NCBI GenBank assembly: GCA_963807605.1
Contig: CAWECG010000003.1
Coordinates: 768,001-832,000, forward strand
Source: Candidatus Bathyarchaeota archaeon
Lineage (GTDB): Archaea; Thermoproteota; Bathyarchaeia; 40CM-2-53-6; RBG-13-38-9
Direction of reading: 5' to 3'
Length of the DNA: 64,000 bases
The notes beneath the pieces were generated by a model. That model searched no databases, was not told where the DNA came from, and was given only the letters and a program-made list of their open reading frames with translations. The translations under genes and the position numbers were made by a program. This document shows positions 1-64,000 of the stretch, one piece after another. Within the stretch, counting starts at the first letter, position 1. The number at the start of each line of letters is the position of its first letter.

Positions 1-89
1 TCGTACGCCCACAAGCCAGCAATTCTATGAGTTTCCCTTTCGTGCGTAAGACAATATATGATGGGACTATTCACTAATGCAGCATATTC

Positions 90-1168
90 TGCTGTGTTGC
101 ATGACTAGACATTTTTGTTTATGGATGTAGGTTTGAGTTTTCGGTTTATTGACGTGGAAGTGGTTGGATGATCTATATTGCCTGTGAGAGAACTATTCCA
201 CGATTGTGATTGGCTGCTAGAGATTGGAGACGCATCAATGAGGGTCTCGTGAAGCGTGGGGAGATCCTGCTTGACCCACGCATCCTTGACAGGTGGAACA
301 TTGAGCTTGAAAAGATGAATACTGGGAAGGAAGGTGGACAATACGTCTACCCTGAGATCTTCATCAGGCTTCTAGGCTACATGCACCTGCTATTCCACCT
401 ACCCTACAGGCAGACAGAAGGATTCCTCAAAGCCCTGAGAAGATTCGACTCAAGGATCCATGTGCCTGACTATTCAACCATAGATAGACGCGTGAACAGG
501 TTAGATGTGAAGCTGGATGAGAAAGATTATGGCGACGACATAGTCCTGGCGGTGGACGCATCAGGCATCAAGGTGGCTAACCGCGGCGAATGGATACGCC
601 ATAAATGGAAGGTGAGACGCGGATACCTCAAGATCCATATCGCCGTTGATGTAAAGCGGAAGAAGATACTCGCCTTGAAGGTGACGGATGAGAAGACAGG
701 TGACGGAGGGATGCTCCAGCCGCTTGTTGATGAAGCCTCCAAGAAAGGTAAGGTCGCCAAGGCAATTGGCGACGGAGCATACGATATGAAAAGCAACTTC
801 CGCTATCTCAACGCAAAAGGGATTGAGCCAGCCATCAAGGTGCGCAAGAACACATCCAGCAGGGCCGGAGGATGCATGCCCAGAAAGCTCGTAGCCCAAG
901 AATACCTCAAAGACCCTGAAGCCTGGAAACACAATCATGGCTACGGGTATAGATGGATGGCTGAATCAGCCTTCTCATCGCTGAAGCGAACCTTCGGAGA
1001 ATACGTCTCAGCCAAAACGATGCAAAACATGGCACAGGAGATGATGATCAAAGCCTCACTATACAACATGCTGATAGAAACAACCACAGCAACACACGGC
1101 TAGACGAAACCTGAAGACAGCCAACAAAAGCGAAAAACATCACTGAAACCTAGTCGCGCAACACAGCA
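90..1168 (+). mobile_element. IS5-family (IS903-like) insertion sequence, apparently intact
   Basis: 19-bp imperfect TIRs TGCTGTGTTGCATGACTAG (90-108) and CTAGTCGCGCAACACAGCA (1150-1168), 17/19 match; target duplication GCATATTC at 82-89 and 1169-1176 (9 bp if one TIR base is assigned to the target). Confidence 0.9.
210..1103 (+). CDS. IS5-family DDE transposase
   Basis: RGEI N-terminal motif, PDYSTI, VDASGIK, YLKIH, GDGAYD and YGYRWMAESAFSSLKR motifs; lies between TIRs. Confidence 0.92.
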   Translation: MAARDWRRINEGLVKRGEILLDPRILDRWNIELEKMNTGKEGGQYVYPEIFIRLLGYMHLLFHLPYRQTEGFLKALRRFDSRIHVPDYSTIDRRVNRLDVKLDEKDYGDDIVLAVDASGIKVANRGEWIRHKWKVRRGYLKIHIAVDVKRKKILALKVTDEKTGDGGMLQPLVDEASKKGKVAKAIGDGAYDMKSNFRYLNAKGIEPAIKVRKNTSSRAGGCMPRKLVAQEYLKDPEAWKHNHGYGYRWMAESAFSSLKRTFGEYVSAKTMQNMAQEMMIKASLYNMLIETTTATHG

Positions 1169-1376
1169 GCATATTCCCTTAATTTATAAGGATCATAATA
1201 AGTGCTCATTTTTGAGCCACCTGCACTTCCTACTACTGGTGTACGGAATAAGGAGCGGAAGTTTTAACGTTCCGATTACTTCATTAAGAAAACCTACGAG
1301 TCTGCACGAATGATTATCGCCAGTAAGCCCTGATGGGGTGGATTTCGTGCACACACCTACCATTTGCTTACATGGT

Positions 1377-2351
1377 CTATAGGCCAAGTTGTGGAATAAA
1401 GGCAAGATAGGCGCGCCGAAGCTCTTCACGGTCTATTCGATCGTAGATGTCTATAGCGTCTCGGCGTCGGTCTCCCCTCAACGCCTTAATAAATTCTCTG
1501 TCCATCCCTGCCCGTCGAAGATGAGTGGTAAACCAATGCCTGAAACAGTGAGGAGACAGATGCTCTTCTGGACGTGAAGACTTTGGATCGTGAAGACCTA
1601 CCCGTTGCGCATACTTGGCAACCATCGAATATACCCCATTTCTGTTGAGTCTGAAGCCGTGTTCGCCAATGAAGAGTGCGTGAGTTGTGGGATTGATTTT
1701 TTCGCGCAGAGTTAGCCAGCGTTTCAGCAGCCGGGCTGTTTCATCGTCAAAGAATACGATTCTTCCGCTACGTTTCTTGAATTGTTTCCTCTTAATTGTA
1801 ATGGACTGTGTCGCCCAGTCAATGTCATCTATATCCGTAGCGATCAGTTCTCCCCGCCGCATACCCGTCTTAGCCAAAAGCGCTAGAATGGCCTTGTCAC
1901 GGGTGTCGATGACAGAGTTGATGAGGAGACTCATCTGTTCAACTGTTAGAAGCTTACGGGGTGACTCAACATCCCCGTCGTTCTCTTTCTTGTAGCGTCG
2001 CAGGTATCGTTTCCTCACGCCTGGCACTGGATTCCTCTCCATGTAGTCTTCGAAGACTAGGTATTCGTATAGTCCCGCTATGCCTGATAGGTCGTTTTCT
2101 AAGGTTCTCTGGTCTACACCCTGAGAGTACCTATGGCGAATATAATCGTGTAATACATGCTTGTCAACATTCACCATTGAGGTCCCCAGCCGGTTTAGAT
2201 AGGCTAGGTATTGGTTGATACTGGATCTGTAGCGACGGATTGTTTCTGCTGTCAACTGTCGGTCTTTGCAGTCTTCGACGAATAATTCTAGGAGGCGCTG
2301 AGGGGTGGGCTGAGTTAGAGCTTGCTGATGGGTTAACCTTTCCATTTCCAT
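1377..2351 (-). CDS. tyrosine recombinase/integrase (XerC/D-like)
   Basis: N-terminal SAM-like domain, TGMRRGEL (catalytic R), HCFRH (HxxR), C-terminal Tyr in IDIYD; next to tRNA 3' end. Confidence 0.92.
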   Translation of the reverse strand: MEMERLTHQQALTQPTPQRLLELFVEDCKDRQLTAETIRRYRSSINQYLAYLNRLGTSMVNVDKHVLHDYIRHRYSQGVDQRTLENDLSGIAGLYEYLVFEDYMERNPVPGVRKRYLRRYKKENDGDVESPRKLLTVEQMSLLINSVIDTRDKAILALLAKTGMRRGELIATDIDDIDWATQSITIKRKQFKKRSGRIVFFDDETARLLKRWLTLREKINPTTHALFIGEHGFRLNRNGVYSMVAKYAQRVGLHDPKSSRPEEHLSPHCFRHWFTTHLRRAGMDREFIKALRGDRRRDAIDIYDRIDREELRRAYLAFIPQLGL

Positions 2352-2857
2352 CCCCTTCTCGTCTTTTCAACAACTCCGTAGGCCTCCAGGTTCTCCAACT
2401 GTTTGGCGACAGCCTTGACGAGAGGTGTCTCACGAGGGTCAATCTTCAGAAGCCGCAACAGATGATCAGAATCAACTCTATTGCCCTTCTTCAGCAGTTC
2501 AATGAGTCGTCTGTCGTATCCTCGGACACCTTTGAAGTCTTCCTCTAGAAACGGTTCGGCTCTGTATCGGCGCAGCTCATTCTCGACCCGTTCTAGAGCA
2601 AGTTTAAGGATTTCATTATCTCTGGTCAGTTTCTCGATATTCTCGTCCTTTTCTCTTAGTTGCTGTATGAGTGCTGCCCGTGGCTTGTAGTCTTCCTCAC
2701 CTTCCTCCTGTCGTAGGGAGTTAGCTACATGCTCAGTTACGAAGTGTGAGATCGAGACGTTGCCCTTCTTGGCTCTGGTCTTCCAGTCCTCCACCATTTG
2801 CACAGAAGGCAGATAGACGTAGATTGACCTCTGCTTGATGGACTGCGTTTTGCCCAT
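2333..2857 (-). CDS. integrase-associated protein (possible DNA-binding N-terminus, coiled coil, C-terminal winged helix)
   Basis: ATG ORF overlapping the integrase start; heptad-like central region; LEAYGVVEKTRRGWKW wing-like end. Confidence 0.7.
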   Translation of the reverse strand: MGKTQSIKQRSIYVYLPSVQMVEDWKTRAKKGNVSISHFVTEHVANSLRQEEGEEDYKPRAALIQQLREKDENIEKLTRDNEILKLALERVENELRRYRAEPFLEEDFKGVRGYDRRLIELLKKGNRVDSDHLLRLLKIDPRETPLVKAVAKQLENLEAYGVVEKTRRGWKWKG

Positions 2858-2908
2858 TCAAAACCAAGAAATGATCTACGCGATTTGTATTTAAATATAC
2901 CAGTAAAT

Positions 2909-3065
2909 TGGTGCGGGGAGTGGGATTCGAACCCACGAACCCCTACGGGACAGGAGTTCTGCTGCGCAGGTAGGACCTCAAAGATGGCCGGATGCGCATC
3001 CTCAGTCCTGCGCTTCCAAACGCCGGTTTCGCCAGCGTACTTTGACCTGGCTTGGCAACCCCCGC
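2909..3065 (-). tRNA. tRNA-Leu(GAG) with two introns and encoded CCA
   Basis: Removing 3014-3039 (26 nt, D-arm) and 2957-2999 (43 nt, 37/38) gives an 88-nt class II cloverleaf GCGGGGGTTGCCAAGCCAGGTCAAAGGCGCAGGACTGAGGCTCCTGT...TCCCCGCACCA; anticodon at 3001-3003. Confidence 0.92.
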
Positions 3066-3303
3066 TTTCCAGATCACATCTAGAGGAGTATTTTATAGTG
3101 TTTTTCGTTTTTGCCATGTGTTTGTTGCGGGTTCAGGATCTGACTATATAATGAGTGCGTAGTCGCTTCTTCTCTTAATCACGTGCGCGTAATCGATGCT
3201 GGGTGAATGTGCTATAAAATTAATAGAAGCGATCAGCAAGGAGAAAGTTATACTTAATCCCGTTAAGTAAGAATAGAAGACTAAGAAGAAAAGGGGCTGA
3301 AAG

Positions 3304-3828
3304 ATGTCGTACACCCCAAGGGATATTGGTGAACTCTATACAATTGACGACATTGGCCGCATAGAGATCTATAGATGTCCCTTCTGCTATCATAGTGCGC
3401 CTGCACACCTTCCACTCTCGAAAATCAGCGGTCAGATAACGTGGGAAGCCAGTTTTACTTGTACCAAGTGTGGCAAGATTATGGTGAGATACCGTTTGTT
3501 TGATCAAGATACAATGCTTCTCACCTTTGGTTTGCCAGGAAGTAAATTCCTAGCAAGAGAGAAAGAAGTCGCTCCCTTAATGGACGATATTTCAATCGAA
3601 GCATCGAAAGCTGTTACTCATGGCGTCCTTGGTGGCTATACGAAAGACACAATCCAAGAAGAATTTACTCGAAGGGGTATAATGAAGTCAAAGAAAAATG
3701 ACCAAGTCTTTGAAGAAGTCCTCAAGAAAGTCCTTGATGACTACGAAATGAAGTTCTGTCCTTACTGCGATAGATACGTGAAAAAGAGCGACTCCTTCTG
3801 CAGCTATTGCGGAAGGGCACTTGTTTAA
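3304..3828 (+). CDS. hypothetical multi-zinc-ribbon protein
   Basis: CPFC/CTKC pair and C-terminal CPYC/CSYC ribbon. Confidence 0.7.
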   Translation: MSYTPRDIGELYTIDDIGRIEIYRCPFCYHSAPAHLPLSKISGQITWEASFTCTKCGKIMVRYRLFDQDTMLLTFGLPGSKFLAREKEVAPLMDDISIEASKAVTHGVLGGYTKDTIQEEFTRRGIMKSKKNDQVFEEVLKKVLDDYEMKFCPYCDRYVKKSDSFCSYCGRALV

Positions 3829-3943
3829 AGATGGAGCCTACGGCTAACCCAGATACCTTCTGTTTTCGTCCTTCTCTTGGCGACTACAGCTGTGAATACG
3901 ACTACGATTAGTCCGTCTAATTCTTAGACGCGGGCGAATATTC

Positions 3944-4699
3944 TTATAACGCTTTATGGGAAGCGGGAGCCTTCTGGACAAGCGATGGGAAGGCTCTGTA
4001 GCAAGCCCCCAGAATAGGTGGCACGAATACCAAGAGAAAAGGCATCTGATTTGTGAAAGTCCAAGCGAATAGGTACAGCGCAACTGTAAATCGCAACTGA
4101 TTGCCGAGATTAAGGGGAAGGATGAAGAACTGGCTCAGCAACCATATCCCCAAGCCAACTATTGCGCTTCCACATGCATTACCAATTATCGAGGCAACTG
4201 CGAAGGATCGCCATTCGGACCCTAACTTCACTAAAGCAACGCTTAGAGCTACGCTTACTACTGCGAACCCTATGAGAATAGCAGCCCACGCAGGGCTGAA
4301 ATCAGATCCCGTAATCCAATTTGTGAAGAATAATACTATGATGATCAAGCAACCTGTCGCTAGGCCTAGGTTCATGACAGCAGTTCTGGGCCTAGCTTGT
4401 GCAAGTCTTCCTATGAGGTAGAACATGACGAAGTTTGCTGGAACACCGACGGTTAAGCTCAAGATTGCGTTTCCATGAATTAACATGTCGCTGATGAAAA
4501 TCCCTATTGCGGCGCCAACTCCTCCAACCATTCCGCCGAAGAGGACTGCAAAGACTGCTGGAACAATTACAGCCACTCCCCAGAAACGCACAACCCCAAC
4601 TATAGGTGCGAATACCCCAAGGAAACTCAAGTAGCCAACTACGACGTAAAGGGCTGCGTTCAGCGACGCCATTGTGATGCGCAGACTTCTCGGAAGCAC
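3944..4699 (-). CDS. ECF transporter S-component-like membrane protein
   Basis: Multiple TM helices; VVRFW..IVPAVFAVLFG..GAAIGIFISD pattern. Confidence 0.7.
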   Translation of the reverse strand: MLPRSLRITMASLNAALYVVVGYLSFLGVFAPIVGVVRFWGVAVIVPAVFAVLFGGMVGGVGAAIGIFISDMLIHGNAILSLTVGVPANFVMFYLIGRLAQARPRTAVMNLGLATGCLIIIVLFFTNWITGSDFSPAWAAILIGFAVVSVALSVALVKLGSEWRSFAVASIIGNACGSAIVGLGIWLLSQFFILPLNLGNQLRFTVALYLFAWTFTNQMPFLLVFVPPILGACYRAFPSLVQKAPASHKAL

Positions 4700-4795
4700 T
4701 CAATGTTCACCTTAAAAGACCGTGGGGCTGCGAAGGCTAAATGATGCTGAAGTAGACTACTTAACTCTTGAGTCCAGGAAAAATCCGCAATCTGA

Positions 4796-5311
4796 CTAGA
4801 GGTAAGGAATGACTGCCTGCGGATACTTTCTCAGGAGAAGCTTCTGCAGCTCCTCACTTATACGATGGTCAATTTCCCGGTGTTTATCGGAAAGCAGACT
4901 CATCGGGTTATGAGTTGCCATGACAGGGCCTTGAAGGACCAGTGGGCTTCTTGCATCGTTCGAGGCGACAGGCTCAGATCTCATAGCCTTCAGGAGAAAA
5001 TCTCTAGGATCTTCTCCATTTTTCATAAGTGAGGAAAGTTCTCCTATCTGTCCTTGAGCGAGCGGCCTTAATCCGAACTCCTTAGTGTCGGCAACCTTCA
5101 AAGCTTCAATCTCACCTGTCACTCTGGCGCCAAGCCCAATAGATTTGTAGGGGTTGATCAACTCCTCCTTCAATATCCAAACCTGGGAACCGTTAGAGAC
5201 CAAGATTTGGCTGAAGTTTCGGTTGTCCCTGCCGACAAATACTCTCCAGCCCTTCGGATTGGAGTCGTACGACTTGGCAATCTCCCTCTTTAGCTTCTCA
5301 GCAGGCTGCAT
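4796..5311 (-). CDS. hypothetical protein
   Basis: 171-aa ATG ORF, no competing long ORF. Confidence 0.7.
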   Translation of the reverse strand: MQPAEKLKREIAKSYDSNPKGWRVFVGRDNRNFSQILVSNGSQVWILKEELINPYKSIGLGARVTGEIEALKVADTKEFGLRPLAQGQIGELSSLMKNGEDPRDFLLKAMRSEPVASNDARSPLVLQGPVMATHNPMSLLSDKHREIDHRISEELQKLLLRKYPQAVIPYL

Positions 5312-5473
5312 CTCGCTCTCTGTCAGATAATTCTCACCTAAGATTTTGACAGGTAATCTCGTAGTAAGGGCGAATATTAACCTTTAACCAGAATAATCGA
5401 AAAGTTTCACCCTAAAAGAAGCTAATAGCCTCTTTCTGATCATTCCTTAGATGAACTAAGGAGCCTGTGTAAT

Positions 5474-6544
5474 GTGCGGATCCTAGCCTTGGACATCGGC
5501 TCGGGAACTGAAGACGTCCTCCTCTACGATGACTCAAGAGAGATCGAGAATTGTGTCAAGATGGTTCTTCCAAGTCCTTCACTGGTCTACTCAAAGAAAG
5601 TCCGCTACCTCACCAAGCTCAAATTAGACCTCTTCATTCGTGGACAGACAATAGGCGGGGGGCGCTTCGTTGAGGCCCTCAAAAAGCACCTGTCTAAGGG
5701 CTTGAGGGTCTTTATGACAGAGCGTGTTGCTTACTCTGTCAGAAACAACCTTGACGAAGTCAGGGCACAAGGTTTCCAGATAGTATCTGGAGAAGATCAG
5801 CCCCATGATTTCAAAGGCGAAATCTTAGAAGTCGAAGAAGTGAACCTGAGTAGACTTCAGACTTTTCTTGACTACTTCGAAGAGGATATTTCAGACGTAG
5901 AGGTCTCAGCCGTAGCTGTTCAGGATCACGGGGCCGCTCAGCCTAGCGTTAGCAATAGAAGATTCAGAATAGATGAAATGAGGAGGAGACTTACAAATCA
6001 TCCTGAACTCGAAAGCTTGGCATATCGCATTGATGAGGTCCCAAACCACTTCATAAGAATGAATTCAGCGATCAAAGCATCAAAATCTCAACTGCCAGAG
6101 GCTGAACCCATTGTAATGGATACATCAATCGCCGCCATTCTTGGATGTCTTGAGGATCCAAAAGTAAAGGATTTCAGGACAGTCCTGACGGCAAACATCG
6201 GCAATGAACATGTAACAGCCTCGATAATCTCAAAGAGAAGAGTTCTCGCCCTTCTTGAACACCACACAAGCCTTCTAACAGCACCGAAACTCGAATCAAC
6301 GATAAGAAACTTCATCAAAGGGAAAGTAAAAGATGAGACTGTATTTGCAGAAGGCGGTCACGGTGCTTTCTATTTGCAGGAGGCTGCGAGACTTCCGAGG
6401 ATAGACATCTTAGTTGTTACAGGTCCCCACAGAGCAAGACTCAAAGAGACTCGGTTAACGACATATTTTGCAGCCCCTGGCGGTGATATGATGATGACTG
6501 GGCCGATGGGTCTGGTCAAGGCTGCCAGCTTCAAATTCAAGTGA
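5474..6544 (+). CDS. DUF1786 family protein (ASKHA-like fold)
   Basis: ILALDIGSGTEDVL, VQDHG, NIGNEH, GGHG, PGGDMMMTG motifs. Confidence 0.85.
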   Translation: MRILALDIGSGTEDVLLYDDSREIENCVKMVLPSPSLVYSKKVRYLTKLKLDLFIRGQTIGGGRFVEALKKHLSKGLRVFMTERVAYSVRNNLDEVRAQGFQIVSGEDQPHDFKGEILEVEEVNLSRLQTFLDYFEEDISDVEVSAVAVQDHGAAQPSVSNRRFRIDEMRRRLTNHPELESLAYRIDEVPNHFIRMNSAIKASKSQLPEAEPIVMDTSIAAILGCLEDPKVKDFRTVLTANIGNEHVTASIISKRRVLALLEHHTSLLTAPKLESTIRNFIKGKVKDETVFAEGGHGAFYLQEAARLPRIDILVVTGPHRARLKETRLTTYFAAPGGDMMMTGPMGLVKAASFKFK

Positions 6545-6670
6545 TCAAATCATAATAGTAACAACCAATCGGGGTCAGAACCCTCAGATTAGTGGAAAAT
6601 TCGATGAGTTTCTGGCGAATTAGGTGTGCTTAATAGAGAGTCATATCAGACTACGTGACAGTTGGGCAAC

Positions 6671-6991
6671 ATGAGCACGCCGATCACTATAACGGATGCA
6701 GATTTTGATACTGCAACAACAAATAACGCTGCTCTGGTCGTTGACTGTTGGGCACCGTGGTGTGGCCCGTGCAGAGCCATAACCCCTGTCGTAGATGAAC
6801 TCTCAAAGGCCTACGCTGGGAGAGTGACATTTGGCAAGGTCAACGTCGACGACAGTCCCAAGATCGCACAAAAATTCGGAATAATGAGCATACCCACTCT
6901 CCTATTCATCAAGAATGGACAGCTTGTAGACCATGTAGTTGGAGTTGTTCCGAGAAAAACTATCGAAGAATATATCCAGAAACTGCTTTAG
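6671..6991 (+). CDS. trxA: thioredoxin
   Basis: WAPWCGPC active site, SIPT cis-Pro motif; ATG at 6671. Confidence 0.95.
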   Translation: MSTPITITDADFDTATTNNAALVVDCWAPWCGPCRAITPVVDELSKAYAGRVTFGKVNVDDSPKIAQKFGIMSIPTLLFIKNGQLVDHVVGVVPRKTIEEYIQKLL

Positions 6992-7088
6992 AACTTTAAT
7001 AGCCTAGCCTTTACCGGCAGGAGATGGTCTGGAGACGAGCAAGGAAGGTATCACTCCTAAACCAAAAGACTTTGAAAAGAACTGCGAA

Positions 7089-7865
7089 TTGCTTCGTTCT
7101 CTCGGTATGTCAGAGGACGAATGCGCGGTCTATCTTGACCTCCTTGAGAAACCGAAAGGAGAGTCCATCGATAACATACTGACTAGTTTCGGGCCAGCTC
7201 CTCAAGAAGCTGAGGTGGCTGTGAGAAGCCTCATCGAGAATGGTTGCATATCGATAAGCAGTAACAGAATTGAAGCGAAACCTCCCAGAGACTTTCTACC
7301 GAATATTCTTCGTAAGAAGACGCTCGATTTTGACCTTGAACTGAAGCAGGCTCAAGAAGCCATTAGGTACCTGGAGCTTTCACTAGAACCTTATTATTGG
7401 GAGAGGCGAACAGGCCTCAGACCTGAGGAAATAATACGCCCCCTGACGGAACTTGACTCCATGGAGGCTCAGACAATTGAGATGATTACCAATTCGAGAA
7501 GTTACATCCACGTCTTTGCAGAGAAGTTTGACTGGTATGAGAACATTCACCATCAACTCAAGGACGCCCTCAACCGAGGGGTCAAAGCCAATATCTTGAT
7601 GTTGGTCAAAGACCAATACACGACCAAGAGATCAAAAGAATTGCGACAGTTGGGCGCGGAAGTCCGCCACTGCACTGAAGAATGGTATCCTGTTAGAGGA
7701 ACCTTGATCGATGATGAAAGGCTCGTCTTTCTAATATGGGCTACGAAAAAGAGTGGTGTTGCACAGCCAATCTACTATAGACCCCACTACACAGAGAATG
7801 CTGGACTGATAAGAATATTTAAAGACGCCTTCCAAAAGCGCTGGGAAGAAGCTAAAGCGATCTAG
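7089..7865 (+). CDS. TrmB-family transcriptional regulator
   Basis: LRSLGMSEDE..VYLDLL N-terminal HTH and C-terminal effector domain; start uncertain. Confidence 0.75.
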   Translation: MLRSLGMSEDECAVYLDLLEKPKGESIDNILTSFGPAPQEAEVAVRSLIENGCISISSNRIEAKPPRDFLPNILRKKTLDFDLELKQAQEAIRYLELSLEPYYWERRTGLRPEEIIRPLTELDSMEAQTIEMITNSRSYIHVFAEKFDWYENIHHQLKDALNRGVKANILMLVKDQYTTKRSKELRQLGAEVRHCTEEWYPVRGTLIDDERLVFLIWATKKSGVAQPIYYRPHYTENAGLIRIFKDAFQKRWEEAKAI

Positions 7866-8323
7866 TCCTTCACCCTCAGCCATCTTTGGGGTTTGATCCC
7901 CAGTTCCTCAAATTTCTCCCAAACCAGCTTTTCAACCTCAGATACTCCAAGACCGCCCACAAATACTAGATGTCCCTCACAAGTGCAGTCGGAGGCGCCG
8001 AATCCTCTATGGGCCACTCTGGCTCAATCGTCACTCAAGATCTTTCTAGCTAGGCTGCATTCTGAGGCACCTCGGGTCTCTGAGAATATAGCGGTAACCG
8101 GTCTTGCATGAGGATTACGTAGGAGGTAATCTATGTGCCAATGTTTCTTATTGCCTCCGTGAAAATGCCTCATAAGTCGTCCCTCAATTGATGACGAGGC
8201 TAATCCAAATCCGGATCCAACGTAGCCGTATGCACCCCTCTCAAGGTTTACCCTGCCTAGGCATCCGATCTTCACCGAGACATCTCTGCTTAAAATGATT
8301 AGCAGAGTGTAGATTCCTCTCAA
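7862..8323 (-). pseudogene. GIY-YIG/DUF123 family endonuclease interrupted by in-frame TGA
   Basis: GIYTL, YVGS, HWHIDYLL before TGA (8024-8026); the frame continues 53 codons with GFGASDCTCEGHL to TAG at 7862-7864. Confidence 0.8.
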
Positions 8324-8434
8324 TAGTGGGGCTCTCCACTATATCCCTGAGAAACCCAGCTCATATAGAAAATAATATCTCAGCTGAAGGTCAATCTTAA
8401 GCCTAAACATCCTTCAACATGCTCTATTGAGGAG

Positions 8435-9541
8435 TTGAGACAAATCAAGGCATTGATCCTTGCAGGGGGCTTCGGAACGCGCCTCAGACCCCTCTCCTGC
8501 GCCCGCCCAAAACTCCTATTCCCGATAGCCGGAAGACCGATGATCGAATGGGTACTTGACGAACTCTTGAAGAACGAAGTGGACACAGCAATTTTGGCGA
8601 CAAACTACTTAGCTGACATGATCAAGGCTCATCTTGGAAAGAAATTTGACGACATAGACCTCCATTACTCTTTGGAAGATAGACCGCTGGGGACTGGCGG
8701 AGCCATAAAGAGGGCAGAAAGGTTCCTAAAGAAGGATGAAGATTTCTTTGTCCTCAACAGTGACATAATCGCCTCACCTCCTCTGAAGGAGATCTTCCAG
8801 CAACACAAGTCGCTGAGAGCAACCGCCACTATTATGCTGCATAAGGTTAACGATCCCACACATTTTGGAGTTGCTCAGCTTGGAAGATCTATGCAAATTA
8901 CGAAGTTCATCGAGAAGCCCCGACTTCGAGACGCGCCTAGCAATTGGATCAATGCCGGCGTCTATATTCTGAACTCTAGTATCTTCAGCCAACTAACTCC
9001 TCGAACCAAGATCAGTATAGAAAAAGAGATCTTTCCAGGATTGGCTTCTTCTGGGAGACTTTACGGTTACAAGTACTTTGGGGAATGGTTCGACATTGGT
9101 AGGTTTGAGGAGTATAGAAGGGCGAATATCGCCGTTCTGTCAAGAGTCTCTACATCCAAGGCAATGATCGGTCCAAACGTTAAAGTTGATGCTAACGCTA
9201 GGCTAATTCCTCCGTTGACGATCGGTCCTCACTCAGTGGTGGGGACCGATGTGACTTTGGGTCCAAATACCTGTGTCGGCGGCAGATCCGTTATAAGCGA
9301 AGGGAGCCAGGTCTCAGACTCAATACTCTTTGACACAGTCTCTCTTGGCAAGAATTCATTCATCAACGGATCGTTGATAGGTGAATCCGCAGTTGTAGGA
9401 GCCAACGTCAGGATCGGAGAAGGATGCGTAGTCGGAGACAACGCATTCATTAATGATAATCTTACGCTAAAGAACAATGTGATAATATGTCCGTATAAAG
9501 AGGTCAGCAGAAGCATAAATCGTCCGGGAATCGTGACCTAG
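8435..9541 (+). CDS. sugar-phosphate nucleotidyltransferase (mannose-1-P guanylyltransferase-like)
   Basis: LAGGFGTRLRPL..PK, LGTGG, FIEKP, WFDIG; hexapeptide-repeat C-terminus. Confidence 0.92.
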   Translation: MRQIKALILAGGFGTRLRPLSCARPKLLFPIAGRPMIEWVLDELLKNEVDTAILATNYLADMIKAHLGKKFDDIDLHYSLEDRPLGTGGAIKRAERFLKKDEDFFVLNSDIIASPPLKEIFQQHKSLRATATIMLHKVNDPTHFGVAQLGRSMQITKFIEKPRLRDAPSNWINAGVYILNSSIFSQLTPRTKISIEKEIFPGLASSGRLYGYKYFGEWFDIGRFEEYRRANIAVLSRVSTSKAMIGPNVKVDANARLIPPLTIGPHSVVGTDVTLGPNTCVGGRSVISEGSQVSDSILFDTVSLGKNSFINGSLIGESAVVGANVRIGEGCVVGDNAFINDNLTLKNNVIICPYKEVSRSINRPGIVT

Positions 9542-9544
9542 AAC

Positions 9545-10930
9545 TTGGCAACTGCAGCAAGGAAGTTCTTTGGAACCAATGGTATACGAGGGATTGTCAA
9601 CAAAGAATTAACCCCTCAACTCGTACTTGGTCTCAGCGAAGCCATAGGAACTGCATTCGGCCGCTCGAAGATCCTACTCGGTTGGGATGGGAGAACAAGC
9701 AGCCCGATGCTAGCTGATCTGGCAGCGTCTGGAATGGTGAGCGCAGGGTGTACCGTCTATGATATGGGGATGGCCCCCACACCTGCTGTACAATACCTCA
9801 CAAAGGCTCATAGTTTAAATGGAGCCGTCATGGTGACTGCCAGCCACAACCCTCCTGAATACAACGGAATTAAGGTCATGGACATCGACGGAGTCGAGAT
9901 CCCACCAGAAAAAGAGCTCCTGATAGAGAGAATCTACTTCAAGAAGCAAACATTTCTGCACGACTGGAACAAGTTGGGAGAGAGGCTACCGCTAAACGAT
10001 GGACTTGACAAGTACAGGGAGGCCATCAAAAAGCATGTTGATGAGGCTATAATCAGCAGATCAAAGTTCAAGATCGTCATAGACACAGCAAATGGAGTCG
10101 GCTCACTAGTGACGCCCTACCTAGCAAGAGAGTTGGGTTGCCAAGTGGTAACGATAAACTCTAACATTGATGGAACATTTCCTGGCAGACTACCAGAACC
10201 CACACCCTCAAATCTTGAGTCTCTCTGCCGAATTGTCAGTTCTGTCGGTGCGGATCTCGGGGTCGCCCACGATGGAGATGCGGATCGGGCCATCTTCATA
10301 GACGATAAAGGACTGGTCCAATGGGGAGATAGAAGTTTCGCACTCATAGCTCAACACTACTTGAAAAAAAATTTCGGAGAAGAGATAGTTACTCCTGTCA
10401 GCTCATCCCAAGTAGTAGAAGAGGTGGTGACGAGCTGTGGTGGAAAGGTCGTATGGACCCCAGTTGGCTCACCATACGTCTCAAGGACTATGATGAGCAG
10501 GGGAGCCAAATTGGGTGGAGAAGAGAATGGTGGAGTATTCTATGCCCCGCATATTCCAGTAAGGGATGGTGCGATGGCTACGGCCTTCATGCTTGAGATA
10601 ATGGCTTCAGCCGGTGAGAGACTTTCCACGCTTATGGAGAGACTTCCAAGATACTTCAATGTCAAGGATAAGCTTCCCTGCCCAAGTAGACTCAAATCAA
10701 AGGTGCTCAAGCAGCTTGAGAAGGAGGTTAAGGGCGTCAAGATTGAGACTATCGACGGATTGAAGATCTGGCATACGGACGGAAGTTGGATACTCATAAG
10801 ACCGAGTGGAACTGAGCCGGTGTACAGGATCTTTGCGGAGGCTAGGTCACAGGGTGAAGCCCTCTCCCTGACCTCGAGATATAAGAAGCTGATATCCAGA
10901 GCTATAAAGAGAAGTAGTCGGCGAAGCTGA
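9545..10930 (+). CDS. glmM: phosphoglucosamine mutase / phosphomannomutase
   Basis: FGTNGIRG, TASHNP, DGDADR, GEENG, RPSGTEP. Confidence 0.9.
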   Translation: MATAARKFFGTNGIRGIVNKELTPQLVLGLSEAIGTAFGRSKILLGWDGRTSSPMLADLAASGMVSAGCTVYDMGMAPTPAVQYLTKAHSLNGAVMVTASHNPPEYNGIKVMDIDGVEIPPEKELLIERIYFKKQTFLHDWNKLGERLPLNDGLDKYREAIKKHVDEAIISRSKFKIVIDTANGVGSLVTPYLARELGCQVVTINSNIDGTFPGRLPEPTPSNLESLCRIVSSVGADLGVAHDGDADRAIFIDDKGLVQWGDRSFALIAQHYLKKNFGEEIVTPVSSSQVVEEVVTSCGGKVVWTPVGSPYVSRTMMSRGAKLGGEENGGVFYAPHIPVRDGAMATAFMLEIMASAGERLSTLMERLPRYFNVKDKLPCPSRLKSKVLKQLEKEVKGVKIETIDGLKIWHTDGSWILIRPSGTEPVYRIFAEARSQGEALSLTSRYKKLISRAIKRSSRRS

Positions 10931-10931
10931 C

Positions 10932-11927
10932 TTGCTGGAAACTTACTTACCCGCAGCCTTAACATTGATCGTCAGTTTTGTCTTGACCTTTCTACTGCTT
11001 CCTCCTGTCTCTAATATAATGCGCAAGTATGGGATCGTTGGGGTTGACGTTCACAAGCTTGACAGGCCTTTGATTCCTGAGATGTGCGGTCTGGCTTTGG
11101 TTGTGGGCGTGACAGCCTCGACAATTGTTGTAGGTTTATTCTACAGTAGATATGTTGTTGTGGTTCTTGCCTTTGTGTCCGCAACCTTAATAGTTGCTGT
11201 TGTTGGCGTTGTTGACAGATTAGCAAATATAGGTCCGAAGTTGAAGCCCGTACTCACCGCATTTGGGGCTGTCCCAATTCTTCTTTTGTCAGCCTACAGT
11301 CCACGTCCTGTCCTGCCTTTTATCGGAGCTACAAGGCTAACGATAATTTATCCCATTCTCATTTTTGTCGCTATAGCAGTCACGTCAAACTCAACAAATA
11401 TGTTAGATGTTTTCAACGGCTCCTTAACTGGAACATGCTCTGTTGCTGTGGGTGCCATAATTGTCTGCACTTTTCTGGTGGGCCGCGCCGAAACTGCTGC
11501 TCTGGCAGCAGCTCTGCTTGGCGGTCTTATTGCTTTCCACATTTACAATAGATATCCTGCCAAGGTCTTTGCTAGTGATATCGGCAGCCTTTACGTGGGT
11601 GCAGCAATTGGAGCATTAGCTATTCTCGGTCATATCGAGGTGGCGGCTGTGACAGCTATGATGCCGCAGATAATGAACTCTTTCTATGGGTTGGTGGCAG
11701 TAGGCAGATTATATGAGCGGAGGGAGATCTCCTCACGACCCATAAAGATCCTGCCTGACGGAAGGCTTGCGGCTAGCAGAGATGTGAAGGCACCTATAAC
11801 GCTCTCACGCATGATCTTGGCTCGAACCCCTCTAAAGGAGTATGAGGTCACCAAATACATGGTGGTGCTCTCCTCCGTCTCGGCCATCCTAGCAGTTTTC
11901 ACGCAACTCTTGATAGTATGGCGGTAG
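10932..11927 (+). CDS. UDP-GlcNAc:dolichyl-phosphate GlcNAc-1-P transferase (MraY/GPT family, AglH-like)
   Basis: DVHK..PEMCG, NSTNMLDVFNG, YNRYPAKVF.SD.GS; polytopic membrane protein. Confidence 0.85.
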   Translation: MLETYLPAALTLIVSFVLTFLLLPPVSNIMRKYGIVGVDVHKLDRPLIPEMCGLALVVGVTASTIVVGLFYSRYVVVVLAFVSATLIVAVVGVVDRLANIGPKLKPVLTAFGAVPILLLSAYSPRPVLPFIGATRLTIIYPILIFVAIAVTSNSTNMLDVFNGSLTGTCSVAVGAIIVCTFLVGRAETAALAAALLGGLIAFHIYNRYPAKVFASDIGSLYVGAAIGALAILGHIEVAAVTAMMPQIMNSFYGLVAVGRLYERREISSRPIKILPDGRLAASRDVKAPITLSRMILARTPLKEYEVTKYMVVLSSVSAILAVFTQLLIVWR

Positions 11928-11930
11928 ATT

Positions 11931-12188
11931 ATGAGGACGGTAATTGGTCTAATCTTGATAATAGTTGTTGTCTGGATTACCATGCTGGCAGGTTTAGTTC
12001 TAATCTTTGTCACCCTGCCTTTTCTCACCTCAACACTCTCAGGGGAATTAGGAAGAGTGTTCGAGCAGGTAATTTTGGCAGGGTTGTCGATTATCGCAGC
12101 CTTTGTCTGGTTGACCATGTGGAGAGAACTGGCATTCAGGTATTTTTCGAGAATCCTCAGGAGAAATGAGGGGTCGGATGGGAGCTGA
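11931..12188 (+). CDS. small two-TM membrane protein
   Basis: ATG 3 nt after upstream stop; two hydrophobic helices. Confidence 0.65.
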   Translation: MRTVIGLILIIVVVWITMLAGLVLIFVTLPFLTSTLSGELGRVFEQVILAGLSIIAAFVWLTMWRELAFRYFSRILRRNEGSDGS

Positions 12189-12302
12189 GTGAAAACCCCC
12201 TTAGAGAGGCTGAAATAGACTCAGTTTTCATTGGTCCATCAGGACTGGATCAACTGCTCGAAGAATTTCCTGGATCCACTTATAGCATCCTTTGGAGTAT
12301 CG

Positions 12303-13358
12303 CTACTGATTGATGTTGTCGATGATTACTTTCAATGGATCCTCCATGCTTCGGAGAAGTTCTCGGGCTCTAATTCTATTCTCTGCTTGATAGACTTCGT
12401 CATTCAACCAGCTCAGAGTCTGTTCAGCTATCGATGCAGGATCGGTCAAGCGAGTGAGTAAGCCTTTCTCTTGAAGAAATGACTCCACGCGGGTAGGTCC
12501 CGCTGGAAAGTACGATATCGTAGGCACACCCATCATCGCGGCTTCAGCAGTCATTGTTCCGCCGCCGCCTATGAAAACCGATGTTGATGCCAGAAGAGTA
12601 GGCCCCCGGATGAGGGTCTTGGGAATAGTCACATTCTTCTGGAGTCTCTTGAACTGTGCCATATGTTGACTGTACCTTGGGAGAACAACAATTCTGGCTT
12701 TGCATTGCTTCCTTGACAACTCCTGTACGATTCTCAAGCCCAGATTCCTCCAATCTCCGTTCCTGTTCATCAAATACGCCGCAAATGACTCTTCGAGTCT
12801 CAGAGTGACTATCTTAGATTCTGTTCGCAATCCATGTCTTTCCAGTTCTCTCTGGTCCGGCTTGACATCCCTTATCCAGACGTAGGGATCCAAGGCGTTG
12901 TACTGTTTGATCTTTGAGAGTGATATGCCATATTGGGTCCAGTCCTCCTTCGGGATGATTGCGGGAGAGAAGAGTCTGGTTGACAGAGGAATTGTAAGTC
13001 TTGAGACGGCCTCGGCATGTGGTGAGTCACTAATGCAGTAGAATGGTATCGAGAGGCCATATGCCGACCGAGCGGCTTCGACAGAAGGAAAAGCAACAAC
13101 GAGATCTACACCGACACTCTTAATCAGCCTAGCAATTCTCGCGGTTCGTGTAAGGCTCTCCTGGAGTTTGCCTTCCAGGGTCGATCTATACGCACCGATT
13201 ACTGTGGCTTTCATTTTTTTCATTCGGAGCAGTTGGAGAGTCTCATGAAACTTCCTAGTAACCCTGGTTACCTTGTGGCCTTTATCTTCAAGCCTATTCG
13301 AGAGCTCTCCAAGGAAAAGTACCTGCTTCGGAGTTAGAATATCCACAAGTATCCTCAA
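12303..13358 (-). CDS. DUF354 family GT-B glycosyltransferase-like protein
   Basis: ILVDILTPKQ, DSPHA, GGGGTMTAEAA.MGVPTIS. Confidence 0.88.
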   Translation of the reverse strand: MRILVDILTPKQVLFLGELSNRLEDKGHKVTRVTRKFHETLQLLRMKKMKATVIGAYRSTLEGKLQESLTRTARIARLIKSVGVDLVVAFPSVEAARSAYGLSIPFYCISDSPHAEAVSRLTIPLSTRLFSPAIIPKEDWTQYGISLSKIKQYNALDPYVWIRDVKPDQRELERHGLRTESKIVTLRLEESFAAYLMNRNGDWRNLGLRIVQELSRKQCKARIVVLPRYSQHMAQFKRLQKNVTIPKTLIRGPTLLASTSVFIGGGGTMTAEAAMMGVPTISYFPAGPTRVESFLQEKGLLTRLTDPASIAEQTLSWLNDEVYQAENRIRARELLRSMEDPLKVIIDNINQ

Positions 13359-13534
13359 TATTCCGGACCTACACTACGGCCTTAACATATGATCCAACCC
13401 GACGTGTACGAGAGATATCTCTGTTTCCATAGGCAGGAAATCATTCTGATGCTATCCTTTAAGTGAAGAGCAGTTAATAATTCTGATCAGCACAACGATG
13501 TATCAATCACTCGTTTGAATATCGGTGGGAAACG

Positions 13535-14914
13535 TTGCCTGTAATGAAACATAAGCCTGAAGAGGTCGCCAAGGAACTTGGACGTGGAAAAATTACAGTA
13601 GCCGTAATAGGCCTTGGATGGATGGGGCTTCCCTTGGCCTGTCTCTTCGCAGAGGCGGGAGCCAATGTTCTTGGTGCGGACAAAAACCAGAAGTTAGTTG
13701 AAAAGATTAACAGAGGCGAGTCGCCGATCGATGAGCCCAAGCTACCTCAGCTTGTGGCTAAACACGTCAGCTCAGGCAGACTCAAGGCGCTAGAGAACGT
13801 GGAGAAGGCCGCCTCAACAAGTGACGTAGTGATAATAACCGTTCCAACACTCGTCGATTCTCAAAAGCAAGCAGACTACACTATTCTGGAATCCGCCTGT
13901 AGAGAAATTGGCAAAGGACTGCTACCTGGAACCATAGTGATATTGATGAGTACAGTGGGTCCGACTGTTGTTGAGAGATTAATCAAGCCCGTCTTGGAGA
14001 AGCATTCAGGTCTGATTGCTGGAGATGACTTCGGTCTAGCCTACAGCCCCATAAGGGCGATGGGCGGAAGAGCCCTTAGAGACATTCAAGAGTACAAGAA
14101 GGTCGTAGGGGGACTTGACCAAGCCAGCCTTAAGATCGCCTCGGCGGTTCTTAGTACAATTGTCAAAGGAGGAATAGTTGAGACTAGCGATCTCAAGACG
14201 GCTGAGGCGTCAAAGATTTTTGAAACTGTCTACAGGGACCTCAACATAGCCCTAGCGAACGAGCTCGCCCTCTACTGCGAGAGGTCGGGAATAGATTATC
14301 TTGAGGCTATGCAGGCAGCGAATAGTCAACCATACTCTCATCTACACTACCCAGGAATAGGGGTTGGCGGCCATTGCCTCCCACTCTACCCATACATGTT
14401 ACAATCCGAGGCTCACTCTCTAGGTTTGAAACTTAGACTCGTCAAGACTGAAAGAAGGATCAATGATGAAATGCCAAGACATGTTGCACGCCTGGCGGCT
14501 TCAGGTCTTCGCCAAGTCGGAAGATCACTTACCAGAGCAAAAGTCACTGTGCTGGGAATATCGTATCGTGCAAATGTAAAGGAGACAAGATATTCCCCAA
14601 CTATCGAATTGATAGAGGCTCTGATGAGAAGAGGGAGCAAAGTTACGGTCTACGATCCAAAATTCGTGTACACGGAGATCAAGACGATGGGTTACAATTG
14701 TGAAGCAACGTTTGAAACAGCAGTCTCAAATGCGGAATGCGTCATTGTGACCGTTGGTCACGACGAGTTTAAGGCAATTGATCCGAAGAATCTAGCAGCC
14801 CTTGCAACAAAGGGCTGTGTTCTAGTTGACGCCGCAGGAATCTTGGATCCGAAGGCTATTGAGAAGGCAGGGATGATTTACAGAGGCGTCGGCAGAGGAA
14901 TCTGGACTAGATAA
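13535..14914 (+). CDS. nucleotide-sugar dehydrogenase (WecC/WbpA family)
   Basis: GLGWMG Rossmann motif, GVGGHCLP catalytic Cys, SYRANVKETRYSP. Confidence 0.9.
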   Translation: MPVMKHKPEEVAKELGRGKITVAVIGLGWMGLPLACLFAEAGANVLGADKNQKLVEKINRGESPIDEPKLPQLVAKHVSSGRLKALENVEKAASTSDVVIITVPTLVDSQKQADYTILESACREIGKGLLPGTIVILMSTVGPTVVERLIKPVLEKHSGLIAGDDFGLAYSPIRAMGGRALRDIQEYKKVVGGLDQASLKIASAVLSTIVKGGIVETSDLKTAEASKIFETVYRDLNIALANELALYCERSGIDYLEAMQAANSQPYSHLHYPGIGVGGHCLPLYPYMLQSEAHSLGLKLRLVKTERRINDEMPRHVARLAASGLRQVGRSLTRAKVTVLGISYRANVKETRYSPTIELIEALMRRGSKVTVYDPKFVYTEIKTMGYNCEATFETAVSNAECVIVTVGHDEFKAIDPKNLAALATKGCVLVDAAGILDPKAIEKAGMIYRGVGRGIWTR

Positions 14915-14970
14915 TCAAATTACTAGAGAAAGCATAAGTAAAATAGTGTAGTTCCACAGCTCGACTTACA

Positions 14971-16248
14971 GTGATAACATTGTCCGAAGGATCAGCTCTG
15001 CTCAGAGATGTCCTATCTAGAATGGATGAAGCCGCTACTAGACTGAAGATCGATTGGAATATCTACAAGACCCTAAGGACTCCACGTACCTCCCTTACAT
15101 TCACGTTTCCAATAAAGATGGACAACGGCTCCGTGGAAATGTTCACTGGATACAGAGTACTCTACAATTACGCAAGAGGACCGAGCAAGGGTGGTGTACG
15201 ATACCATCCGGACGTCAACCTTGATGAGATTACGGCGCTCGCAGCTATCATGACGCTAAAATGTGCCGTGGTAGGAGTGCCTTTCGGAGGAGCCAAAGGC
15301 GGAGTAGCGTGCGATCCACGTAAGATGTCAATCGATGAGTTAGAACGGCTAACTCGAAGATACACCTACATGATCCTTCCTATTTTGGGGCCGGAAAAGG
15401 ACATCCCGGCACCAGACGTTAACACAAACCAGCAGACTATGGCTTGGATGATGGATACGTACAGCATGCTCACAGGTCACACAGTATTGGGGGTTGTGAC
15501 AGGTAAACCGTTCCAATTGGGCGGATCAAAAGGAAGAAGCTACGCGACAGGAAGAGGAGTTGCATACACAACTTCAGAGGTATTAGACCACCTGAACATC
15601 CCGATCAAAGATACCAAAGTCGCCGTACAAGGCTTTGGAAATGTGGGCTCAAACACAGCAAGATTCCTACACGAAGATGGCTGCAAGATCACAGGCGTAA
15701 CCAGTCTCAGCGGAGGAGGACTCTTCAATGAGAATGGACTGGACATACCCGCCCTCCTCGAACATGTGAAGAACAAGGGAACGATATCTGGATTCAAAGA
15801 CTGTGAGTTTGTCACTGATTACCAAAAAGCAAACGAAAGACTCTTGAAATCAGAAGTGGACATCTTGATTCCGGCCGCACTTGAGAACCAGATAACGGAG
15901 AAGAATGCAGCAGAAGTCCGCGCGAAAATCATAGTCGAGGGTGCAAATGGCCCCACAAATAGCCTAGCAGATAAGATACTGGCTGAAAAGGGAAAAGTAG
16001 TCGTCCCGGACATAGTTGCAAATTCTGGAGGAGTCATAGTCTCCTACTTCGAATGGGTTCAAGACGTCCAAGCGTACCTGTGGACCGAGGACCAAGTCAA
16101 CCAGCGATTGAAAGAAGTGATAACAGAGGCGTTCAACAGGGTCTGGGACATGACTGAGGAATACAAGACGAGTATGCGCCGTGCAGCCTATATGGAAGCT
16201 GTTTGGAAGGTCGTCGAAGTAACCAAGATGAGAGGAATCTTTCCTTAA
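14971..16248 (+). CDS. gdhA: glutamate dehydrogenase
   Basis: KGGVRYHP, PFGGAKGG, DIPAPDVNT, QGFGNVG, EGANGP, GGVIVSYFEW. Confidence 0.95.
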   Translation: MITLSEGSALLRDVLSRMDEAATRLKIDWNIYKTLRTPRTSLTFTFPIKMDNGSVEMFTGYRVLYNYARGPSKGGVRYHPDVNLDEITALAAIMTLKCAVVGVPFGGAKGGVACDPRKMSIDELERLTRRYTYMILPILGPEKDIPAPDVNTNQQTMAWMMDTYSMLTGHTVLGVVTGKPFQLGGSKGRSYATGRGVAYTTSEVLDHLNIPIKDTKVAVQGFGNVGSNTARFLHEDGCKITGVTSLSGGGLFNENGLDIPALLEHVKNKGTISGFKDCEFVTDYQKANERLLKSEVDILIPAALENQITEKNAAEVRAKIIVEGANGPTNSLADKILAEKGKVVVPDIVANSGGVIVSYFEWVQDVQAYLWTEDQVNQRLKEVITEAFNRVWDMTEEYKTSMRRAAYMEAVWKVVEVTKMRGIFP

Positions 16249-16262
16249 GAGGTGAGACACCC

Positions 16263-16538
16263 TTGAAGAAGAAATTAATGGATATACTTGCATGCCCCAT
16301 AGACAAGCATCACCCACTAGAACTCTACATCTTTGAAGAGAAAACTGAGATCAGTGAGGGAGTCATCGTATGTCCTCAATGCAATAGATTCTATCCAATA
16401 ATTGATGAGATACCTCACATGCTACCAGACAACCTCAGATCAAAAGAGGAAGACCTGAAATTCCTCAGAAAATGGCAAGCAAAATTCCCTGAGAAAGTGG
16501 TTAAAGAGGGAAAACCCTTCAACCTAGCGACGAGCTAA
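16263..16538 (+). CDS. trm112: Trm112-family methyltransferase activator
   Basis: LMDILACP..K, CPQC.RFYPIIDEIP.ML; TTG start after GAGGTGA RBS. Confidence 0.88.
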   Translation: MKKKLMDILACPIDKHHPLELYIFEEKTEISEGVIVCPQCNRFYPIIDEIPHMLPDNLRSKEEDLKFLRKWQAKFPEKVVKEGKPFNLATS

Positions 16539-16684
16539 CATGCAATAAGCCTTGATTCTGAACGTTGCTTGGCCCCACTAATCTTCGAAGTACGAGATTA
16601 GTGGTCCCCTGAATCAGGGAAAGCAAAGATGAAAAGCATCCTCGCAACATGAAAATAGCTGTTTGCCAACAGTTGCTTAGGAAT

Positions 16685-16778
16685 AGCCCGGTAGTGTAGC
16701 GGACAAAGGATCGTTTCCGTCTAGGCATAGCGGGCTTTGGACCCGTTGACGGGAGTTCGAATCTCCCCCGGGCTACCA
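16685..16778 (+). tRNA. tRNA-Gln(TTG) with 18-nt D-loop intron and encoded CCA
   Basis: A1-U72 acceptor AGCCCGG/CCGGGCT, anticodon arm GCGGG-CTTTGGA-CCCGT, T-arm GGGAG-TTCGAAT-CTCCC; intron 16707-16724 in a BHB motif. Confidence 0.92.
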
Positions 16779-16931
16779 CCCCTTTTTTGTGTTTAAGCAG
16801 TATTCTGCAAGCTCGCTATTACACAAGTGTGCGTTACTCGTACTTGTGGATATGTCTCTGTAGAAGATAGCCCCCTAAACCATAAGTCAATGACCGCTCT
16901 TCTAGTATTTTCAAGATGACTGGAGGCAATG

Positions 16932-17119
16932 TGTTCACTTTGTTCAGATTAATGTTCAAATGTTCACTATTTTGTTCAAATGTTCAAACGTAATGTTGTC
17001 CGGAAATAATTGGAATACACTCTTGCCATATACCCCAGCTAATAGGTAATATTGGAGATTTAATAGTAATATTCCAGAAACAATGTCCGTTCTGATACAT
17101 CTGAATGAACATTTGAACA
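16932..17119. repeat. TGTTCA hexamer array, six direct and two inverted copies
   Basis: TGTTCA at 16932, 16941, 16953, 16961, 16973, 16981; TGAACA at 17106 and 17114. Confidence 0.85.
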
Positions 17120-17152
17120 AGCAAAGCGTGTACGAGGTAGACAGCACGCGCT

Positions 17153-17473
17153 ATGGTATTCCCATCGCCTTGGATGCCTATCGACGTACGAGTTGCTTCT
17201 CGACGTTCCTCTAGCAGTTTCGTACATAGAAATATGTTCATGAGCTTGCACCAAGAGAATGTGATCTTGCGATTATCTGAGAAAGATAGAGAAGCATTCT
17301 TAGGACTTGAACAGGCTAGTCAATTCGGGCCCATGCCGGGAAGGGTGACGAAGGAGTATGTCGCTGTTCCCCCACAGATGCTCAAGAATGTGACTATCCT
17401 GAAGAAATGGATCAAACGGTCACTAGAGTACGCCTCAGATTTGCCGCCAGAAGAAAAGAGTAAAAGGAAATAA
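17153..17473 (+). pseudogene. TfoX/Sxy N-terminal-domain-like protein, probably 5'-truncated
   Basis: FVHRNMF..L...VILRL, FGPMPGR..KEYV.VP, WIKRSLEYA.LPP; the first ~20 residues look unrelated. Confidence 0.6.
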
Positions 17474-17590
17474 TAGCCACGTCGGTGCCCCCTGCACGAA
17501 GGGTTCTTACGCAAGTTAACCCAAACAGATGGCTAGCATGAGATCATCAATCTCCCGCCAATTGCCGCAGCTCCTGCTTTGATGAATTGA

Positions 17591-18289
17591 GTGATAGGAA
17601 TGCCTTTCTGTGTCAAGTGTGGAAAACAACTCGAAACCGGTGCAAAATACTGCCTATACTGTGGGAAACCCGTCGCGTCACCACTTCCACCCTCACCTAA
17701 AGTATCACATGAAGAAGGAAAAATCTTGGCGGCGATACTTATCGTGAGCTTACTAGTGATAGGGGGCTTGTTATTCTTCGTACTTCAACCCCGGGCACCA
17801 CTACGCGTCATGATACCATTTCCAACGGCACAAAATCCTGAACCTGGACCTACGTCAACCCCAACTCTACCGTCTACACCTTCACCAGCTCCGGCCCAAA
17901 ACCAAACCCCTACAAATGAAGAGGGGCAAATTCGCAATGTCTTGACGGGTTATTTTGAGGCACTCAATCGGCATTCACCTGAGGATGCGGACACATTCTT
18001 TACAGATAATGTTGAGATACAGATCAATCACGGCAAAGATTACAATTACACGGGCCCCAGAGAAGGCGTGAAGTCATTTCTATCAACGGGTTTCAGCATA
18101 GCCCCTGACGCAACCATTACCAACCTAACCTTCTCAAATATGAACATAAATGGGAATGATGCAACAGTCCAAGCTAACTACGTTGTTTCCTCTAAATCGT
18201 ACAATCTCTCGTACAGTGTCACCGAACATATTGAGCTAACCAGAGAGAGCGGAGTTTGGAAGATAGCCAAGACAGACATTGTCTTCTAA
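17591..18289 (+). CDS. zinc-ribbon + TM + Pro/Thr linker + NTF2/SnoaL-like domain protein
   Basis: CVKC/CLYC ribbon, TM helix, IRNVLTGYFEALN, FTDNV, RESGVWKI. Confidence 0.8.
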   Translation: MIGMPFCVKCGKQLETGAKYCLYCGKPVASPLPPSPKVSHEEGKILAAILIVSLLVIGGLLFFVLQPRAPLRVMIPFPTAQNPEPGPTSTPTLPSTPSPAPAQNQTPTNEEGQIRNVLTGYFEALNRHSPEDADTFFTDNVEIQINHGKDYNYTGPREGVKSFLSTGFSIAPDATITNLTFSNMNINGNDATVQANYVVSSKSYNLSYSVTEHIELTRESGVWKIAKTDIVF

Positions 18290-18374
18290 CATGAGTGGCA
18301 CGCTCACACTTTATATGGAAAGGCTGCAAATTGGGTCAAACGAGAACTGAAAGCAACTGACCCGCGACATTAAG

Positions 18375-18764
18375 ATGCTGATTAAGTTTGTAGAAATCTA
18401 CTGCGGTAACAAGCATGAGTCACGTCATAAGAGTCAGTGGAGTTCCGTTGGTGGAGATGTGGAAGGGAAAGGAAATGATGGATCTCAGCTCTGTCAGGAA
18501 TGCCGCGAACTACTCGACTACTCCATTATGAGGCGAAGACTGTGCCCTTTAGATCCTAAGCCCATGTGTAAGAAATGTAAGATTCACTGTTATTCCAATG
18601 AGTATCGGTCAAAGATTAGGGATGTTATGAGATTCTCGGGAACGACCCTTACATTCTTGTTAAGTACTAATTCTGTTAGATTTTGTACCGAGTATTTATT
18701 GAGCCGTTTGTCTAGGTGGTTGAATGGCATGATGCGGGGACTCAAGTGCGTCTCTGATTTTTGA
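18375..18764 (+). pseudogene. YgbA-like (nitrous-oxide-stimulated promoter family) protein with disrupted C-terminus
   Basis: IYC..KH, LCQECRELLDY, CPLDPKPMCKKCKIHCY, VMRFSG, then unrelated sequence from ~18642. Confidence 0.7.
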
Positions 18765-19004
18765 ATGATTTCCTAGTATTTCTTGAGGCTAAACCTCAGT
18801 TTGCCGGCTTGAGTTCTGATGGGTTGATTTGGTTTCAGAAGAGGGCTGTTCGTGAGTTCGTAAGTATGTGTTGCTTATGCTTTGCAGTAGTATGTTCAGC
18901 AGAAGCCAGCGCGCGTTCCACTTGACTGTTCAAAAGCCTATTCTTCGGAAAAAGGAATTGACTCATTAGCATTCTACGCTTTGGGAGGATCAAAGTACAG
19001 CAAG

Positions 19005-19712
19005 TTATAGGCTCTTACAGCGTGTTCTATAGCTTCTGTTCTTTTCCCTTGCTTGATCGAGAGATCTAGCAACATCATATTCCTTTCTTGCCTCTGAAAG
19101 GGCGGGTTTCTCATCCGAAATTTCAACGAGTTGACCTGCGAGAAGAAGTATTTCGTCTAAGAAGGTGTAGTTTAGGTAGGGGAGTTTTTCATAGTGTTCC
19201 ATCCTGTCTCTGTATCCTTCAAATCGTTTTCTCTCTTTAGAAAGTTCAGCTAGACTTCGTCCAGATTGGGCGACAGTCTCTAGCGCATTTTCAAAATTGA
19301 ATCTTGACACGGGCGTAGGGTCTATGCCTCTAATCTGTCTGTGGTAGAAGAAACGGTAGAGAGTCTGTATAGCAGAGCATAGACCTATTCCAGTGTTCCC
19401 AGCTACTGAGATGCCTAACCCATATTTTCCTTTGACATCGCAAATCTTCACGGTGTCCATGTAGTTTTTAGTTAGACCATTTATGCTGCCCCAATAGACG
19501 GGTGCACCCATGACGTACGCATCAGCTGCCTCCCATAAACTGTTTAACTTATCAGGACAACTGACTTCCTCGGTGTAGAATGGAACCTTGTAATCTATTA
19601 AGTAGACTTTCTCAGTTTCCACACCAGTCACTTTCGCACCCTCCAAGCATCTGGTGACGAGTTGGTCAGTCAGCCTGCCTCTTCTGGGGCTCCCAACGAT
19701 TCCAAGAATCAT
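19005..19712 (-). CDS. flavodoxin-like NAD(P)H-dependent FMN reductase family protein
   Basis: ILGIVGSPR, GAPVYWG; probable frameshift near 19060 (alternative frame reads IKQGKRTEAIEHAVRAYNLLYFDPPKA*). Confidence 0.8.
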   Translation of the reverse strand: MILGIVGSPRRGRLTDQLVTRCLEGAKVTGVETEKVYLIDYKVPFYTEEVSCPDKLNSLWEAADAYVMGAPVYWGSINGLTKNYMDTVKICDVKGKYGLGISVAGNTGIGLCSAIQTLYRFFYHRQIRGIDPTPVSRFNFENALETVAQSGRSLAELSKERKRFEGYRDRMEHYEKLPYLNYTFLDEILLLAGQLVEISDEKPALSEARKEYDVARSLDQAREKNRSYRTRCKSL

Positions 19713-19886
19713 TCTTACCACGACATAGATATGTGTAACATAAATCATCCTATATAATTCGATCAGTTACACTGAAGATCTACATTCTGACTTGGTATTC
19801 ATAGCCCCCTGTGTGTTAGTTAGTAAGGTTTGTGACTTACCCAGAGCTAAATTGCAGTTCTTCCTAATTGTTGTGTGTAACGAGCG

Positions 19887-20099
19887 TTGGGATCCAGCAC
19901 TACGCCTGACATAGAATTTTGTATATGCGGTTATTGCCCCACTTTCAAGGCTAGCCCCTTGTCAGGCAGGGTTTTCTGTGCAAAAGGAGAAGCCGAGGAA
20001 GAAGCCAAGAAGTTTGGTTGCGTATGCAATGCCTGTCCTACCTTTAGCAAATATGGATTGAAGGACGAATACTTCTGCGTCATTGGAAAGTCGCTTTAA
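19887..20099 (+). CDS. DUF2769-like Cys-rich protein
   Basis: CICGYCPTF, FCAKG, CVCNACP, YFCVIG. Confidence 0.75.
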   Translation: MGSSTTPDIEFCICGYCPTFKASPLSGRVFCAKGEAEEEAKKFGCVCNACPTFSKYGLKDEYFCVIGKSL

Positions 20100-20373
20100 C
20101 AAACCCTAGACTAGTCTGCAGGTATAATAAAGAGGAATGTTAGCACGGGCCACATTAGGGTCTGTTTTACTTTGGATAGGCTTTTACGAGTTTCATGATT
20201 GCGACTACGAAGATTGTAGCAAAGATCAGCCATGGGAAGTGGTCCGCTTATGAAGGAACGAGGTGGTCATGTGATTCTTTCTGTAGAAGATGGAATTGTT
20301 CTGGTGCCCTGCACCCTTTGGTGTGCGAGCGCACAAACGATTGGCTTGCTAACGCTCATCGAGCATAAAGAAG

Positions 20374-20688
20374 TTACTTGTGCGTGTCCTTCCGGTCGTA
20401 CAATACAGTAGATTGGATGAGATCAGGTTGGCGATGCAACGGACCCTTCCTAGTCACGTAGACTGTCTTTCCATCTACCTTTATTCTGAGGCTATACCTT
20501 GCCCTTTCATCCTTCTCGATTCTGCGACTTCTCAACCTGAATGCGCGAGCTAAGTTAGCTGCCTTCTTATCGGATTCGCATGAAACCTTGAAACCATCAA
20601 GGATACCTTTTGAGACTAGCATGAGTTTCCGTTGCCGCTGACCGTAAGCTACGTACTTGTCAAAAGTTCCTGCGTCATACTCTCTCAA
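20374..20688 (-). CDS. hypothetical basic protein
   Basis: 104-aa ORF only. Confidence 0.4.
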   Translation of the reverse strand: MREYDAGTFDKYVAYGQRQRKLMLVSKGILDGFKVSCESDKKAANLARAFRLRSRRIEKDERARYSLRIKVDGKTVYVTRKGPLHRQPDLIQSTVLYDRKDTHK

Positions 20689-20899
20689 TTAGTATTATCT
20701 CCATCGCCGTAGAAGCGCGCGGTTGAGTGCAACTTCTCTCGCTTCTCAGTTAACGTTTCTAGCACATAAGATATACCGTATTGCAGATTCCTCGATGCTT
20801 AGACCAAAAACAATTAATCATATCCCCAGATTCAACTTGGCAAATTGCATTCGGTATACGCGAAGACAAGGTTCGGTTGGATAATCCTACTTGGTTTAG

Positions 20900-22063
20900 A
20901 TGTGTGAGGCGGAGTACTTGGTTGTAGTCTATGCGGGTAGATCAAGAACTCTCTTGGTCAGCTTCCTCTCTAGGTTCGCCTTCATCTTCTCAATGCAGGC
21001 TATGCCTCCGCTGTTTCCCATGGTGATGACTGAGTTCAAAGTGAGCTTCACCACGATGAGCAGCCTCCTATGGCTTGTTGCCGTTCCAGGCCTCTTCTTA
21101 TCGGTTCTAGGTGGCCTTCTGACTGAGAAGTACGGTGTAAGATCAATCCTTACTGTTGGGTTACTGATTTGTGTGGCAAGTTCTGTGCTAATCTTATTCT
21201 CGAACCTCTTTGTCATTTTGCAGTTCTGTCAGTTACTCTTGGGTGTCGGTGGGGCCTTGGCGGTGGTCTCTGCTTCGACCCTGCTCTTTCAATGGTTTGA
21301 GAAAGAGAAGCTAGGGTTAGCTATGGGCGTGTTTGGTTTCTGCATGCCGGCAGGTACTGTGGCAGCGTTTAACAGCCTAGGTGTCTTTGCCGACAGTCAC
21401 GGTTGGAGAGCTTCTATCCTAATCGTAGTCGCGGTGAACCTCTTTGCTTTGCTAGCATGTCTTTTATTGACAAAGGAGAAAGATAGCGCTCGTCCTGGCA
21501 AAGTTACTCTTGCCCCCTTTAGAAATGTCAACATCTGGATTTTGGGGTTGGGCTGGGCACTATTCAATATGGCAGTCTTAGGCTTTACAACATGGGGTAA
21601 GACGATCTTTGTCAGGTATTACGATCTGCCTATGGAGTTCTCAGGTCTGTTGGCGAGCATGATCATGCTGGGTGCTCTCGTGCAGCCTTTAACAGGTCAT
21701 GTCTCAGATATACTGGGTCAAAGAAGATCCTTAGTCGTCGTCTCTTGCATTGTCATATTCATGATCTTTCTTTTGTTCCCCTATGTGCCGTCGACCTATT
21801 TGTTGCCAATAACATTCACGTTGGGACTCCTAGTTGCTTTCGTTCCACCGCCACTATTTGTCACGTCTGGTAAGATTCTCGGACCGGGAAACGGAGCGCT
21901 GGGCCTTGGAGTTATGAACACTTTCCTAAACTTCGGCATAATCCTTGGTCCCTTGACACTAGGATATGTTCTGGATGTGACTAACAGTAATTTTTTCACT
22001 TTTCTAACAATGGCGTCTTTCGCTCTGCTTTCAGCCATATTGATTGCAGCCCACTATGACTGA
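20900..22063 (+). CDS. MFS transporter
   Basis: About 12 TM helices; GLLTEKYGVR and GHVSDILGQRR motif A copies; WFEKEKLGLAMG. Confidence 0.9.
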   Translation: MCEAEYLVVVYAGRSRTLLVSFLSRFAFIFSMQAMPPLFPMVMTEFKVSFTTMSSLLWLVAVPGLFLSVLGGLLTEKYGVRSILTVGLLICVASSVLILFSNLFVILQFCQLLLGVGGALAVVSASTLLFQWFEKEKLGLAMGVFGFCMPAGTVAAFNSLGVFADSHGWRASILIVVAVNLFALLACLLLTKEKDSARPGKVTLAPFRNVNIWILGLGWALFNMAVLGFTTWGKTIFVRYYDLPMEFSGLLASMIMLGALVQPLTGHVSDILGQRRSLVVVSCIVIFMIFLLFPYVPSTYLLPITFTLGLLVAFVPPPLFVTSGKILGPGNGALGLGVMNTFLNFGIILGPLTLGYVLDVTNSNFFTFLTMASFALLSAILIAAHYD

Positions 22064-22555
22064 TGCATATGTGTGCACTCAAAAATTCAGCTAAGGAAGA
22101 GGGAACTAAGTTTTGCATCAATTGTAATGCATGTCCCCCCTAAGGCGACCTTCTCTCTAGGATGTGGAGCGAAAAAATTAACCCAGGATTAGTGCGCATT
22201 TGGGATGATTGAATTCCACTGCCAAACACTACCTTGTATGAATCCAGACGTTAGAAGTAACATGTTCTGTTTTCAATGCTGTAAAACCCAGTAGCCACAT
22301 TCTAACTTCACATTCCAATTGGACGCTTTATTATCTGCGGAGTGCGAGAGAATGAAAGACTCGAAGGTTATGAAACCAGTTCAAATGGCCCTTATGTTCT
22401 ACAAAACGCAGAAAGATGCACGCGCGTAGAATCTGAACGCGCCTCGCTGATTCACCGAAACCAATTCACAACGTACGCTCACCAGCTGGCGGGCGCTGAC
22501 ACACACTCAATGCTTATTAGCGATAGATCCTAATTCCATGACGAGCTGACTTTGC

Positions 22556-23011
22556 ATGTCAATCAAGATCGGCGATGAAGTGACGATTCATTTTACTGCC
22601 AAACTCGAGAATGGCAAAGTAGCGGAAACTACGAGTGGCAACAAACCGCAAAGTTACAGGATTGGTTCAGGTGCATTGCTGCCGGGTTTGGAGGAAGCTT
22701 TGATTGGATTGAAGAAAGGCGACAGGCGAAAGATAAAGATCCCTCCAAACAAAGGATTTGGAAAGAGAAGAGAGGATCTCCTAGATGAAATTCCTAAATC
22801 CATATTTAAGAAAGGGGTACATTTTTCAAAAGGAATGTTAGTCGAGCTAAATTCCAAAGAGGGTGGCAAGATCTTAGCCGTCGTTCGCACCGTGAAGAAG
22901 AACTCAATAATTGTAGACCTCAATCATCCCTACGCAGGGCGAACCTTGAGTTTTGATATCGAAGTTGTAAAAGTGTCGGCTCAGCAGTTGACACAAGTGA
23001 AGAGCACATAA
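22556..23011 (+). CDS. FKBP-type peptidyl-prolyl isomerase (SlyD-like)
   Basis: GDEVTIHF, LPGLEEAL.G, IPP.KGFG, VDLNHPYAG.TL.F. Confidence 0.9.
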   Translation: MSIKIGDEVTIHFTAKLENGKVAETTSGNKPQSYRIGSGALLPGLEEALIGLKKGDRRKIKIPPNKGFGKRREDLLDEIPKSIFKKGVHFSKGMLVELNSKEGGKILAVVRTVKKNSIIVDLNHPYAGRTLSFDIEVVKVSAQQLTQVKST

Positions 23012-23229
23012 GCTTAACAGTCTTCTGCCAGTACTACTCACGAGGCGCCGCCTTCTGCCCTCCACCTGTCCAATTCCCATTTCGAATGATTCAGATAGTA
23101 TTTCAGGAGCTCTTTTACTCGTGTCTCTAAGCCCATTTCGTGTACCCGGTACGGTCGTCGCGTTTTGGAAGCCTGCATGGATAATTGTGATTACCCGTAT
23201 GATGGAAAAGTGATGCAAGAGGAAGTAGA

Positions 23230-23742
23230 ATGCCCCTAATGAAAAAGAGGGTAATCCTAGGAGTAGCCATTATTCTGTTTTCGATCTTTCTTGCGACTTT
23301 ACTACTAAATCCCTTCTCGGTAAAACCTAAGCCAATGACTCAGGAAGAAAGAGAAGCCGATCAGTCAGTACTGGTCTACTATGAGACTCTACGCAATGTG
23401 ACTATGCCAGATCAAATAGATCACATTGTTCAACTATTCACTAACGATTCGGTTATCACTGCTCCAGATGGAAAAATATACAGTGGTACAGAAATGATAC
23501 GACAGTTCTATGAAGACCGAGTGCGAGGTGTATTCCAGTATGACATCAAAGCCGATCTTTCTGAGGTCACAGTTAGTGATGGCACAGCCACAATAGTCTA
23601 TCATACTAAGTCCGTAGCATGGGTTCCTGGCTGGTCTAGTACCACTATAAACCCGCCTATTCATGTTCTTCTTGAGAAATTCTTGTTGGTTAGAGAAGCA
23701 GGTGTCTGGAAGATCGCTGCACTAGTGATGCAAAGCGAATAA
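23230..23742 (+). CDS. membrane-anchored NTF2/SnoaL-like protein
   Basis: N-terminal TM; LFTNDSV..APDG..YSG...IRQFY; REAGVWKI. Confidence 0.8.
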   Translation: MPLMKKRVILGVAIILFSIFLATLLLNPFSVKPKPMTQEEREADQSVLVYYETLRNVTMPDQIDHIVQLFTNDSVITAPDGKIYSGTEMIRQFYEDRVRGVFQYDIKADLSEVTVSDGTATIVYHTKSVAWVPGWSSTTINPPIHVLLEKFLLVREAGVWKIAALVMQSE

Positions 23743-23903
23743 TCTTGACGTTGCATTGCTAATCCATTCGGCTCTCGCCGAGAAGGCGCGCGCTACCGCT
23801 TGCCCAACTCGAAACAACATATCAAGCAATGAGTTACGCGCGGGCATCAGCCAATCTCAGTTTTATATGGTTCGTGGTCTTCTTTTCTGGTGGAGGCAGC
23901 TGT

Positions 23904-24257
23904 ATGAAAGTGATTAGAATAGACGAAGTTGCAGCAGAGAGACATACCGGAGGCTTATTTCTAGGCACCGCGGAGTTGAAAACACTCGTCGGTGAGTCAA
24001 CAGGTGCTAGGGATCTAAATGTATCCATAGTCGCCTTCCCACCTGGTGTAAAAAACAAACCTCACGTACATATGTACGATCAAGCGCTCTATATACTGTC
24101 AGGCAAAGGCGTAGTCGCTAATGAAAAGGAAGAGATAATCGCAGAGCCCGGGATGGTTTTCTTCATCCCAGGAGGCGAGAAGCATTGGCACGGTGCAACC
24201 AAAGAGAATTCGTTCTCGCACATATCAATCATGAGGCCGGGCAAGACTGAGTTCTAG
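23904..24257 (+). CDS. cupin domain protein
   Basis: PHVHMYDQ.LYILSGKG and PGGEKHWHGA; ATG after GGAGG. Confidence 0.88.
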   Translation: MKVIRIDEVAAERHTGGLFLGTAELKTLVGESTGARDLNVSIVAFPPGVKNKPHVHMYDQALYILSGKGVVANEKEEIIAEPGMVFFIPGGEKHWHGATKENSFSHISIMRPGKTEF

Positions 24258-24354
24258 TTACACCCGTGTGACAATTTGACTTTTCAACTGGCTGTAATGC
24301 CGCAATCGTTATGTGATGATGCATCTCTATTCCAATCCGGCCAGCGGATGGTGG

Positions 24355-24368
24355 CCTTAGCTGGTGAG
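24355..24368. repeat. target-site repeat copy 1 (degenerate, distal)
   Basis: CCTTAGCTGGTGAG, 13/14 identical to the copies at 28420 and 37414. Confidence 0.85.
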
Positions 24369-24436
24369 CACACACAATAGCCGATTATCCAATTACGTTA
24401 CCATTGATAGAACACAAACGGTTCTTACCTTATTCC

Positions 24437-25105
24437 TCACAGAAATGTGAGTAGCTCAGGTAGATCATGAATTCGTACCGTCGCCACCTTCGCCAGTTCT
24501 TCATCACTATTGACGGCCACAGCCAATCCGGCGTTCTTCAAGAATCTGACATCGTACCTGCTGTCCCCTACGCACACACAATCGCTCTTGCTTATGTGCA
24601 TATCATCGAGTACATGATCGAGCGCTTCGTCCTTGCGGTTGAGGTCAACCCTAAAGATCCCGTTTCCGGTCAGAAATCCATCTCTGTCGGTTTGAAGTCC
24701 GTTAGCCACAGCAACATCGACTCCAAGCAGCGAGGCAACCTGATCAGTAAGAAGATCCAGCCCCGCGGAGATGATGACGACTTTGTATCCCCTCTGTTTT
24801 ATTTGTTGGACAACTTCCTTGGCATGAGGCGTCAGGGTGAAACTCGACAATATCGCCTTGATTTGTGAGATATGGAGCCTTCTGGGCCAGAGAGAGATAT
24901 CACGACGCATGAACTCTTCGTAGTCGATCCGTGCCTGTATATATGAAGCTAGGTTCGGAGCAGCCTTCTCTACGGTTCCAAAGTGGCCATGAATCCTCAA
25001 TCAACTACTTTTCTCGTTTACTAGAGTTCCATCCAAGTCAAAAGTAACAAGGCGGAACTTAATGGATGTATGGCCGGTGTCGTGTCTATTTGTGAAGCTC
25101 CTCAT
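24437..25105 (-). pseudogene. HAD-IB phosphoserine-phosphatase-like protein with in-frame TGA
   Basis: ATG at 25105, FDLDGTL motif I, then SS*L (TGA at 25001-25003, where homologues usually have Trp), ISAG, VGDSRYD. Confidence 0.85.
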
Positions 25106-26195
25106 CATTCGCCGACCGGTTGTAATCCTTTTTCCGTGCGTTCGAGTTTGATCGTCCAGTAAGGTGCGAACCCCTCAAATTCATCAGATGTCGCTCGTAC
25201 TTTGATAGTCAGGCCCTTTGAGTCGAATTCATACACCGAATAGCAATTTTTCCCTATTATTCCGAGATCCTCTCTAACGACACCACTGCTCCCAGTTCCA
25301 TGAACTGCAAGAGATTGAGATGATTGATATTCGTTGTTCTTCGGAGGTCGAGAGATACAAGATACGAACGGTTGATGACGATGACCATGCGAGACTATGT
25401 CGACATTCAATTGCAGTGCCTTGTACATCAGCTGTCCCGCGTCCAAAGTCAGATCATAATTCCGGCTCAGTGTCGTTATTTCTTCTACTGGTGTGGCTGG
25501 GATAAGATGATGATGCATTGTCATGATTCTATACATTACACGTTGTCCGTCTACCTTCCAGTTGAGCGAGCTGGCGGCCTGTTCAAGTTGCTCTAGACCC
25601 ACAAACCCGTAGCCTGCGAATTGCCGGTCTTCTAGCCGGGTTGAGTTTAGCCCCAGCACATCAACTGTAACGTAATTGCTAAGTAAGTATCGGCGCCCCA
25701 ATGTGAGATGCTGGTTCGGAGGCAATCCGAACGCTGCCAAGAAGAAATCAACATAGTTCTTCTGCGCGACTTCGCTTGAGAATTGAACAGGCTTCTCTGG
25801 ATCGTACTTGTCATCTTCCTGCTCAGCCCATAGAATATCGTGATTACCAGGCACAACGATGAGATCATAATAAGGGTCCAGTTCAAAGATGGTCCTTAGC
25901 GTTGACGCGCGCGCGTGCCAATCGGATCCTCTGTGTCGGATACTTTGATGTCTTTCACTTTTGCTCTGTACGTCAGATGTTTCCCGCTATCCAGCAAGTA
26001 GACGACTAATGGCTCAGTCGTGCGAGCGGTTGTCGTGAAATCTGCAAACACGGCGCGCGGAATCTTTTCTTTGGGAAGTGCCCACCATCCCCACCAAACG
26101 TAACCGTGTTGAGTGATTAAATCTCGGTGCAGCTTTATTGTGAACCCTAGTTGGGTAGCAAGATCTCGGAATCTCAACACCATCGATGTCGGCAT
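25105..26195 (-). pseudogene. metallophosphoesterase with N-terminal WWGWW domain, internally deleted
   Basis: 5' part (GYVWWGWW) ends at (CG)5 at 25906-25915; another frame resumes with DLIVVPGNHD, HHH, HGHRH; the DxH and GD motifs are missing. Confidence 0.7.
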
Positions 26196-26324
26196 TAATC
26201 CTTACCTGTTTAGAGCGAGTAATGACCTGCTGTCAGCCATCTAGCGCGCGCTAGGGTTAGAGATGTCTTTTCCATATGGCTATTGGTGCCACATTTCAAA
26301 TAAGCATTGTCAGCACACGTCAAC

Positions 26325-27212
26325 CTAGCTACGCACGCATACTTTCTGCCGCCATACTAACCCGCACACAAATCGGGGGCAGTACAGATTTTTCCGGTAT
26401 CGATCGTACTTCATACGCTTCCCACAGTTAGGGCAGTTGAAGAAGCCCTCCCAACCGCAGGTCAAACCATCCTGGCAGGAGAAAACCCCAGATTTGGTAT
26501 AGATCAGCTTGCTTCCGCAGTCTGGGCATTCATATTGGGGTGGGTGGTCTTCCATCCACCGTTTGGCTTGTGGTTTTCCCGATTGTATATTCTCGTAGGC
26601 CAACCAGCCGTCAACTTTCTGAATAATGTCCTCCCCCAAAGTTGGGAAGGCGTAATTCGGATAATGCTCCACATTGTATTCCCTGCGGTCTTTGTAGTCG
26701 TCAGCGGTCAATTCTTTGTGCATGAATTCCTCAAAAGTCAATCCAAGTCGTTGCAGGTGTTGCCTTATTTCGCCCAGTTTTTCAGGGGCTTCGGATAGAA
26801 CCTTCTCCACGAGCCCTAGCATTTTTGCTCGGTCATGCGACGCCTCATATTCTTCGAGTATTCGCTGGAATTTCCAGGCTTCACGTCGATGATGATCCCT
26901 TTCCAGCTCGGTTAGGTATTTCGCCTTTGCAAGCTCCTCTAGATTTGTTGCTGTTTTGACTTCAATCTTCAACTTTTCAAGCTCTTCGTCTGTGGGAGTC
27001 TGCGAGGCCTCTGCTTTGGATTCTTCTTCCTCAGCTTTCTTGAGCTTTTGAAATTGGCGGAATATCGTTGACTTTGGCGTGTCAAGCTTTTCTGCAAGAG
27101 ATCTCAACGAAGCGAGCCCTGCCTTCCATTCTAAGTAGGCCTTTCTCAACTTGTTCTCACCTGGTTGGAAATTTGCGTCATTGAGTCCCGTACTTCGTTC
27201 AAGGAGAGTCAT
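26325..27212 (-). CDS. HTH + coiled coil + double zinc-ribbon protein
   Basis: SLRSLAEKLDTPKSTIFRQF HTH; CPDC...C...C and CPNC...CP..C. Confidence 0.75.
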   Translation of the reverse strand: MTLLERSTGLNDANFQPGENKLRKAYLEWKAGLASLRSLAEKLDTPKSTIFRQFQKLKKAEEEESKAEASQTPTDEELEKLKIEVKTATNLEELAKAKYLTELERDHHRREAWKFQRILEEYEASHDRAKMLGLVEKVLSEAPEKLGEIRQHLQRLGLTFEEFMHKELTADDYKDRREYNVEHYPNYAFPTLGEDIIQKVDGWLAYENIQSGKPQAKRWMEDHPPQYECPDCGSKLIYTKSGVFSCQDGLTCGWEGFFNCPNCGKRMKYDRYRKNLYCPRFVCGLVWRQKVCVRS

Positions 27213-27612
27213 GTGATCACCGTTAATTCAAGACTATTTAGCTATTTCCAGTTCATTTATAAGGCTTTTTGAAGTAAAAATGAATAATAAAGAGTAATAT
27301 GTTGAAATAAATAAGAAATCATTGAAATAATCAACAATCATGAAAATAAGCACTTCTTAAATTAAGGAAAGATGAATTCCCAAAAAATAAACAGGGACAA
27401 CCCGTTCGTGCATACACTGACAACCGCATCCGTCTGTAGGCTGAGGGAGGGAGACAAAGATTATCGGGGCATGTTCGACTTTTGACGGAACGTGCGCAGC
27501 TATTCTTTCTTGGAAGTGGTTCCCCACAGAATTCAAAAGGACACACTGATTCCAGATTATCAGCACGAATCAAGGTTGCACATACACGTAGTGGAGCACT
27601 ATGACCCCCACT

Positions 27613-27768
27613 GGGACAACCGGGACAATGAGGACAATGGGACACTAGAATCTGATGGAAAATCGGAGTCTTATGTATTGAAAAGATTTTTTGAATCATC
27701 TAAAAAAGTACTTGGGACACGTGAAACATGTGGAACATGGCAGGACATGTCAAAACAGAATGGGACAT
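27613..27768. repeat. iteron-like 9-10 bp periodic GGGACA/GGAACA repeats
   Basis: gggacaacc-gggacaatg-aggacaatg-ggacac (27613-27645) and gggacacgt-gaaacatgt-ggaacatgg-caggacatgt...gggacat (27714-27768). Confidence 0.75.
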
Positions 27769-27813
27769 AAGGCGGCTTAATCAGAGAAAGAAGCCAGGAA
27801 CGTCAAGGTAATA

Positions 27814-28176
27814 GTGTTGCTCTTGGCTGACGAAACACAAAACAGAACGTACTCGAAAGGCCAGCTAAACAAGATTATCGACTCAGTCGTGCATCCCCTT
27901 TTCAAAAAAGATGCCAAATTCATCATAGTTGACAGCGCTCTCCACGCACTTGTCGAACAAAATCCCACCCTCTCGATAAGTAAATTCCTCAAATACAACC
28001 TCCAAGAGATTGTCCAACAAACAGTTGGAAAAGACAAACTCAGAAAAAAGAGAGTTGACAGCCTCATAAGACAGTTAAGGAAATTGTCTAGAGAATACCA
28101 GAGCATCCCAAGAAGACGCGTGCGTTCTGGCGGCAAAGCATCAAATGCCGCGCGCGGGTCGACAACCTCGACGTAA
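27814..28176 (+). pseudogene. hypothetical protein fragment
   Basis: Upstream in-frame ATG cut off by a TAA (MGHKAA*SEKEARNVKVIV); the tail runs into GC-alternating tracts. Confidence 0.45.
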
Positions 28177-28317
28177 CTTTTTTTAAGATGCCACCAAAAC
28201 GAACATAACTGTGTTTAGACGATGAATAATCGGACTGTGGCAGGGTCTCTCCTACTAGTCGGCAGCGCCCAATACATCATTAGTATGATTGTGGCGGAGT
28301 CTGTATACCGCGCGCGC

Positions 28318-28410
28318 TTCTCATTTTTCCAGTTTTGTTGCCCTTCTTGAATTTGCGTTCAGGATGTTCAATGTAGTCTTCAACCATCTTATCCAGTGTA
28401 TTCCAGTATT
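28318..28410 (-). pseudogene. short remnant resembling the C-terminal region of casposon family B DNA polymerase
   Basis: Translates QYWNTLDKMVEDYIEHPERKFKKGNKTGKMR, resembling the YW..L....Y..HPE.K...G..G..RRH pattern I recall from casposon PolBs. Confidence 0.5.
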
Positions 28411-28419
28411 GTGTGTGTG

Positions 28420-28433
28420 CTTTAGCTGGTGAG
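28420..28433. repeat. target-site repeat copy 2, shared by elements A and B
   Basis: CTTTAGCTGGTGAG between (TG)n and (CGA)4. Confidence 0.92.
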
Positions 28434-29894
28434 CGACGACGACGAAACATTAATTCTGTGAGGGAATACCGGGTAGCACTGTGAAACGATTTCGAGTATT
28501 CTGTCGACTATGCGACAAACATCCGGAATAACATCGGGCAGGCTGCGTGGAGAGCCTCTTGGAATCCTGTGAAGTCTATGAAGTGGATTACCGCAGAGCG
28601 CAAATTCCGCATCACGCAATCCGCCCCAATGTCCATGAGAAAAAGTTGACATCCAAGAATAGAAGCAGTCGTACACATCTTTGGCACCGGCCTCTATACT
28701 GATCTTTCTGAGGTCTGCGTTCGCCCAGTGACCCAGTTCAATGGGCAAGAATTCTTGCCAGATGTCTTCGTTGGCGAGTGCTCGAAGCGTATCCGTATTT
28801 ACATAGCTCGATTTCTCGTTCAGGTGGTTCAGTTTTAGGTAGGATAACTTCACTTGGCCAGCGCCAAAGATCCTATATGATTTCCAGAGGTCATCCGTGT
28901 CTTTCACTGCTAGATACTTCAAAGTGATGTAACACTCCACAATAGTTCTAAGAATAATGCGCCCAGAAATGGAGTGGCTCAGGTGATTTCTGCACAGTTC
29001 CACGACTAAGCTGAGACAATAAAGCGCGATACCGAAAGTGGTGTCGTGGCGTGGATCTAATGCCGTTGTCGTTCTAGATTTGTTGCAGTGTTCCAAAAGG
29101 AGATCGTAAAGTTCCTTCACACGACTATCGGTACCCTCAAGGCTGTGCTCACTCGCTTGGACTTCTGGGATAGAATAGCAAGGAGTGTCACGCAGACATT
29201 GCTGCCAGAACGTGGCAGGCCATCTTCTGATCGTTTTATCAACTTGCCTGAAGGTTATTTCCATTGAGCGAATCGTCGGTTTGACTTTTCGCTGGTCTCC
29301 ACGGTCAGGGTAAAATAGGATTTCTTCTGCTATCTCTCTGTGTTCAGAAGAAAATTTTATTTTCCTAGAGACCATCATGCACAGCACTCTCACCCATCGG
29401 CAGTCCGTCGATTCTTGCGATTGATGATTGAGTATACTTGCCACAGCAAGCATTAGCGCCTCCCAATCTGTGCTCGAAGGAGAATCCTTGATCTTACTTG
29501 CCCATTCTCTTCTAGAGGGAATGTCCAACAGAAGAAGAGGCCTGAGTATGCGTCTATGTTCGTCGACTTCGACAAGAATATCTAGAATTTCATCGAGAAC
29601 AGGTGGTCTTAGATTCGAAAGACCAGTGTGTGTTATGTCGTCAGGGCGATCATTCCCCTGAAACTCAGCTACATATTTCACTATTTTTCGCAATACTGTC
29701 AAAGCATCTGGGCGAGGAAGATGTGAGAGCAAAAGTGACGTCCAAATGAACTCAGGTAGAAAGTCATCGATCCATGACATTGGCTGCAAATTCGGAATAG
29801 TTGCAAGCGACGGAATTAGGGTACCCTTGCTTAGCTTGTGCTGATCAATTGTTGAGTGATCATTCTTTGAAAGTGGTGTGCCTTGATTGGTCAA
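28422..29894 (-). CDS. DUF5677-like protein (cargo)
   Basis: 490 aa; IILRTIVE.YI, Y...S.FSHG.W helical C-terminal motifs; its stop lies in the target repeat. Confidence 0.65.
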   Translation of the reverse strand: MTNQGTPLSKNDHSTIDQHKLSKGTLIPSLATIPNLQPMSWIDDFLPEFIWTSLLLSHLPRPDALTVLRKIVKYVAEFQGNDRPDDITHTGLSNLRPPVLDEILDILVEVDEHRRILRPLLLLDIPSRREWASKIKDSPSSTDWEALMLAVASILNHQSQESTDCRWVRVLCMMVSRKIKFSSEHREIAEEILFYPDRGDQRKVKPTIRSMEITFRQVDKTIRRWPATFWQQCLRDTPCYSIPEVQASEHSLEGTDSRVKELYDLLLEHCNKSRTTTALDPRHDTTFGIALYCLSLVVELCRNHLSHSISGRIILRTIVECYITLKYLAVKDTDDLWKSYRIFGAGQVKLSYLKLNHLNEKSSYVNTDTLRALANEDIWQEFLPIELGHWANADLRKISIEAGAKDVYDCFYSWMSTFSHGHWGGLRDAEFALCGNPLHRLHRIPRGSPRSLPDVIPDVCRIVDRILEIVSQCYPVFPHRINVSSSSLTS

Positions 29895-30039
29895 AGTTAT
29901 TCTTCCTCAAGCTTATGCTAATCACAAGGTGAACTAATCACATACTCTCGCTGATCAAGTTGAAGTCTCCACATCTGTAACACTTTGGAGGTTGTTTTAC
30001 ACGAACACGCCCGCGAGTAGGGACGCCAATAGCTCCTTC

Positions 30040-31182
30040 CTAATGGTAGTCCGTTGGGTCTCCGGGGATCCAGTTTTCAAGAGGTTCCTTCAGAATAGTT
30101 GGCAATTGAGCATCATTGAAACATCTGTCTATCTGGTACATGTTCCTTTGCAGGTCACTCCCAAGTTTCGCCTTGATTGAAGTCGCAACCGGATCAACCA
30201 GAAATATCTTCAGCGCGAGATTTTCCTTGACCGCATTATAAAACACGTTGTTTACCGCTTCGTCTCTAAAGGAATAACCAATGACGATGCACACCGGGGT
30301 TCTCTTCAATTTCTCTTGAAACAAATGAAATAGTTCAAAGAAAGGATCTTGATAGATATATTTCGTTTGAATTGGATAGATCAACAATTCTCCGCGAATG
30401 TTATCTCCGTAGAGTGTTTTCTCTTGCCTCGCTGGCAGCAAGATAATTTCCCCTTTGTCAGTTATCCACTGGTCTATTGAACCGTGAAGCTTGTGAAGGC
30501 GAATGCGTTCGTCTCCGGCGAATCCTTCGTGTTGATGGAGATTCTTGATGTTGAAAATCATTTTGGTCTTGGTTGGATCCGCGTCGAATCCGTTTGTCAT
30601 TGGTATCATTTTCTTGTTACAGTATAGTTCTATGCAGAGGTCATAGTTAGTGGTGATTATGTCGACCGGAAGGTAAGTGGTTGCCGTGCCCGAAAGTCTG
30701 GCTGATATTATGTTGGTAATCCGTTCAGGAGATCTCGAAGCCTTAACTCTGAGAATGTTCAGCGCCTCAAAAAGTGAATCGTAGGTTTTAGTCATCTTGT
30801 CGATCTGTTCCTCTTTCAATCGAGAGGTCTCGTAGATGTAGTTCTTGATGGCTTGAATCGTATTCTCAAGATCTGGACGTTTAGGCAGTTGATCAATGGC
30901 ACTATATTGGGATAAGTACCATGGGAAGGGCCCAGAATCTCGAACGGCCTCTTTGGGGCTCATATAGCTGGTTAGAACGGTCAAGACCGATTCCAGATCG
31001 GGTGTAAAACCGAATTCTCTAATCTTCTTTTGAATTGACTCGATATCGTATTTGTTGATAGAGGGTATCTGCTTGATCTCATCGGTCATTTCCTGTAAAG
31101 TAGGAATGTCGAAACTCCTTGAGGCTCCTGCACCAAGAAAGACAATCACAAGAACCAACCCCCGCAAGCTACTAAGGCGCAC
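30040..31182 (-). CDS. SIR2-like (SIR2_2) protein, putative NADase
   Basis: FLGAGAS, TTNYD, KLHGSI, IGYSFRD. Confidence 0.9.
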   Translation of the reverse strand: MRLSSLRGLVLVIVFLGAGASRSFDIPTLQEMTDEIKQIPSINKYDIESIQKKIREFGFTPDLESVLTVLTSYMSPKEAVRDSGPFPWYLSQYSAIDQLPKRPDLENTIQAIKNYIYETSRLKEEQIDKMTKTYDSLFEALNILRVKASRSPERITNIISARLSGTATTYLPVDIITTNYDLCIELYCNKKMIPMTNGFDADPTKTKMIFNIKNLHQHEGFAGDERIRLHKLHGSIDQWITDKGEIILLPARQEKTLYGDNIRGELLIYPIQTKYIYQDPFFELFHLFQEKLKRTPVCIVIGYSFRDEAVNNVFYNAVKENLALKIFLVDPVATSIKAKLGSDLQRNMYQIDRCFNDAQLPTILKEPLENWIPGDPTDYH

Positions 31183-31183
31183 G

Positions 31184-32353
31184 CTAACTAGGAATAGTTT
31201 CCTCTGGGTAGTTTAGTCTGAAGAAATCCCTTACAATTTGGTCTTTGAGCTTGTAGTTTCCTTCCATTTTGAATATCAAATCGAACTCGATGAGTTTAGT
31301 CAAGTATCGAATCAGCCACTCCGGCCTTAGGCCCGTTTCTTTAGCAATTTTTGAAACGCTCATTTCTTCTTTTGAGAGAGCTCTTAGTATTCTCGCATAG
31401 TTCGTTTCTGTGACTTTAGAACCTAGATCATCGCTTAAAATATAGTTAACATACAAATAGAGGCCTCCAGTAACATTAGTCAACAGTCGCTCATATCTTT
31501 CTGCAACAGCCTCTCCCGGTCTTCTCGCTTCTGCCATTACAAGAAGGTAGAAAGGGTGCCCTCCTACAAGTCTGTAGACTTCTTCAGCTTCATTACGATC
31601 TACTTCTAGAGCTGCATTCAAGTAGAGCTCCCTAGCGTCTTTTTCCTCAAGAGGCCCAACCTCAATCAAGTTGAATCTGCCAAATAATGGTGAACCACCT
31701 TCACCAAATATACTCTTTAACATATGGACTCTGGAACCACTTAAGATGATGGAGACTCCTGCCAACTCATCTATGATTGATCTGAACTGATCCATCACAT
31801 TTTTCATACCGTCAAATCTAGTCCATTCAATGATTTTCTGAGCTTCATCCAAGATTATGACGACTCTTGTCCCTGAGACAGTGGCCAAATGGGAAGCGTA
31901 AGAAAAGGCTTTTCCAAAAGATTCAGTAAATCTTGGTTTTTCGTTCGCAAAAGCAGGTCTAATTGTCCAAACAGGTTTTCCGACATCATCTAGAGTGAGA
32001 TCGAACTCCACACGCAACCTTCTCAATTTCTTGATTTCTTTGATTGCATCACCTACCTGACTAATGATTTGTGATTTTACGTCAAGTGTTTTTTTATAGG
32101 ATTCGGTGAGCGAGTCGATGATGGCTTGGTTAAATTCACTAGGATCATAGCCATATTTTGAGAAATCTAGTCTCGTGACAATGACATTCTGGTCAGCTAA
32201 GCGTTTCTCCAGTTCCTTTAGGATAGCGGTTTTGCCAATTCTTCTTGGGCCTATTAGGGCATAATGCATTTTCGCGCCCAGTTTCGTCAGCCCTTCAAGA
32301 AGTTTTGTCAGTATTTCCTCTCGGTCAACTATGTTATCGAACATATATGTCAT
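31184..32353 (-). CDS. archaeal AAA/STAND-like ATPase with C-terminal winged helix
   Basis: VDREE, GPRRIGKT, IILDEAQ, LSGS, SPLFGR, GGHPFYL; HTH at SVSKIAKETGL. Confidence 0.88.
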   Translation of the reverse strand: MTYMFDNIVDREEILTKLLEGLTKLGAKMHYALIGPRRIGKTAILKELEKRLADQNVIVTRLDFSKYGYDPSEFNQAIIDSLTESYKKTLDVKSQIISQVGDAIKEIKKLRRLRVEFDLTLDDVGKPVWTIRPAFANEKPRFTESFGKAFSYASHLATVSGTRVVIILDEAQKIIEWTRFDGMKNVMDQFRSIIDELAGVSIILSGSRVHMLKSIFGEGGSPLFGRFNLIEVGPLEEKDARELYLNAALEVDRNEAEEVYRLVGGHPFYLLVMAEARRPGEAVAERYERLLTNVTGGLYLYVNYILSDDLGSKVTETNYARILRALSKEEMSVSKIAKETGLRPEWLIRYLTKLIEFDLIFKMEGNYKLKDQIVRDFFRLNYPEETIPS

Positions 32354-32470
32354 CTAACATATATGTTGAATTACATATAAGTTTCCCTGTCAACAATTGT
32401 TTCGCCAAGCTTACGAAGGCATGTTTTCCAACACATATGTCGTATAACATATATGCGATATAACATATGT
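32341..32470. repeat. palindromic ACAT(AT)ATGT repeat cluster over the ATPase start and upstream region
   Basis: Copies at 32341, 32357, 32373 (partial), 32433, 32447, 32463. Confidence 0.8.
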
Positions 32471-32827
32471 GCTAGTCGTCACCCATGACGTGTGCAATAC
32501 CTATGCCAATAACCTCGATTCTCTTCTATTGTCCTGTTTTAACCCCGTTACACTTCACTATTCCTGCTTAGACTACAAAAAAGGTGATTTTGTCTCCATA
32601 ATACTGCCGCAGATCTCGGATACAATTTCCAATACGGGAGAAATGTCCTGATTTTGCTTGATTCCATCAGAAACAACCTCATTCTACTAGCTATTTCTCT
32701 GATTCAATTAGCTTTTTGATATATCCCTCCTATGGTATTCTATGATTATGCTATGATTTAGTTTCAGAGATAACATGTCATAATCAGGCCAGAAGTGGAC
32801 ACCTCTATGTCTCCATTTCTCCTACAA

Positions 32828-33655
32828 TTATGGAGCATCTTGGACTCTAGTGGATTCTATCGGATTGAATCTGGAGTTCAAGTACTTGGATAAGTCAAGG
32901 AATTCATCAAACTCTTCCCGCGTGACATCAGTCTTTTCCTTCATTAGCGCCAAGGCCTTGAGAAACGTCTTAGCATTCAAGAAGAACCTGAAGCCGTAAA
33001 ATTTCATAGAGTCACCGATCTTGATGCTGATAGGAACCAGATCCTTCGCGATGTCTTTCGGAAGAATGACATCAACTGGTTGAGTTGGAAATTCTAAGTC
33101 AATCTTGTCTCCAACAGCGCTCTTGTCTTCCAGAAGAGAATCGTATATCCTGCAAACCGCAGATATGGGATAGCTATAGCTGAAGAGGAACATTCTGCTT
33201 AGGAAACCCATCTTAGCCCAATCGTGTCTGCCATCCTCCAGAGCATCTTCAGTAATCGCGGTCAATAGTCCGCAGTTCACTTCTTTGTCCCAGACATTAG
33301 CGTACGTTGTGATTTTTGCGACTCCTTCCTCAATGAGGTTATTCAGAAAAGCTATCAAAGACTGTCTTGTCTTCGCGCTTTTGCTGAGTGGAGTGATCAA
33401 GTCTGCTATTATGATGTGTTTGACCTCTCCTGACACTACCTTCGGCAGGACATCACGTGTTAGACCGAAAGCTGTACAATCGGTGTAGTAGACGATTCCC
33501 TTGTTCTCCTTGTACTTCTTCAGGACGGCTGTCTTTCCGCTTTCAGGTTTAGCGACAATAAGAAGCGAGAGAGGCTTCTCATCTTTCAAATATGCACTGT
33601 AGAGAGTAGCTCTTACTGTCTTTTCCAGTGCATCTAATTCTATAATTCTTGGCAA
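32828..33655 (-). CDS. AAA+ ATPase, putative replicative helicase
   Basis: Walker A AKPESGKT, Walker B IIIAD, LNNLIEEG, Arg-finger-like GFLSR. Confidence 0.75.
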   Translation of the reverse strand: MPRIIELDALEKTVRATLYSAYLKDEKPLSLLIVAKPESGKTAVLKKYKENKGIVYYTDCTAFGLTRDVLPKVVSGEVKHIIIADLITPLSKSAKTRQSLIAFLNNLIEEGVAKITTYANVWDKEVNCGLLTAITEDALEDGRHDWAKMGFLSRMFLFSYSYPISAVCRIYDSLLEDKSAVGDKIDLEFPTQPVDVILPKDIAKDLVPISIKIGDSMKFYGFRFFLNAKTFLKALALMKEKTDVTREEFDEFLDLSKYLNSRFNPIESTRVQDAP

Positions 33656-33687
33656 TATTCCTCAACCATTTTCTGTCTCGCCGAGCT

Positions 33688-34161
33688 TCATACTCGTACT
33701 CTCGTTCCAGCTCGCGATCTTCCTCTATGTTCACTGTCCTTATGCTCATGCTGAAGTCTCCTTGCGAGTGATCTTGTGTTCTGGATGGTTGACTGAGAAG
33801 ATGCACTGCCTCGATAGATAGTCCGCAATCTCTTGTTAGGAGATTCGAAGAGCTTGTTCCATTCCTTGAATCCAACTCGTATTCGCGCGCGATTGAAATC
33901 TACTCTTCGACAATCATCACCTAAAAGGAACTGTAATCGATTCGCAAGCTCCGATTTCATCGCAGGGATTATTTTGATGTAGAAGTGGTTGCCTTTGCAT
34001 CGACTTGGACACATTCTTATTTGGACAACTTTGACCCCATGATTCCTGCAAATATTGACCACTGACCGGACATAGTCGCTTATCCATTCATGGTCTACGA
34101 CACAGTCCTTATCGACCTTTAATTCATCGACGAGTCCTGCGTCTGTACCTTTTCTTGACAT
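33688..34161 (-). CDS. small archaeo-eukaryotic primase (AEP)-like protein
   Basis: LKVDKD (DxD), SRCKGNHFYI (SxxxGxH), LGDD in AEP motif order. Confidence 0.55.
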   Translation of the reverse strand: MSRKGTDAGLVDELKVDKDCVVDHEWISDYVRSVVNICRNHGVKVVQIRMCPSRCKGNHFYIKIIPAMKSELANRLQFLLGDDCRRVDFNRARIRVGFKEWNKLFESPNKRLRTIYRGSASSQSTIQNTRSLARRLQHEHKDSEHRGRSRAGTRVRV

Positions 34162-34495
34162 AACTAATCACTCTTGATGGTAGTCGGTGGGCCTTCCACC
34201 TCCGACCTTTGCGCTCCATCCTTAACGCTTCAATAGTCAGATGCCGTTGCGTCTTGGTTGCTGGTCTCTCACGCTCGAATGAAATCCTAATGTATTTTTT
34301 CGGAATCCAACGTCTATGCTTCCGATACAAATGTCGTTGAAAATATTGAAGCCCTCTTCTCGCAAGACTTCTCCTTACTCTTCTGATGTCACCTTTTCTC
34401 GTTGCCGTAATGTACATTTCCTGTTCCTGTGGTATCTTCTGATGCTCTTCATACCACATTGTAGAAACCGTCATTTTGTAGATTCTAGCCGACAT
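34124..34495 (-). CDS. very basic Arg/Lys-rich protein
   Basis: 123 aa, overlaps both neighbours in the same operon. Confidence 0.65.
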   Translation of the reverse strand: MSARIYKMTVSTMWYEEHQKIPQEQEMYITATRKGDIRRVRRSLARRGLQYFQRHLYRKHRRWIPKKYIRISFERERPATKTQRHLTIEALRMERKGRRWKAHRLPSRVISYVKKRYRRRTRR

Positions 34496-34751
34496 TGGAC
34501 ATCCTCTTTTCTTGGTAGCCCGATCCCTTGACTGAGCGGACCTTGTTGGGAGAATTTATCCAGAAAATCCAGCTTTTTGAAGACTTGACTGCCTGAATTC
34601 TACCTTCGTATAGGAGTTCTAGGCAATGTTTCAGGGCGGTGTTCCAGTTGCCAATCCTACACGCCACCCTAATCTTCTCTACATCCAATGGTTGCTGAGT
34701 TTCAGCGAGTTGCTTAAGAATGGAAGTCTTGTAATCGAAACTTTTCTTCAT
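34485..34751 (-). CDS. small winged-helix protein
   Basis: ILKQL...PLDVEKIR..CRIGNWNTALKHCLELL.EGRI...SKSWIFW; ATG at 34751. Confidence 0.7.
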   Translation of the reverse strand: MKKSFDYKTSILKQLAETQQPLDVEKIRVACRIGNWNTALKHCLELLYEGRIQAVKSSKSWIFWINSPNKVRSVKGSGYQEKRMSNVG

Positions 34752-34823
34752 TCGAATCGCCTTACAGAAGATCTTACATGAATTGTTATATAGAGGCGTA
34801 CACATGCAATTATCCGAAGATGC

Positions 34824-35498
34824 GTGGGTATGGACAAGTATGAGGCGCTTGCAGAGAAACTCAACCGTGTAAGAACAGGAATTCTGCTAAATGGTCCAAT
34901 CACTGTGTATGGTATCGAGAGATACTTAGACCTTCCAAATGCGACGGCTAAGAGATATTTCAAAACCCTGCTAAGAGAGAAAGAGATTATTCAATACAGG
35001 ACAGAACCGCACAAAAGTGGAAATATCAAGATACTCTATGGGCCGACCCTCTACGGTTATTTAAGATGGTTCAGAATCCCGAAGAGCATTGCCAAGAAGA
35101 ATTTTGGGGCAGCAATGAAAATTTGGCTTCCAGAAGACAAATTCGAATTCTTTCTACCCAAGAACGAATTACAAGAGGCGCTGAAGAATAGCCAAGTTGT
35201 AGTTCATTTATCGAGATTCTGTCAGATGATCGCAGATGTACTCCCTGACGCAGAAGACTTCTCAAGTTACCTAGAAGACCAAGGCTACAGCGAATCCAAT
35301 CCCTCACAGATAATCAGTCTAGCTATGCAATTTGTAGGCAGAAGCCATGCTAAAGAATGGACTGCAAGTTCAAAAGTTCTCGTCAAATATTTGCCGACCT
35401 ACCAGCAGCAGCTACAGCAATTCATTCGGAATCAGCGAGAACGACTTGATCGCATGGAAAAAGAGATCTTTGGGCATGAGGGAGGAAGTCAAGAATGA
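34824..35498 (+). CDS. HTH regulator upstream of cas1
   Basis: GPITVYGIERYLDLPNATAKRYFKTLL; ATGA overlap with cas1. Confidence 0.75.
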   Translation: MGMDKYEALAEKLNRVRTGILLNGPITVYGIERYLDLPNATAKRYFKTLLREKEIIQYRTEPHKSGNIKILYGPTLYGYLRWFRIPKSIAKKNFGAAMKIWLPEDKFEFFLPKNELQEALKNSQVVVHLSRFCQMIADVLPDAEDFSSYLEDQGYSESNPSQIISLAMQFVGRSHAKEWTASSKVLVKYLPTYQQQLQQFIRNQRERLDRMEKEIFGHEGGSQE

Positions 35499-36703
35499 AT
35501 CCTCTTCATCTTTCTGGTTACGGCGTCAAGGTCAAGGTCGATAATATGCGTCCTAAGTCAGAGCTTGTGATATCTGATGGCAGACAGGACTTCAAGGAAG
35601 GCTCAGCCTATCGCTTTAGGCCAAGAAAGATTCCTTATGACTCCATCATCATTGACGGTCACAGCGGCTACATCTCTCTTCAAGCCTTCCACTGGCTATC
35701 CAAGAACAAGATTCCAGTCTTCATCCTCAACTTCGATGGTAGCTTGATTTCGTCTATTCTTCCTCCTATGCCTGTTAAGGCTGACTTGAGAGCTGCACAA
35801 TTAGACGCCTCAAGAGATGCTGAGAAGACATTCAAGATTGCATATGAACTGGTGAAGGCTAAGATTCAGAGAACCCATGATGTCTTGAAGTGGCTTGCAG
35901 ATAGATACGACATAGAAAAGCAAGCGAGGAAAGTCAAAAAAGAATCCTTGACTCTCTCAAAGGCAAGTACAATCAAAGACCTGAGAATTGTCGAAGGCAG
36001 AGTAGCTCTAAGATATTGGCAAACTATCCAGTCAGTTATTCCTGAGACCTTTGATTTTCAAGGCAGAATCACCAAGAAACATCAGTACAATGCTTCAGAC
36101 CCTGTTAATCTGGCGCTGAACTATGCTTATGGAGTATTGGAGGGCGAATGCCGTAGAGCAATAAACATCGTAGGCTTAGAGCCTTCAGTCGGCTTTTTGC
36201 CTGATTTCGCTGATTACCAGACCAAACAATCATTGGTCTACGACTTGCAGGAACCCTTCAGATGGATTGGTGAAATAGCTACAATACAGGCCTTCGAGTC
36301 GGGTCTACTGGATATGAAAGATTTCTATTTCATGGGCGACGATTACCGCTATCACCTTGAGATAGAAGCTAAGAGAAGATTCCTACGATTTCTCAAAGAA
36401 CGATTCAACTCAGCAATTAGGTACAAAGGCAAGGTATGGCAGTGGGATACTGTTATCCTGAATAAGGTTCAAGAGTTAAGCAGATTCTTTCTTGGGAGAT
36501 CCAAGTTCGTAGACTTCATAGAACCTGCTCCAAGTCTGGTAAGAAGCGATAGTTTGGAATTTCGCAATCGAATTCTAGAGCTGACACAGAAACAGGCTCA
36601 AGGACTTGGCATGAGTAAGAGTACTCTTCATCATCTGCGTAAGAATATTAGTAGTGATAAATCGTTTAGAGTATATCAGAAGGTTGCCTGTAGGCTGAAG
36701 TAA
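35495..36703 (+). CDS. cas1: casposase-type solo Cas1 with C-terminal HTH
   Basis: MNPLHLSGYG start, IPYDSIIIDGHSG.IS, VEGRVA..YW, ASDPVNLALNYAYG.LE, SLVYDLQEPFR, HTH QAQGLGMSKSTLHHL; no cas2 or CRISPR array. Confidence 0.92.
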   Translation: MNPLHLSGYGVKVKVDNMRPKSELVISDGRQDFKEGSAYRFRPRKIPYDSIIIDGHSGYISLQAFHWLSKNKIPVFILNFDGSLISSILPPMPVKADLRAAQLDASRDAEKTFKIAYELVKAKIQRTHDVLKWLADRYDIEKQARKVKKESLTLSKASTIKDLRIVEGRVALRYWQTIQSVIPETFDFQGRITKKHQYNASDPVNLALNYAYGVLEGECRRAINIVGLEPSVGFLPDFADYQTKQSLVYDLQEPFRWIGEIATIQAFESGLLDMKDFYFMGDDYRYHLEIEAKRRFLRFLKERFNSAIRYKGKVWQWDTVILNKVQELSRFFLGRSKFVDFIEPAPSLVRSDSLEFRNRILELTQKQAQGLGMSKSTLHHLRKNISSDKSFRVYQKVACRLK

Positions 36704-37396
36704 ATGGCTGAGAAGAAGCATTCTAGACGTAGATTTCTGAAGTATGTAGGAGCGGGGATTGTTGCAGCAACTGCTGGAATATGCTACCTAACTAAGGACT
36801 ATTGGTATTCTCGCATACAGGAAGCCTACAAAGAATTCTATACAAGAATGTTTCCAGAAAGGAGTTCGACTACCACCACAACAGCTTCCACCACAACAGA
36901 AACTCAAACTCCCAGTATTATCCAATCACCATCGGCCACTGTAACTCCAACACCAACACCAAAGGAACAGATGTCCGAAGACGAAATAATGATAAGAGGA
37001 GTCCTGGCTGCGTGGAGAGATCTCTACAATCCTGGAAAAACGGGTAATACTCTCGGGGTCTATACGGACGATGCCGTCTTGGATTTTGGCTGCAGTAGTG
37101 ATAGAGTCGGGAGCTTTACCGGGTCGGCTGAAATATCAGCGTTCATCAGTGGACGTGTGGCTGAAGATGATTGCAAAATGGCGAATCAGATAATAGAAAC
37201 GTTGAGAATACAGGACAATGAGGCATATGTCGTATGCTATGAGGATTTGATGACTAGCAGAGGAACCGCTAGATGGCTCAGCAAATTCAAGCTGAGAAAG
37301 ATCAGCGAAATCAGGCGTGGAGCCAGCACATTCAAACTCCCAAAACCACTTTGGAAAATACAGGATGAGTATTCTCACTGTGCGCAAGACGGCTGA
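36704..37396 (+). CDS. Tat-signal protein with Thr-rich linker and NTF2/SnoaL-like domain
   Basis: SRRRFLK twin-arginine motif, poly-Thr/Pro, IRGVLAAWRD, YTDDAVL, LWKI. Confidence 0.8.
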   Translation: MAEKKHSRRRFLKYVGAGIVAATAGICYLTKDYWYSRIQEAYKEFYTRMFPERSSTTTTTASTTTETQTPSIIQSPSATVTPTPTPKEQMSEDEIMIRGVLAAWRDLYNPGKTGNTLGVYTDDAVLDFGCSSDRVGSFTGSAEISAFISGRVAEDDCKMANQIIETLRIQDNEAYVVCYEDLMTSRGTARWLSKFKLRKISEIRRGASTFKLPKPLWKIQDEYSHCAQDG

Positions 37397-37413
37397 AATC
37401 GTCGTCGTCGTCG

Positions 37414-37427
37414 CTTTAGCTGGTGAG
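37414..37427. repeat. target-site repeat copy 3 (proximal to putative leader)
   Basis: CTTTAGCTGGTGAG immediately after (TCG)5. Confidence 0.92.
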
Positions 37428-37446
37428 AGCATCCAGATTTGAACCG
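37421..37446 (-). other. tRNA 3'-end-like motif forming the putative casposase target
   Basis: Minus strand CGG-TTCAAAT-CTGGA-TGCTCTC-A-CCA: T-loop, exactly 12 nt, discriminator, CCA; no recognisable 5' half. Confidence 0.6.
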
Positions 37447-37541
37447 TTAGATTATGATTTTGTGTGTGGTGCTACTTGGTTAGAGTATCGAGATCCCCCT
37501 TCACTTTGCACATGCCAGAACTCCTCGGAACTATTGAACTG

Positions 37542-38732
37542 TTAGGTTGGTTCACCTTCGTAAGATATGCAGCATGGATCTTCAGCCCATAGGTCGTTTG
37601 ACTCAAAATAGGCTCTTATTCTGCAGCCTCCAGTGCAAGTCTTCTTGTTAATGCATCTTCCACATTTACCTTTGAGCTTGTCAACTTTTCTTCTCAAATC
37701 TGAGAGAACAGGGTTCTGGGGGTCGTTCCAGATCTTCCCAAGAGATATTTCTTTTAAGTTTCCCACTTTCAGACTTGCGAGTTGGGCGAATTGACATGGG
37801 TATATGTTTCCTTGAGGGTCTATGTTGAGTACTCTATCACCCGCACTGCATGTATCGCCAACTAACTCCAAGATTTCGTGAGCCTTGTCATATATGTTAG
37901 GTGCCTCTTTCTTCAACCTATTGAGAATATACACGCCATCTTGCGGTGCATCCACAGTGAGTATCTCTATCTGTTCTGGGCTAAGTGACCATGTAGACTC
38001 GTATAGCTCGTTGAGCACCCATGCAATCTCATCTTTATCGAGTCTTTTCTTTTGATACAGGTTTCTTCCTCTGCCGCTTGGAACAAGCCAGTATAGGCAG
38101 AATCTTGGTACATCTAGGCGTCTAGTGAGAGCCAATAGTTCAGGAATCTCTTTGAAATTGTCTCTTGTCGCCGTTAACCTGATTCCACACTTAATTCCTG
38201 ACTCAATACAATTCTTCAAAGCTCTGACAGAACTGTCAAAGCTACCACTTTGGCCTCTTATCGTATCATGTGTGGATGCGCGAGCTCCGTCGAGCGATAC
38301 CCCAACATAATCTACCTGTTCCTCTTTGAGCCTCTGCGCAACATCGCGTGTTATCAGAAGGCCGTTGCTGCTAACTGCCACCTTCACGCCGCGGGAACGG
38401 GAGTATTTGAGTATGTCCCAGAAGTCTGATCTGACAAGGGGTTCTCCACCGCTGAGCATTAGTAAGGGAGTTCTACAGGCGACTGCTTCATCGACGAGAC
38501 GCTGCGCGTCATGAAATGAAAGTTCACTATTCAGTTGCTGATTTCCCGCATTGATGTAGCACTGTGAGCATGAGAGGTTGCATCTGCTCGTCAGGTTCCA
38601 AAATATGAGCGGCCTCTTCTGTTCAGAGAAAGCCAAATACTTACTGGGAATCCTTGAGGGGTCTTCTTTTCGGTGTTTCAGAATCTTGGCTACAGTCCCT
38701 TCTCCATGAATCAACTCAGTGAATCTGATCAT
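37542..38732 (-). CDS. ahbC: radical SAM/SPASM heme biosynthesis protein (AhbC/NirJ1-like)
   Basis: CNLSCSQC, SGGEPL, LVPSGRG, CSAG, SPASM cysteines; follows ahbAB. Confidence 0.7.
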   Translation of the reverse strand: MIRFTELIHGEGTVAKILKHRKEDPSRIPSKYLAFSEQKRPLIFWNLTSRCNLSCSQCYINAGNQQLNSELSFHDAQRLVDEAVACRTPLLMLSGGEPLVRSDFWDILKYSRSRGVKVAVSSNGLLITRDVAQRLKEEQVDYVGVSLDGARASTHDTIRGQSGSFDSSVRALKNCIESGIKCGIRLTATRDNFKEIPELLALTRRLDVPRFCLYWLVPSGRGRNLYQKKRLDKDEIAWVLNELYESTWSLSPEQIEILTVDAPQDGVYILNRLKKEAPNIYDKAHEILELVGDTCSAGDRVLNIDPQGNIYPCQFAQLASLKVGNLKEISLGKIWNDPQNPVLSDLRRKVDKLKGKCGRCINKKTCTGGCRIRAYFESNDLWAEDPCCISYEGEPT

Positions 38733-38750
38733 TATGAAACACCACGGTTT

Positions 38751-39233
38751 CTAGAACTCTATGCTTGCTTTCTTCAGCTCTTCAACACTGAAGAGTATTT
38801 CATAGCTCGCTACGCGTAGCTTCTCCATCAAAGTTGCTACTCGATCCTCGACAGTTCTTCGTGTAGGACCATGGATCATGAAGAATAGATTATAGTCCCA
38901 GATTCTTGGAACGGTCTTCCTCTCGTAGCAGTGAGTTACCCCCTTCATCTGTGATAGATATCTTCCGACATATGGAATTCTGCTCTTGAGAACCTTACAG
39001 ACCACCATCCCATTGGCTTGTAATCCAACTCCCGATGGTCTTATCGTGGCACCAAACCGTCGGATGATTCCATTCTTCTTAAGAGTCTTGATCCTTGAGA
39101 CGACCTCCTCCTGACTTAGCCCTAGATTCCTTGAGACAATGCTGTAAGGCTCGTCTTCAAGTTCTATTCCACCTTGTAGGCTTGACATTATTGCCACATC
39201 AAGATGGTCAGGAATGTGTCTCGAGTTTTTCAT
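38751..39233 (-). CDS. ahbB: siroheme decarboxylase beta subunit
   Basis: GIIRRFGA, ANGMVV, VTHCYER, WDYNLFFMIHG. Confidence 0.9.
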   Translation of the reverse strand: MKNSRHIPDHLDVAIMSSLQGGIELEDEPYSIVSRNLGLSQEEVVSRIKTLKKNGIIRRFGATIRPSGVGLQANGMVVCKVLKSRIPYVGRYLSQMKGVTHCYERKTVPRIWDYNLFFMIHGPTRRTVEDRVATLMEKLRVASYEILFSVEELKKASIEF

Positions 39234-40531
39234 TGCAACTTAAACCTCACATCGGTCTTGAATGTCCTGACGACGGGGAGGTTCAGAATATCTTCATCAC
39301 GAAGCCCTGTCTTTTTCTTGAGGAGGTCTACTGTCTCCGTGATCTCTTGAATGTCTTTGGCAGTTATTGTAAACCACAGATTGTACTTGTGCTCTCTCAG
39401 ATAATTATGTGAGACATTACTGAGTTTATTGACTATCTCCGCAATCTTTTCTATCTTCTCTTGAGGTGCTTTGACTCCGATTAGTGTTGAGGTTTTGAAT
39501 CCTATTCTCTTCAGGTCTGGGAACGGACCTATCTTCCTGATTACCTTTAGATCGAGTAATCTTTTTACTCTCGGTTTCAAGACTTCGGAGTCTATCCCCA
39601 GAGTCTCTGCAAGCGAGTTCCAAGGTCTCACCTCTAACGGGAAATCGTATTGGAGAAGTTGGAGTATCTTGCAATCCAGCTCATCAAGATCTTCGAGGTT
39701 TGACTGCTCACTATTTTTCTGGAAGTAGGATCCGATCTCTTTAGCTAGAGCCTCCACAGTGTATTCCGTCGGAACTATCTGTACCTCGAAGCCGAGCTTT
39801 TCCAAGGCTCTTCTTGTTGTGGATCCGATAGAGGCTATGACAGTTCTTCGTAATCTGTCCTTGATTTCATCTGAAAATGATGATCTTTCAGCGTTATCGA
39901 TTAGGCTCTTCACTGTAGAGGGGCTTGTGAAGGCGACTACGTCGATCTTACCAGCCACAAGATCCTCCATGAACCTCTTGATGAGGGATTTGTCAGACGC
40001 TTCTGTAACCTCGTAGGCCGCGGCTTCTATTACATTCGCTCCTAGATCCTGGAGCATTACACGCAGAGTGCCGTCGACACCTTGAGCCCTAGGGATTGCT
40101 ACTGTCTTACCTTTTAGATCTCTCTTCTCAAGTAACCTGACTATACCTCGGGAACTGTATTGATCTGGAATGGTCAGCCTCCTTATCCCAACCTCTTCAA
40201 GCTCGTGTCTTGTCTTCGGCCCTATCGCCACCACCATTATCTTCCCGAGAGCCTCTTTCAGGAAGTTCAAGAGGCCGATACGCTTTGCAGCCTGGAGAGT
40301 CTGTAGGACTCCATTCCGACTCATGAAGACTATCACATCGACCTTACCTGTGGCGGTGTCTCTGATCAGTCTGAGCAGGGCTTCAGGCTTCCCGGTAGGT
40401 CTGACCTCTATGAGAGGCACAAGATAGGGCATTCCGCCTAAGGACTCGATCGCGTCAGCAAAGTCCTTGGCTTGGTCCTGTGGCCTAACGACAGCCACTA
40501 CCTTACCCTTCAAGCTGGTAACTTGAGCCAT
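39230..40531 (-). CDS. fused uroporphyrinogen-III synthase (HemD) and siroheme decarboxylase alpha subunit (AhbA)
   Basis: HemD motifs FMSRNGV, AIGPKT, FTSPSTV, then LQYDFPL..RPW, STLIG, VSHNYLR, NLWFT. Confidence 0.88.
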   Translation of the reverse strand: MAQVTSLKGKVVAVVRPQDQAKDFADAIESLGGMPYLVPLIEVRPTGKPEALLRLIRDTATGKVDVIVFMSRNGVLQTLQAAKRIGLLNFLKEALGKIMVVAIGPKTRHELEEVGIRRLTIPDQYSSRGIVRLLEKRDLKGKTVAIPRAQGVDGTLRVMLQDLGANVIEAAAYEVTEASDKSLIKRFMEDLVAGKIDVVAFTSPSTVKSLIDNAERSSFSDEIKDRLRRTVIASIGSTTRRALEKLGFEVQIVPTEYTVEALAKEIGSYFQKNSEQSNLEDLDELDCKILQLLQYDFPLEVRPWNSLAETLGIDSEVLKPRVKRLLDLKVIRKIGPFPDLKRIGFKTSTLIGVKAPQEKIEKIAEIVNKLSNVSHNYLREHKYNLWFTITAKDIQEITETVDLLKKKTGLRDEDILNLPVVRTFKTDVRFKLQ

Positions 40532-41310
40532 GCCAGCTCCCTTCTGAGTTTTACAACTTCGCCGATGACGACCACTGCTGGAGGCTTCGCCTTGTCCTTC
40601 CGTGCTTTGGCTACTATATCACGTAATGTTCCTACGGTTACACGTTGACTTCGAGTCATTCCATTCTCGATTATTGCCACTGGAGTATCTTTCCTTCGGC
40701 CACCCCTAATTATATCGCCGATTATTGATGGTAACGATGAGACTCCCATCAAGATGACCAATGTGTCGACAGACTTCGCAAGCATCTCCCAATCAACAGG
40801 CATCCCTTCTTTTCCATGTCCTTCATGCCCAGTCACGATTGCAACGGATGATGAGTAGTCTCTATGTGTCAATGGTATGCCAGCATATGCTGGAACCGCG
40901 GATGCTGAGGATACACCGGGAACAAACTCGAATGGAATAGATGTTTTGTAAAGAGCTTGGGCTTCCTCACCACCTCGGCCGAAGATGAATGGGTCTCCGC
41001 CTTTCAACCTGACAACAGAGTTGCCCTTTGAAGCCTCACCTATCATGAGTCGGTTTATGCTCTCTTGAGGAAAGTGGTGCTTGCCGGAGGATTTTCCGAC
41101 AAAGATCTTCCTAGTTCTGGCTGGAATCGTCTTCAAGATCGATTTTGATACGAGCCGATCGTAGATGACGACGTCTGCCTTCTTGAGCAATTCAAGTCCT
41201 CTAAGTGTGAGAAGCCCTAAGTCGCCTGGACCTGCACCAACCAAGTATACCTTGCCAGCCTTTGGTCTAATGTGTCTTTGAAAACGAGCGGTCAAACTAT
41301 TACCAACCAT
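40510..41310 (-). CDS. cobA: uroporphyrinogen-III C-methyltransferase
   Basis: VYLVGAGPGD, RLKGGDPFIFGRGGEE, GIPLTHR. Confidence 0.95.
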   Translation of the reverse strand: MVGNSLTARFQRHIRPKAGKVYLVGAGPGDLGLLTLRGLELLKKADVVIYDRLVSKSILKTIPARTRKIFVGKSSGKHHFPQESINRLMIGEASKGNSVVRLKGGDPFIFGRGGEEAQALYKTSIPFEFVPGVSSASAVPAYAGIPLTHRDYSSSVAIVTGHEGHGKEGMPVDWEMLAKSVDTLVILMGVSSLPSIIGDIIRGGRRKDTPVAIIENGMTRSQRVTVGTLRDIVAKARKDKAKPPAVVVIGEVVKLRRELAWLKLPA

Positions 41311-41351
41311 CAGCTTTTAGGGAGGACTAACATTCAGGTTAAAACAATAAT

Positions 41352-42266
41352 TCAGGAATTCTTCCAAGATTCAATTATCTCGATGGCGCCCATTCTTAGT
41401 AGTCGTTGGGCTGCAACCCTTCCTGTTTTCTCAGGAGACTCTAGGTCGCCTTCCTCGTTGACATTTATGCGCTTGGTGCCTTCAGGCGAGATTACGGATC
41501 CCATGAGTCTGATGGTTCCACCTTTAGCCTCTGCAAATGCCCCTAACGGGATCTTGCAACCGCCGCCAACCTCGTTCATGAAGGCTCGTTCTGTTGTTGC
41601 TTCAACCCAAGAGTTAGGGTCGTTCGCATACCTTAGGATCTTCAGAAGATCTTCTCTATCATGCCGCGCCACAACAGCTAGGAAGCCTTGACCTGGAGCA
41701 GGCGTAAAGTCTTGAACTGGAAGTCGCTCGACTATTCTGCTTTGCATCCCCAAGCGTATAACGCCTGCCTCTGCCAAGACTACTGCGTCGTAATTGCCTG
41801 CGTCGAGTTTACGTATTCTTGTATCAACGTTTCCACGTATTGGCAAAATGCTCAAATCGGGCCTAGCCCTGAGCAGTTCCGCCTTCCTTCTCGGGCTGCT
41901 TGTTCCTACAGATGCACCTCGAGGTAGTTCTCCCAGTCTTGAAGATATTCGTGAGATGAAGACGTCATTCGCAGGTGCACGTGCTGGAACGGCTGCGATC
42001 GTCAGTCCTTTAGGTTGCTCTGCGGGAATATCCTTCATGCTGTGCACAGAAAAGTCCACTTCACCGCTGATTATCGCCTCGTCTATCTCCTTCTCGAAGA
42101 CGCCCTTTCCAGCAATCTCCTGAAGGGGTGCAGATTCCAGCTTATCACCAGTCGTCTGAATTATTTTGGTCTCCACCTCAATCAAGGGCTCATGTTTTTT
42201 GATAGCCTGAATAATCGAGGCCGTTTGAATAAGGGAGAGCTTGCTCCCTCGTGTCCCAACAATCAA
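41352..42266 (-). CDS. hemC: hydroxymethylbilane synthase
   Basis: GTRGSKL, VHSMKD, GTSSPRR, RGNVDTR, GGGC. Confidence 0.95.
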   Translation of the reverse strand: MIVGTRGSKLSLIQTASIIQAIKKHEPLIEVETKIIQTTGDKLESAPLQEIAGKGVFEKEIDEAIISGEVDFSVHSMKDIPAEQPKGLTIAAVPARAPANDVFISRISSRLGELPRGASVGTSSPRRKAELLRARPDLSILPIRGNVDTRIRKLDAGNYDAVVLAEAGVIRLGMQSRIVERLPVQDFTPAPGQGFLAVVARHDREDLLKILRYANDPNSWVEATTERAFMNEVGGGCKIPLGAFAEAKGGTIRLMGSVISPEGTKRINVNEEGDLESPEKTGRVAAQRLLRMGAIEIIESWKNS

Positions 42267-42284
42267 TCTCAGTTCTTCTCAACC

Positions 42285-43568
42285 TCAGAGTTCCTTGAGG
42301 ACGGAGTCCACGGATTCTACAGTATTCTGTAAATCCTCCTCACTGTGAGAGGCTGAGACAAAACAGGTCTCAAATTGAGAGGGTGGAAAGAATACTCCTC
42401 TCTTCATCAACGCTCGATGAAACTTGTTGAATGTTGATCTGTCAGAAGACAGGGCTGTCTCAGAATCTATCACAGGTTTACGGGTAAAGAAGATCGTGAA
42501 CATTGACGCTATACTATTGACGTGTACCTCAATCTTGGTGCCTGCAAATAGTTCCATAATATTCGCGGTCAGCCCTGCTGTGATCTTTTGAAGATTCCTG
42601 TACAGTCTTGAACGTTCCTTCTCTAGTTCAGTCAGGGTTGCTATGGCTGCGGCCACCGATACTGGATTACCGCTGAAGGTACCGGCCGCATAGACTCCCC
42701 CCATGGGTGAGAAAGCCTCCATAATTTTCCGTTTGCCGACAATAGCCGATATTGGAAATCCTCCGCCCATAACCTTACCAAACGTCGCAAGATCCGGCTT
42801 GACTCCATAATATTCTTGGGCTCCCCCCAACCCGATTCTGAATCCAGTTATGACCTCGTCAAAGATCAGGAGGGCACTGGTTCTGTCCGCTTCCTTCCTG
42901 AGTTCCTGCAAGTAGCCTTTGGAGGGAAGGATTACTCCCATATTCCCAATTATGGGTTCAACAATAATTGCGGCAATAGCATGCCCCTCCTTCTCAAAGG
43001 CTTGATGTAATGCTTGGACGTTATTGTAGGGTAAGACCAAGGTGTTCTTAGCGGTCTCTTCAGGTACCCCGAGTGATGTTGGGACACCGAATGATGCGGC
43101 TCCTGATCCTGCCTTGACAAGTACACTATCATGTGCTCCGTGGTAGCAACCGTCAAACTTGACCAGTTTCCGCCTGCCAGTGTAACCCCTTGCAAGCCTT
43201 ATTGCATGCATAGTAGCCTCTGCACCACTATTCGATAGCCTCACCATCTCCGCACATGGTACGTAGTCGGTGAGAAGTTCAGCCAGTCGGACCTCTGCCT
43301 CTGTCGGCGTTCCAAAGACTGTTCCTGAGTCGAGTTGACCTTTGACCACCTCCAAGATTGGCGGATGGTTGTGTCCAAAGAGTATGGCTCCGTAGCCCAT
43401 GCAGTAGTCAATATACTTGTTCCCGTCGACGTCATAGAGCTTTGAGCCTCTAGCCTTCTTGGTGAAGAATGGGTAAGGGTCGAACATCCTTACTGGGCTG
43501 TTAACGCCCCCAGGCATCAGGGATGATGCCCTCTCAAAGAGTCCTGCTGATTTCAGGCTTGGAGCCAT
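42285..43568 (-). CDS. hemL: glutamate-1-semialdehyde 2,1-aminomutase
   Basis: PGGVNSPVR, GCYHG, FDEVITGFR, GKVMGGG, PSQFE. Confidence 0.96.
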   Translation of the reverse strand: MAPSLKSAGLFERASSLMPGGVNSPVRMFDPYPFFTKKARGSKLYDVDGNKYIDYCMGYGAILFGHNHPPILEVVKGQLDSGTVFGTPTEAEVRLAELLTDYVPCAEMVRLSNSGAEATMHAIRLARGYTGRRKLVKFDGCYHGAHDSVLVKAGSGAASFGVPTSLGVPEETAKNTLVLPYNNVQALHQAFEKEGHAIAAIIVEPIIGNMGVILPSKGYLQELRKEADRTSALLIFDEVITGFRIGLGGAQEYYGVKPDLATFGKVMGGGFPISAIVGKRKIMEAFSPMGGVYAAGTFSGNPVSVAAAIATLTELEKERSRLYRNLQKITAGLTANIMELFAGTKIEVHVNSIASMFTIFFTRKPVIDSETALSSDRSTFNKFHRALMKRGVFFPPSQFETCFVSASHSEEDLQNTVESVDSVLKEL

Positions 43569-44536
43569 TCGGCTACCTCCTTGGCGAAGTACGTCAGGAT
43601 GATGTCTGCTCCTGCACGCTTTATCGCAGTGAGCACCTCAAGGACCGCGGCCTTCTCATCAATCCAACCAATATCTCCAGCAGCCTTGATCATTGAATAT
43701 TCTCCGCTCACATTATAGGCGGCTGTAGGCATCTTGAAAGTCGTCTTAACCTTATGTATCAGGTCAAGGTAGGCTAGCGCTGGTTTGACCATTACAATAT
43801 CCGCACCCTCTTTGATGTCCAGCTCCACCTCACGCAGAGCTTCATCAGGGTTCGAATAGTCCAGCTGGTAACTTCTTCGATCTCCAAATGTAGGTTTGGA
43901 GTCTGCTGCGTCACGGAAAGGACCGTAGAAGCATGATGCGTGCTTCGCGGAATATGCCATTATTGCACCATTGAAGTGTCCTGAGTCGTCGAGTCCTTTC
44001 CTGATGGCTTGAACTTGTCCGTCCATCATGGCTGAGGGGGCAATGATATCGGCTCCAGCTTCGACGTGACTTATGGCTGTCTGGGTAAGCAACTTGAGTG
44101 TCTGATCATTAAGTATTTCGCCGCCTTCTATGATCCCACAGTGTCCATGGTCTGTATACTGACAAAGACACACATCCGTCATGACAACGACTTGATCTCC
44201 GTACGCGGACTTGATCTTCCTGACGGCTTCTTGCACCACGCCATCACTCTGGTAAGCAGCCGATCCGGTAGCATCCTTCTTCTTCGGAATGCCAAAAATC
44301 ATGACTGATGAAATGTCCCATGCGACTAGATTACCCACTTCCTTGACTGCAGCTTCCATGGGTAGTCGGTACTGCCCAGGCATCGAGTCTATGGGTTCTG
44401 ATCTCGATATTCCCTCTTTGATGAACATTGGGTAAACCATATCATTTGCCGTCAGTTCAGTCTCTCTTACTAGATCTCTGATCTTCTTCGTTCTTCTCAA
44501 TCGTCGCATACGCCGATATGGAAATGACATACTCAA
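43553..44536 (-). CDS. hemB: porphobilinogen synthase
   Basis: DVCLCQYTDHGHCG, FYGPFRDA, MVKPA, AYNVSGEY. Confidence 0.96.
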   Translation of the reverse strand: MSMSFPYRRMRRLRRTKKIRDLVRETELTANDMVYPMFIKEGISRSEPIDSMPGQYRLPMEAAVKEVGNLVAWDISSVMIFGIPKKKDATGSAAYQSDGVVQEAVRKIKSAYGDQVVVMTDVCLCQYTDHGHCGIIEGGEILNDQTLKLLTQTAISHVEAGADIIAPSAMMDGQVQAIRKGLDDSGHFNGAIMAYSAKHASCFYGPFRDAADSKPTFGDRRSYQLDYSNPDEALREVELDIKEGADIVMVKPALAYLDLIHKVKTTFKMPTAAYNVSGEYSMIKAAGDIGWIDEKAAVLEVLTAIKRAGADIILTYFAKEVAEWLQA

Positions 44537-45855
44537 TCTTCGCCTCCCTCACTCTTCGAGTTAAAGAGTGTCCATGCAGCCTTATAGAGCTCAACATCTC
44601 CATTCTCAGCAGATCTTCTCAGGTTTGTCACAGGATTGTGCAGAATCTTGTCAACAATTACCCTTGTCAACTTCTCAATGACTGCCTGTTGATCCCCATC
44701 GATCTCCCTAAGATATTTGCAGGCCTTTCTGAATTCGCGTTGCCTAATATCCTCGGCCATACCGCAGATCTCAGATATGAAGGGATCAAATCTCCTGCGC
44801 CTGATAACCATCTCCAGACTTTCAAGCTCTTCTTCAACGAGGCACTCAGCATTCTCAATCTCTCTGAGCCTTGCCTTCAAATTCTCTGTCGCTATATCTT
44901 TGAGAACATCTATGTCGAGTAACCTTACATCCTTGATCAAGGAGACCTCAGGTTCGACATTCCTAGGCTGCGACAGATCGAAGATGAGCAATTTACTCCT
45001 CTTCCTTCTTTCCATGGCGCGAGAAACCTGTTCCTCCTTCAAGGTCATATGCGGAGCAGATGTTGCAACGAAGACCACGTCGACCCTAGGAAGAATTGTG
45101 TCTATCTTATCATAGCGAACGGCTTTACCTCCTAAGAGCTTGGCGAGTCTTTCAGCTCGACCAAAAGTCCTGTTAGCGACGTATATTGCTGAGTGCCTTC
45201 TCGCCGCTAAGGCTTTGCCCACGAGCGTTCCTGTCCCTCCAGCACCAATAATCATAACCTCTTTTCCCTCTAGGCCAGCAAGGATCCTCTCCGTCATCTT
45301 CACCGCTGCAGACCCTAGCGAGACCGCTCCTTTGTTTATGTCAGTCTCGGCCCTGATTCTTCCTCCGGCTCTGATGGCCTTGGTAAATATTAGATCAAGA
45401 AAGGGACCTATAGTTCCCCAGATCTTGGAGTCCTTAAAGCTCTCTCGGATCTGACCTAGGATCTGATCTTCGCCAACCAGCATTGACTCTAAGCCTGCTG
45501 ACAGTCGGAGAAGATGTTCCAGAGCTTCACGGTCGAACGACTCTTCGACGTGACCTCGAAAATCCCTTCTCGACACTCTGGACTCATTGAGCCAGTACTC
45601 AGCCGTAGCCTTCATCATATTTTTAGGGTTCTTGTCTATGACTGCGAAAAACTCGGTCCGATTGCATGTCTGCAGCAGTAAACATTCACGGATACCTGCT
45701 CCCTTCGTGACATCGAGTGTTGTTCTCCGCGGGTTCTTGAAAGTCAATGCATCAAGTAAGGCCACGGGGGTTTTCTTGTAGGTGAAGCGCAGATTGACTA
45801 GCCTCTGCTTCAATCCGAGGTCTTCTTCAGAATCTCTCAATGATCTCTCTTGCAA
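44533..45855 (-). CDS. hemA: glutamyl-tRNA reductase
   Basis: TCNRTE, GLESMLVGEDQILGQ, GAGGTG, DLSQPRNV. Confidence 0.95.
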   Translation of the reverse strand: MQERSLRDSEEDLGLKQRLVNLRFTYKKTPVALLDALTFKNPRRTTLDVTKGAGIRECLLLQTCNRTEFFAVIDKNPKNMMKATAEYWLNESRVSRRDFRGHVEESFDREALEHLLRLSAGLESMLVGEDQILGQIRESFKDSKIWGTIGPFLDLIFTKAIRAGGRIRAETDINKGAVSLGSAAVKMTERILAGLEGKEVMIIGAGGTGTLVGKALAARRHSAIYVANRTFGRAERLAKLLGGKAVRYDKIDTILPRVDVVFVATSAPHMTLKEEQVSRAMERRKRSKLLIFDLSQPRNVEPEVSLIKDVRLLDIDVLKDIATENLKARLREIENAECLVEEELESLEMVIRRRRFDPFISEICGMAEDIRQREFRKACKYLREIDGDQQAVIEKLTRVIVDKILHNPVTNLRRSAENGDVELYKAAWTLFNSKSEGGED

Positions 45856-46468
45856 TCTTCTTAGCCTCCTCTAGTCTGCCACTTCGCAAAAGCGTGACTA
45901 GTCTCTTGTTTCTGATCATATCGTACAAGATCTTCTTTCTAGTTGCACTGCTTGTGCCACCAGATCTAAGAGTGTTTCTCACACAGTCTTGGAGTTCGAC
46001 TTGGAGAATATCTTCATTGGTGATCGATTTTTCAAGTCTCTTTCTGAGGACGCTTGCCATTGCAGGACTCCTTCCACCAGTTGAGACTGCGATCTTCAAG
46101 TTTCCAAAGTCCGTCGTTGCAGGGAAATAGAAGTCGCATAGATCGGGGTTATCAACTACGCATATCGGGATCTTGGCTTGCCTGGCCCGTTCTGCCAGTC
46201 GACGATTCATCTCGTCGTCGTCGGTGGCCGCGATTGCAAGGTCAGAATCGGAGAGTAGTTGAATAACTTGGGAAGAGGCTCTCTTTCCTAGCTTCTTTAA
46301 GTAGACTCTGCCTGTTTTGCCGAGACTCGTCAATCGTTGAGTGAATCCTTTACTTGCGATGGTGATTTTGGCGTCTTCTCGCAGAAGTGCCAAGACCTTG
46401 CGCTCGCCAACCTCACCTCCACCTACGACGAGCACCCTTCTTCCGGAGAGCTTCATATCGATGAGCAT
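45827..46468 (-). CDS. precorrin-2 dehydrogenase / sirohydrochlorin ferrochelatase (SirC/Met8-like)
   Basis: VVGGGEVGERK, VVDNP..CDFYFPA, STGGRSP. Confidence 0.92.
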   Translation of the reverse strand: MLIDMKLSGRRVLVVGGGEVGERKVLALLREDAKITIASKGFTQRLTSLGKTGRVYLKKLGKRASSQVIQLLSDSDLAIAATDDDEMNRRLAERARQAKIPICVVDNPDLCDFYFPATTDFGNLKIAVSTGGRSPAMASVLRKRLEKSITNEDILQVELQDCVRNTLRSGGTSSATRKKILYDMIRNKRLVTLLRSGRLEEAKKIAREIIERF

Positions 46469-46583
46469 CGCTATCGACCTAGAGGCACTGTGTGATGGAC
46501 CTTCAGACTTACATATAATGATTTACGGAAAGATAATAAAGTAGTTATCTTTTTTACGATATCCGTAAAAGTCTAGAGATGAA

Positions 46584-47123
46584 TTATAACTTCAATGTCG
46601 GCTCAACCCTGAGAAGACGGGTTATCACCGAATACGACGCGCTTCTGACATTTGGAAATGACTTGATCCTATTAATCAACTGACCAAGATGGTTCAAGTC
46701 ACGAGCATGTACTATGGCCACTATATCATATTCCCCTGTAATCTGGAAGACATGCTGTGATTCGTGAAGTGACACAAGCCGATGGAATACATAGTCAAGA
46801 GATGTTGCATCAACTTTTAGCATCACTACTGCTGTTACCTGTAGTCCTATTTTTCTAGGATCGACAAGAGCTAGAAAGCGGGTTATAACGCCCTCTCGCA
46901 ACAACTTTTTCATTCGGAATCTGACAGCCCCCTCCGAAAGCTTAAGCTCGCTGGCAATCCTCACGTAGGGCTTCCTAGCGTCCTCCTGGACGATCCTAAG
47001 AATCTCTCTATCAGTATCATCCAATTTAGTGGCCAAGATTGCTCCTGCTAACCGTATTGAGATTTGGTGAATTCCAAAGAAAAAGGCTTCGGCTCGTATA
47101 GGAAAACTCAGAATGCCAACCAA
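46584..47123 (-). CDS. Lrp/AsnC family regulator
   Basis: LDDTDREIL..QEDAR, LSEGAVRFR, ITGEYD; true start probably downstream of the ORF-track start. Confidence 0.88.
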   Translation of the reverse strand: MVGILSFPIRAEAFFFGIHQISIRLAGAILATKLDDTDREILRIVQEDARKPYVRIASELKLSEGAVRFRMKKLLREGVITRFLALVDPRKIGLQVTAVVMLKVDATSLDYVFHRLVSLHESQHVFQITGEYDIVAIVHARDLNHLGQLINRIKSFPNVRSASYSVITRLLRVEPTLKL

Positions 47124-47184
47124 ACAATATTTAAGATTGAATCTCGTGAGATGAATCTACCTTTCCGAACCATCGTGGAATGCA

Positions 47185-48147
47185 ATGAACGATAATTCAT
47201 TTACACTCGAACCTGTGAAGGCCCGAGAAATCGCTGGGGTTCTTTACCGCGAATACAAGAAAGGCGAAGGCCCCTTTGAAAATTCTGGGAGACTCAGTTA
47301 TGAGTTGCCACAAGGAATGATCGAGGGATCGAAGGTTCATTCTCTATACCTGACCTACATCTTTACGTTAGATCAAAGCACAAGATCTGAAGAACTCTGG
47401 AGCCAAGCCAGACAGTTCTATCAAGAAACACCGTGGTTCTTTGACGCCGAACAAATTCTGACCAGAAGCGATGAGGGTCTCTCCAAGGCACTAACTATAC
47501 TCGGGATCTCTGACACAAGCACATCGGTCAAAAGATGGAAGGCGATCTCAAAGATCCTTCTTGAAGATTACTCAGGCGACCCGAGAAGAATCGCTGACAA
47601 GACACGTGATCCAGTTGTGGTGCGAAAGAGAATCGGAGAAATTCTGGGAACCAAGGAAAATGGACGAATACGCAGATACCAGCAACTGATGACAGCATCT
47701 AGACTGCTGAAAGTCACTAAACCGGAGAGCCTCGGAGTCTTTACTGATGAGTACATTGCTGTGTTTACCCTGTGTACGGGAGTTTTGAGATTTGAAGGTG
47801 AACTGTTCGAGGGGTCTCTTGATGCGGATCCGATTCTGTCGCTCACAAGAAAGGCTTGGAACGAAGCCACTATGGATATGGGTGTCCCAGCTCTGGAGTT
47901 AGAGGATGCTATCAGCGTAGTAAGCAGAAGCCTGTGTCCTGAAAGGAAGTGTATTATATGCCCAATCTATCAGAAATGTGAAAAAAGATTCCGACTGGAA
48001 ATAAGTGGAAAGAAGATCCGCTTGAGCGCCACAAGTGTTGGGGTAGCTAACCAGATGCAATTCTGCTCAAGCTGTGGTAGAGAATTAATGAGAAATTCAA
48101 GATTCTGTGACGGCTGTGGAATTGTCCTTCGGAGAAAGTCGGAATGA
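47185..48147 (+). CDS. HhH-GPD/endonuclease III-like fold protein with Cys cluster and zinc ribbon
   Basis: EDYSGDPR, C....C..CP....C cluster, terminal CSSC/CDGC. Confidence 0.55.
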   Translation: MNDNSFTLEPVKAREIAGVLYREYKKGEGPFENSGRLSYELPQGMIEGSKVHSLYLTYIFTLDQSTRSEELWSQARQFYQETPWFFDAEQILTRSDEGLSKALTILGISDTSTSVKRWKAISKILLEDYSGDPRRIADKTRDPVVVRKRIGEILGTKENGRIRRYQQLMTASRLLKVTKPESLGVFTDEYIAVFTLCTGVLRFEGELFEGSLDADPILSLTRKAWNEATMDMGVPALELEDAISVVSRSLCPERKCIICPIYQKCEKRFRLEISGKKIRLSATSVGVANQMQFCSSCGRELMRNSRFCDGCGIVLRRKSE

Positions 48148-48185
48148 AGCTGGGAGAGCAACATTTTCAGAACGCTGTTGTGAGG

Positions 48186-48911
48186 TTAATATCCCGAGTA
48201 GAGCCTATCAGCTAGGAATTTTGGCACAGGTTTCTGCAAGATCTTGTTCGCCGCAGAGTCTATATCGTAATCGACTCTCCTTACTTCAAACTTGACACTA
48301 CGCTCCTCAATTTCTAGCAGAGCGTAGCTGGCCCGAGGATCTCCATCCCTAGGTTGACCTACGCTCCCGGGATTTAGCAGGTGGCCAGAGCCAATTTTGG
48401 CTTTCATTGGGGCGTGTGTATGCCCCACCAATAAGACATCGGCCTTCGCGAGTTCAATCATACTTCTTAAGATGAACTCTGGTGTTCCCTTGAAGATGTA
48501 CTCGTTGAGGGGATCCCTTGGACTCCCGTGATAAGCCTTCACACTTAGCCCACCATCCTCAAAGTTTGCGTGATTTGGCAGATTTGCCAAGTAATTTAGG
48601 TTATCTGACTTGAGCTCACTTCTAGTCCATTCCACTGCAAGTGCAGCGTGAGGTGCAAAACCAGATGTGTATCCAGTTGCAACTGCAAAATCGTGATTCC
48701 CCGCAATCAGTAGTTGAGGTCTGAGGTAACGTATCCGCTCAATAACTTCATTGGGTTGAGCACCATAACCGACAAGGTCTCCCAGACAAAATAGCGCATC
48801 AAAACTCGTGAGGTTCGAAAGAACCGACTCTAGCGCGTCAAGGTTGGAGTGAATGTCGGATAGAACAGCAATCCTCAATCTCCTTACCTCTAAAGATGAA
48901 AATAGAGGCAT
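48186..48911 (-). CDS. metallophosphoesterase (YfcE-like)
   Basis: SDIHSN, GDLVGYG, GNHD, HGSP, GHTH, NPGSVGQPRD. Confidence 0.92.
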   Translation of the reverse strand: MPLFSSLEVRRLRIAVLSDIHSNLDALESVLSNLTSFDALFCLGDLVGYGAQPNEVIERIRYLRPQLLIAGNHDFAVATGYTSGFAPHAALAVEWTRSELKSDNLNYLANLPNHANFEDGGLSVKAYHGSPRDPLNEYIFKGTPEFILRSMIELAKADVLLVGHTHAPMKAKIGSGHLLNPGSVGQPRDGDPRASYALLEIEERSVKFEVRRVDYDIDSAANKILQKPVPKFLADRLYSGY

Positions 48912-48959
48912 CTCTTAAATCTGAACTGGCAGAGAGTAACAGAACTGGAGCAAGTACTT

Positions 48960-49295
48960 TTGAGTTCTCTTGAAGGATCCCGTGAGCACAGTGGAGTTGT
49001 TTTCCACCTAAAACTCCTAGTCTTGGAGAATGCTGTGGTCGCATTCTTCTACGAAGGAGAGATGAAACTTGGAACGCTTTCATTCTCAATGCCTCTTGGT
49101 GGTGAGGAACATGCGGGCAAATCCTCAGTGCTATTGGGAGGGAAGTATTTGATTGCCTCAAGAGCCCTCTCAGAGAGACTCGCGGCACGTTACAAGAGGA
49201 TGAGCTTGGTCTCTTTCCATTCCAGCTTTCCTGAAAACGAAGCCTTTCGCATCTACCTACAGATCCTCGAGGAGAAACTCCACTCCTATACATAA
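48960..49295 (+). CDS. hypothetical protein
   Basis: 111-aa ORF filling the gap between two minus-strand genes. Confidence 0.6.
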   Translation: MSSLEGSREHSGVVFHLKLLVLENAVVAFFYEGEMKLGTLSFSMPLGGEEHAGKSSVLLGGKYLIASRALSERLAARYKRMSLVSFHSSFPENEAFRIYLQILEEKLHSYT

Positions 49296-49312
49296 CGCGT
49301 GCTAGTGAACGA

Positions 49313-50590
49313 TCAGTAGGAGACCAAGCTTGAGAGTGGGGCCTCGCCGAGAACATCCACAGCTGCTTTCCCGACCTTCTCTCTATTCTCCTCCTTCGTA
49401 TAGATGCGGATAATGTTTAGGAATACCCTCAATGAGTCTATTATTCTTGAAAGTTCTCCAAGTTTTTGCGGGATCTTCTCTCCTGCTCTGCTCTTGTAAA
49501 AAATCGGTATACTCATCGGTTCGATATCCATCGCGTAATGATACGGAACTGAAGGAAGCGAAGGCACGTCTATAGTAACATCCGAAGGTGAGAGATCCGC
49601 TTTTCCTGCGATCTCCTGCTCGATTTGTACTCTGACGGATTCATTGTTGAATATGTTAGTGACGAGTTGATCTCTCACAAAGAATGTCTTCTCGTACGCA
49701 CATTTGATTAGCTTCCTATTGTCGAGGTCGTCTATGATCGGTCTGCTCTTCGAATGCTTTAGCATATTCCAGAGAGTTGAGTCGTCAAGCTGCAGATAAT
49801 TTTCGAGTGAGTCTAACTTGAACAGATCAAGTTCATCCTTGGCCTGTTCCAATGCCTTGATAACCATTATCTGAGCAGCTCTTGTGGTCCGATGGAAATA
49901 AATCGCCCTAAATGATTCAAGTCTAGCAAGCAGAAACGTCTCTAGTGTGGAGATCGCTGTGGCATCAACTGCTAAATTGCCGTCAAGAATATCCATTGTG
50001 TAGATTAAACGGAATATGTCGATTGTGCCGTAGCTGGCACCCGTGTGGTAGGAGTCTCTCAATAGAAAGTCCATCTTATCTACATCGACGGCACTCCGAA
50101 CGATCTGATCGAGGAAGGGTTTCTTTGATGAGGCGAGGCGCCCCACCGCAAGTAGCGAAATCTCTTCTGGGTTGAAGCTGGCCTTTTCTAGGGATCGGCT
50201 GATTGTAGACTCTCTGATGAGCCGTAGGGACATGTCTTCATGGGTCTTTCCAACATATTTGGTGAGGAGGGGTTCGAATAGGTGTGACAGGGGCCCGTGC
50301 CCCACATCATGTAGGAGCGCGGCTATTCTGACTTTTTCCCTCTCCGATTCCTCGGAGATAGCTGGAAGATTGTCGGCGACCGCCCCTGCTAAATGCATGG
50401 TTCCAAGTGAGTGCTCGAAACGTGTGTGATTTGCAGCAGGATAGACGTATTGAGCACCTGCAAGTTGCTTGATCCTCCTTAGCCTCTGAACAGGCTCGGC
50501 ATCAATTACCAGCCTTTCTTGTTCTGTGATCTTGATGTATCCATACAGGGGATCCTTTATGAAACCCCAATACCTGCCGAAATCCTTCAT
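49313..50590 (-). CDS. HD-domain phosphohydrolase (SAMHD1/YdhJ-like)
   Basis: QRLRRIKQL, HTRFEHSLG, LLHDVGHGP.SH, DVDKMDFL.RD. Confidence 0.92.
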   Translation of the reverse strand: MKDFGRYWGFIKDPLYGYIKITEQERLVIDAEPVQRLRRIKQLAGAQYVYPAANHTRFEHSLGTMHLAGAVADNLPAISEESEREKVRIAALLHDVGHGPLSHLFEPLLTKYVGKTHEDMSLRLIRESTISRSLEKASFNPEEISLLAVGRLASSKKPFLDQIVRSAVDVDKMDFLLRDSYHTGASYGTIDIFRLIYTMDILDGNLAVDATAISTLETFLLARLESFRAIYFHRTTRAAQIMVIKALEQAKDELDLFKLDSLENYLQLDDSTLWNMLKHSKSRPIIDDLDNRKLIKCAYEKTFFVRDQLVTNIFNNESVRVQIEQEIAGKADLSPSDVTIDVPSLPSVPYHYAMDIEPMSIPIFYKSRAGEKIPQKLGELSRIIDSLRVFLNIIRIYTKEENREKVGKAAVDVLGEAPLSSLVSY

Positions 50591-50696
50591 CTTAATCCTC
50601 CAACACCAAAATTGATCTATAATTACACTACCAGTTTAAACCATTGACCATAAGAACTTCATGAATCGCCGTAATAATGTATGCATGTGACGATAC

Positions 50697-51323
50697 TTGG
50701 AATCAAGAAGGGGAGTCTTCATCGTCGTGGAGGGTATTGACGGCGCCGGCAAAACCCTTCATTCAAGAAACCTGTGCTTTCAACTTCACAAGAAGGAATT
50801 TGATGTAAGATGTACGGCTGAGCCGAGTGAAAATTTCATTGGAAGATTGGTAAGGGAGGAATTTCTGCACCGGAGGAAGATCGCCCCGGAGGTAGAGACT
50901 CTCCTCTTTGCTGCAGATCGATTTCAACACATAAGGAACGAAGTCTCGCCAATGCTTAAGCAGGGATGCATCGTCGTCTCGGATCGTTACTATTACGCCT
51001 CGATAGCCTACCAAGGCGCTCAAGGGGTGGATACGGAATGGATCAGATGTATCAACAATTTTGCTCCAAAGCCCGACTTGGCGATCTATCTTGACGTTCC
51101 GGCGGATGTAGCCCTATCCAGAATCCACAGAAGCAAGAGTGTGATGGAGGAAATTGAGCTTGAGAAGAAAGTCAGAGAGATCTATCTTGACTTGGCAAAG
51201 AAGAATGAGCTTACTTACTTGGATGGAAATCGATCGATCGAGATCGTAGATAAAGAGATGCTCGATCTGGCCTTAGAGGTAATCTCAAGGACCAGAAAAG
51301 AAATGCCAAGCCAAACAGGATAG
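50697..51323 (+). CDS. tmk: thymidylate kinase
   Basis: EGIDGAGKT, LFAADR, SDRY..SIAYQG, PDL. Confidence 0.95.
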   Translation: MESRRGVFIVVEGIDGAGKTLHSRNLCFQLHKKEFDVRCTAEPSENFIGRLVREEFLHRRKIAPEVETLLFAADRFQHIRNEVSPMLKQGCIVVSDRYYYASIAYQGAQGVDTEWIRCINNFAPKPDLAIYLDVPADVALSRIHRSKSVMEEIELEKKVREIYLDLAKKNELTYLDGNRSIEIVDKEMLDLALEVISRTRKEMPSQTG

Positions 51324-51386
51324 GCGTCCCCCACTAATTCAAGTCACTTAATAAGGCTCACCTGCAAAGATACGACCGAAGCTCTG

Positions 51387-53513
51387 ATGTCTACGAGAAC
51401 CAACCTACTGAAGGCAGTCATCTCAAGTGCCCTGAACATAATTAAGGAAACCCGCAACCAAGTGGAAAAGACAATTAACGAACTGGGAGCAGATTCACAA
51501 GTCGGTTTCCCTGGAACAGCATACAACCTCCCAATCTACCACGGTATTACTGGAAAGACGGCTGAAAGACTAACAGACCTTATGAATATACTCAACGAAC
51601 TCGAACACTCATTTAAAGAAGAACCGACGATTGAAAATGCCACTTCGGCGGGAGTCGCATCAATAATAGCAATAGAGATCCTTGAAGCCTCAAGATATGC
51701 AGGCGAAAGAAACCCCTACAAAAACCCCTACACAGGCTTCATACCAGACTCGACACTCAGAGGACTCGGTGTAAATCTCGTAAACGGCTCGACCCCCGGC
51801 ATAGCAGTCTTGGCAGGAGCTGCCCCAACACCTGAAGCAGCAGGTATGATATGTCAAGATGCTAGGAAGAGGGGGTTACTCTCACTTCTCTCCGGAGTTA
51901 TAATAGAGCAAACCTCAAGAGCAAATCTACAGCTCGGACTTGAATCCCTCCTTGTCCCGTTAGGTCTGGAAGCGTCCTCGATAGAACATGCAGCAAATCT
52001 GGCAGTGAGAGTCGCCCTGACCTTCGGCGCTGTAAAGCCAGGAGACAAAGACTCTCTCATAAGGTATCTAAGGGATAAGGTCCCTGCGTTCATAGTTGTA
52101 CTCGGTCGACTTGACGGACTCACGATCTCTTTGGGGCTCGGGGCAGTGGCCCTCGGACTGACCGTGATTACAGATCAACCCAATGTAGATTTGGCGGGCA
52201 TAGTAGCCGAACCAGATCTCTCTAAGATAATCGCGAAAGCTTGCCAAATTCGAGGAATACAAACGAAACTGATCGAGATCCCGATTCCCATAGCCTTTAG
52301 CCGAGCATTTGAAGGAAAGCGTATCAGAAAAGAGCAGATGTACGTGGAGTTTGGAGGCGGAAAGTCACCGTACTTTGAACTCCTCCAGATGAGAGAGCCA
52401 AATGAGGTCGAAGATGGAAAGGTGACTGTGGAAGGACCTGAGATAGATGAAATGGAGGAGGGGAAGGCCTACCCTCTCGGAATCCTGATAGAGGTGGCTG
52501 GAGAGTCTATGGAGAAGGCGTTCGAGTCCATGCTCGAGCGCCGAATACATGAGATCATCAATTATGGTGAAGAGACATGGCACATAGCTCAAAGAGACAA
52601 GGGATGGGTGAGAATATCCAAAGAAGGATTCAAAAAGGGTTTCAAGCTCCGCCACCTTGGAACAATGATCCAACACATCCTCCGCAGTGACTATCCGAAC
52701 CTCGTACAGAAGATTCAAGTTACCATATTCACTGAAGAAGAGAAAGTCAGGGAGATGCTGGAAAAGGCACAAAAGCTCTACTCGTCCAGGGACGCCAAAC
52801 TCACGTACTTGGGTGACGAGGACGTCACAAAATTTTACAGTTGCATACTCTGTCAAAGCTTTTCCCCAAACCATGTCTGCGTCATCACTCCTGAGAGAGA
52901 CGGCCTATGCGGAACGGTCACCTACACAGACGCGGCGACGGGACACAAAATCCGGGGGGGCGCCGGCGCTAACCAGCCTGTCCCGAAAGGTAGACTCCTA
53001 AATGAAGAGAGGGGAGAATGGGAAGGCGTTAACACGTTTGTTCAGCAAGCATCCCACGGAGAGACTGAACGCGTAAGCCTTTACAGCCTGATGACTTACC
53101 CCACAACCTCATGTGGCTGTTTTGAGTGCATCTCAATCTATCTGCCTGAATGCCATGGCCTAGTCATTGTGAGCAGAGAGTTCAAAGAAGAAACACCCAT
53201 TGGAATGAAGTTCTCTACCCTCGCGGGAATAATTGGAGGCCAGACCCCTGGAATGCTGGGCCACTCAAAGAGATGGATAACGAGTAGGAAATTCTTCAGA
53301 GCCGATGGAGGGATCAAGAGAATAGTCTGGATGCCGAGCGACCTCAAAGAACTTCTCAAGGACGAACTTAGACGGCGCTGCCGAGAAGAGGGAGTTCCTG
53401 ACCTTTATGAGAAGATTGCGGATGAGAACCAAGCACGTAAGCTCGAAGACCTTCTGGACTGGCTCAAGAGTGTTAAACACCCTGTATTGGATATGCCACC
53501 ACTTGAGCACTAG
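51387..53513 (+). CDS. acsB: acetyl-CoA synthase, long bacterial-type form
   Basis: N-terminal FPGTAYNLP domain; A-cluster ligands CILCQSF..NHVC, GLCG, TSCGCFEC; RIVWMP. Confidence 0.9.
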   Translation: MSTRTNLLKAVISSALNIIKETRNQVEKTINELGADSQVGFPGTAYNLPIYHGITGKTAERLTDLMNILNELEHSFKEEPTIENATSAGVASIIAIEILEASRYAGERNPYKNPYTGFIPDSTLRGLGVNLVNGSTPGIAVLAGAAPTPEAAGMICQDARKRGLLSLLSGVIIEQTSRANLQLGLESLLVPLGLEASSIEHAANLAVRVALTFGAVKPGDKDSLIRYLRDKVPAFIVVLGRLDGLTISLGLGAVALGLTVITDQPNVDLAGIVAEPDLSKIIAKACQIRGIQTKLIEIPIPIAFSRAFEGKRIRKEQMYVEFGGGKSPYFELLQMREPNEVEDGKVTVEGPEIDEMEEGKAYPLGILIEVAGESMEKAFESMLERRIHEIINYGEETWHIAQRDKGWVRISKEGFKKGFKLRHLGTMIQHILRSDYPNLVQKIQVTIFTEEEKVREMLEKAQKLYSSRDAKLTYLGDEDVTKFYSCILCQSFSPNHVCVITPERDGLCGTVTYTDAATGHKIRGGAGANQPVPKGRLLNEERGEWEGVNTFVQQASHGETERVSLYSLMTYPTTSCGCFECISIYLPECHGLVIVSREFKEETPIGMKFSTLAGIIGGQTPGMLGHSKRWITSRKFFRADGGIKRIVWMPSDLKELLKDELRRRCREEGVPDLYEKIADENQARKLEDLLDWLKSVKHPVLDMPPLEH

Positions 53514-53653
53514 ATATTCTAGATTATAGCATCGACGCTAAGGTCTAAACTGGAGGATGAGAATCCAAAAGCTTAACAATGCTAGGTGGAAACTCAGCAC
53601 AGATAAGCCAGTAGCACCATACTTCCTTGACTAGTGGAAAATCAGTGACCTAA

Positions 53654-53908
53654 ATGAAATTCGCCTACGGAAAAAAACAGAAAGTCAATGACGTTGAACT
53701 TGACAAGCTCTTCCTCGATCTTCAAGCAGTTCTCCAAAAGCACCCAGTGGTTCCAGCCGAAAATATTGATGCATTAGTGTCAGAATGGATCAATGACATT
53801 CTGTTCGTCATAGGTAAGATCACTGATGAAGAACTTCAGGAGGAGGCTAAGGAAGTAGCCGGTAAAGGTGAAGAAGAGGGGGAAGAACTAGAGGAGGACG
53901 AAGAGTAA
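53654..53908 (+). CDS. small protein with acidic tail
   Basis: 84-aa ATG ORF. Confidence 0.6.
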   Translation: MKFAYGKKQKVNDVELDKLFLDLQAVLQKHPVVPAENIDALVSEWINDILFVIGKITDEELQEEAKEVAGKGEEEGEELEEDEE

Positions 53909-53956
53909 CAGGCTTCCTCATAGTCTATGTTATTTTTCTAAGGTCGAGCGTTTGAA

Positions 53957-54997
53957 CTAGACACTCTTCTCAATATTTTTCCAGTGAACCATAGGCAGTC
54001 CTGCAACTGGAGAAGTGAAGTAAGGTATTCGATTACCTTTCAAGCTGCCTATATAGACAGTCTTGAGATCAGGCCCACCGAAAGTGATGCTTGCCATCCA
54101 TGGCGCCACACTGCTTGCGCAGGGTAGCAAATCGTCAACGGTTACTTTTCCAGCAAAGAAGTTCTTATCCAGTCTAGCGATAGCTTCTGGATTTCCATCG
54201 TCAAAGAGGATTCTGAGATCCCCCTCTGGAGTTAACGCGAATATTTTCTCTCCGTAGATAAGGGTGCCCCAGAGATTGCCGTAAGAGTCGAAGGCGATCC
54301 CGTCGGGATAACCACCAGGCCCAAGATCAGGTGGACCGAAGATCTCTCTATCTGATAGTGTTCCATCAGGATGGACACGCATCCGGCTTATCCTTCGGCC
54401 TACCGTCTCTGTAATGTATAGGTGCTCCTCCACTGAATCAAACCTAATCTCATTTGTGAAGTGGAAGCCGTCTGCAACGAACCTGATTCCTTTTTTATCT
54501 ACCAGTGCGATTGCTCCGTCTGCAGTATCTGGTTTGAAGGCTTCTATCCAGTTTATAGTCTTGGTAGAGATGGTCAACCAAATGCGATTCTTAGAATCGC
54601 GAAGTACAAAGTTAACCTTTCCAATTGGCTTTCCGTCGATGTTATCGTAAAGGGTCTTTGTTTTACCGTCCCGCGTCATTACCTCAAGTAGGTCTGTACC
54701 AAAGTTGGAGATGAGGATGTCACCGTTCTCAGCGAAGACCAGACCGTTAGGGAGTGTTCCTTGGGTAAATCTCGAGGCAAGATCACTGGCTTGAGAGAAC
54801 CGAGGGTCAGAACTTTGTGTTATGATCGTTTGAGTTCTATTAGGGCTGATCTTGACAACTCCACCCCTAGCGTCTGCTACCCAGAGTGTCCCATCCGGCT
54901 CAACCAATATACACTCGGGCCGCTGTAAACCTTCGCCAATAAACTTGAGATCTGACACCTTAACCTTGAAGTTATCAATCGGGTTTCTAAACATCAA
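53957..54997 (-). CDS. SMP-30/gluconolactonase family beta-propeller
   Basis: LQRPEC, PNG, FTNE, YPDGIAFD, FGGPDLKT. Confidence 0.9.
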   Translation of the reverse strand: MMFRNPIDNFKVKVSDLKFIGEGLQRPECILVEPDGTLWVADARGGVVKISPNRTQTIITQSSDPRFSQASDLASRFTQGTLPNGLVFAENGDILISNFGTDLLEVMTRDGKTKTLYDNIDGKPIGKVNFVLRDSKNRIWLTISTKTINWIEAFKPDTADGAIALVDKKGIRFVADGFHFTNEIRFDSVEEHLYITETVGRRISRMRVHPDGTLSDREIFGPPDLGPGGYPDGIAFDSYGNLWGTLIYGEKIFALTPEGDLRILFDDGNPEAIARLDKNFFAGKVTVDDLLPCASSVAPWMASITFGGPDLKTVYIGSLKGNRIPYFTSPVAGLPMVHWKNIEKSV

Positions 54998-55287
54998 GAT
55001 TCGACCTTCTTCATTGTCTGGCTTAGGATCTTCCTTGAAAGGGCTTCTGCTGATGAGATAGGGCTATCTCTTAAGCGAAATTATCTTAGGAATACATGCT
55101 CTCTGGGTTGGCTCTGGATTGTATAGTTGTAGGCCTTTGGTAAAGACTCACTTTTCAAAAGGATCTTGGATCTCTTTCTGTAGATGATCTTAAGAGTAAG
55201 AGTCCGCATCAAACGATGAAATGCCATTGACAGAATGGTTGCGAAGAGAACGCCGTTACAGACGCGTGCGTAGCAGAATATATCCAG

Positions 55288-55536
55288 CTATGGCGGCTCT
55301 ATATCCCTCAACTTGACGGTCCCTTGCATACTGAAAGTGATTGTGAATTTTCGTGGCTTTTCACTATCAGGTAAGCGATAGGTTCCGTCCGCTTCCCATG
55401 TGTTCCCCACCTGACGGATCTTTCTAAACTCGACGGCGTATCTTTGAGGACAGACCTGCCGTGTCATCTTCAGAACCTTTGTCTTGATTTCCTCTTCAGT
55501 TATGCCCGGTCGCTTGAAACGTGGTATTGTACCCAA
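55288..55536 (-). CDS. hypothetical protein
   Basis: 82-aa ORF in its own intergenic slot. Confidence 0.45.
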   Translation of the reverse strand: MGTIPRFKRPGITEEEIKTKVLKMTRQVCPQRYAVEFRKIRQVGNTWEADGTYRLPDSEKPRKFTITFSMQGTVKLRDIEPP

Positions 55537-55669
55537 TCCTCAGTTAGACATTGAATATCGTATGCTTGTAAACTTTCTGCAAAGGTATGGACGAACGCGC
55601 AAAGGACTATTTACAACTCAAGCATAGCTATTGATAGCCCTAGGATTCGTCGACAAAATTCTGAATATC

Positions 55670-56482
55670 TCAACTTGATTTGTTCTCGACTACTTTGAGT
55701 TTACCATTCTTGCCAACGCTCACCTGTAGTTCTCCTCTGAACATTCCTACTCGCCCGTTCTCAATTTGAACCGTATCACCGACGGAGATCAGACCTATTT
55801 GGGCGTTCCAAAGTGGCAACTTGATGGAACCTGTCTTGTCGTTAATTATCGCTGTAGACACACCGAGGGGATTACCGAACCTTGAGAAGACCGTTTTCGT
55901 CACAGATTTCTCAACAACCCGCGCTTTGAGGTTCACCCATTTTACTGCTGAGTTTACATCTTTGATCTTCATGTCGATTGGTTTCATCTTCTCAATTCTC
56001 GTAGCCGAGGTACGTTCTTCGCGTGGAAGACTTTCAAGGTCTACTTCAGGCAGATACTTTAGCGCGGTTTCGCTGAGGCTTAGTTGCGCGACGACCTTTT
56101 GATCCTGTGTTACGAGAAAGACACCTTCGCCTATTGTCTTTTGGCGGCACTGAACCAATATATCCTTGCACGACGCTTTTCCATGAGTCCACGCATCCAC
56201 AAAAGTTCTCAAAAATTTCTTTGTATCAAGCCCGTATTTCTCAGAAATCCTGATTAGATACCATATGCGAGCCACCTCGGCCATAGACTGACGTTTGCCT
56301 CGAGGTCTACCACGCCCATAATGTAGCATTCTTTTTGGAAAGACTCTCAACAGAATCCCGTTGTATTTGGCAGCGTTACTCTTTAACCTTTCAAGGATTT
56401 TGTGCGTTTCACCAGATGTGAAGAATACAGTACATGATTTTTCTCCATTCTCGTTTCCCGAAAATATTTCACTACCCGTCAT
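55670..56482 (-). CDS. protein with C-terminal SSB/RPA-type OB fold
   Basis: MKIKD...VNL.ARV, DKTGSIKLPLW, GDTVQIENG, FRGELQVSVG; start uncertain. Confidence 0.8.
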   Translation of the reverse strand: MTGSEIFSGNENGEKSCTVFFTSGETHKILERLKSNAAKYNGILLRVFPKRMLHYGRGRPRGKRQSMAEVARIWYLIRISEKYGLDTKKFLRTFVDAWTHGKASCKDILVQCRQKTIGEGVFLVTQDQKVVAQLSLSETALKYLPEVDLESLPREERTSATRIEKMKPIDMKIKDVNSAVKWVNLKARVVEKSVTKTVFSRFGNPLGVSTAIINDKTGSIKLPLWNAQIGLISVGDTVQIENGRVGMFRGELQVSVGKNGKLKVVENKSS

Positions 56483-56490
56483 AGACTGTT

Positions 56491-56724
56491 ATGGTTAAGC
56501 TGAATGAGTGGAAGATACGCTGGATCATCCATGAGAAGTTGAGGGGGAGGGGTGCAGGCGAATTAGCCCTGATCCAACGGGTCTCACATAGAAGGGTGGA
56601 GCAGCTATGGCAGATGTACAAGCGGACAGGTGAGATTCCAGCATTGAAGAAGCCTGGTAGACCCGGAAAGGCCTCTATCAGCCTGAAAGATGCAACCCTC
56701 ATCCTGGAAGCGCGTGCGCGCTAA
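56491..56724 (+). pseudogene. truncated IS481-like transposase (N-terminal HTH only)
   Basis: KIRWII, VSHRRVEQLW..YK.TG..P...PGRP; ends at GCGCGTGCGCGC. Confidence 0.75.
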
Positions 56725-56842
56725 TGATTTTTCTCTATACAAAGGTTTATATGCGATGCACCTCACTGACCCACGCAGTATACGTTGATTCTACTTTGCA
56801 GTATTATCATCCGTATAACTAACTGCAAAAGGAGTGAGTAGT

Positions 56843-56992
56843 ATGGGTTTTGAGAGACGAGGATTCGGTCCAAGAACTATGCATAAGATAAAGTGCTCTG
56901 ACTGTGGAAAAGATGCAGAAGTTCCATTTGTACCGAAAGAAGGAAGACCTGTCTATTGCAGAGAATGCTTCCAAAAGCATAGGACTTATTAA
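56843..56992 (+). CDS. CxxC-x17-CxxC zinc-ribbon protein (49 aa, absent from ORF track)
   Basis: MGFERRGFGPRTMHKIKCSDCGKDAEVPFVPKEGRPVYCRECFQKHRTY; GGAGTGA RBS. Confidence 0.92.
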   Translation: MGFERRGFGPRTMHKIKCSDCGKDAEVPFVPKEGRPVYCRECFQKHRTY

Positions 56993-57050
56993 TCGCAAAA
57001 TCTGAGTTTTCGATTAATGAACCATTTTATTCTATTTTTTTTTATTTTTT
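56989..57050 (+). terminator. hairpin plus long T tract
   Basis: TTAATCG(C)AAAA/TTTTCGATTAA stem followed by T9-A-T6 run. Confidence 0.6.
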
Positions 57051-57165
57051 GAAGATTAAATGATACTATTCCGACTCTTGGTAGGGCTTGGAACCTAGTG
57101 TTGCTTGCTTCATCCACAAGAGTCTGCGCAGTGCCAAGGTAGGCCTTTAGTTCTTGTCGTTCTTA

Positions 57166-57852
57166 TCACATTACTATGCGATAGATCCCGCGCCACTTGT
57201 CAATGTCGCAACACCATAATTCCCCTCTTTTAATCGCTAGGCCGTGAGGGGCGGGACCTTCCTTGGGAAGGTTGATGCGGTCAAGCAGATCGCCTGTCTC
57301 CATATGGTACTTGAGGATCACTTTGTCAGTGGTGTGAGCGCACCAGATACCTTCCCCGTCGCAGGCCAAACCGTGAGGCCTATCAATCTTGACTGGAAAT
57401 TCACGAACTACTTTGAAATCTTCGGGGTCAACAAGGACTAACCTCTGGGGATCATAGGCGAAGGCGGTGATCCACATCAGACCGTTGTTCCACTCAATGC
57501 CATGAATACGTCCACCATCAGGCGTGGGAAAGCGATCAATCAGCTCCCCGGTGTGGATATCGAGTTTCAACACCCACGATTTGTGAATATCCGTTGGGCG
57601 AAAAGGTCTGAGTTCGGTTGTACCATTCGAGGCTGTCCACAGATAACCGCCGCCTACGGTTACGCCGGAACTGTTCTCTGTCGCTGTGCGGAATTTGCTA
57701 AGGATCTTCCCTGACTCGTCAAGCAGAATGGCATCCTCAAGAATCTGGTCGACGACCCACAAGCCTTCGTCAGTCCATTGCATGCCGTTCGGTGCCTCAC
57801 AGGGAGTCGGGAAGGCTGTCACTGTATGCGCGTTTTTTGCAGCGACATTCAA
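57166..57852 (-). CDS. beta-propeller protein (glutaminyl cyclase/Vgb-like)
   Basis: Repeated PNG/HGI/PHGL...LW blades. Confidence 0.7.
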   Translation of the reverse strand: MNVAAKNAHTVTAFPTPCEAPNGMQWTDEGLWVVDQILEDAILLDESGKILSKFRTATENSSGVTVGGGYLWTASNGTTELRPFRPTDIHKSWVLKLDIHTGELIDRFPTPDGGRIHGIEWNNGLMWITAFAYDPQRLVLVDPEDFKVVREFPVKIDRPHGLACDGEGIWCAHTTDKVILKYHMETGDLLDRINLPKEGPAPHGLAIKRGELWCCDIDKWRGIYRIVM

Positions 57853-57940
57853 TTCCTATTTCCTTCTCCCTGAACGGAATGAACAGGCGCATATTTCCTT
57901 TCTGGCCCTAGAATTACTGGGACTCCAAACCTAGTGTAAG

Positions 57941-59905
57941 CTACAGTTGCCTTGCATGTTTCTGATGTTTGCGATCAGAAATTATAGACACAGTGATCCC
58001 GGCAGTAAATAGTGCTACGCCAATCCAGATCAGACTGATAAAGGGTATCACTTTCACTTGTATTCTGAACTTGGACAATTGTGACTCCCTGTTGGTTGAG
58101 AGTTTAAGCAATAGTGCTTGGTAAAGCGAGTCTGTGAAGCCTAAAGTAATATAGATGTCACTCAAGGGCGTTCTAAAGATCAGAGGTCTTGAGGCTAAAC
58201 CGTATACGGTATACAGACCGGTCCACAACTGCCCACTGTGGTTGCTTCCACCCGAAGATGTAACGAGATCAAGTACTAGTGAAGAATGCTCAGGTAAGGT
58301 GCCGTTGTTGGTGTAAATGGATCCGATTGGGCCGCTCATCGTTGCATTTGTGAGCTTGATCGTGACACCACCTCCAGAATATACCTCCCCGACCCTTAGC
58401 AGTTTCTGGTCACTCGATTCCATTGATGAACTGAGGAATACCCCTAGAAGTATTAGAATCAATGACAAATGAATCAAACTCCTGCCTACATGAGCGAAGA
58501 GCTGCGTCCTCTTAATCTTGACCAAATCAGCTAGGAAGGAGTAGAGCGTAAAAGCCAAAGCAAGAAACAGTATTGGCAGACTCAGATTAGCCAGCTGATT
58601 AGAAGTTGGCACTCCCAAGATACTGGCTGCGATCCCACCCAGCAGAGAAACAACTATAATGATTGTACATACTTTCAGTTTTAGTCTTCTAGGTGTATTA
58701 CAACTGATGATCGCAGCTACAAAAAGAATCGTGGGCGGAAGCAGCCACGTATTGTAGAACTCTTTTCCAACGCTGTAAGATGTGCCAAGTAGAATCGAGC
58801 GGATTGCTGGCAACAGAATACCGAGCAGACATATTGCAGTGATATACAGAAGGGCGATATACGAAATTGTTAGGGAGACTGATTCTTTTGACCTGCTTAT
58901 GTTGGATAGTCCGAGGATAGGCCTATTGACTTTACCTTTCAGATACGCGAAAAATCCAGCCAAGTAAATAGATAGAAGAATGAAAAGTGTGGCTGTCCCT
59001 GAGGCTGAGCCCTCGAAGGAGTGGACGGATTCCAAGATTCCACTCCTTGTGATTAGTGTTGCGAATATTACCAAGAGTGCCACAGCTAGGGTTGTGAACT
59101 CCTTGACCAAGCTTCTGCCCTGCGCTGACATTGGTGAGGTGTGAAAGTAGGCTGTTAACATAAGCCAAGGGAGAAGCGAGGCTGTCTCAACCGGATCCCA
59201 AGCCCAGTAGCCTCCCCAACCTAGGACCTCATATGCCCAGATACCACCCAAAGCTATTCCAAGTGTGAAGACAAGCCAGCTCAGTTGCATGAAGAAGCGA
59301 ATGGAACGTTGGTGACTCTCTTTTCTCTTGCTGAGATTCGTAAACGACAGGGCCAACGGGAAGAAGGGAAGAGCGTATCCCAGAAAAATCACCGGCGGGT
59401 GTATAGCCATCCAAGGAGACTGCAAGAGGGGATTAAGGCCAAGCCCTCCTCTGGCTTCAAAGCCCAATTGAGCAAACGGATCTGAGAGTATGGTCGCTGC
59501 CAAGATGAAGATCAAGTATACGCTTAGGTAAATGTAACTCGGCCTGTTCTCTTCAATAGTTCCTCTATGAAGGGTTCTATAGACCAAGTACAGAAGGCTC
59601 AGCATCATTGCCCAGAGAAGCAGAGAGCCACCCACTCCGGCCCAACTGGCGTAGAACTTGTATAGAAAAGGCAGATCAGCTGAACTATATGTGTAGACAT
59701 CCCTCAACGAGAAATTGTTGCTCAGAAATGAGTTGACATAGATGAAAAAAACAAACAGTATGCAGCAGACCGAGAGAAGAAATGCACCTGACCTATTCCA
59801 GTAAGATCCCAAAGAACGGTTATGTCTTGAAAGTTGGTAAATATCGAGAAGAAGGAGAAGGCTCGCAACTGACAACAGTATGTATCCACTGATCATGTTA
59901 ACCAC
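57941..59905 (-). CDS. ccmF: cytochrome c biogenesis heme lyase CcmF/NrfE
   Basis: GLNPLLQ, IHPP, WAYEVLGWGGYWAWDPVE, SVHSF. Confidence 0.93.
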   Translation of the reverse strand: MVNMISGYILLSVASLLLLLDIYQLSRHNRSLGSYWNRSGAFLLSVCCILFVFFIYVNSFLSNNFSLRDVYTYSSADLPFLYKFYASWAGVGGSLLLWAMMLSLLYLVYRTLHRGTIEENRPSYIYLSVYLIFILAATILSDPFAQLGFEARGGLGLNPLLQSPWMAIHPPVIFLGYALPFFPLALSFTNLSKRKESHQRSIRFFMQLSWLVFTLGIALGGIWAYEVLGWGGYWAWDPVETASLLPWLMLTAYFHTSPMSAQGRSLVKEFTTLAVALLVIFATLITRSGILESVHSFEGSASGTATLFILLSIYLAGFFAYLKGKVNRPILGLSNISRSKESVSLTISYIALLYITAICLLGILLPAIRSILLGTSYSVGKEFYNTWLLPPTILFVAAIISCNTPRRLKLKVCTIIIVVSLLGGIAASILGVPTSNQLANLSLPILFLALAFTLYSFLADLVKIKRTQLFAHVGRSLIHLSLILILLGVFLSSSMESSDQKLLRVGEVYSGGGVTIKLTNATMSGPIGSIYTNNGTLPEHSSLVLDLVTSSGGSNHSGQLWTGLYTVYGLASRPLIFRTPLSDIYITLGFTDSLYQALLLKLSTNRESQLSKFRIQVKVIPFISLIWIGVALFTAGITVSIISDRKHQKHARQL

Positions 59906-59991
59906 TTGCCCTTAGCAGACTACGAGAGAAATCAAATAAGAGTAATGGTTCCCTACAAAGAATAGAATAACAATCAAGAAGAAAAGCAAAA

Positions 59992-60837
59992 TTGAATATT
60001 AGAACCATAAACCCGTCAGACTTCGATTTCGTAATAGAACTCGCAGCCTCAGAGAAGATAAAATACACAGAGCAGGACCTAACTCGCATTCTTGACTACG
60101 AACCAGACGGCTGCTTTATCGCCACTGACGGCGAAAAACAACTCGGAATAGTCTCGACCATAACTTTTGGCAGAGTGGGCTGGATAGGGAACCTCTTCGT
60201 CGCAAAACAAGCTCGGAGGAGAGGAACGGGAACAAAACTCGCAAAGGAGTGCCTCAAGTACATGCAGAGTAGAGGTGTAGAATTCCCAAAACTATACTGC
60301 TTCCCAAACAGGGTAACCTTCTACAGAAGACTTGGCTTCGTAACCGAACTCAACATCGAAGTCTCAGGAGGATCTGGAAGTAGAACTCCATTTACGGATG
60401 TCGAACAATTGCGAGCAGATTCGTTGGATGAACTGATAGACTTCGATGAAGGATTCTTTGGAGCGAACAGATCTAAGATGCTTCGTAGACTCTATGAAGA
60501 TTTTGGGGAATACTGTTTTGCCGCCTATGCCGATGAGAAACTGGTTGGATACATCATGGCCAGCGGCTCAGAAGGTGACTACGAAGTGGGTCCATGGGTT
60601 TGTGATCCGAAATATCAAGACAAGTTCGCAGAAGAGCTGCTGAAAGCCGAGATCAACAAGCTTAGCGATAACCGCTTCGAACTCTCGTCACCCATGCATA
60701 ACACATTAACCGAGAGTATTATTGAGAATCGTGGATTGGAATCGACAGGTGTAGCTGTAAGGATGGGATTCAAGCAAAACGTTCCCATAGGGATAACGGA
60801 GGGTATACTCGGAATAGGTGGCCTCGATAGAGGCTGA
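59992..60837 (+). CDS. GNAT family N-acetyltransferase
   Basis: ARRRGTGTKL motif A, FYRRLGF, second domain with VGPW. Confidence 0.88.
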   Translation: MNIRTINPSDFDFVIELAASEKIKYTEQDLTRILDYEPDGCFIATDGEKQLGIVSTITFGRVGWIGNLFVAKQARRRGTGTKLAKECLKYMQSRGVEFPKLYCFPNRVTFYRRLGFVTELNIEVSGGSGSRTPFTDVEQLRADSLDELIDFDEGFFGANRSKMLRRLYEDFGEYCFAAYADEKLVGYIMASGSEGDYEVGPWVCDPKYQDKFAEELLKAEINKLSDNRFELSSPMHNTLTESIIENRGLESTGVAVRMGFKQNVPIGITEGILGIGGLDRG

Positions 60838-60839
60838 AT

Positions 60840-61466
60840 CTATTCACGCATAAAACGTATGAATTCTTCCTTGGATCGGGGTCTGAGCGTGTAGTTGTTC
60901 TTCTTTTCGAAGCCAAGAGTGGAATCGGGTCTTGGACCGTAATCGTGTCCTGGATAAACCTCTATTGCATCATCAAGTTCGATGATCTTTCCGAATAGGC
61001 TATCGTACAGACTTGCTGAGCTACCTCCTAGCAGATCTGTTCTCCCACATTCTCCCACGAATAACGTATCTCCTGTGAGGAGTTTATTGTTAACTAGCAA
61101 ACAGATACTGTCAGGTGTGTGACCCGGCGTATGGATAATCTTTATGCTAATTCCATCTATCTTGATTACATCTCCATCCTTGAGCTTGAGGTCTACATCG
61201 TAGACCGCAGCCTCATGCTTCAGGATCTTGGCACCCGTCTTCACAGCCAACTCTCTGTTTCCTGCCGTATGATCTTGATGGGAATGTGTATTGATTATGT
61301 ATCTGAGATTCAATTTGTCTTCTCCAAGGGCAGCCATAATCTCCGTTACGACACCTGAGGGATCGACCACAACAGCCTGTCTTGACTCTTCATCACCGAT
61401 TAGGTAGGCGAAATTTCTAGAGTTTTCAACCAGAAATCTTCTAAAGATCATACTAAACTTCACCAT
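60840..61466 (-). CDS. MBL-fold hydrolase (glyoxalase II-like)
   Basis: THSHQDH, TPGHT, TGDTLF, PGHDY. Confidence 0.92.
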   Translation of the reverse strand: MVKFSMIFRRFLVENSRNFAYLIGDEESRQAVVVDPSGVVTEIMAALGEDKLNLRYIINTHSHQDHTAGNRELAVKTGAKILKHEAAVYDVDLKLKDGDVIKIDGISIKIIHTPGHTPDSICLLVNNKLLTGDTLFVGECGRTDLLGGSSASLYDSLFGKIIELDDAIEVYPGHDYGPRPDSTLGFEKKNNYTLRPRSKEEFIRFMRE

Positions 61467-61471
61467 GACAT

Positions 61472-62248
61472 TTACTGATGGTGTCGACTCTTCGGTCTCA
61501 TAGTAATGAATTCTGTAACCAATTTTAGTTGGGGGGTCCCACCTCCCTCCGCAATGATCTGAAGCATCTTCTCAGCATCAAGCACCCTTGCACCACCTAT
61601 CAGAGTTACCCCACGCTCAAAGAGCGGGTCAGGTATGACATTGGCGGACGGCCCTACAAGAGCAACCTCTTCGGCTTTCTTAGACAAATCCAAGATTCTG
61701 TCCAGTGTTCCGTTCGCCAGAGTTGAACCTGTCGCGATGACAACATCTGCGTTGGGTAAGAGCTCTTCGGCAGCAGTGTCTGGAAACATTCCTTCCTCAC
61801 GAAGGAGTGAACTACGCTCGATAATGAATAACGATTTGGATTTTTCCCTCAAAGTCCGAATTAGGGGACCCAGACCACCAATCATAACTACATTGCTAGT
61901 AGATTTGACTTGAAGCTCGTCTATCACGTTTGATCGCTTAAGAAGGTAGGATGCAGCTTCGGTGCCAAAGAATACTTGTGACAAGGCGTTGAGGGTAGCA
62001 AAACCTAGGACGCTCTGGCTGACATCCCATGACTTAGACATGTAAGCGATGTCAATCGCTTGGCTTCCTGCTATCTTGCCTGCTCTGTCGCTAACTTGGC
62101 AACAGTAAGGCGACATCTCATGTGAAAGTGTATGACATAAACCAGCATGCCCAGAGCTTAACTTGACACCAGTATACCCGAGCCCAATACATGCCTTCTC
62201 CACAGTCAGCTTCTCAAGCTCGGGTATCCTTTCCTCTACCAAAGCCAA
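61472..62248 (-). CDS. DUF364 family protein
   Basis: GFATLNALS, ATGSTLANGT, LVGPS. Confidence 0.85.
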   Translation of the reverse strand: MALVEERIPELEKLTVEKACIGLGYTGVKLSSGHAGLCHTLSHEMSPYCCQVSDRAGKIAGSQAIDIAYMSKSWDVSQSVLGFATLNALSQVFFGTEAASYLLKRSNVIDELQVKSTSNVVMIGGLGPLIRTLREKSKSLFIIERSSLLREEGMFPDTAAEELLPNADVVIATGSTLANGTLDRILDLSKKAEEVALVGPSANVIPDPLFERGVTLIGGARVLDAEKMLQIIAEGGGTPQLKLVTEFITMRPKSRHHQ

Positions 62249-62341
62249 AAGTTCCTCAACAATCCTAATCTGGGCAACCTCCCATGTAATCTGTCAGATG
62301 ATAATGGAAATTCAATTCGAAATAGAGCCGGCCGCCTCGTG

Positions 62342-62695
62342 CTAGTCTGGTTTGAGTTTTCTGACTTTATCCAAGGCATCCAGCCATGTCGACAGGGCCT
62401 TCCCACACTGTGTAAGTCTCTCATCATTGCTCTCAGTCATTAGTACACTGTTTATTTCTCTTATCTTGGAAAGAATTGTCTGCTCGACTTCATCGAGCAC
62501 TCTTCCACTCATAATCTTGCCTTCTTCCTCAGTAGCTTTGACTATGACGACGGGCTTGTTGCATTTTGCGCAGATAATCTCGTTCCTCACTCGAAATAGG
62601 GGCGAACCGCACTCTGGACACGACTGTGAAAGCATGGTAGCGCCAGACTTTAGAAGCTCGGACATCCTTTTCAGTTCTGAACTCACACTAACCAC
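62342..62695 (-). CDS. UPF0148 / autoantigen-p27 family zinc-ribbon protein
   Basis: MSELLKSGATML...CPECGSPLF..CAKC. Confidence 0.9.
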   Translation of the reverse strand: MVSVSSELKRMSELLKSGATMLSQSCPECGSPLFRVRNEIICAKCNKPVVIVKATEEEGKIMSGRVLDEVEQTILSKIREINSVLMTESNDERLTQCGKALSTWLDALDKVRKLKPD

Positions 62696-62773
62696 CGGAG
62701 AAAAATCAGGAAGAGTTTTAGGTTGGATCCATAGATGACTTGATTTACAGATATATAAGGTGGGATTCAGGGC

Positions 62774-63052
62774 ATGTCCAAGGCGAAGAAAAGGGAAGAA
62801 TTTGAAGGAAGAATAAGGCAGGCGCTAGGTGTACTGGGTGAGGTGTCTCAGGATAATACAACACCCAGAAACATCAGAAGATCCGCTAAGAACGCTATGG
62901 ATGCCCTTCAGCTGCCTGAACACAGCCTAGGCGTGAGGGCCTCAAATGCAATAGCAACACTTGATGAGATTTCTCAGGATCCCAATATGCCCCAGTACAC
63001 TCGAGTTAAACTCTGGAGCGTAGCCAGCTTACTCGAAGCCATAAAAGACTAG
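62774..63052 (+). CDS. UPF0147 family protein
   Basis: PRNIRR, RASNAI..LDEISQDPNMP..TR..LW. Confidence 0.92.
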   Translation: MSKAKKREEFEGRIRQALGVLGEVSQDNTTPRNIRRSAKNAMDALQLPEHSLGVRASNAIATLDEISQDPNMPQYTRVKLWSVASLLEAIKD

Positions 63053-63162
63053 AACGAAGACTTCCGAACCTGCGTGCGCTACCTACCGCTCGTATTCCTA
63101 TTTCTACTTAATATGGCTTAGCCAGATGTGAGCGCGCGCTTCTGGCTATCTTCAGTCTCGCA

Positions 63163-63540
63163 TTGTATTACTCACTGGTGACCTCCCAACAATCAAACGG
63201 AGCTATCAGACTAATGATAAGAAAACCATCTGAACTTCCAAAAGGTGTTGAAGGAGAACTCGATGTAGAGACTGAAAAAGAGGGGTTAGTGGATCCAAGC
63301 AGGAATGATTTTGTGAAAATTTCGCTAGTTGACAATAGTTATGCCAAGTTGGGCTTTTCTGATCGAACAGGTACCATATGGTCCTGGATGTTAATGATTA
63401 GACTTGAGGCGGGTAAAGTTCAGTTCAAATTTGTAGACAGTCAAATGGAAAGGATTCACGTGTCGGTGGAGTGGATAGAAGGAAAGTCGCCGTTGAAATC
63501 GTATGTGATCGAATTATATAATGGGTTGCGAGTCTCCTAG
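63163..63540 (+). CDS. hypothetical protein or fragment
   Basis: 125-aa ORF only. Confidence 0.35.
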   Translation: MYYSLVTSQQSNGAIRLMIRKPSELPKGVEGELDVETEKEGLVDPSRNDFVKISLVDNSYAKLGFSDRTGTIWSWMLMIRLEAGKVQFKFVDSQMERIHVSVEWIEGKSPLKSYVIELYNGLRVS

Positions 63541-63667
63541 AGTCTTGATGTGGTTCTGTCGAAAAGAATTATGAATTGGGTTAAGGATAGTAACCAAGTC
63601 AACGTTCACGAACCTTGACTTGGATTAGTTAAAGTCAGCAACAATTTCGAGGTGGATGTGGAACCGT

Positions 63668-64000
63668 TTGATTCTAAGAGGAAAAACATGCGCTTCTCGT
63701 CTGAATAGTAATTCTTCATGGAAATGTAATGTTGCCAGTTTACGCGTAAATAATAGCCGGGAAGGACGAGAAGCAGGTGCGCGACGTAGACTACGAACTG
63801 TCGGCTTTATCCTAGTTGTCCTCATTCTGGTTGCCGCTTTATCTTATCTTTTTGTGGTCAAGCCACGCCTAGCTGCTCCAACTGGAGTAGTGTCTTTGAC
63901 GACGGAGCAGAAGGAAGTTGATGATTTCCTGAGAAAATATTATCTTGCGTACGGTAACGGATCTGTCAGCAGACTTATTTTATTATTTGATGATGAAGCA
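63668..64000 (+). CDS. membrane-anchored NTF2/SnoaL-like protein, partial (runs off window)
   Basis: Open frame with TM VGFILVVLILVAALSYLFVV, then EVDDFLRKYYLAY...LFDDEA; start uncertain. Confidence 0.55.
   Translation, partial: MILRGKTCASRLNSNSSWKCNVASLRVNNSREGREAGARRRLRTVGFILVVLILVAALSYLFVVKPRLAAPTGVVSLTTEQKEVDDFLRKYYLAYGNGSVSRLILLFDDEA

Follow-up and report, generated by a model that had tools for sequence, protein, structure and literature searches.

A probable pile-up of Cas1-dependent, casposon-like transposons at one 14-bp target and leader in a Bathyarchaeia chromosome

The window analysed here, 64,000 nucleotides of a Bathyarchaeia chromosome, contains what is probably a pile-up of site-specific, Cas1-dependent, casposon-like transposons that stand in tandem at one 14-bp target beside a leader (Table 1). 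Three co-oriented 14-bp repeats bracket inserts of exactly 4051 bp (E1) and 8980 bp (E2), with the leader at one end, and L010 is arranged alike. This layout, including the position of the leader on the right side, had been described in a first-pass annotation and is borne out by the sequence. The same holds for the proposal that two different mobile elements occupy the target. Their inverted tips differ (CACACACAAT / ATTGTGTGTGTG, 8-10 nt of (CA)n, in E1; CGACGACGACGA / TCGTCGTCGTCG, 12 nt of (CGA)n, in E2), as do their contents, E1 being the decayed element, which carries a split DS-9-like gene, and E2 the intact one. Terminal inverted repeats are present but minimal, and these tips of simple sequence are far shorter than typical casposon terminal inverted repeats, which counts against the casposon reading.

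Table 1. Features of the array, with positions in the window
Feature	Position	Strand	Description
Cupin-gene block	23794-24354	+	Cupin_2 gene; ends in (GGT)n-like tip GGATGGTGG; missing from the empty allele
Repeat copy 1	24355-24368	+	CCTTAGCTGGTGAG; leader-distal; equals family consensus; read directly from sequence
E1	24369-28419		(CA)n-tipped, 4051 bp, without Cas1, decayed cargo
Broken anti-phage DS-9-like gene	25105-26195	-	PUA-like N-terminal piece 25896-26195; phosphoesterase C-terminal piece 25105-25854
295-aa Zn-ribbon protein in E1	26325-27212	-	62% identity to a gene of the Cas1-bearing element in L010
Repeat copy 2	28420-28433	+	CTTTAGCTGGTGAG; common to E1 and E2
E2 variable cargo	28422-32353	-	DitA-like protein (DUF5677), SIR2-like protein, archaeal ATPase with wHTH; Pfam
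E2	28434-37413		8980 bp, (CGA)n-tipped Cas1 element without PolB
Iterons	32315-32484		Two clusters of three 16-bp iterons (ATGTnnTCnAACATAT); AT-rich spacer (GC 0.39) adjoining the MCM-like gene
MCM-like AAA+ ATPase, 275 aa	32828-33655	-	Conserved core gene; Walker A consensus KPESGKT
157-aa protein	33688-34161	-	Conserved core gene; AEP-like
wHTH protein, upstream of Cas1	34824-35498	+	Overlaps Cas1 start; look-alikes are wHTH families
Casposase-type Cas1, 402 aa	35495-36703	+	C-terminal HTH; Pfam Cas_Cas1 E 3e-49
Repeat copy 3	37414-37427	+	CTTTAGCTGGTGAG; leader-proximal
Leader unit U, 44 bp	37428-37471	-	Minus strand reads CACCACACACAAAATCATAATCTAACGGTTCAAATCTGGATGCT
51-bp stretch	37472-37522		Between U and resumption of empty-allele homology; also in L036

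The genome-wide consensus of the site is CC[A/T]TAGCTGGTGAG. Its leader-proximal half, TGGTGAG, is the conserved part, and the mismatch between the copies falls in the variable, leader-distal half. The mismatched copy had been placed at the leader-distal end of the array. That position is correct, but this copy matches the consensus, and it is the two proximal copies that share a deviating T. A chance origin of the repeats was rejected: a random 14-mer is expected about 5e-4 times per 64 kb, and the exact 12-mer core occurs 23 times in the whole genome versus 0 for the reversed control.

The leader is probably what remains of a tRNA T-loop and acceptor end. Read on the minus strand, U followed by the repeat (CTCACCA...) has the geometry of a tRNA 3' end, T-loop + 5 + 7 + A + CCA, which is exact against host tRNAs encoding CCA; the GGTTCAAAT motif also matches host tRNAs, and the leader motif is AGCAYC-N3-AWTTGAACC. 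T-stem pairing is not kept (3/5 pairs at this locus). ARAGORN and Rfam (E<=1) returned no tRNA or known RNA at the site (22-40 kb), so this is no tRNA gene but probably its relic. A similar target is used by AciBoo-C1, in which a duplicated segment (15 bp there, 14 bp here) adjoins a leader with a tRNA T-loop (PMC5137440, PMC6614799); that leader, however, lies within a real tRNA-Pro gene and the target is functional, whereas the counterpart described here is degenerate and putative. tRNA 3' ends are also classic att sites, and most cassettes of this family lack Cas1, as would be expected if Cas1 were a passenger on cassettes moved by a different enzyme, either a tyrosine integrase or an integron-like recombinase that uses a tRNA-like att site. 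This is exceedingly improbable, given that no integrase was found in E1, E2 or the flanks (21-41 kb), that integrase att duplications come without inverted element tips, that both the repeat length of 14 bp and the T-loop leader agree with casposase biochemistry, and that Cas1 co-occurs with the sites in several MAGs. Integron cassette arrays and Tn7-type attTn7 pile-ups likewise form islands of accessory and defence genes by repeated use of one site, but their enzymes (tyrosine integrase IntI; TnsABCD) and site structure differ and they have no Cas1, while the cassettes here have inverted tips and their own gene orientations.

The Cas1 of E2 is casposase-like over its whole length, matching PDB 6opm, a Cas1 that is presumably the M. 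mazei casposase, at E 6e-72 across residues 4-397, HTH included. It is unlinked to cas2 or CRISPR, and no Cas2 was found in the genome, which is 94% complete; its earlier description as a solo Cas1 is thus upheld. The loss of the catalytic His, also reported before, is confirmed by comparison: codon 36200-36202 is CCT (Pro236) here versus CAT (His, motif GFLHDF) in three relatives, with the Glu (VEG) and Asp (YDLQEPFR) motifs of the triad present. It is new here that the only full-length Cas1 of a genome has Pro for the catalytic His; the two further copies are fragments, and the family now looks frozen in this genome. Since the resident enzyme lacks its catalytic His, any transposition predates that change or used an enzyme in trans. 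The wHTH protein encoded upstream has counterparts in L009 (9168-10004, wHTH + HEAT) and in an HTH_5 protein of L043.

E2 belongs to a PolB-less lineage whose core consists of Cas1, the wHTH protein, an MCM-like AAA+ ATPase, an AEP-like protein and iterons, a combination that is also new here. The 275-, 157-, 123- and 106-aa core proteins have no match in PHROGs, NCBIfam or Pfam, and fold searches were therefore needed. For the 275-aa ATPase (AF2 model with pLDDT 77 and pTM 0.81), the top 50 Foldseek matches are all MCM ATPase domains (E 4e-9, TMq 0.62-0.68), and its gene adjoins Cas1 in L010, L009 and L043. The 157-aa protein (AF2 pLDDT 81) probably has a minimal AEP (primase-polymerase) core: D17xD19, K56GxH59 and D82D83 are invariant in 24 homologues, and the best Foldseek matches, although weak (E 8e-3, prob 0.98, 78 columns), are the LigD polymerase domain and PrimPols. 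The iteron spacer is a candidate replication origin. Among the variable genes, PADLOC assigns DitA (E 1e-75), SIR2 (E 6e-29) and PDC-S01, which makes the cargo a set of candidate defence genes; this part of E2 has no tblastx match against L009 or L010, i.e. it is not shared with the related elements. The absence of PolB had escaped the first-pass annotation. Neither PF00136 nor PF03175 matches in E2, and none is found in the complete related L010 element or in L043. E2 differs in this from self-synthesizing casposons, which carry PolB inside the element; the two PolB genes of the genome lie far from any site.

E1 is a non-autonomous, decayed element. The N-terminal piece of its DS-9-like gene covers positions 1-91 of 176 of the Pfam PUA-like profile, and the C-terminal piece covers positions 283-478 of 486 of NCBIfam NF053862 (E 4e-49); the two ORFs lie 41 nt apart, yet about 190 profile positions are absent between them. 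The right part of E1 has copies at two other loci with 91-94% identity.

The proposed build-up involves a target in two parts, the duplicated 14-bp segment and the adjacent leader, at which E1 and E2 would each have integrated, giving one 14-mer between them and one at each outer end. If recognition needs the leader, by analogy with the A. boonei casposase, only the leader-adjacent copy would be a good target, so that the cupin block would have come first, E1 next and E2 last. This order of insertion is deduced rather than demonstrated. The repeat pair of E2 is identical, whereas that of E1 differs by one base and E1 has a broken gene; the order agrees with the leader-proximal model, but its basis is a single base difference plus gene decay, and the decay could predate insertion. 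The corresponding site in L036 has T at the variable position (TTTTAGCTGGTGAG), which suggests that T is ancestral here; a mutation in the leader-distal copy may be all that sets it apart, in which case the difference is silent on insertion order. The sequential leader-proximal chronology put forward in the first-pass annotation is not established, and no intermediate allele was found: contigs of four runs contain no join from 24368 to 28434 or from 28433 to 37428, as expected for E1 only or E2 only, although absence from contigs proves nothing.

At this locus, natural populations from peat, soil and wetland differ in what the site holds: it may be empty, unoccupied, filled by another insert or filled by two elements. 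Insert-free forms, which the earlier reading had called for, do exist. In L032 and in the X7 contig, SnoaL is joined to R1 with no insert, and in L040 the site between the cupin block and the leader is unoccupied. A search for other inserts at the site had likewise been proposed, and L036 carries a different insert in the leader-proximal slot next to the same leader. In genus g3, the site, the leader and a (CA)n end occur at the same position. No clean empty site comes from the reference genomes G001 (same genus), G002 and G012, where the sequence beyond R1 is unrelated and the left flank is not shared. It had also been expected that a single repeat would join both flanks in relatives. The unoccupied allele of L040 does join them, linking GGATGGTGG to AGCATCCAG, but through TGGACTTACCTAGAG and not through the canonical 14-mer. 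This 15-nt site has at least 5 differences in about 14 nt against the canonical one, in flanks that are about 95% identical, and plain duplication of it would not yield canonical repeats. 14-bp direct repeats flank each element, but the single unoccupied allele lacks that 14-mer, so a strict duplication origin of the repeats is not proven.

The sequence of this allele bears on whether casposons carry their own target site. Elements might travel with the canonical 14-mer between their tips, probably as a circle, recombine with the leader-adjacent site and replace the resident sequence, much like integron cassettes. The repeats would then be recombination sites delivered by the elements and not plain copies of the local target. 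Such site-carrying integration is distinctly unlikely, even though it would explain why the unoccupied allele has a non-canonical 15 nt where the occupied one has three canonical 14-mers. That comparison depends on one short Logan contig, which stops after 30 nt of the leader repeat (27 nt in the alignment), and mutation or scarring could have produced the L040 site. The near-invariance of the 14-mer genome-wide, at junctions of unrelated elements, points the same way, but strict target specificity together with a portable leader and site explains it equally well. The iterons and the MCM-like/AEP-like module of E2 could permit replication of a circle, but no circular junction has been observed. 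A precedent is MetMaz-C1, which also forms tandems at its own site and whose excision left one site in vivo; a new insertion seemed to bring the donor TSD in place of the original, and a circular intermediate was proposed (PMC10359463). Carriage of the TSD to new sites would explain the non-canonical empty allele here, but the M. mazei authors warn that site replacement may be an artefact (PMC10359463), and their evidence is experimental (PCR), whereas the present evidence is purely comparative.

The array is one of many in the genome, a point missing from the first-pass annotation. About 150 such sites are present (149 counted), of which 44 have the leader on the GAG side and 0 on the other, and 46/61 leader-like motifs are preceded by TGGTGAG. 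Cas1 elements flanked by this site, with these tips and this leader, also occur in other Bathyarchaeia MAGs. Among the 301 genomes searched, the site-leader junction was found only in family f1; such a portable site and leader, restricted to one family, is new here. Clean direct-repeat boundaries are limited to six elements of this genome, a point against the main reading; of their repeat pairs, only that of E2 is perfect. Chaining of sites genome-wide gives six clean arrays, 4/6 of which end in the leader, too few to test repeat decay against leader distance. A hairpin reading of the tip-site-tip unit (GTGTGTG-N14-CACACAC) was discarded, since about half of the junctions have unlike tips; elements with mixed tips exist, as in L010, which likewise speaks against the casposon reading. 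At the majority of the 149 sites the junctions are scrambled, inverted sites and mixed tips included, which raises the question of block import or reshuffling by homologous recombination between dispersed leader, tip and site copies, a process in which element order would hold no temporal information. The U unit here also differs from that of L036 more than the flanks do, and the G000 allele has a deletion left of the cupin gene relative to L040. Reshuffling is nevertheless very improbable for this array, where the shared homology amounts to only 14 bp plus short tips on one side, the repeats are co-oriented with the leader at one end, as in L010, and the pair flanking E2 is identical.

Beyond the tandem pile-up itself, a wider reading, tentative and rather unlikely, is that the Cas1 integrase is, or once was, the engine of a genome-wide cassette system in which PolB-less replicon-like elements and 40-60-bp miniature inserts bring along their 14-bp site together with a tRNA-like leader that is portable; every insertion would seed the next, and polar leader-repeat-insert arrays would result. 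If true, this would be a living intermediate between a casposon and a CRISPR array, with site-carrying (circular-intermediate) integration and not simple target duplication.

Casposons are proposed ancestors of the CRISPR adaptation module, and only a few Methanosarcina tandems have illustrated to date how a single transposon at its site could give way to a polar array of inserts beside a leader. As in CRISPR arrays, a leader is followed by a short direct repeat duplicated with each Cas1-mediated insertion, the layout is polar and the enzyme is a Cas1 homologue. Unlike in CRISPR arrays, the inserts are mobile elements of 40 bp to 9 kb with their own tips, the 14-bp repeat is not palindromic, Cas2 and an effector are missing, and nothing points to transcription as an array; the inserts are kilobase elements or homologous 40-50-bp U units, so the locus is not a CRISPR array. 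Tandem casposons with a shared TSD and leader-proximal order are already published concepts (PMC4779613, PMC5137440): family-2 casposons of Methanosarcina (Met2HT1A3-C1/C2, Met2HA1B4-C1/C2) share a 14-bp TSD between them (Krupovic et al. 2016, PMC4779613), and every further casposon is predicted to enter between the leader and its predecessor, in the manner of CRISPR spacers (Béguin et al. 2016, PMC5137440). The present array resembles those tandems in its side-by-side elements with a shared 14-bp TSD, one decayed copy, a target that appears to be a tRNA 3' end or intergenic look-alike, and a casposase with C-terminal HTH. The Methanosarcina elements, however, are close relatives with PolB, whereas here unrelated elements with different tips and no PolB occupy a pseudo-tRNA end dispersed in about 150 copies. 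The locus provides evidence for unrelated elements using one leader and site, and for a Cas1 lineage with a predicted MCM-like/AEP-like replicon module in place of PolB. Candidate defence genes (SIR2, DitA-like, DS-9-like), as judged from their sequences, may have been stacked by this route.

Two further segments adjoin the array. The first-pass annotation did not remark that the cupin block is itself an insert. Homology to L032 ends at its left edge (23793), and the X7 contig jumps from 23783 to 37524; the block is probably the third and oldest insert of the array. An exact-protein look-up of the 142-aa cupin ORF gave no record, the called gene being 117 aa long. Neither the cupin block nor the 51-bp stretch beyond U has convincing TIR or TSD repeats, and likeness to GGGGAT-type ends is by eye only; the 51-bp stretch may be left over from the end of an older (GGGGAT...) element. 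In L040, the tip of the cupin block is a microsatellite variant, GGATGGTGGTGG.

Two inserts lie between three 14-bp repeats (copies 1 to 3, left to right): E1, tipped by (CA)n, and E2, tipped by (CGA)n and carrying a Cas1 gene. The lengths of 4051 and 8980 bp reported in the first-pass annotation are exact in the window sequence, and its repeat length of 14 bp holds as well, because the C 3' of GAG is assigned to the element tips. A chance origin of the repeats is ruled out by the entire 2.65-Mb genome, where their 12-mer core occurs 23 times and its reversed control 0 times. The DitA-like ORF of E2 stops within copy 2 (TAA, 28422-28424, minus strand), so the landing site ends a cargo gene whose final eight codons are supplied by the (CGA)n tip and the site.

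Features of the array and Cas1 matches elsewhere in the genome (C1 and C3, contigs of the genome)
Feature	Position	Description
Repeat copy 1	24355-24368	CCTTAGCTGGTGAG
E1	24369-28419	4051 bp; inverted tips CACACACAAT.../...ATTGTGTGTGTG
Repeat copy 2	28420-28433	CTTTAGCTGGTGAG
E2	28434-37413	8980 bp; inverted tips CGACGACGACGA.../...TCGTCGTCGTCG
Iterons	32315-32484	two clusters of three, 16 bp, ATGTnnTCnAACATAT; palindromic ACATATATGT cores
Cas1	35495-36703	402 aa; Pfam Cas_Cas1, E 3e-49
Repeat copy 3	37414-37427	CTTTAGCTGGTGAG, identical to copy 2
Cas1 fragment, C-terminal half	C3:1057618-1058241	His kept
Cas1 fragment, N-terminal piece	C1:340634-340979	

A 44-bp candidate leader unit, U, adjoins copy 3 on its right. 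On the minus strand, U and the repeat read ...AACGG-TTCAAAT-CTGGA-TGCTCTC-A-CCA-GCTAAAG, with T-loop, T-stem, acceptor strand, discriminator and CCA spaced exactly as in the 3' end of a tRNA; CCA and GGTTCAAAT are encoded in host tRNAs. A real tRNA was rejected for U, with stem pairing lost and no match from ARAGORN or Rfam. In layout, site and leader match the two-part target of the A. boonei casposase, in which a 15-bp TSD segment is joined by 18 bp from around the T-loop of tRNA-Pro (PMC5137440).

About 149 sites occur in the genome, in two classes, CC[A/T]TAGCTGGTGAG and TGTCCCTTGGTGAG, the latter with 48 members (for example C1:137897, C3:43225 and C4:17366). Their common conserved part is the leader-proximal TGGTGAG, a partly circular observation as the sites were chosen by the analyst; TGGTGAG also precedes 46 of 61 leader-like motifs found independently. 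The leader is on the GAG side at 44 sites and on the opposite side at 0, and U invariably terminates in a (CA)n or (CAC)n tip, beyond which comes another site. Judged from this organization, leader and site are mobile DNA themselves, which would explain their high copy number. Among 301 Bathyarchaeia genomes searched, the junction motif is limited to the window's family (genera g1, g2, g3 and g8), with the exception of three other families that have one hit apiece, at a single mismatch; it also adjoins Cas1 elements in other MAGs. Many sites are separated by tandem U units of 40-50 bp that look like miniature inserts, and GGGGATATAGATAACTGGCTGTTT forms a fourth type of element end. A GGCTCGCTACGCGAGCC-like palindrome, not present in E1 or E2, lies 15-30 nt inward of many tips (C1:375988, L010:42, L011:2110, L036:1044; L-numbers denote loci of relatives) and could serve as a casposase-binding site.

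If the leader were required for integration, the leader-adjacent copy would be the sole target and E2 would be younger than E1. Such leader-side stacking of successive casposons was predicted by Béguin et al. 2016 (PMC5137440). The sequential, leader-proximal integration proposed at first pass is in part consistent with the array. Of the six elements with clean boundaries in the genome, E2 is the sole one flanked by a perfect repeat pair; the E1 pair differs by one base, and E1 is decayed: its anti-phage DS-9-like gene is broken into a PUA-like N-terminal and a phosphoesterase C-terminal piece, with ~190 profile positions gone, so that the labels of decayed E1 and intact E2 stand. However, this single differing base lies in the site's variable half, the supposedly odd copy 1 is the family consensus, and, since the L036 site has T there, T could be the earlier state of the locus. 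The decay of E1 may also predate its arrival. On this comparison, E1 followed by E2 is only slightly the favoured order. One-element alleles (E1 only or E2 only) were not seen among the contigs, an absence that is uninformative in such data. E1 has no Cas1; it encodes a 295-aa zinc-ribbon protein whose counterpart in the L010 Cas1 element is 62% identical, and the right part of E1 has copies at two other loci (91-94% identity).

The E2 Cas1 matches Cas1 of PDB 6opm, presumably the M. mazei casposase, over residues 4-397 (E 6e-72), C-terminal HTH included. Codon 36200-36202 (CCT) places a proline where its catalytic histidine should stand; three relatives (70-81% identity) have CAT at this codon, within GFLHDF. 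The remaining Cas1 matches in the genome are fragments, and Cas2 was not found there. PolB is absent from E2, from the complete related L010 element and from the L043 element. Because it lacks PolB and the catalytic histidine, which count as defining or functional traits, E2 is called casposon-like rather than a family-2 casposon. The core shared by these elements comprises Cas1, a wHTH protein encoded upstream of it, and proteins of 275, 157 and 123 aa. For the AlphaFold model of the 275-aa protein (pLDDT 77), the top 50 PDB matches are all MCM AAA+ domains (E 4e-9, TMq 0.62-0.68). In the 157-aa protein, DxD, KGxH and DD motifs are invariant, and its model resembles AEP enzymes weakly in fold (LigD polymerase domain, PrimPols; E 8e-3). 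In E2, six iterons adjoin the MCM-like gene, in an AT-rich spacer bounded on the other side by the ATPase gene, and this spacer is a candidate origin of replication. The variable cargo (28422-32353) consists of a DitA-like protein (PADLOC E 1e-75), a SIR2-like protein and an archaeal ATPase with wHTH (PDC-S01-like), and looks like a defence island from its gene content. Cargo of related Cas1 elements includes a TIR-domain protein (L010) and HerA/NurA-like genes (L009).

The genes to the right of the array, R1-R4, are syntenic in relatives, which carry several forms of the locus. In a JGI contig (L032; R1 92% identical) and a wetland contig (X7), the left-hand SnoaL gene is joined to R1 via ~200 nt, without cupin gene, repeat, leader, E1 or E2; window homology with this form ends at 23793 and restarts at 37523. 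A soil Logan contig (L040), read directly, has SnoaL, cupin and then ...GGATGGTGG-TGGACTTACCTAGAG-AGCATCCAGATTTGAACCGTTAGA, with cupin block and leader present, E1 and E2 absent, and a site that is not the canonical 14-mer. The search for other inserts succeeded in L036 (R1 94% identical), where the window's 51-bp stretch between U and resumed homology (37472-37522) and a leader are followed by TTTTAGCTGGTGAG and then by another insert, tipped by (CGT)n. At the corresponding place downstream of R1, genomes of genus g3 have a leader, a site and a (CA)n end; none of these states occurs there in the reference genomes G001, G002 and G012. These alleles identify the locus, at the level of sequence comparison, as a recurrent landing place, and the cupin block is probably an earlier insert itself. 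Its end, GGATGGTGG, is a (GGT)n-like tip with microsatellite variation in L040.

Several minor features accompany the locus. A GCGCGC / AGCGCGCGCT motif at the left breakpoint relative to L032 (23786-23793) recurs beside several sites of the genome (e.g. ggaggctagcgcgcgctta), in the L032 intergenic region, and downstream of R1 in G001, L033 and L037. The 51-bp stretch reads TGTGCAAAGTGAAG-GGGGATCTCGATAC... on the minus strand and resembles, by eye only, a decayed class-B site (the second class) and then a GGGGAT-type element end. In a sister genus, 13.6 kb of unrelated DNA separates FKBP from R1 (G002:C3; L026 1204-14845), which makes this interval a variable island in different lineages.

The empty site anticipated by the first-pass annotation was thus recovered incompletely: insert-free forms exist (L032, X7, L040), but L040 joins the flanks through a non-canonical site, with at least five differences from the repeat in ~14 positions between flanks ~95% identical. 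The unoccupied site may have mutated or represent an excision scar; the contig, which ends 30 nt into the leader with 27 nt aligned, may also mislead. The main rival, that elements bring their own 14-mer, is considered improbable. It has been proposed, with caveats, for MetMaz-C1, whose excision left one site and which formed tandems; this element seemingly swapped a new target for its own TSD, and its authors therefore proposed a circular intermediate (PMC10359463). The iterons and MCM-like/AEP-like module of E2 would likewise suit a circular replicon.

Tandem casposons sharing a 14-bp TSD, one of them inactivated (PMC4779613), and a CRISPR-like polar stacking model (PMC5137440) are already published, so the array itself adds one more case to an arrangement already described. 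New relative to published casposon work are heterologous elements at one site, a helicase/primase-like core without PolB, a portable pseudo-tRNA leader with ~150 sites in one genome, and an allele series at a single locus. A literature search for casposons with Bathyarchaeota or MITE returned nothing relevant.

A second polar array occupies L010 1-9114 (CAYXJU010000050.1), with co-oriented sites at 42, 506, 605, 1947, 8986 and 9060 and the leader beyond the last. Its inserts measure ~450 bp, 85 bp, 1.3 kb, 7 kb and 60 bp; the 7-kb insert is the Cas1 element, with mixed tips (CATACAC and CGTCGTCGG), and the leader-proximal one is the 60-bp mini-insert. Within the window, ARAGORN calls a 94-nt 'tRNA-???' at 16685-16778, with an abnormal anticodon loop and the two-base anticodon 'tc'; the call could be false, or reflect a tRNA that is atypical or contains an intron.

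Follow-up and report, generated by a model that had tools for sequence, protein, structure and literature searches.

How does a casposon-like element end, and what keeps its two ends alike? The question is raised by two adjacent elements in a 64,000-nt stretch of DNA (the window) from a Candidatus Bathyarchaeota archaeon (contig CAWECG010000003.1, positions 768,001 to 832,000 of assembly GCA_963807605.1). Casposons are mobile elements that integrate by means of a Cas1-like enzyme, the casposase. Published casposon terminal inverted repeats (TIRs) are 25-602 nt long, however, the elements studied here end in very short microsatellites. A first-pass annotation made from the sequence alone reported that both elements carry four repeat units at one end and five at the leader-side end, proposed that the ends are telomere-like tracts made by slippage or slide-back priming, possibly by an AEP-like protein, and that the casposase accepts different repeat units.

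The tracts are exactly as that annotation described them. Element A (24369-28419, 4051 bp) begins with (CA)4 at 24369-24376 and ends with (CA)5 on the minus strand, read as (TG)5 on the plus strand at 28410-28419. Element B (28434-37413, 8980 bp) begins with (CGA)4 at 28434-28445 and ends with (CGA)5 on the minus strand, read as (TCG)5 at 37399-37413. Inverted identity beyond the tract is 3 nt in A and 0 in B. Each tract abuts a 14-bp direct repeat (plus strand), the target-site duplication: copy 1 at 24355-24368, with one mismatch to the others, copy 2 at 28420-28433, shared by A and B, and copy 3 at 37414-37427. To the right lies the leader (37428-37444, minus strand), a mimic of a tRNA T-arm with the motif TCAAATC at 37436-37442, 8 nt from the duplication, as mapped for the Aciduliprofundum boonei casposase. 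The leader-side end is thus the longer one in both elements. Three of the four ends were reproduced in a separate Logan assembly of what is probably the source run (matches L138, one mismatch in 9065 nt, and L140, 100%), which checks the assembly but is not an independent sample. An assembly artefact is rejected for these three ends, and by the occurrence of the junction in 52 genomes.

Element A has no cas1, is non-autonomous and is probably the older insertion. Its cargo comprises a HAD hydrolase (24437-25000), an ORF at 25105-25854, a Pua-like protein (25896-26195), a Zn-ribbon ORF (26325-27212; 61% to an ORF in the Cas1 element L002, where L numbers denote the loci compared) and an ORF at 27814-28176. 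Element B is a PolB-less casposon-like element. On the minus strand it carries a DUF5677 cargo gene (28422-29894), which lost its stop codon and reads through the tip into the target duplication, and a defence-like cargo region (30040-32353) made of a SIR2_2 protein (30040-31182) and an archaeal ATPase-wHTH (31184-32353). These are followed on the same strand by a conserved P-loop ATPase of the element module (32828-33655), whose subfamily was not resolved by the comparisons made, a minimal AEP-like protein (33688-34161) and a conserved basic protein (34124-34495). Two small putative regulators (34485-34805, minus; 34824-35498, plus) are HTH-like by inspection only and gave no Pfam hit. The Cas1 casposase (35495-36703, plus) has a C-terminal HTH extension, and a last cargo ORF with a TAT-like signal (36704-37396, plus) has its stop codon 2 nt from the right tip.

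The casposase matches Pfam Cas_Cas1 (E 2.7e-49) and, in profile searches, the Methanosarcina mazei family 2 casposase 6OPM over its whole length (1-402, E 1.7e-97), against 1e-32 for CRISPR Cas1; no other cas gene was found among the ORFs of the element. Of the catalytic residues (E162/H232/E247 in M. mazei), E167 and E253 are present while His236 is replaced by Pro (codon at 36200). The residue is His in 28 of 28 aligned homologues, indicating that the substitution concerns this copy and not the family. No relative of this Cas1 was found among viral contigs.

The AEP-like assignment rests on motifs and weak fold hits for a protein of only about 120 aa. The residues D17-x-D19, G57-x-H59, G81-D-D and R86 were recognized; among 81 sequences D17 and D19 are invariant and G57, H59, G81, D82 and D83 nearly so. 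Weak Pfam AEP-TOTE hits were obtained in 7 members, and the Atlas assignment was AEP-like at 0.90. A structural model (pLDDT 87) gave as top hits LigD-Pol (Foldseek E 0.017) and HP0184 (VIA Z 6.1, rmsd 3.2, 95 aligned), not clearly above unrelated folds. The AEP-like and basic genes co-occur in 53 of 55 loci that have either one, the basic gene always lies beside the AEP-like gene, the two are apparently fused in L048, and the module sits by cas1 in about 26-28 of 44 loci examined. The basic protein gave no convincing fold match (best Z 5.3, TM 0.5), which does not show a new fold.

Are such tips general? About 150 microsatellite tips occur in this genome, and 86 of 152 (CA)>=4 tracts start at a target site of this type, against 1 of 178 (AG)>=4 tracts, so they are not chance microsatellites. 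The junction of target and (CA)4 was found in 52 of 105 genomes of the same order of Bathyarchaeia (control 0) and in 1 of 300 other genomes of the phylum. Among 21 complete homologous Cas1 elements (L002 and L057 are the same element and were counted once), 19 carry the same unit, CA, CGA or CCG, at both ends (p=1.7e-4) and 17 have perfect duplications. Tract lengths at the two ends correlate (rho 0.73, n=15), although this may reflect kinship or host. CA, CGA, CCA, CCG and canonical GGGGATA tips share one target. Cas1 trees reject a clade for the two CGA/CGA elements (AU p=1.6e-4) and for the CCG elements (p=7e-7), in a quick tree of 30 sequences with groups named after a first tree had been seen; on this evidence the unit is not set by the Cas1 lineage.

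The difference between four and five units is within chance. Of the 19 unit-matched homologues 5 show one extra unit at the leader side, three of them also as 4/5, but overall the leader end is longer in 6, shorter in 5 and equal in 8 (sign test p=1.0). In the genome 10-nt tracts are somewhat commoner on the leader side (18 of 58 against 6 of 46), while the medians are 8 and 8 nt (p=0.36). Moreover, the same tip is found at either side, and the (CGA)4 of element B is composite: it arises from an 8-nt deletion, its inner unit using two bases of the cargo gene. A fixed extra unit as a footprint of integration or priming is therefore very improbable, and a strict rule is refuted by the homologues.

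The interpretation in the first-pass annotation was partly supported. It had named long conventional TIRs in homologous elements as the finding that would refute it, and this was examined: 18 of 21 complete homologues, most with perfect duplications and full-length cas1, have no inverted similarity above background beyond the tract. L049, L057 and L077 have 26-108 nt of inverted identity behind it, but even these long TIRs begin with the microsatellite, and the canonical GGGGATA ends in the same genome share no sequence with the tips. Deletion leftovers of long TIRs are thus very unlikely and contradicted for most homologues, and the reading of the tracts as the true termini is supported. Acceptance of several units by casposases of this group is supported, the asymmetry as a rule is not supported, and telomere-like synthesis by the AEP-like protein is only partly supported. 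Since identical tips pass through integration unchanged and CCG-tipped elements show no such AEP, synthesis at every round is unlikely; a role for the AEP module remains an inference from one sister pair and from tip turnover.

The explanation judged best, though held at no better than even confidence, is that A and B are PolB-less, family-2-like casposon elements inserted in tandem at one tRNA-3'-end-like target, with minimal, heritable microsatellite TIRs. The analysis itself establishes that the TIRs are reduced to 8-15-nt microsatellites, that all units start with C, so the 3' end offered to Cas1 is G, that the unit matches at both ends, that tips are inherited through integration in either orientation, and that length drifts by 1-2 units in either direction, with rare expansions to 58 units; the 4/5 difference is ordinary drift. 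From casposase biochemistry, only about five terminal bases of a single-stranded end are read (PMC6614799), so a short repeat can serve as the whole TIR, and a 14-nt staggered attack next to the leader gives the duplications. What is inferred, including any primase, polymerase or repeat-synthesis activity, is that the element is copied as a linear molecule whose strands start at the tips, and that its AEP/basic-protein/ATPase module, or an equivalent module in CCG elements, initiates on the repeat and realigns, as in sliding-back or jumping-back initiation. This would restore the last bases, set the unit, keep both ends alike, and occasionally re-form or graft a tip on new DNA (cargo, or the target plus leader about 35 nt beyond the old end). 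Terminal reiterations serve slide-back initiation in phi29, PRD1 and adenovirus (PMC5175343), and an archaeal plasmid AEP primes at a trinucleotide motif (PMC2034472).

In favor of this view, the two CGA/CGA elements are sisters in the AEP plus basic-protein tree (SH-aLRT 97). Yet this is one pair in a quick tree, and other AEP loci with a CGA end next to cas1 (L001, L002, L055, L056) do not group with it. Tip turnover was also observed: pairs 95-100% identical inside differ in the first 6-15 nt and the tract (L088/L103; C1:520630/C3:455385, given as contig and position), a CA/CGA switch occurs at 87% identity, and tips are joined to sequence that is internal elsewhere. Compound tips, and linkers that are nearly all distinct among captured leaders, also count in favor. 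Many new junctions show microhomology, however, and may be plain deletions. A search of CCG elements with the family profile found no AEP, which does not exclude a more distant one. As to length variation at the level of reads, the only run found held 5% of the words, as unrelated contigs, and was uninformative.

A more passive alternative, tentatively kept as the main rival, regards the tracts only as the Cas1 end signal: host replication slippage would vary their length, recombination between ends and microhomology deletions would move or swap them, and the AEP module would copy the element without shaping the tips. Identical tips in different target contexts and orientations (L088/L105; L031/C1:411209), the CGA tip beside DUF5677, which persists over 10% divergence and slid by the 8-nt deletion, the absence of a detected AEP in CCG elements and the longer inverted similarity in L049 and L057 agree with this view. 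It does not explain why every tip type is a short repeat when Cas1 reads about five bases, why both ends change unit together across unrelated Cas1 lineages, or why tip-proximal linkers turn over faster than internal DNA. Telomerase-like capping, in which an element enzyme would add repeats de novo and without template to free ends at each mobilization, so that any DNA piece could be capped and integrated by Cas1 as a giant spacer, is unlikely. Tracts up to (CA)58, compound tips such as (CGA)3(CA)4, T-rich and nearly all different linkers before the tract in captured leaders, and tips 2 nt from, or inside, cargo genes speak for it. On the other hand, tip length and linker can be unchanged between separate insertions, linkers recur between ends, which suggests copying, and no reverse transcriptase is among the Pfam hits of the element. 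A bolder reading, less likely than not on present evidence, is a casposon lineage in which a minimal AEP module writes unit-specific microsatellite caps onto DNA ends, so creating new transposon ends on cargo or flanking DNA that a unit-tolerant Cas1 then integrates into growing leader-repeat arrays; if true, it would answer how casposon ends are generated and give a primase-plus-Cas1 gene-capture system between casposons and CRISPR adaptation.

How casposons produce the free ends that Cas1 integrates is still unresolved, and every described casposon has PolB and a long TIR. Here a large natural series has PolB-less elements whose whole TIR is a microsatellite, with at least four units that are matched within an element and uncoupled from the Cas1 tree, which makes the question testable with small proteins. 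It also shows a casposase lineage with relaxed end specificity building repeat-insert-repeat-leader arrays, the property expected of a CRISPR-adaptation ancestor. No description of microsatellite casposon ends was found in the literature searched, which did not include most subscription journals.

The closest systems are the family 2 casposons of M. mazei (MetMaz elements) and A. boonei (AciBoo-C1), which share with these elements the Cas1 with a C-terminal HTH region, the 14-bp duplication, its CGCA-type start in most relatives (CTCA here), the tRNA 3'-end target with TCAAATC 8 nt away and tandem insertion at one site. L115 is inserted at an Rfam tRNA, while the target in the window is a tRNA-end mimic. 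In contrast, no PolB was found in B (the two PolB matches of the genome lie far from it, at C4:414041 and C3:239508), Pfam scans of the ORFs of A and B gave no HNH hit, an AEP-like/basic/ATPase module is present instead, the TIRs of A and B are 8-15 nt made only of a microsatellite, several tip units share one target, sites number well over 100 per genome, many of them non-autonomous, and elements carry their own target near the tip. The sequence-specific AEP primases (pRN1 ORF904; LigD-Pol, HP0184 and viral PrimPol folds) share the DxD, GxH and later Asp motifs and are among the best, though weak, fold hits, but the protein of element B is about 120 aa, with no helix-bundle domain seen and a separate basic partner. 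The sliding-back and jumping-back systems of phi29, PRD1, Bam35 and adenovirus likewise have short terminal reiterations at both ends of a linear element; they use a terminal protein and a protein-primed PolB with 2-4 repeats of fixed number, neither protein was found here, and repeat number varies from 3 to 58. Telomeres offer a resemblance only: short TG-rich repeats of variable length on the 3' strand at both ends, whereas these ends are integrated, mostly 4-8 units long, and no telomerase-like enzyme was seen.

The locus also recalls a CRISPR leader-repeat-spacer array in its repeat-insert-repeat-insert-repeat-leader order, and the leader-distal repeat copy is the mutated one, which fits newest-next-to-leader order. 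The inserts, however, are elements of 4051 and 8980 bp with defined tips and not short spacers, the repeat is 14 bp and not 23-50 nt, and no Cas2 hit or interference genes were found beside it. Further to the right, an outer (TG)4 tip and a degenerate further target copy (37461-37483, plus strand) place the leader of this array inside an older element end; 61 distinct linkers, mostly 25-47 nt, were found among 62 captured leaders.

The microsatellite tracts reported by the first-pass annotation at the ends of elements A and B lie exactly where they were placed: (CA)4 at 24369, (TG)5 ending at 28419, (CGA)4 at 28434 and (TCG)5 ending at 37413, so that the observation itself is confirmed. They abut three copies of a 14-bp repeat (24355, 28420 and 37414), the first of which differs at one base, and inverted identity beyond the tracts is 3 nt for A and 0 for B. 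Logan contigs, probably of the source run, reproduce the left and right ends of A as well as the left end of B. The layout of the locus is repeat, A, repeat, B, repeat and leader, and on the minus strand the leader carries TCAAATC 8 nt from the repeat, the motif mapped for the A. boonei casposase (PMC6614799). A degenerate (CCA)2-type tip precedes the first repeat (24349-24354) and an inverted target copy with a decayed CA tract occurs upstream (22478-22506); these may bound an older third segment carrying FKBP, SnoaL-like and cupin genes.

Close relatives are Candidatus Bathyarchaeia. Element B encodes a stand-alone Cas1 whose family profile matches the M. mazei casposase 6OPM over its full length, including the HTH tail (E 1.7e-97). 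In this copy the catalytic His is replaced by Pro through one base change (codon at 36200-36202), which is the same in the separate assembly, whereas His is present in all 28 aligned homologues; it is inferred that B probably cannot move by its own enzyme. No PolB or HNH was detected in the element. Divergent from cas1 lies a module formed by a basic 123-aa protein, a small AEP-like protein and a P-loop ATPase, found beside cas1 in about 26-28 of 44 loci examined. The assignment of the AEP-like protein rests on conserved DxD, GxH and GDD motifs and on weak but consistent hits to LigD-Pol, HP0184 and PrimPols. The basic and AEP-like proteins are apparently fused naturally in the homologous locus L048 (7487-8323). 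In another such locus, L027 (3955-11215), a casposase with the AEP module lies directly beside a type III CRISPR-Cas locus that has its own Cas1, and no microsatellite tip was found within the locus. An array of 16-bp-spaced, partly palindromic repeats occurs in B just upstream of the cargo ATPase-wHTH gene (32315-32484) and is possibly an operator or an origin. Element A has no cas1 and carries only cargo.

Microsatellite tips are a clade-wide design. The genome contains about 160 target copies, the flanks of which include 106 CA, 25 CGA, 18 CCA and 15 canonical GGGGATA ends. Tracts reach (CA)58, (CA)34 and (CA)26 (C3:39707, C1:520645 and C4:19365, C1, C3 and C4 being contigs of this genome), which is very long for an archaeal genome, although long tracts may be mis-sized by assembly. 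Of 152 (CA)>=4 tracts, 86 start at a target site, against 1 of 178 (AG)>=4 tracts. The junction of target and (CA)4 occurs in 52 of 105 genomes of the order, with no control hits, and in 1 of 300 other genomes sampled from the phylum. In most relatives the duplication starts with CGCA, as in M. mazei, and one element (L115) sits at a real tRNA 3' end. The canonical GGGGATA casposon ends use the same target (e.g., C1:421139 and C3:51890); they are mostly orphan in this genome, and one occurs next to a distant Cas1 (47%) in the locus L035 (at 4805).

To examine the ends in complete homologues, 21 distinct Cas1 elements were collected that are bracketed by a 14-bp repeat with at most one mismatch and carry a tract at both inner sides. 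As this selects for elements with tracts, it tests matching and symmetry, not frequency. The unit matches at both ends in 19 of them (CA, CGA or CCG; permutation p=1.7e-4, although kin are not independent), and the lengths of the two CA tips correlate (rho 0.73, n=15). The leader-side tip is longer in 6, shorter in 5 and equal in 8; a difference of +1 occurs in 5, so two of two in the window is unremarkable. Genome-wide medians are 8 and 8 nt (p=0.36). Only L049, L057 and L088 exceed background similarity beyond the tract, L088 because both ends carry a leader, while L077 has a 108-nt inverted repeat whose outer flank is also inverted, so it may be an assembly effect. The condition set beforehand as refuting the first-pass reading, namely that homologous elements have long conventional TIRs of which these tracts are deletion leftovers, is therefore not fulfilled, while the claim of a 4-versus-5 asymmetry fails and should be dropped.

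The left tip of B is composite. The locus L134 is 90% identical over 28413-31161 and has the same CGA tip beside DUF5677, but keeps the stop codon and an 8-nt linker before three units. The window lacks these 8 nt, so two cargo bases complete a fourth unit and the gene reads through tip and duplication. The unit is thus inherited over 10% divergence, and the junction slides on microhomology.

Identical tips occur in different targets and orientations (L088/L105; L031/C1:411209), so tips belong to the element before integration and are not always rewritten. Other pairs are 95-100% identical inside yet differ in the tract and the first 6-15 nt. One pair switches CA to CGA, and some tips are joined to DNA that is internal elsewhere, including part of element A. 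The right part of A (28098-28157) recurs twice on contig C1 (C1:358449-358971 and C1:426358), and one copy has a (CA)5 tip attached about 260 bp inside A's end. Compound tips also occur. At least 62 of 160 leaders are followed within a short distance (mostly 25-47 nt) by a tract and another target, with 61 different linkers. The locus L033 holds such an inner target only once, which fits capture beyond an old end better than nested insertion. Many (CG)4-7 palindromic tracts were also observed genome-wide, often between genes and near cassette junctions (in the window at 25906, 26244, 28149, 28309 and 33884).

The unit is not set by the Cas1 lineage alone. The two intact CGA/CGA elements with the module (B and L115) and the CCG elements are rejected as Cas1 clades, although CGA ends do cluster next to cas1 in B's own Cas1 clade. 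B and L115 are sisters in the tree of the AEP-like and basic proteins (support 97). The CCG-tipped elements (L049, L050, L051, L077, L087, L118 and L119), which belong to two Cas1 clades, lack a detectable copy of this module and share three small unannotated genes (for example L049 13025-14145), candidates for another end-forming module. This points either to the accessory module or to co-inheritance of ends with it, either of which fits the data.

Casposases take single-stranded ends, need about five terminal bases, make 14-bp duplications next to a leader and insert in tandem. Short terminal reiterations let linear replicons regain their last bases by realignment (PMC5175343), and an archaeal plasmid AEP primes at a trinucleotide (PMC2034472). 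While the tips, their matching within elements and their inheritance were read from the sequences, their mode of formation, including any priming by the AEP-like module, is inferred. In the preferred view, held to be about as likely as not, the tips would be at once the Cas1 signal and the start sites for copying by the element's module, with realignment giving symmetric length drift and occasional new tips. A tentative alternative, somewhat less favored, is that the tracts are passive minimal TIRs whose length varies by host slippage. Template-free capping at each round is unlikely, the origin of the tracts as deletion leftovers is very unlikely, and a fixed +1 footprint is the least probable of these readings. 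The first-pass interpretation, which regarded the ends as telomere-like tracts made by slippage or slide-back priming, possibly by the AEP-like protein, and the casposase as accepting different repeat units, was partly supported. The system works like a family 2 casposon but lacks PolB, HNH and long TIRs (published casposon TIR range 25-602 nt, PMC4046053), and its microsatellite tips, which are real, are undescribed as far as the literature searched shows.

Follow-up and report, generated by a model that had tools for sequence, protein, structure and literature searches.

A Cas1-integrated element without PolB from Bathyarchaeia encodes a predicted small primase-polymerase and a basic partner protein

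Casposons are defined by the possession of Cas1 plus a family B DNA polymerase (PolB), and they have been proposed as the ancestors of CRISPR adaptation. An element in the genome of a Candidatus Bathyarchaeota archaeon (contig CAWECG010000003.1) raises the question of whether such an element can do without its polymerase, and of what then makes its DNA ends. The element occupies about 9 kb (28434-37413) of the 64,000-nucleotide stretch that we analyzed (the window). In our best reading, it belongs to a casposon family, undescribed so far and centred on the Bathyarchaeia, whose PolB/HNH replication block has been swapped for a small AEP-like protein (mini-AEP), its basic partner and, usually, an ATPase; a literature search found no published account of a PolB-less mini-AEP casposon family.

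The element is fully bounded, as the initial annotation had stated. A 14-bp direct repeat, CTTTAGCTGGTGAG, is present at 28420-28433 and 37414-37427 as a perfect target-site duplication, and each copy adjoins an inward-facing tip of the same repeat type: (CGA)4 on the plus strand at the left (28434-28445) and (CGA)5, read inward on the minus strand, at the right (37399-37413). The left copy of the duplication is common to a (CA)n-tipped neighbour on that side. This microsatellite makes up the entire terminal inverted repeat, which is perfect over 12 bp (28434-28445 and 37402-37413); beyond it, the two ends match at 7 of 35 positions. Next to the right copy lies a leader on the minus strand (37428-37445) that mimics a tRNA 3' end and carries TCAAATC at a distance of exactly 8 bp to the duplication, an offset that recurs in 45 of the 59 target-type sites of the genome. 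The Aciduliprofundum boonei casposase requires a TCAAATC leader 8 bp before the duplication, and five terminal bases suffice for it (PMC6614799). Since only 3 of the approximately 129 copies of the target core in the genome carry the exact 14-mer, the probability of a second-site match by chance is about 1.6%. We looked at the target site for a genuine gene of a tRNA or another RNA, found none and regard the site as a mimic. Translation of the empty site reveals a short ORF that spans it, and joints of an empty site or a circle were not seen in one DNA sequencing run of small share. No RNA run was listed as containing the element.

The casposase gene (35495-36703, plus strand; Pfam Cas1, E 2.7e-49) encodes a family-2-like Cas1 with a C-terminal HTH. 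Its best PDB match is 6OPM (E 5.7e-72; residues 4-397; 246 bits vs 92 for the next Cas1), and the alignment extends through the C-terminal domain, which identifies an HTH fused to Cas1. Neither a Cas2 among the ORFs of the element nor a CRISPR array was found. We took the active-site residues E162, H232 and E247 of the Methanosarcina mazei casposase as the reference for the E/H/E triad. In the Cas1 of the element, E167 and E253 are intact and the histidine is replaced by proline (H236P, codon at 36200); among the other casposases from the related loci, 36 keep this histidine and six were unscored. Because of H236P, the Cas1 of the element is probably dead and this copy probably frozen. The sequence of locus L192, which probably represents the source sample, agrees with the element, H236P included.

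Upstream of cas1 lies a probable HTH protein gene coupled to it (34824-35498, plus strand), a slot that holds several unrelated families in relatives. Divergent from this pair is a tight operon on the minus strand, as had been proposed, consisting of a probable winged-helix regulator (34485-34805), the basic protein (34124-34495), the mini-AEP (33688-34161) and a P-loop ATPase of the AAA+ type (32828-33655). The regulator family is present in 12 loci only, and its label derives from a sequence pattern plus one weak Pfam match to a homolog (E 0.05). Two HTH-like ORFs fill the HTH slots with no significant family match for either; HNH gave no Pfam match in any ORF of the element, and the protein in the HNH slot of locus L178 had no tblastn match in the genome. 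The remaining genes are cargo: a probable secreted protein (36704-37396, plus strand) with a weak Tat signal and SnoaL-like matches (E 0.012, 0.061) and, on the minus strand, an archaeal ATPase with a C-terminal wHTH (31184-32353; ATPase_2, 3.9e-16), a SIR2-like putative defence protein (30040-31182) and a DUF5677/DitA-like protein (28422-29894; Pfam 1.8e-18, PADLOC DitA 1.3e-75). Compared with its 90%-identical sister L189, the DUF5677/DitA-like gene has lost its native stop through an 8-bp deletion at the tip, and its frame therefore crosses the repeat and continues within the target duplication. Plain slippage deletion explains the 8-bp loss equally well. Neither the lost stop nor H236P had been noted in the initial annotation.

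No PolB-sized ORF had been noted in the element, and this holds: its longest open frame comprises 491 codons, and PolB motifs are present in none. In the genome (94% complete), PF03175 found no match, and two cellular PolBs are both distant from the element. One 127-codon scrap of a casposon polB lies elsewhere; together with 12 GGGGATA-type ends, it represents relics of ordinary casposons. The PolB of locus L178 was identified by its three motifs and matched nothing in Pfam, PHROG or PDB; since Pfam alone can thus miss this type of PolB, we also used the L178 protein as query along with a motif scan. Among the related loci, no casposon-type polB stands beside any module-bearing cas1, and the sole PolB found within 10 kb is a cellular one in L088 that is 58% identical to the host enzyme.

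These loci derive from Bathyarchaeia genomes and metagenomes, and our counts cover 36 well-flanked mini-AEP loci. The basic partner accompanies the mini-AEP in all 36 and a divergent cas1 in 35, and the cargo of the relatives turns over completely while the module stays linked. Five further copies without PolB are fully bounded by identical duplications, giving six bounded elements in all; two of the five (L042 and L106) adjoin true tRNA-type ends. The inverted repeat consists of microsatellite only in 5 of the 6, the exception being L096 with a perfect repeat of at least 45 bp. In a casposase tree rooted at midpoint only, the module-bearing casposases form one clade (support 98/93), and the PolB-bearing L085 and L178, which hold an HTH/(HNH)/PolB block in the same slot as the module, fall outside it. 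The sister lineage L082 has (CCG)n tips and no mini-AEP, and L081 and L088 possess Cas1 without the module. The genome search for cas1 with the module and this phylogeny bear out the earlier proposal of a distinct class of Cas1-integrated element without PolB.

What, then, is the small protein? The mini-AEP combines a primase-polymerase-like catalytic core of about 120 residues with an unconserved tail. D17, D19, G57, H59, G81 and D82 are invariant across 116 homologs, and AEP motifs I (DxD), II (His) and III (Asp) follow in order and are retained in viral homologs. Its top fold matches are AEPs in three libraries, all of them weak and below significance (no PDB E below 0.001, Z below 8): the best PDB folds are the LigD PolDom (E 2e-3) and HP0184 (Z 6.2, rmsd 3.3, 99 aligned), the Atlas TM to AEPs is 0.43-0.48, and the nearest named Atlas cluster is the AEP-like PF24387 (score 0.90). 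AEP-TOTE of Pfam matched weakly in 10 of the 116 members. A PDB sequence search with the mini-AEP and ATPase profiles gave nothing significant, a scan of IMG/VR with the mini-AEP alignment gave no confirmed member, and longer fused forms amount to one 374-aa match. A match in Streptomyces phage ZL12 was discarded as chance, being antisense to an annotated gene. The small protein had been named as the point at which the original interpretation might fail; its invariant motifs and its nearest, if weakly scoring, folds are AEP-like, and we predict it to be a primase-polymerase.

The closest characterised homologs are encoded by linear archaeal viruses, where they are annotated as unknown: HHIV-2 ORF30, SH1 ORF41, AFV1 ORF144 and SIFV0030. 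The same three motifs occur in AFV1, SIFV and all four SH1-like viruses. No PolB was found in the SH1 group or AFV1, whose tips are simple repeats starting with C, and the neighbourhood of the viral mini-AEPs yielded no homolog of the basic protein. SH1-like viruses have terminal proteins and (CT)n tips but lack a polymerase gene, and in HCIV-1 a 19-bp microsatellite constitutes the whole inverted repeat (PMC3622292, PMC4958249).

The basic protein, unlike the ATPase, constantly accompanies the mini-AEP. This 123-aa protein (39 K+R, 9 D+E) is encoded directly upstream of the mini-AEP, and its T9 and Y15 are conserved. Complex prediction for the pair scored 0.77 vs 0.00 for the best control, with agreement of the runs in 100% of contacts and a partner pLDDT of at least 84; the score mark was reached by 58 of 80 solved vs 2 of 110 mismatched pairs, a calibration that is only roughly valid because our own alignments were used. 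The predicted interface comprises mini-AEP residues 88-112. The catalytic residues lie outside it, and hence no hydroxyl of the basic protein reaches the active site of the model. The fold has no clear match (best Z 5.3; Atlas blank), which does not show that it is new. We regard the basic protein as a candidate terminal or accessory protein. The ATPase is a variable member of the module: its family is present in 25 of the 36 loci and absent from 11, with another family in its place in 10. K41, D85, R154 and R223 are conserved, its Walker B lacks the usual Glu, and it matched neither SF3 nor other helicases significantly; its AAA+ matches are weak (AAA_lid_8 in 9 of 32, best E 0.0035; MCM, E 0.03). 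A helicase role is thus unsupported, and of the suggested "primase-helicase-type replication or end synthesis" the first part lacks support, whereas end synthesis gains indirect support from the viral homologs and the simple-repeat tips.

The tips themselves point in the same direction. Short reiteration at both termini is also found in protein-primed or end-patched linear replicons, and terminal reiteration is the signature of protein priming (PMC4974454). In the source genome, ends that are homologous to one another bear (CA)n in some cases and (CGA)n in others, a (CGA)n tract is stacked on (CA)n, inserts of 9-10 nt consist of repeat alone, and a (CA) tip sits mid-gene within the polB scrap. 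No residues in the mini-AEP or the basic protein separate (CA) from (CGA) elements; Cas1 has two weak columns that do. Because of the inverted repeat of L096 and the (CCG)n tips of L082, repeat tips can evidently occur without the mini-AEP in cis.

Taken as a whole, we favour, with modest confidence, an explanation that combines host polymerases, end making by the mini-AEP and basic protein, and integration by Cas1. Host polymerases would copy the body of the element, and the mini-AEP bound to the basic protein would make or restore the last few bases at the ends of a free linear copy. This reiterative priming, a protein-primed end patching or a close variant of it, would yield (CA)n or (CGA)n tips acceptable to the casposase, which, judging from its characterised relatives, would join the 3' ends to a target at a tRNA 3' end, or at a mimic of one, with duplication of 14 bp. 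Tip making might also cap new breakpoints and so give rise to the many non-autonomous cassettes in the genome. More tentatively, an AEP of about 120 residues may prime on its protein partner, write microsatellite "telomeres" on DNA ends and license the capped fragments for Cas1 integration, a telomere-capping gene capture; the same enzyme would then fill, in SH1-like viruses and in filamentous viruses of archaea, the place of the missing end-replication enzyme.

Template-directed priming without a terminal protein is a somewhat doubtful alternative. The mini-AEP would recognise triplets (GTG or GTC) within the tips and make ordinary primers that point inward, two rounds of host polymerase would release a linear copy, and the basic protein would replace a helix-bundle/PriCT domain. 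A GTG on the template is indeed required by the pRN1 primase (PMC2034472), and tips of either type present runs of GTG or GTC on their template strand. The mini-AEP has no accessory domain and binds its partner away from the active site in the model. The pRN1 enzyme starts outside the triplet, however, and tips would therefore shrink each round unless re-extended; moreover, the terminal proteins of the enzyme-sharing SH1-like viruses would go unexplained. We consider it unlikely that the module originated from a virus or plasmid as a replicon or passenger and is unrelated to the tips, with Cas1 alone moving the element (by cut-and-paste or host-repaired copy-out) and the tips being eroded inverted repeats that expand by slippage. 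The five terminal bases that satisfy the A. boonei casposase (PMC6614799), the (CCG)n sister lineage and the module-free L081 and L088 would agree with this, and a palindromic repeat cluster with 16-bp spacing (32315-32484) is a candidate operator or origin; yet these repeats are not conserved in 14 relatives, the 35/36 linkage persists across a deep clade despite complete cargo turnover, and linear viruses that are unrelated also combine the mini-AEP with repeat tips starting with C. We consider it very improbable that the small protein is another palm-fold enzyme, such as a nuclease of the HUH type that would excise the element: its weaker fold matches include IS200 TnpA and Rep domains, but it has one conserved His only, its invariant DxD, His and Asp follow the AEP order, and the AEP-TOTE and PF24387 matches argue for an AEP. 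Least probable of all is that an ordinary PolB casposon suffered a deletion and picked up unrelated genes, for which the ordinary-casposon relics in the genome and the mutated Cas1 might speak; close relatives lack polB, and with six bounded PolB-less elements, one clade and no casposon-type polB beside a module cas1, simple deletion is hardly tenable as the origin.

A clade without PolB means that the polymerase is replaceable, and a Cas1 that can work with near-generic tips of 9-15 nt is a step nearer to spacer capture. The two-protein module (about 120 residues each) makes the end generation of casposons (PMC6614799) and the end copying of SH1-like viruses without a polymerase gene (PMC3622292) testable in one simple assay. 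Taken from an intact relative, an integrase whose only requirements are a short repeat tip and a tRNA-end site could be of use in engineering.

The core of family 2 casposons comprises an HNH gene, two HTH genes (one with HEAT repeats) and an HTH-fused Cas1. Like AciBoo-C1 of A. boonei and the M. mazei elements (casposase 6OPM), ours has an HTH-tailed Cas1, a 14-bp duplication, a tRNA-3'-end target preceded at 8 bp by TCAAATC, tandem insertion, an HTH-cas1 pair that diverges from the replication block and defence-type cargo; it differs in having the mini-AEP module in place of PolB and HNH, and its 3' ends terminate in G, where A. boonei uses oligo-C. Its casposase-group Cas1 without cas2 or array and its duplication fit the casposon definition (Krupovic, 2014), whereas the lack of PolB and the inverted repeat of 12 bp, compared to 25-602 nt in known casposons (PMC4046053), depart from it. 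SH1, PH1, HHIV-2, HCIV-1, AFV1 and SIFV share a stand-alone homologous mini-AEP with the element, and the SH1 group and AFV1 also simple-repeat tips and the absence of a detected PolB; unlike the element, the SH1 group, AFV1 and SIFV have virions, no integrase and, in most, long inverted repeats. pRN1 ORF904, P4-type replicons and CRISPR-associated Prim-Pols (CAPPs) likewise have AEP-type motifs near an ATPase or near cas1. Compared with the ORF904 and P4 types, however, the mini-AEP has half the size and no fused accessory or SF3 helicase domain, and CAPPs belong to CRISPR adaptation operons that include cas2 rather than to elements bounded by a target duplication (PMC8211822). Streptomyces Tap-Tpg, which heals truncated ends (PMC5449611), has palindromic telomeres and no integration step, and we claim no sequence relationship to it; its likeness lies in our preferred model, in which a dedicated primase-like enzyme and its partner would likewise provide the last bases while the host polymerase copies the body.

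The element at 28434-37413 belongs to a real, undescribed family of PolB-less casposons, and with this family comes a testable hypothesis of end synthesis. It is flanked by a perfect 14-bp direct repeat (28420-28433 and 37414-37427), both copies of which abut inward-facing (CGA)n tips, (CGA)4 at the left end and (CGA)5 at the right; past these tips, the two ends have nothing in common (7/35 matches). The ORFs listed in the initial annotation were reproduced as stated and, as it had claimed, no PolB was found within 28434-37413; the window's genome (94% complete) has, outside the element, two PolBs of the cellular type and a single small remnant of a casposon polB. The Cas1 protein encoded at 35495-36703 (+) is a casposase; among solved structures it matches the M. 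mazei enzyme best, over its full length including the C-terminal HTH. Since the His residue corresponding to M. mazei H232 is replaced by Pro236, and is kept in 36 other casposases of related loci, this only full-length cas1 of the assembly (the remaining seven matches are fragments) is probably inactive. The left arm has a sister copy (90% identity over 2.76 kb) that is inserted at another target in a second assembly, a sign of mobility in the past.

Divergent from the casposase gene lies an operon for a small primase-polymerase-like protein (mini-AEP; 33688-34161, minus strand), its upstream partner, a basic protein (34124-34495, minus strand), and an ATPase (32828-33655, minus strand). Residues D17, D19, H59 and D82 of mini-AEP are invariant among its homologs; the structure model is confident for residues 10-120, and the protein is devoid of an accessory domain. 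AEPs head its structural matches in each library, all weakly (LigD PolDom, E 2e-3; HP0184, Z 6.2; ASFV PrimPol, Z 5.3; S-2L PrimPol, Z 4.9; in the Atlas, TM 0.43-0.48), and the nearest named cluster is PF24387 AEP-like. Because motifs and structural matches concur, it is likely, but not proven, that mini-AEP contains an AEP core. Complex prediction with the basic protein scored 0.77 (best control 0.00), against a mark that was reached by 58 of 80 solved versus 2 of 110 mismatched pairs and is roughly valid with the alignments used here; contacts agreed to 100% between runs, and partner pLDDT was at least 84. Mini-AEP is thus predicted to bind the basic protein, through an interface modeled outside the catalytic residues. 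The ATPase retains the Walker A motif, a single Asp of Walker B and two arginines of the kind found in AAA+ proteins, but its family matches are only weak and it is not constant across mini-AEP loci (present in 25/36, with a different family in 10 of the remainder); a helicase role, part of the primase-helicase-type replication proposed earlier, found no support. Upstream of the gene for another ATPase, which is cargo (31184-32353, minus strand), palindromic repeats with a 16-bp period (32315-32484) represent a probable operator; none were found in the relatives.

In the structure comparisons, mini-AEP is matched most strongly by proteins of linear archaeal viruses that carry no annotation: AFV1 ORF144 (E 1e-6; L194:4235-4669), a betalipothrixvirus protein, and HHIV-2 ORF30 (L195:20755-21228). 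SIFV0030 (L197:3473-4270) is likewise an unannotated homolog. All three motifs are kept in the viral proteins, and the ORF30 gene occurs in all four SH1-like viruses (SH1, PH1, HHIV-2, HCIV-1). In these viruses, terminal proteins have been demonstrated or suggested and a polymerase gene is absent; end patching of the Streptomyces type has been proposed for them (PMC3622292). Their ends start with C, followed by (CT)n, and in HCIV-1 this microsatellite, 19 bp long, makes up the entire inverted repeat (PMC4958249); the ends of AFV1 are a C and then a G run. Short terminal reiterations are the known signature of protein priming (PMC4974454), and truncated telomeres are repaired by Tap (PMC5449611). 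HHIV-2 ORF30, AFV1 ORF144 and SIFV0030 are candidates for the missing end-replication enzyme of their viruses.

Read on the minus strand, the sequence to the right of the window element resembles the 3' end of a tRNA, and TCAAATC precedes the duplication by exactly 8 bp. Mapping of the A. boonei casposase gave the same target geometry; this enzyme, too, makes a duplication of 14-15 bp, and it disregards the distal half of the site (PMC6614799). The target is a tRNA-end mimic that an older element carries immediately internal to its tip; at two related loci (L042 and L106) the site is a true tRNA-type end. The window also contains a tRNA gene (16685-16778) that was called without a clear anticodon and probably has an intron. 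A tandem (CA)n-tipped neighbor (24369-28419) shares the left duplication, its two sites differing at a single base, and encodes a zinc-ribbon protein, a homolog of which adjoins mini-AEP at locus L002. The target core has about 129 copies in the window's genome (G000), which adjoin (CA)n, (CGA)n, GGGGATA-type or leader sequence and are clustered, among other places, at C1:351909-431852 and C3:31576-58359; the exact 14-mer occurs in only three, and a given second site would match it by chance in about 1.6% of cases. A tip and a leader together form numerous units of 50-64 bp, which suggests nested landing pads.

Homologous ends in this genome bear either (CA)n or (CGA)n, the latter sometimes stacked on the former; interiors behind (CGA)n ends are mostly unrelated, and GGGGATA ends have about 80 bp in common. 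Repeat-only inserts of 9-10 nt lie between inverted sites. A (CA) tip starts partway into a casposon polB, the fragment of which (G000 C3:32977-33375, L183; 80% identical to a copy in genome G087) lies directly behind it, and the left tip of the window element misses 8 bp, including a stop codon, relative to the sister copy. Each sign alone is plainly explicable by slippage, deletion or nesting; taking them together, we favor renewal of the tips.

In the model that we prefer, by a modest preponderance, the element body would be copied by host enzymes, mini-AEP and its partner would build or heal the tips of the linear copy, and the casposase would integrate this copy, producing the 14-bp duplication; that tip synthesis is specifically protein-primed is a tentative proposal. 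Against this model stand several observations: no basic-protein homolog lies beside the viral mini-AEP genes, no residue tracking the repeat type was found, one bounded member carries a long inverted repeat, and a sister lineage has repeat tips without mini-AEP. Triplet-directed priming as in pRN1 (PMC2034472) is an unlikely alternative, and slightly less probable still is that the module is a passenger and movement is due to Cas1 alone. We consider it most improbable that the small protein is a non-AEP palm enzyme.

Mini-AEP has 204 homologs; a search of 401 genomes of the class found it in 16, the named relatives there being Bathyarchaeia. At the 36 loci with long enough flanks, it is accompanied by the basic protein in all and by a divergent cas1 in 35, and no casposon-type polB lies beside the cas1 genes of mini-AEP loci. 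Five further elements (8.6-15.6 kb), tipped by (CA)n in four cases and (CGA)n in one, are fully bounded by identical duplications and contain no PolB motif, and the casposases of mini-AEP elements form one clade (support 98/93). This linkage, the bounded copies and the clade bear out the earlier proposal of a distinct class, and a simple deletion derivative is scarcely credible. The clade excludes L085 and L178, ordinary casposons that have PolB and GGGGATA ends; in the divergent slot where mini-AEP elements have their own module, they contain an HTH/(HNH)/PolB block. Replacement of this block by the mini-AEP module is the simplest reading, its direction being taken from a midpoint root. The 866-aa PolB of L178 (4875-7475) has clear motifs and was missed by Pfam, PHROGs and PDB sequence searches. 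The long inverted repeat of L096 (85-9148) is perfect over at least 45 bp and could stem from end copying or, given the nearby contig edge, from an effect of assembly. L174:4786-9164 is a deeply diverged, (CA)n-tipped member (Cas1 44%) with a distant mini-AEP match (E 7.6e-7). A second PolB-less Cas1 lineage (L082:8078-15236 in genome G272; also L083 and L084), in which no mini-AEP was detected, is sister to the mini-AEP casposases in the tree; its L082 element (7.1 kb) has an identical 14-bp duplication and (CCG)n tips, and its inverted repeat is longer but imperfect.

No description of PolB-less mini-AEP casposons was found in the literature searched, which mostly lay outside subscription journals. 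Since the window element lacks the PolB, the HNH and the long repeats of family-2 casposons, we do not assign it to that family, although it resembles its members in how integration works.

Follow-up and report, generated by a model that had tools for sequence, protein, structure and literature searches.

The CRISPR adaptation machinery has been proposed to descend from casposons. The minimal target of the Aciduliprofundum boonei casposase consists of the target-site duplication (TSD) and 18 bp that cover the T-psi-C loop region of tRNA-Pro (PMC5137440), and mutagenesis of this target identified its determinants as the heptamer TCAAATC, 8 bp upstream of the TSD, together with the first bases of the TSD (PMC6614799). 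The Methanosarcina mazei enzyme needs the TSD and 30 bp of upstream tRNA-Leu sequence, and its activity is abolished by mutation of base pairs 12-17 upstream (PMC6977970). Targets in this species are tRNA-Leu and an intergenic site, IR1, with tandem arrays and solo terminal inverted repeats (solo-TIRs) (PMC4779613, PMC6977970, PMC10359463). In the literature that we searched, we found no relevant description of casposons in Bathyarchaeota or of casposon MITEs.

The window analyzed here is a stretch of 64,000 nucleotides from a Candidatus Bathyarchaeota archaeon (contig CAWECG010000003.1). The minus strand at 37445-37414 is likely to be a casposase docking site (hereafter, the pad), composed of a leader and a 14-bp stretch that is duplicated on insertion. 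Judged against the targets described above, the pad most likely keeps only those parts of a tRNA 3' end that are read by family-2 casposases. The features of the locus are listed below in the order of the minus strand.

37542..38732, minus strand: flanking host gene for a radical-SAM/SPASM protein, AhbD-like (ahbD), from its domain match; heme/siroheme cluster.
37477..37494, minus strand: decayed older pad ATCTCGATACTCTAACCA, 15 of 18 nt identical to ATCTGGATGCTCTCACCA (shuffle p ~0.002-0.008).
37446..37468, minus strand: CA tip CACACACA (37468-37461) and A-rich spacer; homology to other genomic copies begins at the tip.
37436..37445, minus strand: T-loop-like box GGTTCAAATC, with motif and spacing as in the A. 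boonei leader determinant.
37428..37435, minus strand: 8-bp spacer TGGATGCT from the box to the duplication, from the information profile; T-stem 3' half unpaired.
37414..37427, minus strand: 14-mer CTCACCAGCTAAAG, duplication copy A, which holds ACCA at 37424-37421.
28434..37413, minus strand: element 1, an 8,980-bp casposon, single-copy in the genome, with a CGACGACGACGA tip at either end.
35495..36703, plus strand: casposase, a Cas1 with a C-terminal HTH (Pfam Cas_Cas1, E 2.7e-49).
28420..28433, minus strand: duplication copy B, identical to copy A (14 of 14 positions).
24369..28419, minus strand: element 2 (4,051 bp), non-autonomous, with CA tips CACACACAATA and without Cas1.
24355..24368, minus strand: duplication copy C CTCACCAGCTAAGG, with one mismatch to copies A and B; this form of the 14-mer is a common one in the genome.

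As had been noted in the preliminary description of this DNA, the minus strand has TTCAAAT at 37443-37437, then exactly 12 nt, CTGGATGCTCTC, and then ACCA at 37424-37421. Also as described there, the 14-mer spans the last three acceptor-like bases, ACCA and 7 nt downstream; it is repeated exactly at 28433-28420. The order of the pad on this strand is thus ...CACACACAAAATCATAATCTAACGGTTCAAATCTGGATGCT, CTCACCAGCTAAAG, CGACGACGACGA..., and TCAAATC (37442-37436) occupies positions -15 to -9 relative to the start of the duplicated segment. The CA tip (37468) follows the ahbD stop codon at a distance of 73 nt, and the motif at ~100 nt. When the 147 nt from the 3' end of ahbD to the TSD were compared with the genome by BLAST, these 73 nt were unique, and homology to other sites started exactly at CACACACA (37468) and continued through the 14-mer. 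The tip, the A-rich spacer, the box and the 8-bp spacer form a module of ~41 nt (37468-37428) that looks like a solo casposon end. By itself, the instance of the motif in the window is only marginally significant, with one found against 0.07 expected and 6 of 100 shuffles of the window containing at least one match. We consider it non-random because it lies flush against the duplication and recurs across the genome, where there are 49 instances against ~1.7 expected; 33 of these are pad copies and the remainder are mostly true tRNAs.

The geometry of the pad is close to that of AciBoo-C1 in A. boonei. TCAAATC stands exactly 8 bp upstream of the duplicated segment in both, and in both the first base of the duplication is a C that corresponds to tRNA position 70. 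The TSD is 14-15 bp in AciBoo-C1 (PMC5137440, PMC6614799) and 14 bp at the pad. A casposase of the family-2 type with a C-terminal HTH is common to the two, and the prediction in the A. boonei literature that tandem insertions accumulate downstream of the leader fits the pad. Unlike the A. boonei site, the pad is not part of a tRNA gene, its T-stem is not complementary, its duplication begins with CT and not CC, it has an additional conserved junction between GATGCT and CTCACCAGCTA, and it exists in ~50 copies, mostly on casposon tips. As CC is required in A. boonei, the CT start, together with the C at position -9 of the window pad (T in most copies), indicates that the specificities of the two systems are not identical.

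The family-2 casposons of M. mazei likewise have a 14-bp TSD, and their tRNA and intergenic targets share a conserved motif at the 5' end of the TSD (PMC4779613, PMC6977970, PMC10359463); their targeting depends on upstream sequence, elements in tandem have a TSD in common and solo TIRs are present at target sites. A start of the duplication at position 70 fits M. mazei as well, because the last 4 bp of the tRNA overlap the TSD. The core motif there is CGCA, compared to CTCACCA here, and the few loci per genome contrast with the dozens found here; neither a leader on element ends nor dozens of copies is described in the M. mazei casposon literature that we searched. Overlap with a tRNA 3' end, which is typical of family-2 targets without being universal (intergenic sites are known), is absent at the pad. 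The earlier reading of the site as a leader-like landing pad is supported by TCAAATC 8 bp upstream, the conserved junction and the tandem elements downstream.

Downstream of the leader, the three 14-mers bound two tandem elements; the third of them, at 24368-24355 on the minus strand (..AAGG, one mismatch), had been missed in the preliminary description. Around element 1, the 14-bp direct duplication is combined with terminal inverted tips, CGACGACGACGA, which form a perfect 12-nt inverted pair, and this arrangement is that of a family-2 target. The alignment of the casposase with its M. mazei counterpart 6OPM (E 5.7e-72) covers residues 4-397 and thereby also the C-terminal HTH domain. Its gene (35495-36703) is the sole intact copy in the 2.65-Mb assembly, with only fragments found elsewhere, and element 1 is the genome's sole autonomous casposon. 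Among the 12 element-1 ORFs scanned with Pfam there is neither a PolB domain nor a PolB-sized ORF, the largest being 490 aa; compared with the M. mazei casposons, element 1 is without the PolB, HNH and HTH gene set. Its cargo ORFs match DUF5677 (490 aa), SIR2_2 (380 aa) and ATPase_2/AAA+wHTH (389 aa), and by these matches the cargo looks like the defence type. The DUF5677 ORF (28422-29894, minus strand) crosses the terminal repeat of element 1 (…SSSSLTS*), and its C-terminus is set by the insertion site, because the stop codon TAA (28424-28422) falls within TSD copy B. Inside element 1, an AT-rich gap between divergent gene sets holds a cluster of direct and inverted repeats with a 16-nt period (32315-32484; ATGTnnTCnAACATAT; families D1, I1 and I2), which looks like a set of iterons or an operator/origin region.

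Parts of element 2 recur in the genome next to other pads. Its leader-proximal 0.7 kb (27609-28309) has 91-94% identity to C1:358449-358971 and C1:426389-426539, segments that adjoin such pads. Element 2 is accordingly one member of a mosaic, multi-copy family of non-autonomous elements. Copies A and B both read AAAG where copy C reads AAGG. Element 2 was probably the earlier insertion and element 1 the later: the leader-proximal 14-mer would have mutated after the arrival of element 2, and element 1 would then have inserted there and duplicated the mutated copy. This order agrees with the leader requirement and with element 1 being the intact one of the two. In the alternative order, element 1 came first, element 2 entered at copy B and copy C mutated later, which also takes a single mutation. 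The two orders are equally parsimonious, and the known leader requirement alone favors the earlier arrival of element 2; entry would in that case have been polarized towards the leader-proximal copy.

The pad belongs to a large family of sites, a property that had escaped the preliminary description. Across the genome there are 69 exact matches to the core CTCACCAGCTA, where ~1.3 would be expected. Just over half of these cores (35 of 69) directly follow an element end and are downstream TSD copies; a further 25 follow the box at the same offset (a shift of at most 2 nt or at most 2 mismatches), and the remaining nine are mostly recognizable degenerate versions. For the analysis of conservation we used 48 strictly defined genomic copies of the pad. 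Their information profile peaks at ctAacGGTTCAAAT and GaTGCTCTCACCA, the box being the block of highest information content. Information is close to zero at the three positions after the box, in the upstream spacer and at the 3' positions of the T-stem; in the 8-bp spacer, the first 3 nt vary among copies and GATGCT is conserved.

The motif is also conserved at homologous targets in related genomes. Of 16 genomes of the Bathyarchaeia family, 8 contain the pattern GTTCAAWT-N5-TGCTCTCACCA; the 285 genomes examined from the rest of the class all lack it, and a reversed-pattern control gave no hits. It co-occurs with casposase genes or their fragments; casposases 48-81% identical are accompanied by the same box, core and tips in other Bathyarchaeia MAGs, and the Cas1 relatives in Bathyarchaeia MAG records have 66-81% identity. 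At the far end of this range, genome G013 encodes a full-length casposase 48% identical and, ~50 nt past an unrelated gene, has a tip-less pad, directly behind which comes a GGGGATATAG tip. In genus g3 (genomes G003 and G015), the orthologous ahbD (72% identical) has an occupied pad without an upstream tip ~51 nt past its stop codon, and no tRNA. The corresponding position in G001, G002 and G012 has neither a pad nor a tRNA; the regions downstream of ahbD in these three genomes map to other parts of the genome that contains the window, with one weak link, from G002 to ~17.9-18.3 kb of the window. An ancestral pad downstream of ahbD is possible on this comparison of sequences. In another related locus (CAYXJU010000050.1, minus strand, ~9073-8985), a 59-nt insert with both CA tips (CACACAC...GTGTGTG) has a leader with its 14-mer on one side and, on the other, the 14-mer in front of a Cas1 casposon that shares 80% identity with element 1. 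This insert has the makings of a natural mini-casposon at the leader-proximal position.

These data bear on the possibility that the likeness to a tRNA end is coincidental, with the 14-mer alone being of importance and the TTCAAAT box being neutral sequence that hitch-hikes in a repeat. The shuffle frequency given above leaves room for such a coincidence, and the copies share ancestry, such that their conservation could partly reflect recent amplification. Against this, the box has stayed nearly invariant while the spacer and T-stem positions of the same copies fell to near-zero information; it is kept in the tip-less pads of other genera and beside the casposase of only 48% identity; and it matches, in sequence and position, the motif shown by mutagenesis to be required by a related enzyme. 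We consider a coincidence quite unlikely and retain the reading of the box as the leader of a casposase target.

The site is not a tRNA gene, as the preliminary description had recognized. ARAGORN predicted no tRNA there, a search of 37250-37750 against Rfam gave no match at E<=10, and the folding of an 87-nt stretch was no better than that of its shuffles (z = 0.17). The T-stem equivalent forms three of five pairs (AACGG/CTGGA), in agreement with the earlier count. No 5' half is evident, again as claimed: the best upstream acceptor partner, with 6 of 7 pairs at a distance of 388 nt, is at chance level. A genome-wide scan returned two cleanly separate classes. The ~26 true tRNAs have 5/5 T-stem pairs, a 7/7 acceptor partner 65-140 nt upstream and a GC-rich acceptor, and the pad-like class comprises dozens of sites of the form AACGG-TTCAAAT-NNNNN-TGCTCTC-A-CCA with 0-4 T-stem pairs. 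Over the 48 copies, T-stem pairing averages 2.15 of 5, compared to 2.17 when the 5' and 3' halves are shuffled between copies; pair 49-65 is formed in four copies and pair 50-64 in nine, and there is no covariation in the T-stem.

A comparison with all tRNAs of the genome, as the preliminary description had suggested, found none with the acceptor strand TGCTCTC. The two tRNAs of the window, at 16685-16778 on the plus strand (ARAGORN and Rfam, 54.7 bits) and at ~2909-3065 on the minus strand (intron-containing), have unrelated GC-rich 3' ends, and the motif matches neither, as had been stated. Many tRNA genes of this genome contain introns at non-canonical positions, and most encode CCA; in standard mode, ARAGORN detected one of the two window tRNAs and left its anticodon unnamed. 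Elements are absent from all true tRNA 3' ends of the genome. The description of the pad as a decoy is only compatible with these results.

Unusual tRNA gene architectures are conceivable in a genome with so many tRNA introns, and the site might accordingly encode a functional tRNA-like RNA, such as the 3' half of a split tRNA or a tRNA-like tag at the 3' end of a transcript. A functional RNA structure was rejected on the folding result, and the absence of covariation and of an Rfam match, the AT-rich, unpaired 'acceptor' and the presence of copies in both orientations within element ends all argue in the same direction; this explanation is barely credible.

The site could instead be what is left of a real tRNA gene, formerly located downstream of ahbD, whose 5' part was destroyed by insertions, in line with the earlier suggestion of a relic. 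Family-2 casposons are typically found in tRNA 3' ends, the tRNAs of this genome encode CCA and the spacing in the motif is exactly that of a tRNA. Decay of a local tRNA is nevertheless at odds with the extent of the repeat, as similarity to the other copies starts at the CACACAC casposon tip, 23 nt upstream of the box, and with the existence of at least 48 further copies without T-stem covariation. It is likewise at odds with the lack of an Rfam or ARAGORN match, with the absence of the TGCTCTC acceptor from the genome's tRNAs and with the ahbD stop codon lying only ~100 nt upstream. Relatives were also proposed as a place to look for the full tRNA, and none was found after ahbD in those that carry a pad there; this position holds no tRNA (for example, one ending in GATGCTCTCACCA) in the relatives compared, whether or not a pad is present, and none of 15 pad-bearing related loci has one. 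We have rejected a local relic on these grounds. A tRNA remnant is largely refuted for this locus and very unlikely, although the motif may still have originated from a tRNA in a distant ancestor or donor. The preferred reading is thus that of a casposase leader that resembles a tRNA 3' end and stands apart from any tRNA gene.

The genomic context of the copies links them to the ends of elements. An element tip (of the CA, CACC, CGA or GGGGATA type) stands immediately after the 14 bp in at least 38 of the 48 pads. On the other side, 27 pads have a CA or CACC tip 16-44 nt upstream of the box, and 23 of these 27 tips abut a CTCACCA core, which is direct in 12 cases and inverted in 11; near-equal counts of this kind are the expectation for the two ends of inverted-repeat elements. 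The module at 37468-37428 bears the CA tip common to element 2 and many other ends and is without casposon genes, as is a solo TIR, and the closest published description of such end remnants is the solo-TIR of M. mazei (PMC4779613). Its first 23-25 nt are shared with CA-tip ends at C3:43298, C3:455385 and C1:400181; some related CA-tip ends share the first 25 nt and have a different sequence after CTAATGG. The pad is not native chromosomal DNA: it forms the inner portion of a casposon-type end starting with CACACAC at 37468.

Further upstream, the decayed older pad has lost its T-loop box, and its putative old duplication, placed by local alignment, is at ~37483-37470; like the attachment of the pads to element ends, it had not been recognized in the preliminary description. 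We propose that this older pad received a CA-tip end, whose own intact pad would then have served as the target for elements 2 and 1. The module may have originated as a long TIR that contains a target, as a solo TIR that remained after a deletion between 14-mers, or by fusion. The genome has one clear case of a facing pair of modules, C1:409643-411275 (C1:409678/411239), the outer flanks of which are inverted and not direct repeats. It encloses two small cassettes, with an alpha/beta-hydrolase-like ORF and an ORF of ~110 aa, both bounded by CA tips and 14-mers; the internal 14-mer CTCACCAGCTGGGT contains the palindrome CCAGCTGG.

In the window, we looked for the other end of a possible large CA-tip element that would start at 37468 and found only one non-canonical candidate, near 22478-22506, with no matching duplication. 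There, a core-like CTCACCAGCTGGCG on the plus strand precedes GACACACAC by 6 nt, in the orientation opposite to that of copies A-C, and by its sequence the site may be the degraded end of an older element that spanned the region. Elsewhere in the genome, further pads have conserved upstream sequences of their own, GAATGCTAGGATGTCTAGGGTCTAAGG...TCCAAAT or AGCAATTAGTACTCTAGTGCCTAGCGGTTCAGAT (C1:394910, C3:747106, C3:765642, C3:452092 and three CTCATCAAAAGATA sites at C3:555735, C3:309846 and C4:447789), which suggests several pad lineages or a second recognition variant.

The linkage of box and tip in both orientations, in a genome where the ends of element 1 are boxless, raises the question of whether the box serves primarily as an end-binding site. 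On this alternative account, it would be a subterminal recognition site of the CA-tip elements, lying in a long TIR and bound by the HTH of the casposase; its adjacency to the 14-mer would be a by-product of a core copy within the repeat, with no leader function. The 27 pads that lie 16-44 nt behind a CA or CACC tip, the 12 direct and 11 inverted cores that precede them, the two inward-facing modules of C1:409643-411275 and the tip at the start of the window module can all be explained in this way. The tip-less pads argue against it: those after ahbD in G003 and G015, that of G013 and ~20 in this genome are occupied directly after the 14 bp. In addition, the 8-bp spacing to the insertion point is the experimentally defined geometry of a leader, and the ends of element 1, which is autonomous, contain no box. 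A purely end-binding box is therefore improbable, while the leader role and an end-binding role of the box are not mutually exclusive. Keeping the leader reading, we tentatively suggest, as an idea that is more doubtful than the docking site itself, that the T-loop-like leader has become part of mobile DNA. CA-tip ends would in that case carry box, spacer and 14-mer with them and seed new pads in both orientations.

The proposed mechanism starts from the parts that the pad appears to retain, namely the T-loop box TCAAATC, the 8-bp spacer and a duplication that starts at the equivalent of tRNA position 70 (CTC-A-CCA...). The casposase encoded 0.7 kb away would bind the box and the junction between GATGCT and CTCACCA, join one element end at this junction and the second end 14 bp downstream, and repair would then duplicate the 14-mer. 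Only the leader-adjacent 14-mer would remain a complete target, and elements would hence stack downstream of it. We infer the binding, the polarity of insertion and the spread of the modules. If the leader has moreover become part of mobile DNA, the result would be a self-propagating leader-repeat system that stacks gene cassettes and mini-inserts and is driven in this genome by a single PolB-less casposon. The pad family would account for many of the repeat-bounded gene cassettes in the genome. What remains of the recognition signal would be the bases that mutagenesis has mapped in another archaeon. A short substrate (37468-37414) and the matching enzyme (35495-36703) allow testing of what a casposase reads in its leader; the same pair bears on the role of T-arm structure and on whether pads spread with elements.

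By its sequence and layout, the pad is functionally a presumptive family-2 casposon target of the kind described in A. boonei and M. mazei. The tRNA genes used as attB sites by tyrosine integrases offer a similar landing site that resembles a tRNA 3' end and a similar tandem accumulation of elements. Unlike attB sites, the elements here contain no tyrosine recombinase, have inverted tips and a 14-bp duplication in place of att cores, and regenerate no tRNA. The leader-repeat junction used by Cas1-Cas2 in CRISPR arrays is likewise a two-part target, with an upstream leader determinant and a segment that is duplicated at each insertion. The integrases are homologous, and entry at the leader-proximal copy, which we infer here, would be common to both. 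In contrast to CRISPR, the repeats are 14 bp long, the inserts are transposons of 4-9 kb or their fragments and not spacers, and no Cas2 or effector domains were found among the 20 ORFs scanned around the site.

Compared with these systems, what appears to be new is the uncoupling of a tRNA-derived signal from the tRNA gene, in which complementarity of the stem has gone and the positions read by the protein have been kept. Also new would be the amplification of this signal to ~50 copies, mostly attached to element ends, in a genome whose sole autonomous casposon is without PolB. The locus bears on how the target of a transposase became a leader-repeat junction and, if the leader has become part of mobile DNA as tentatively suggested, would represent a living intermediate between casposon targeting and the leader-repeat arrays of CRISPR.
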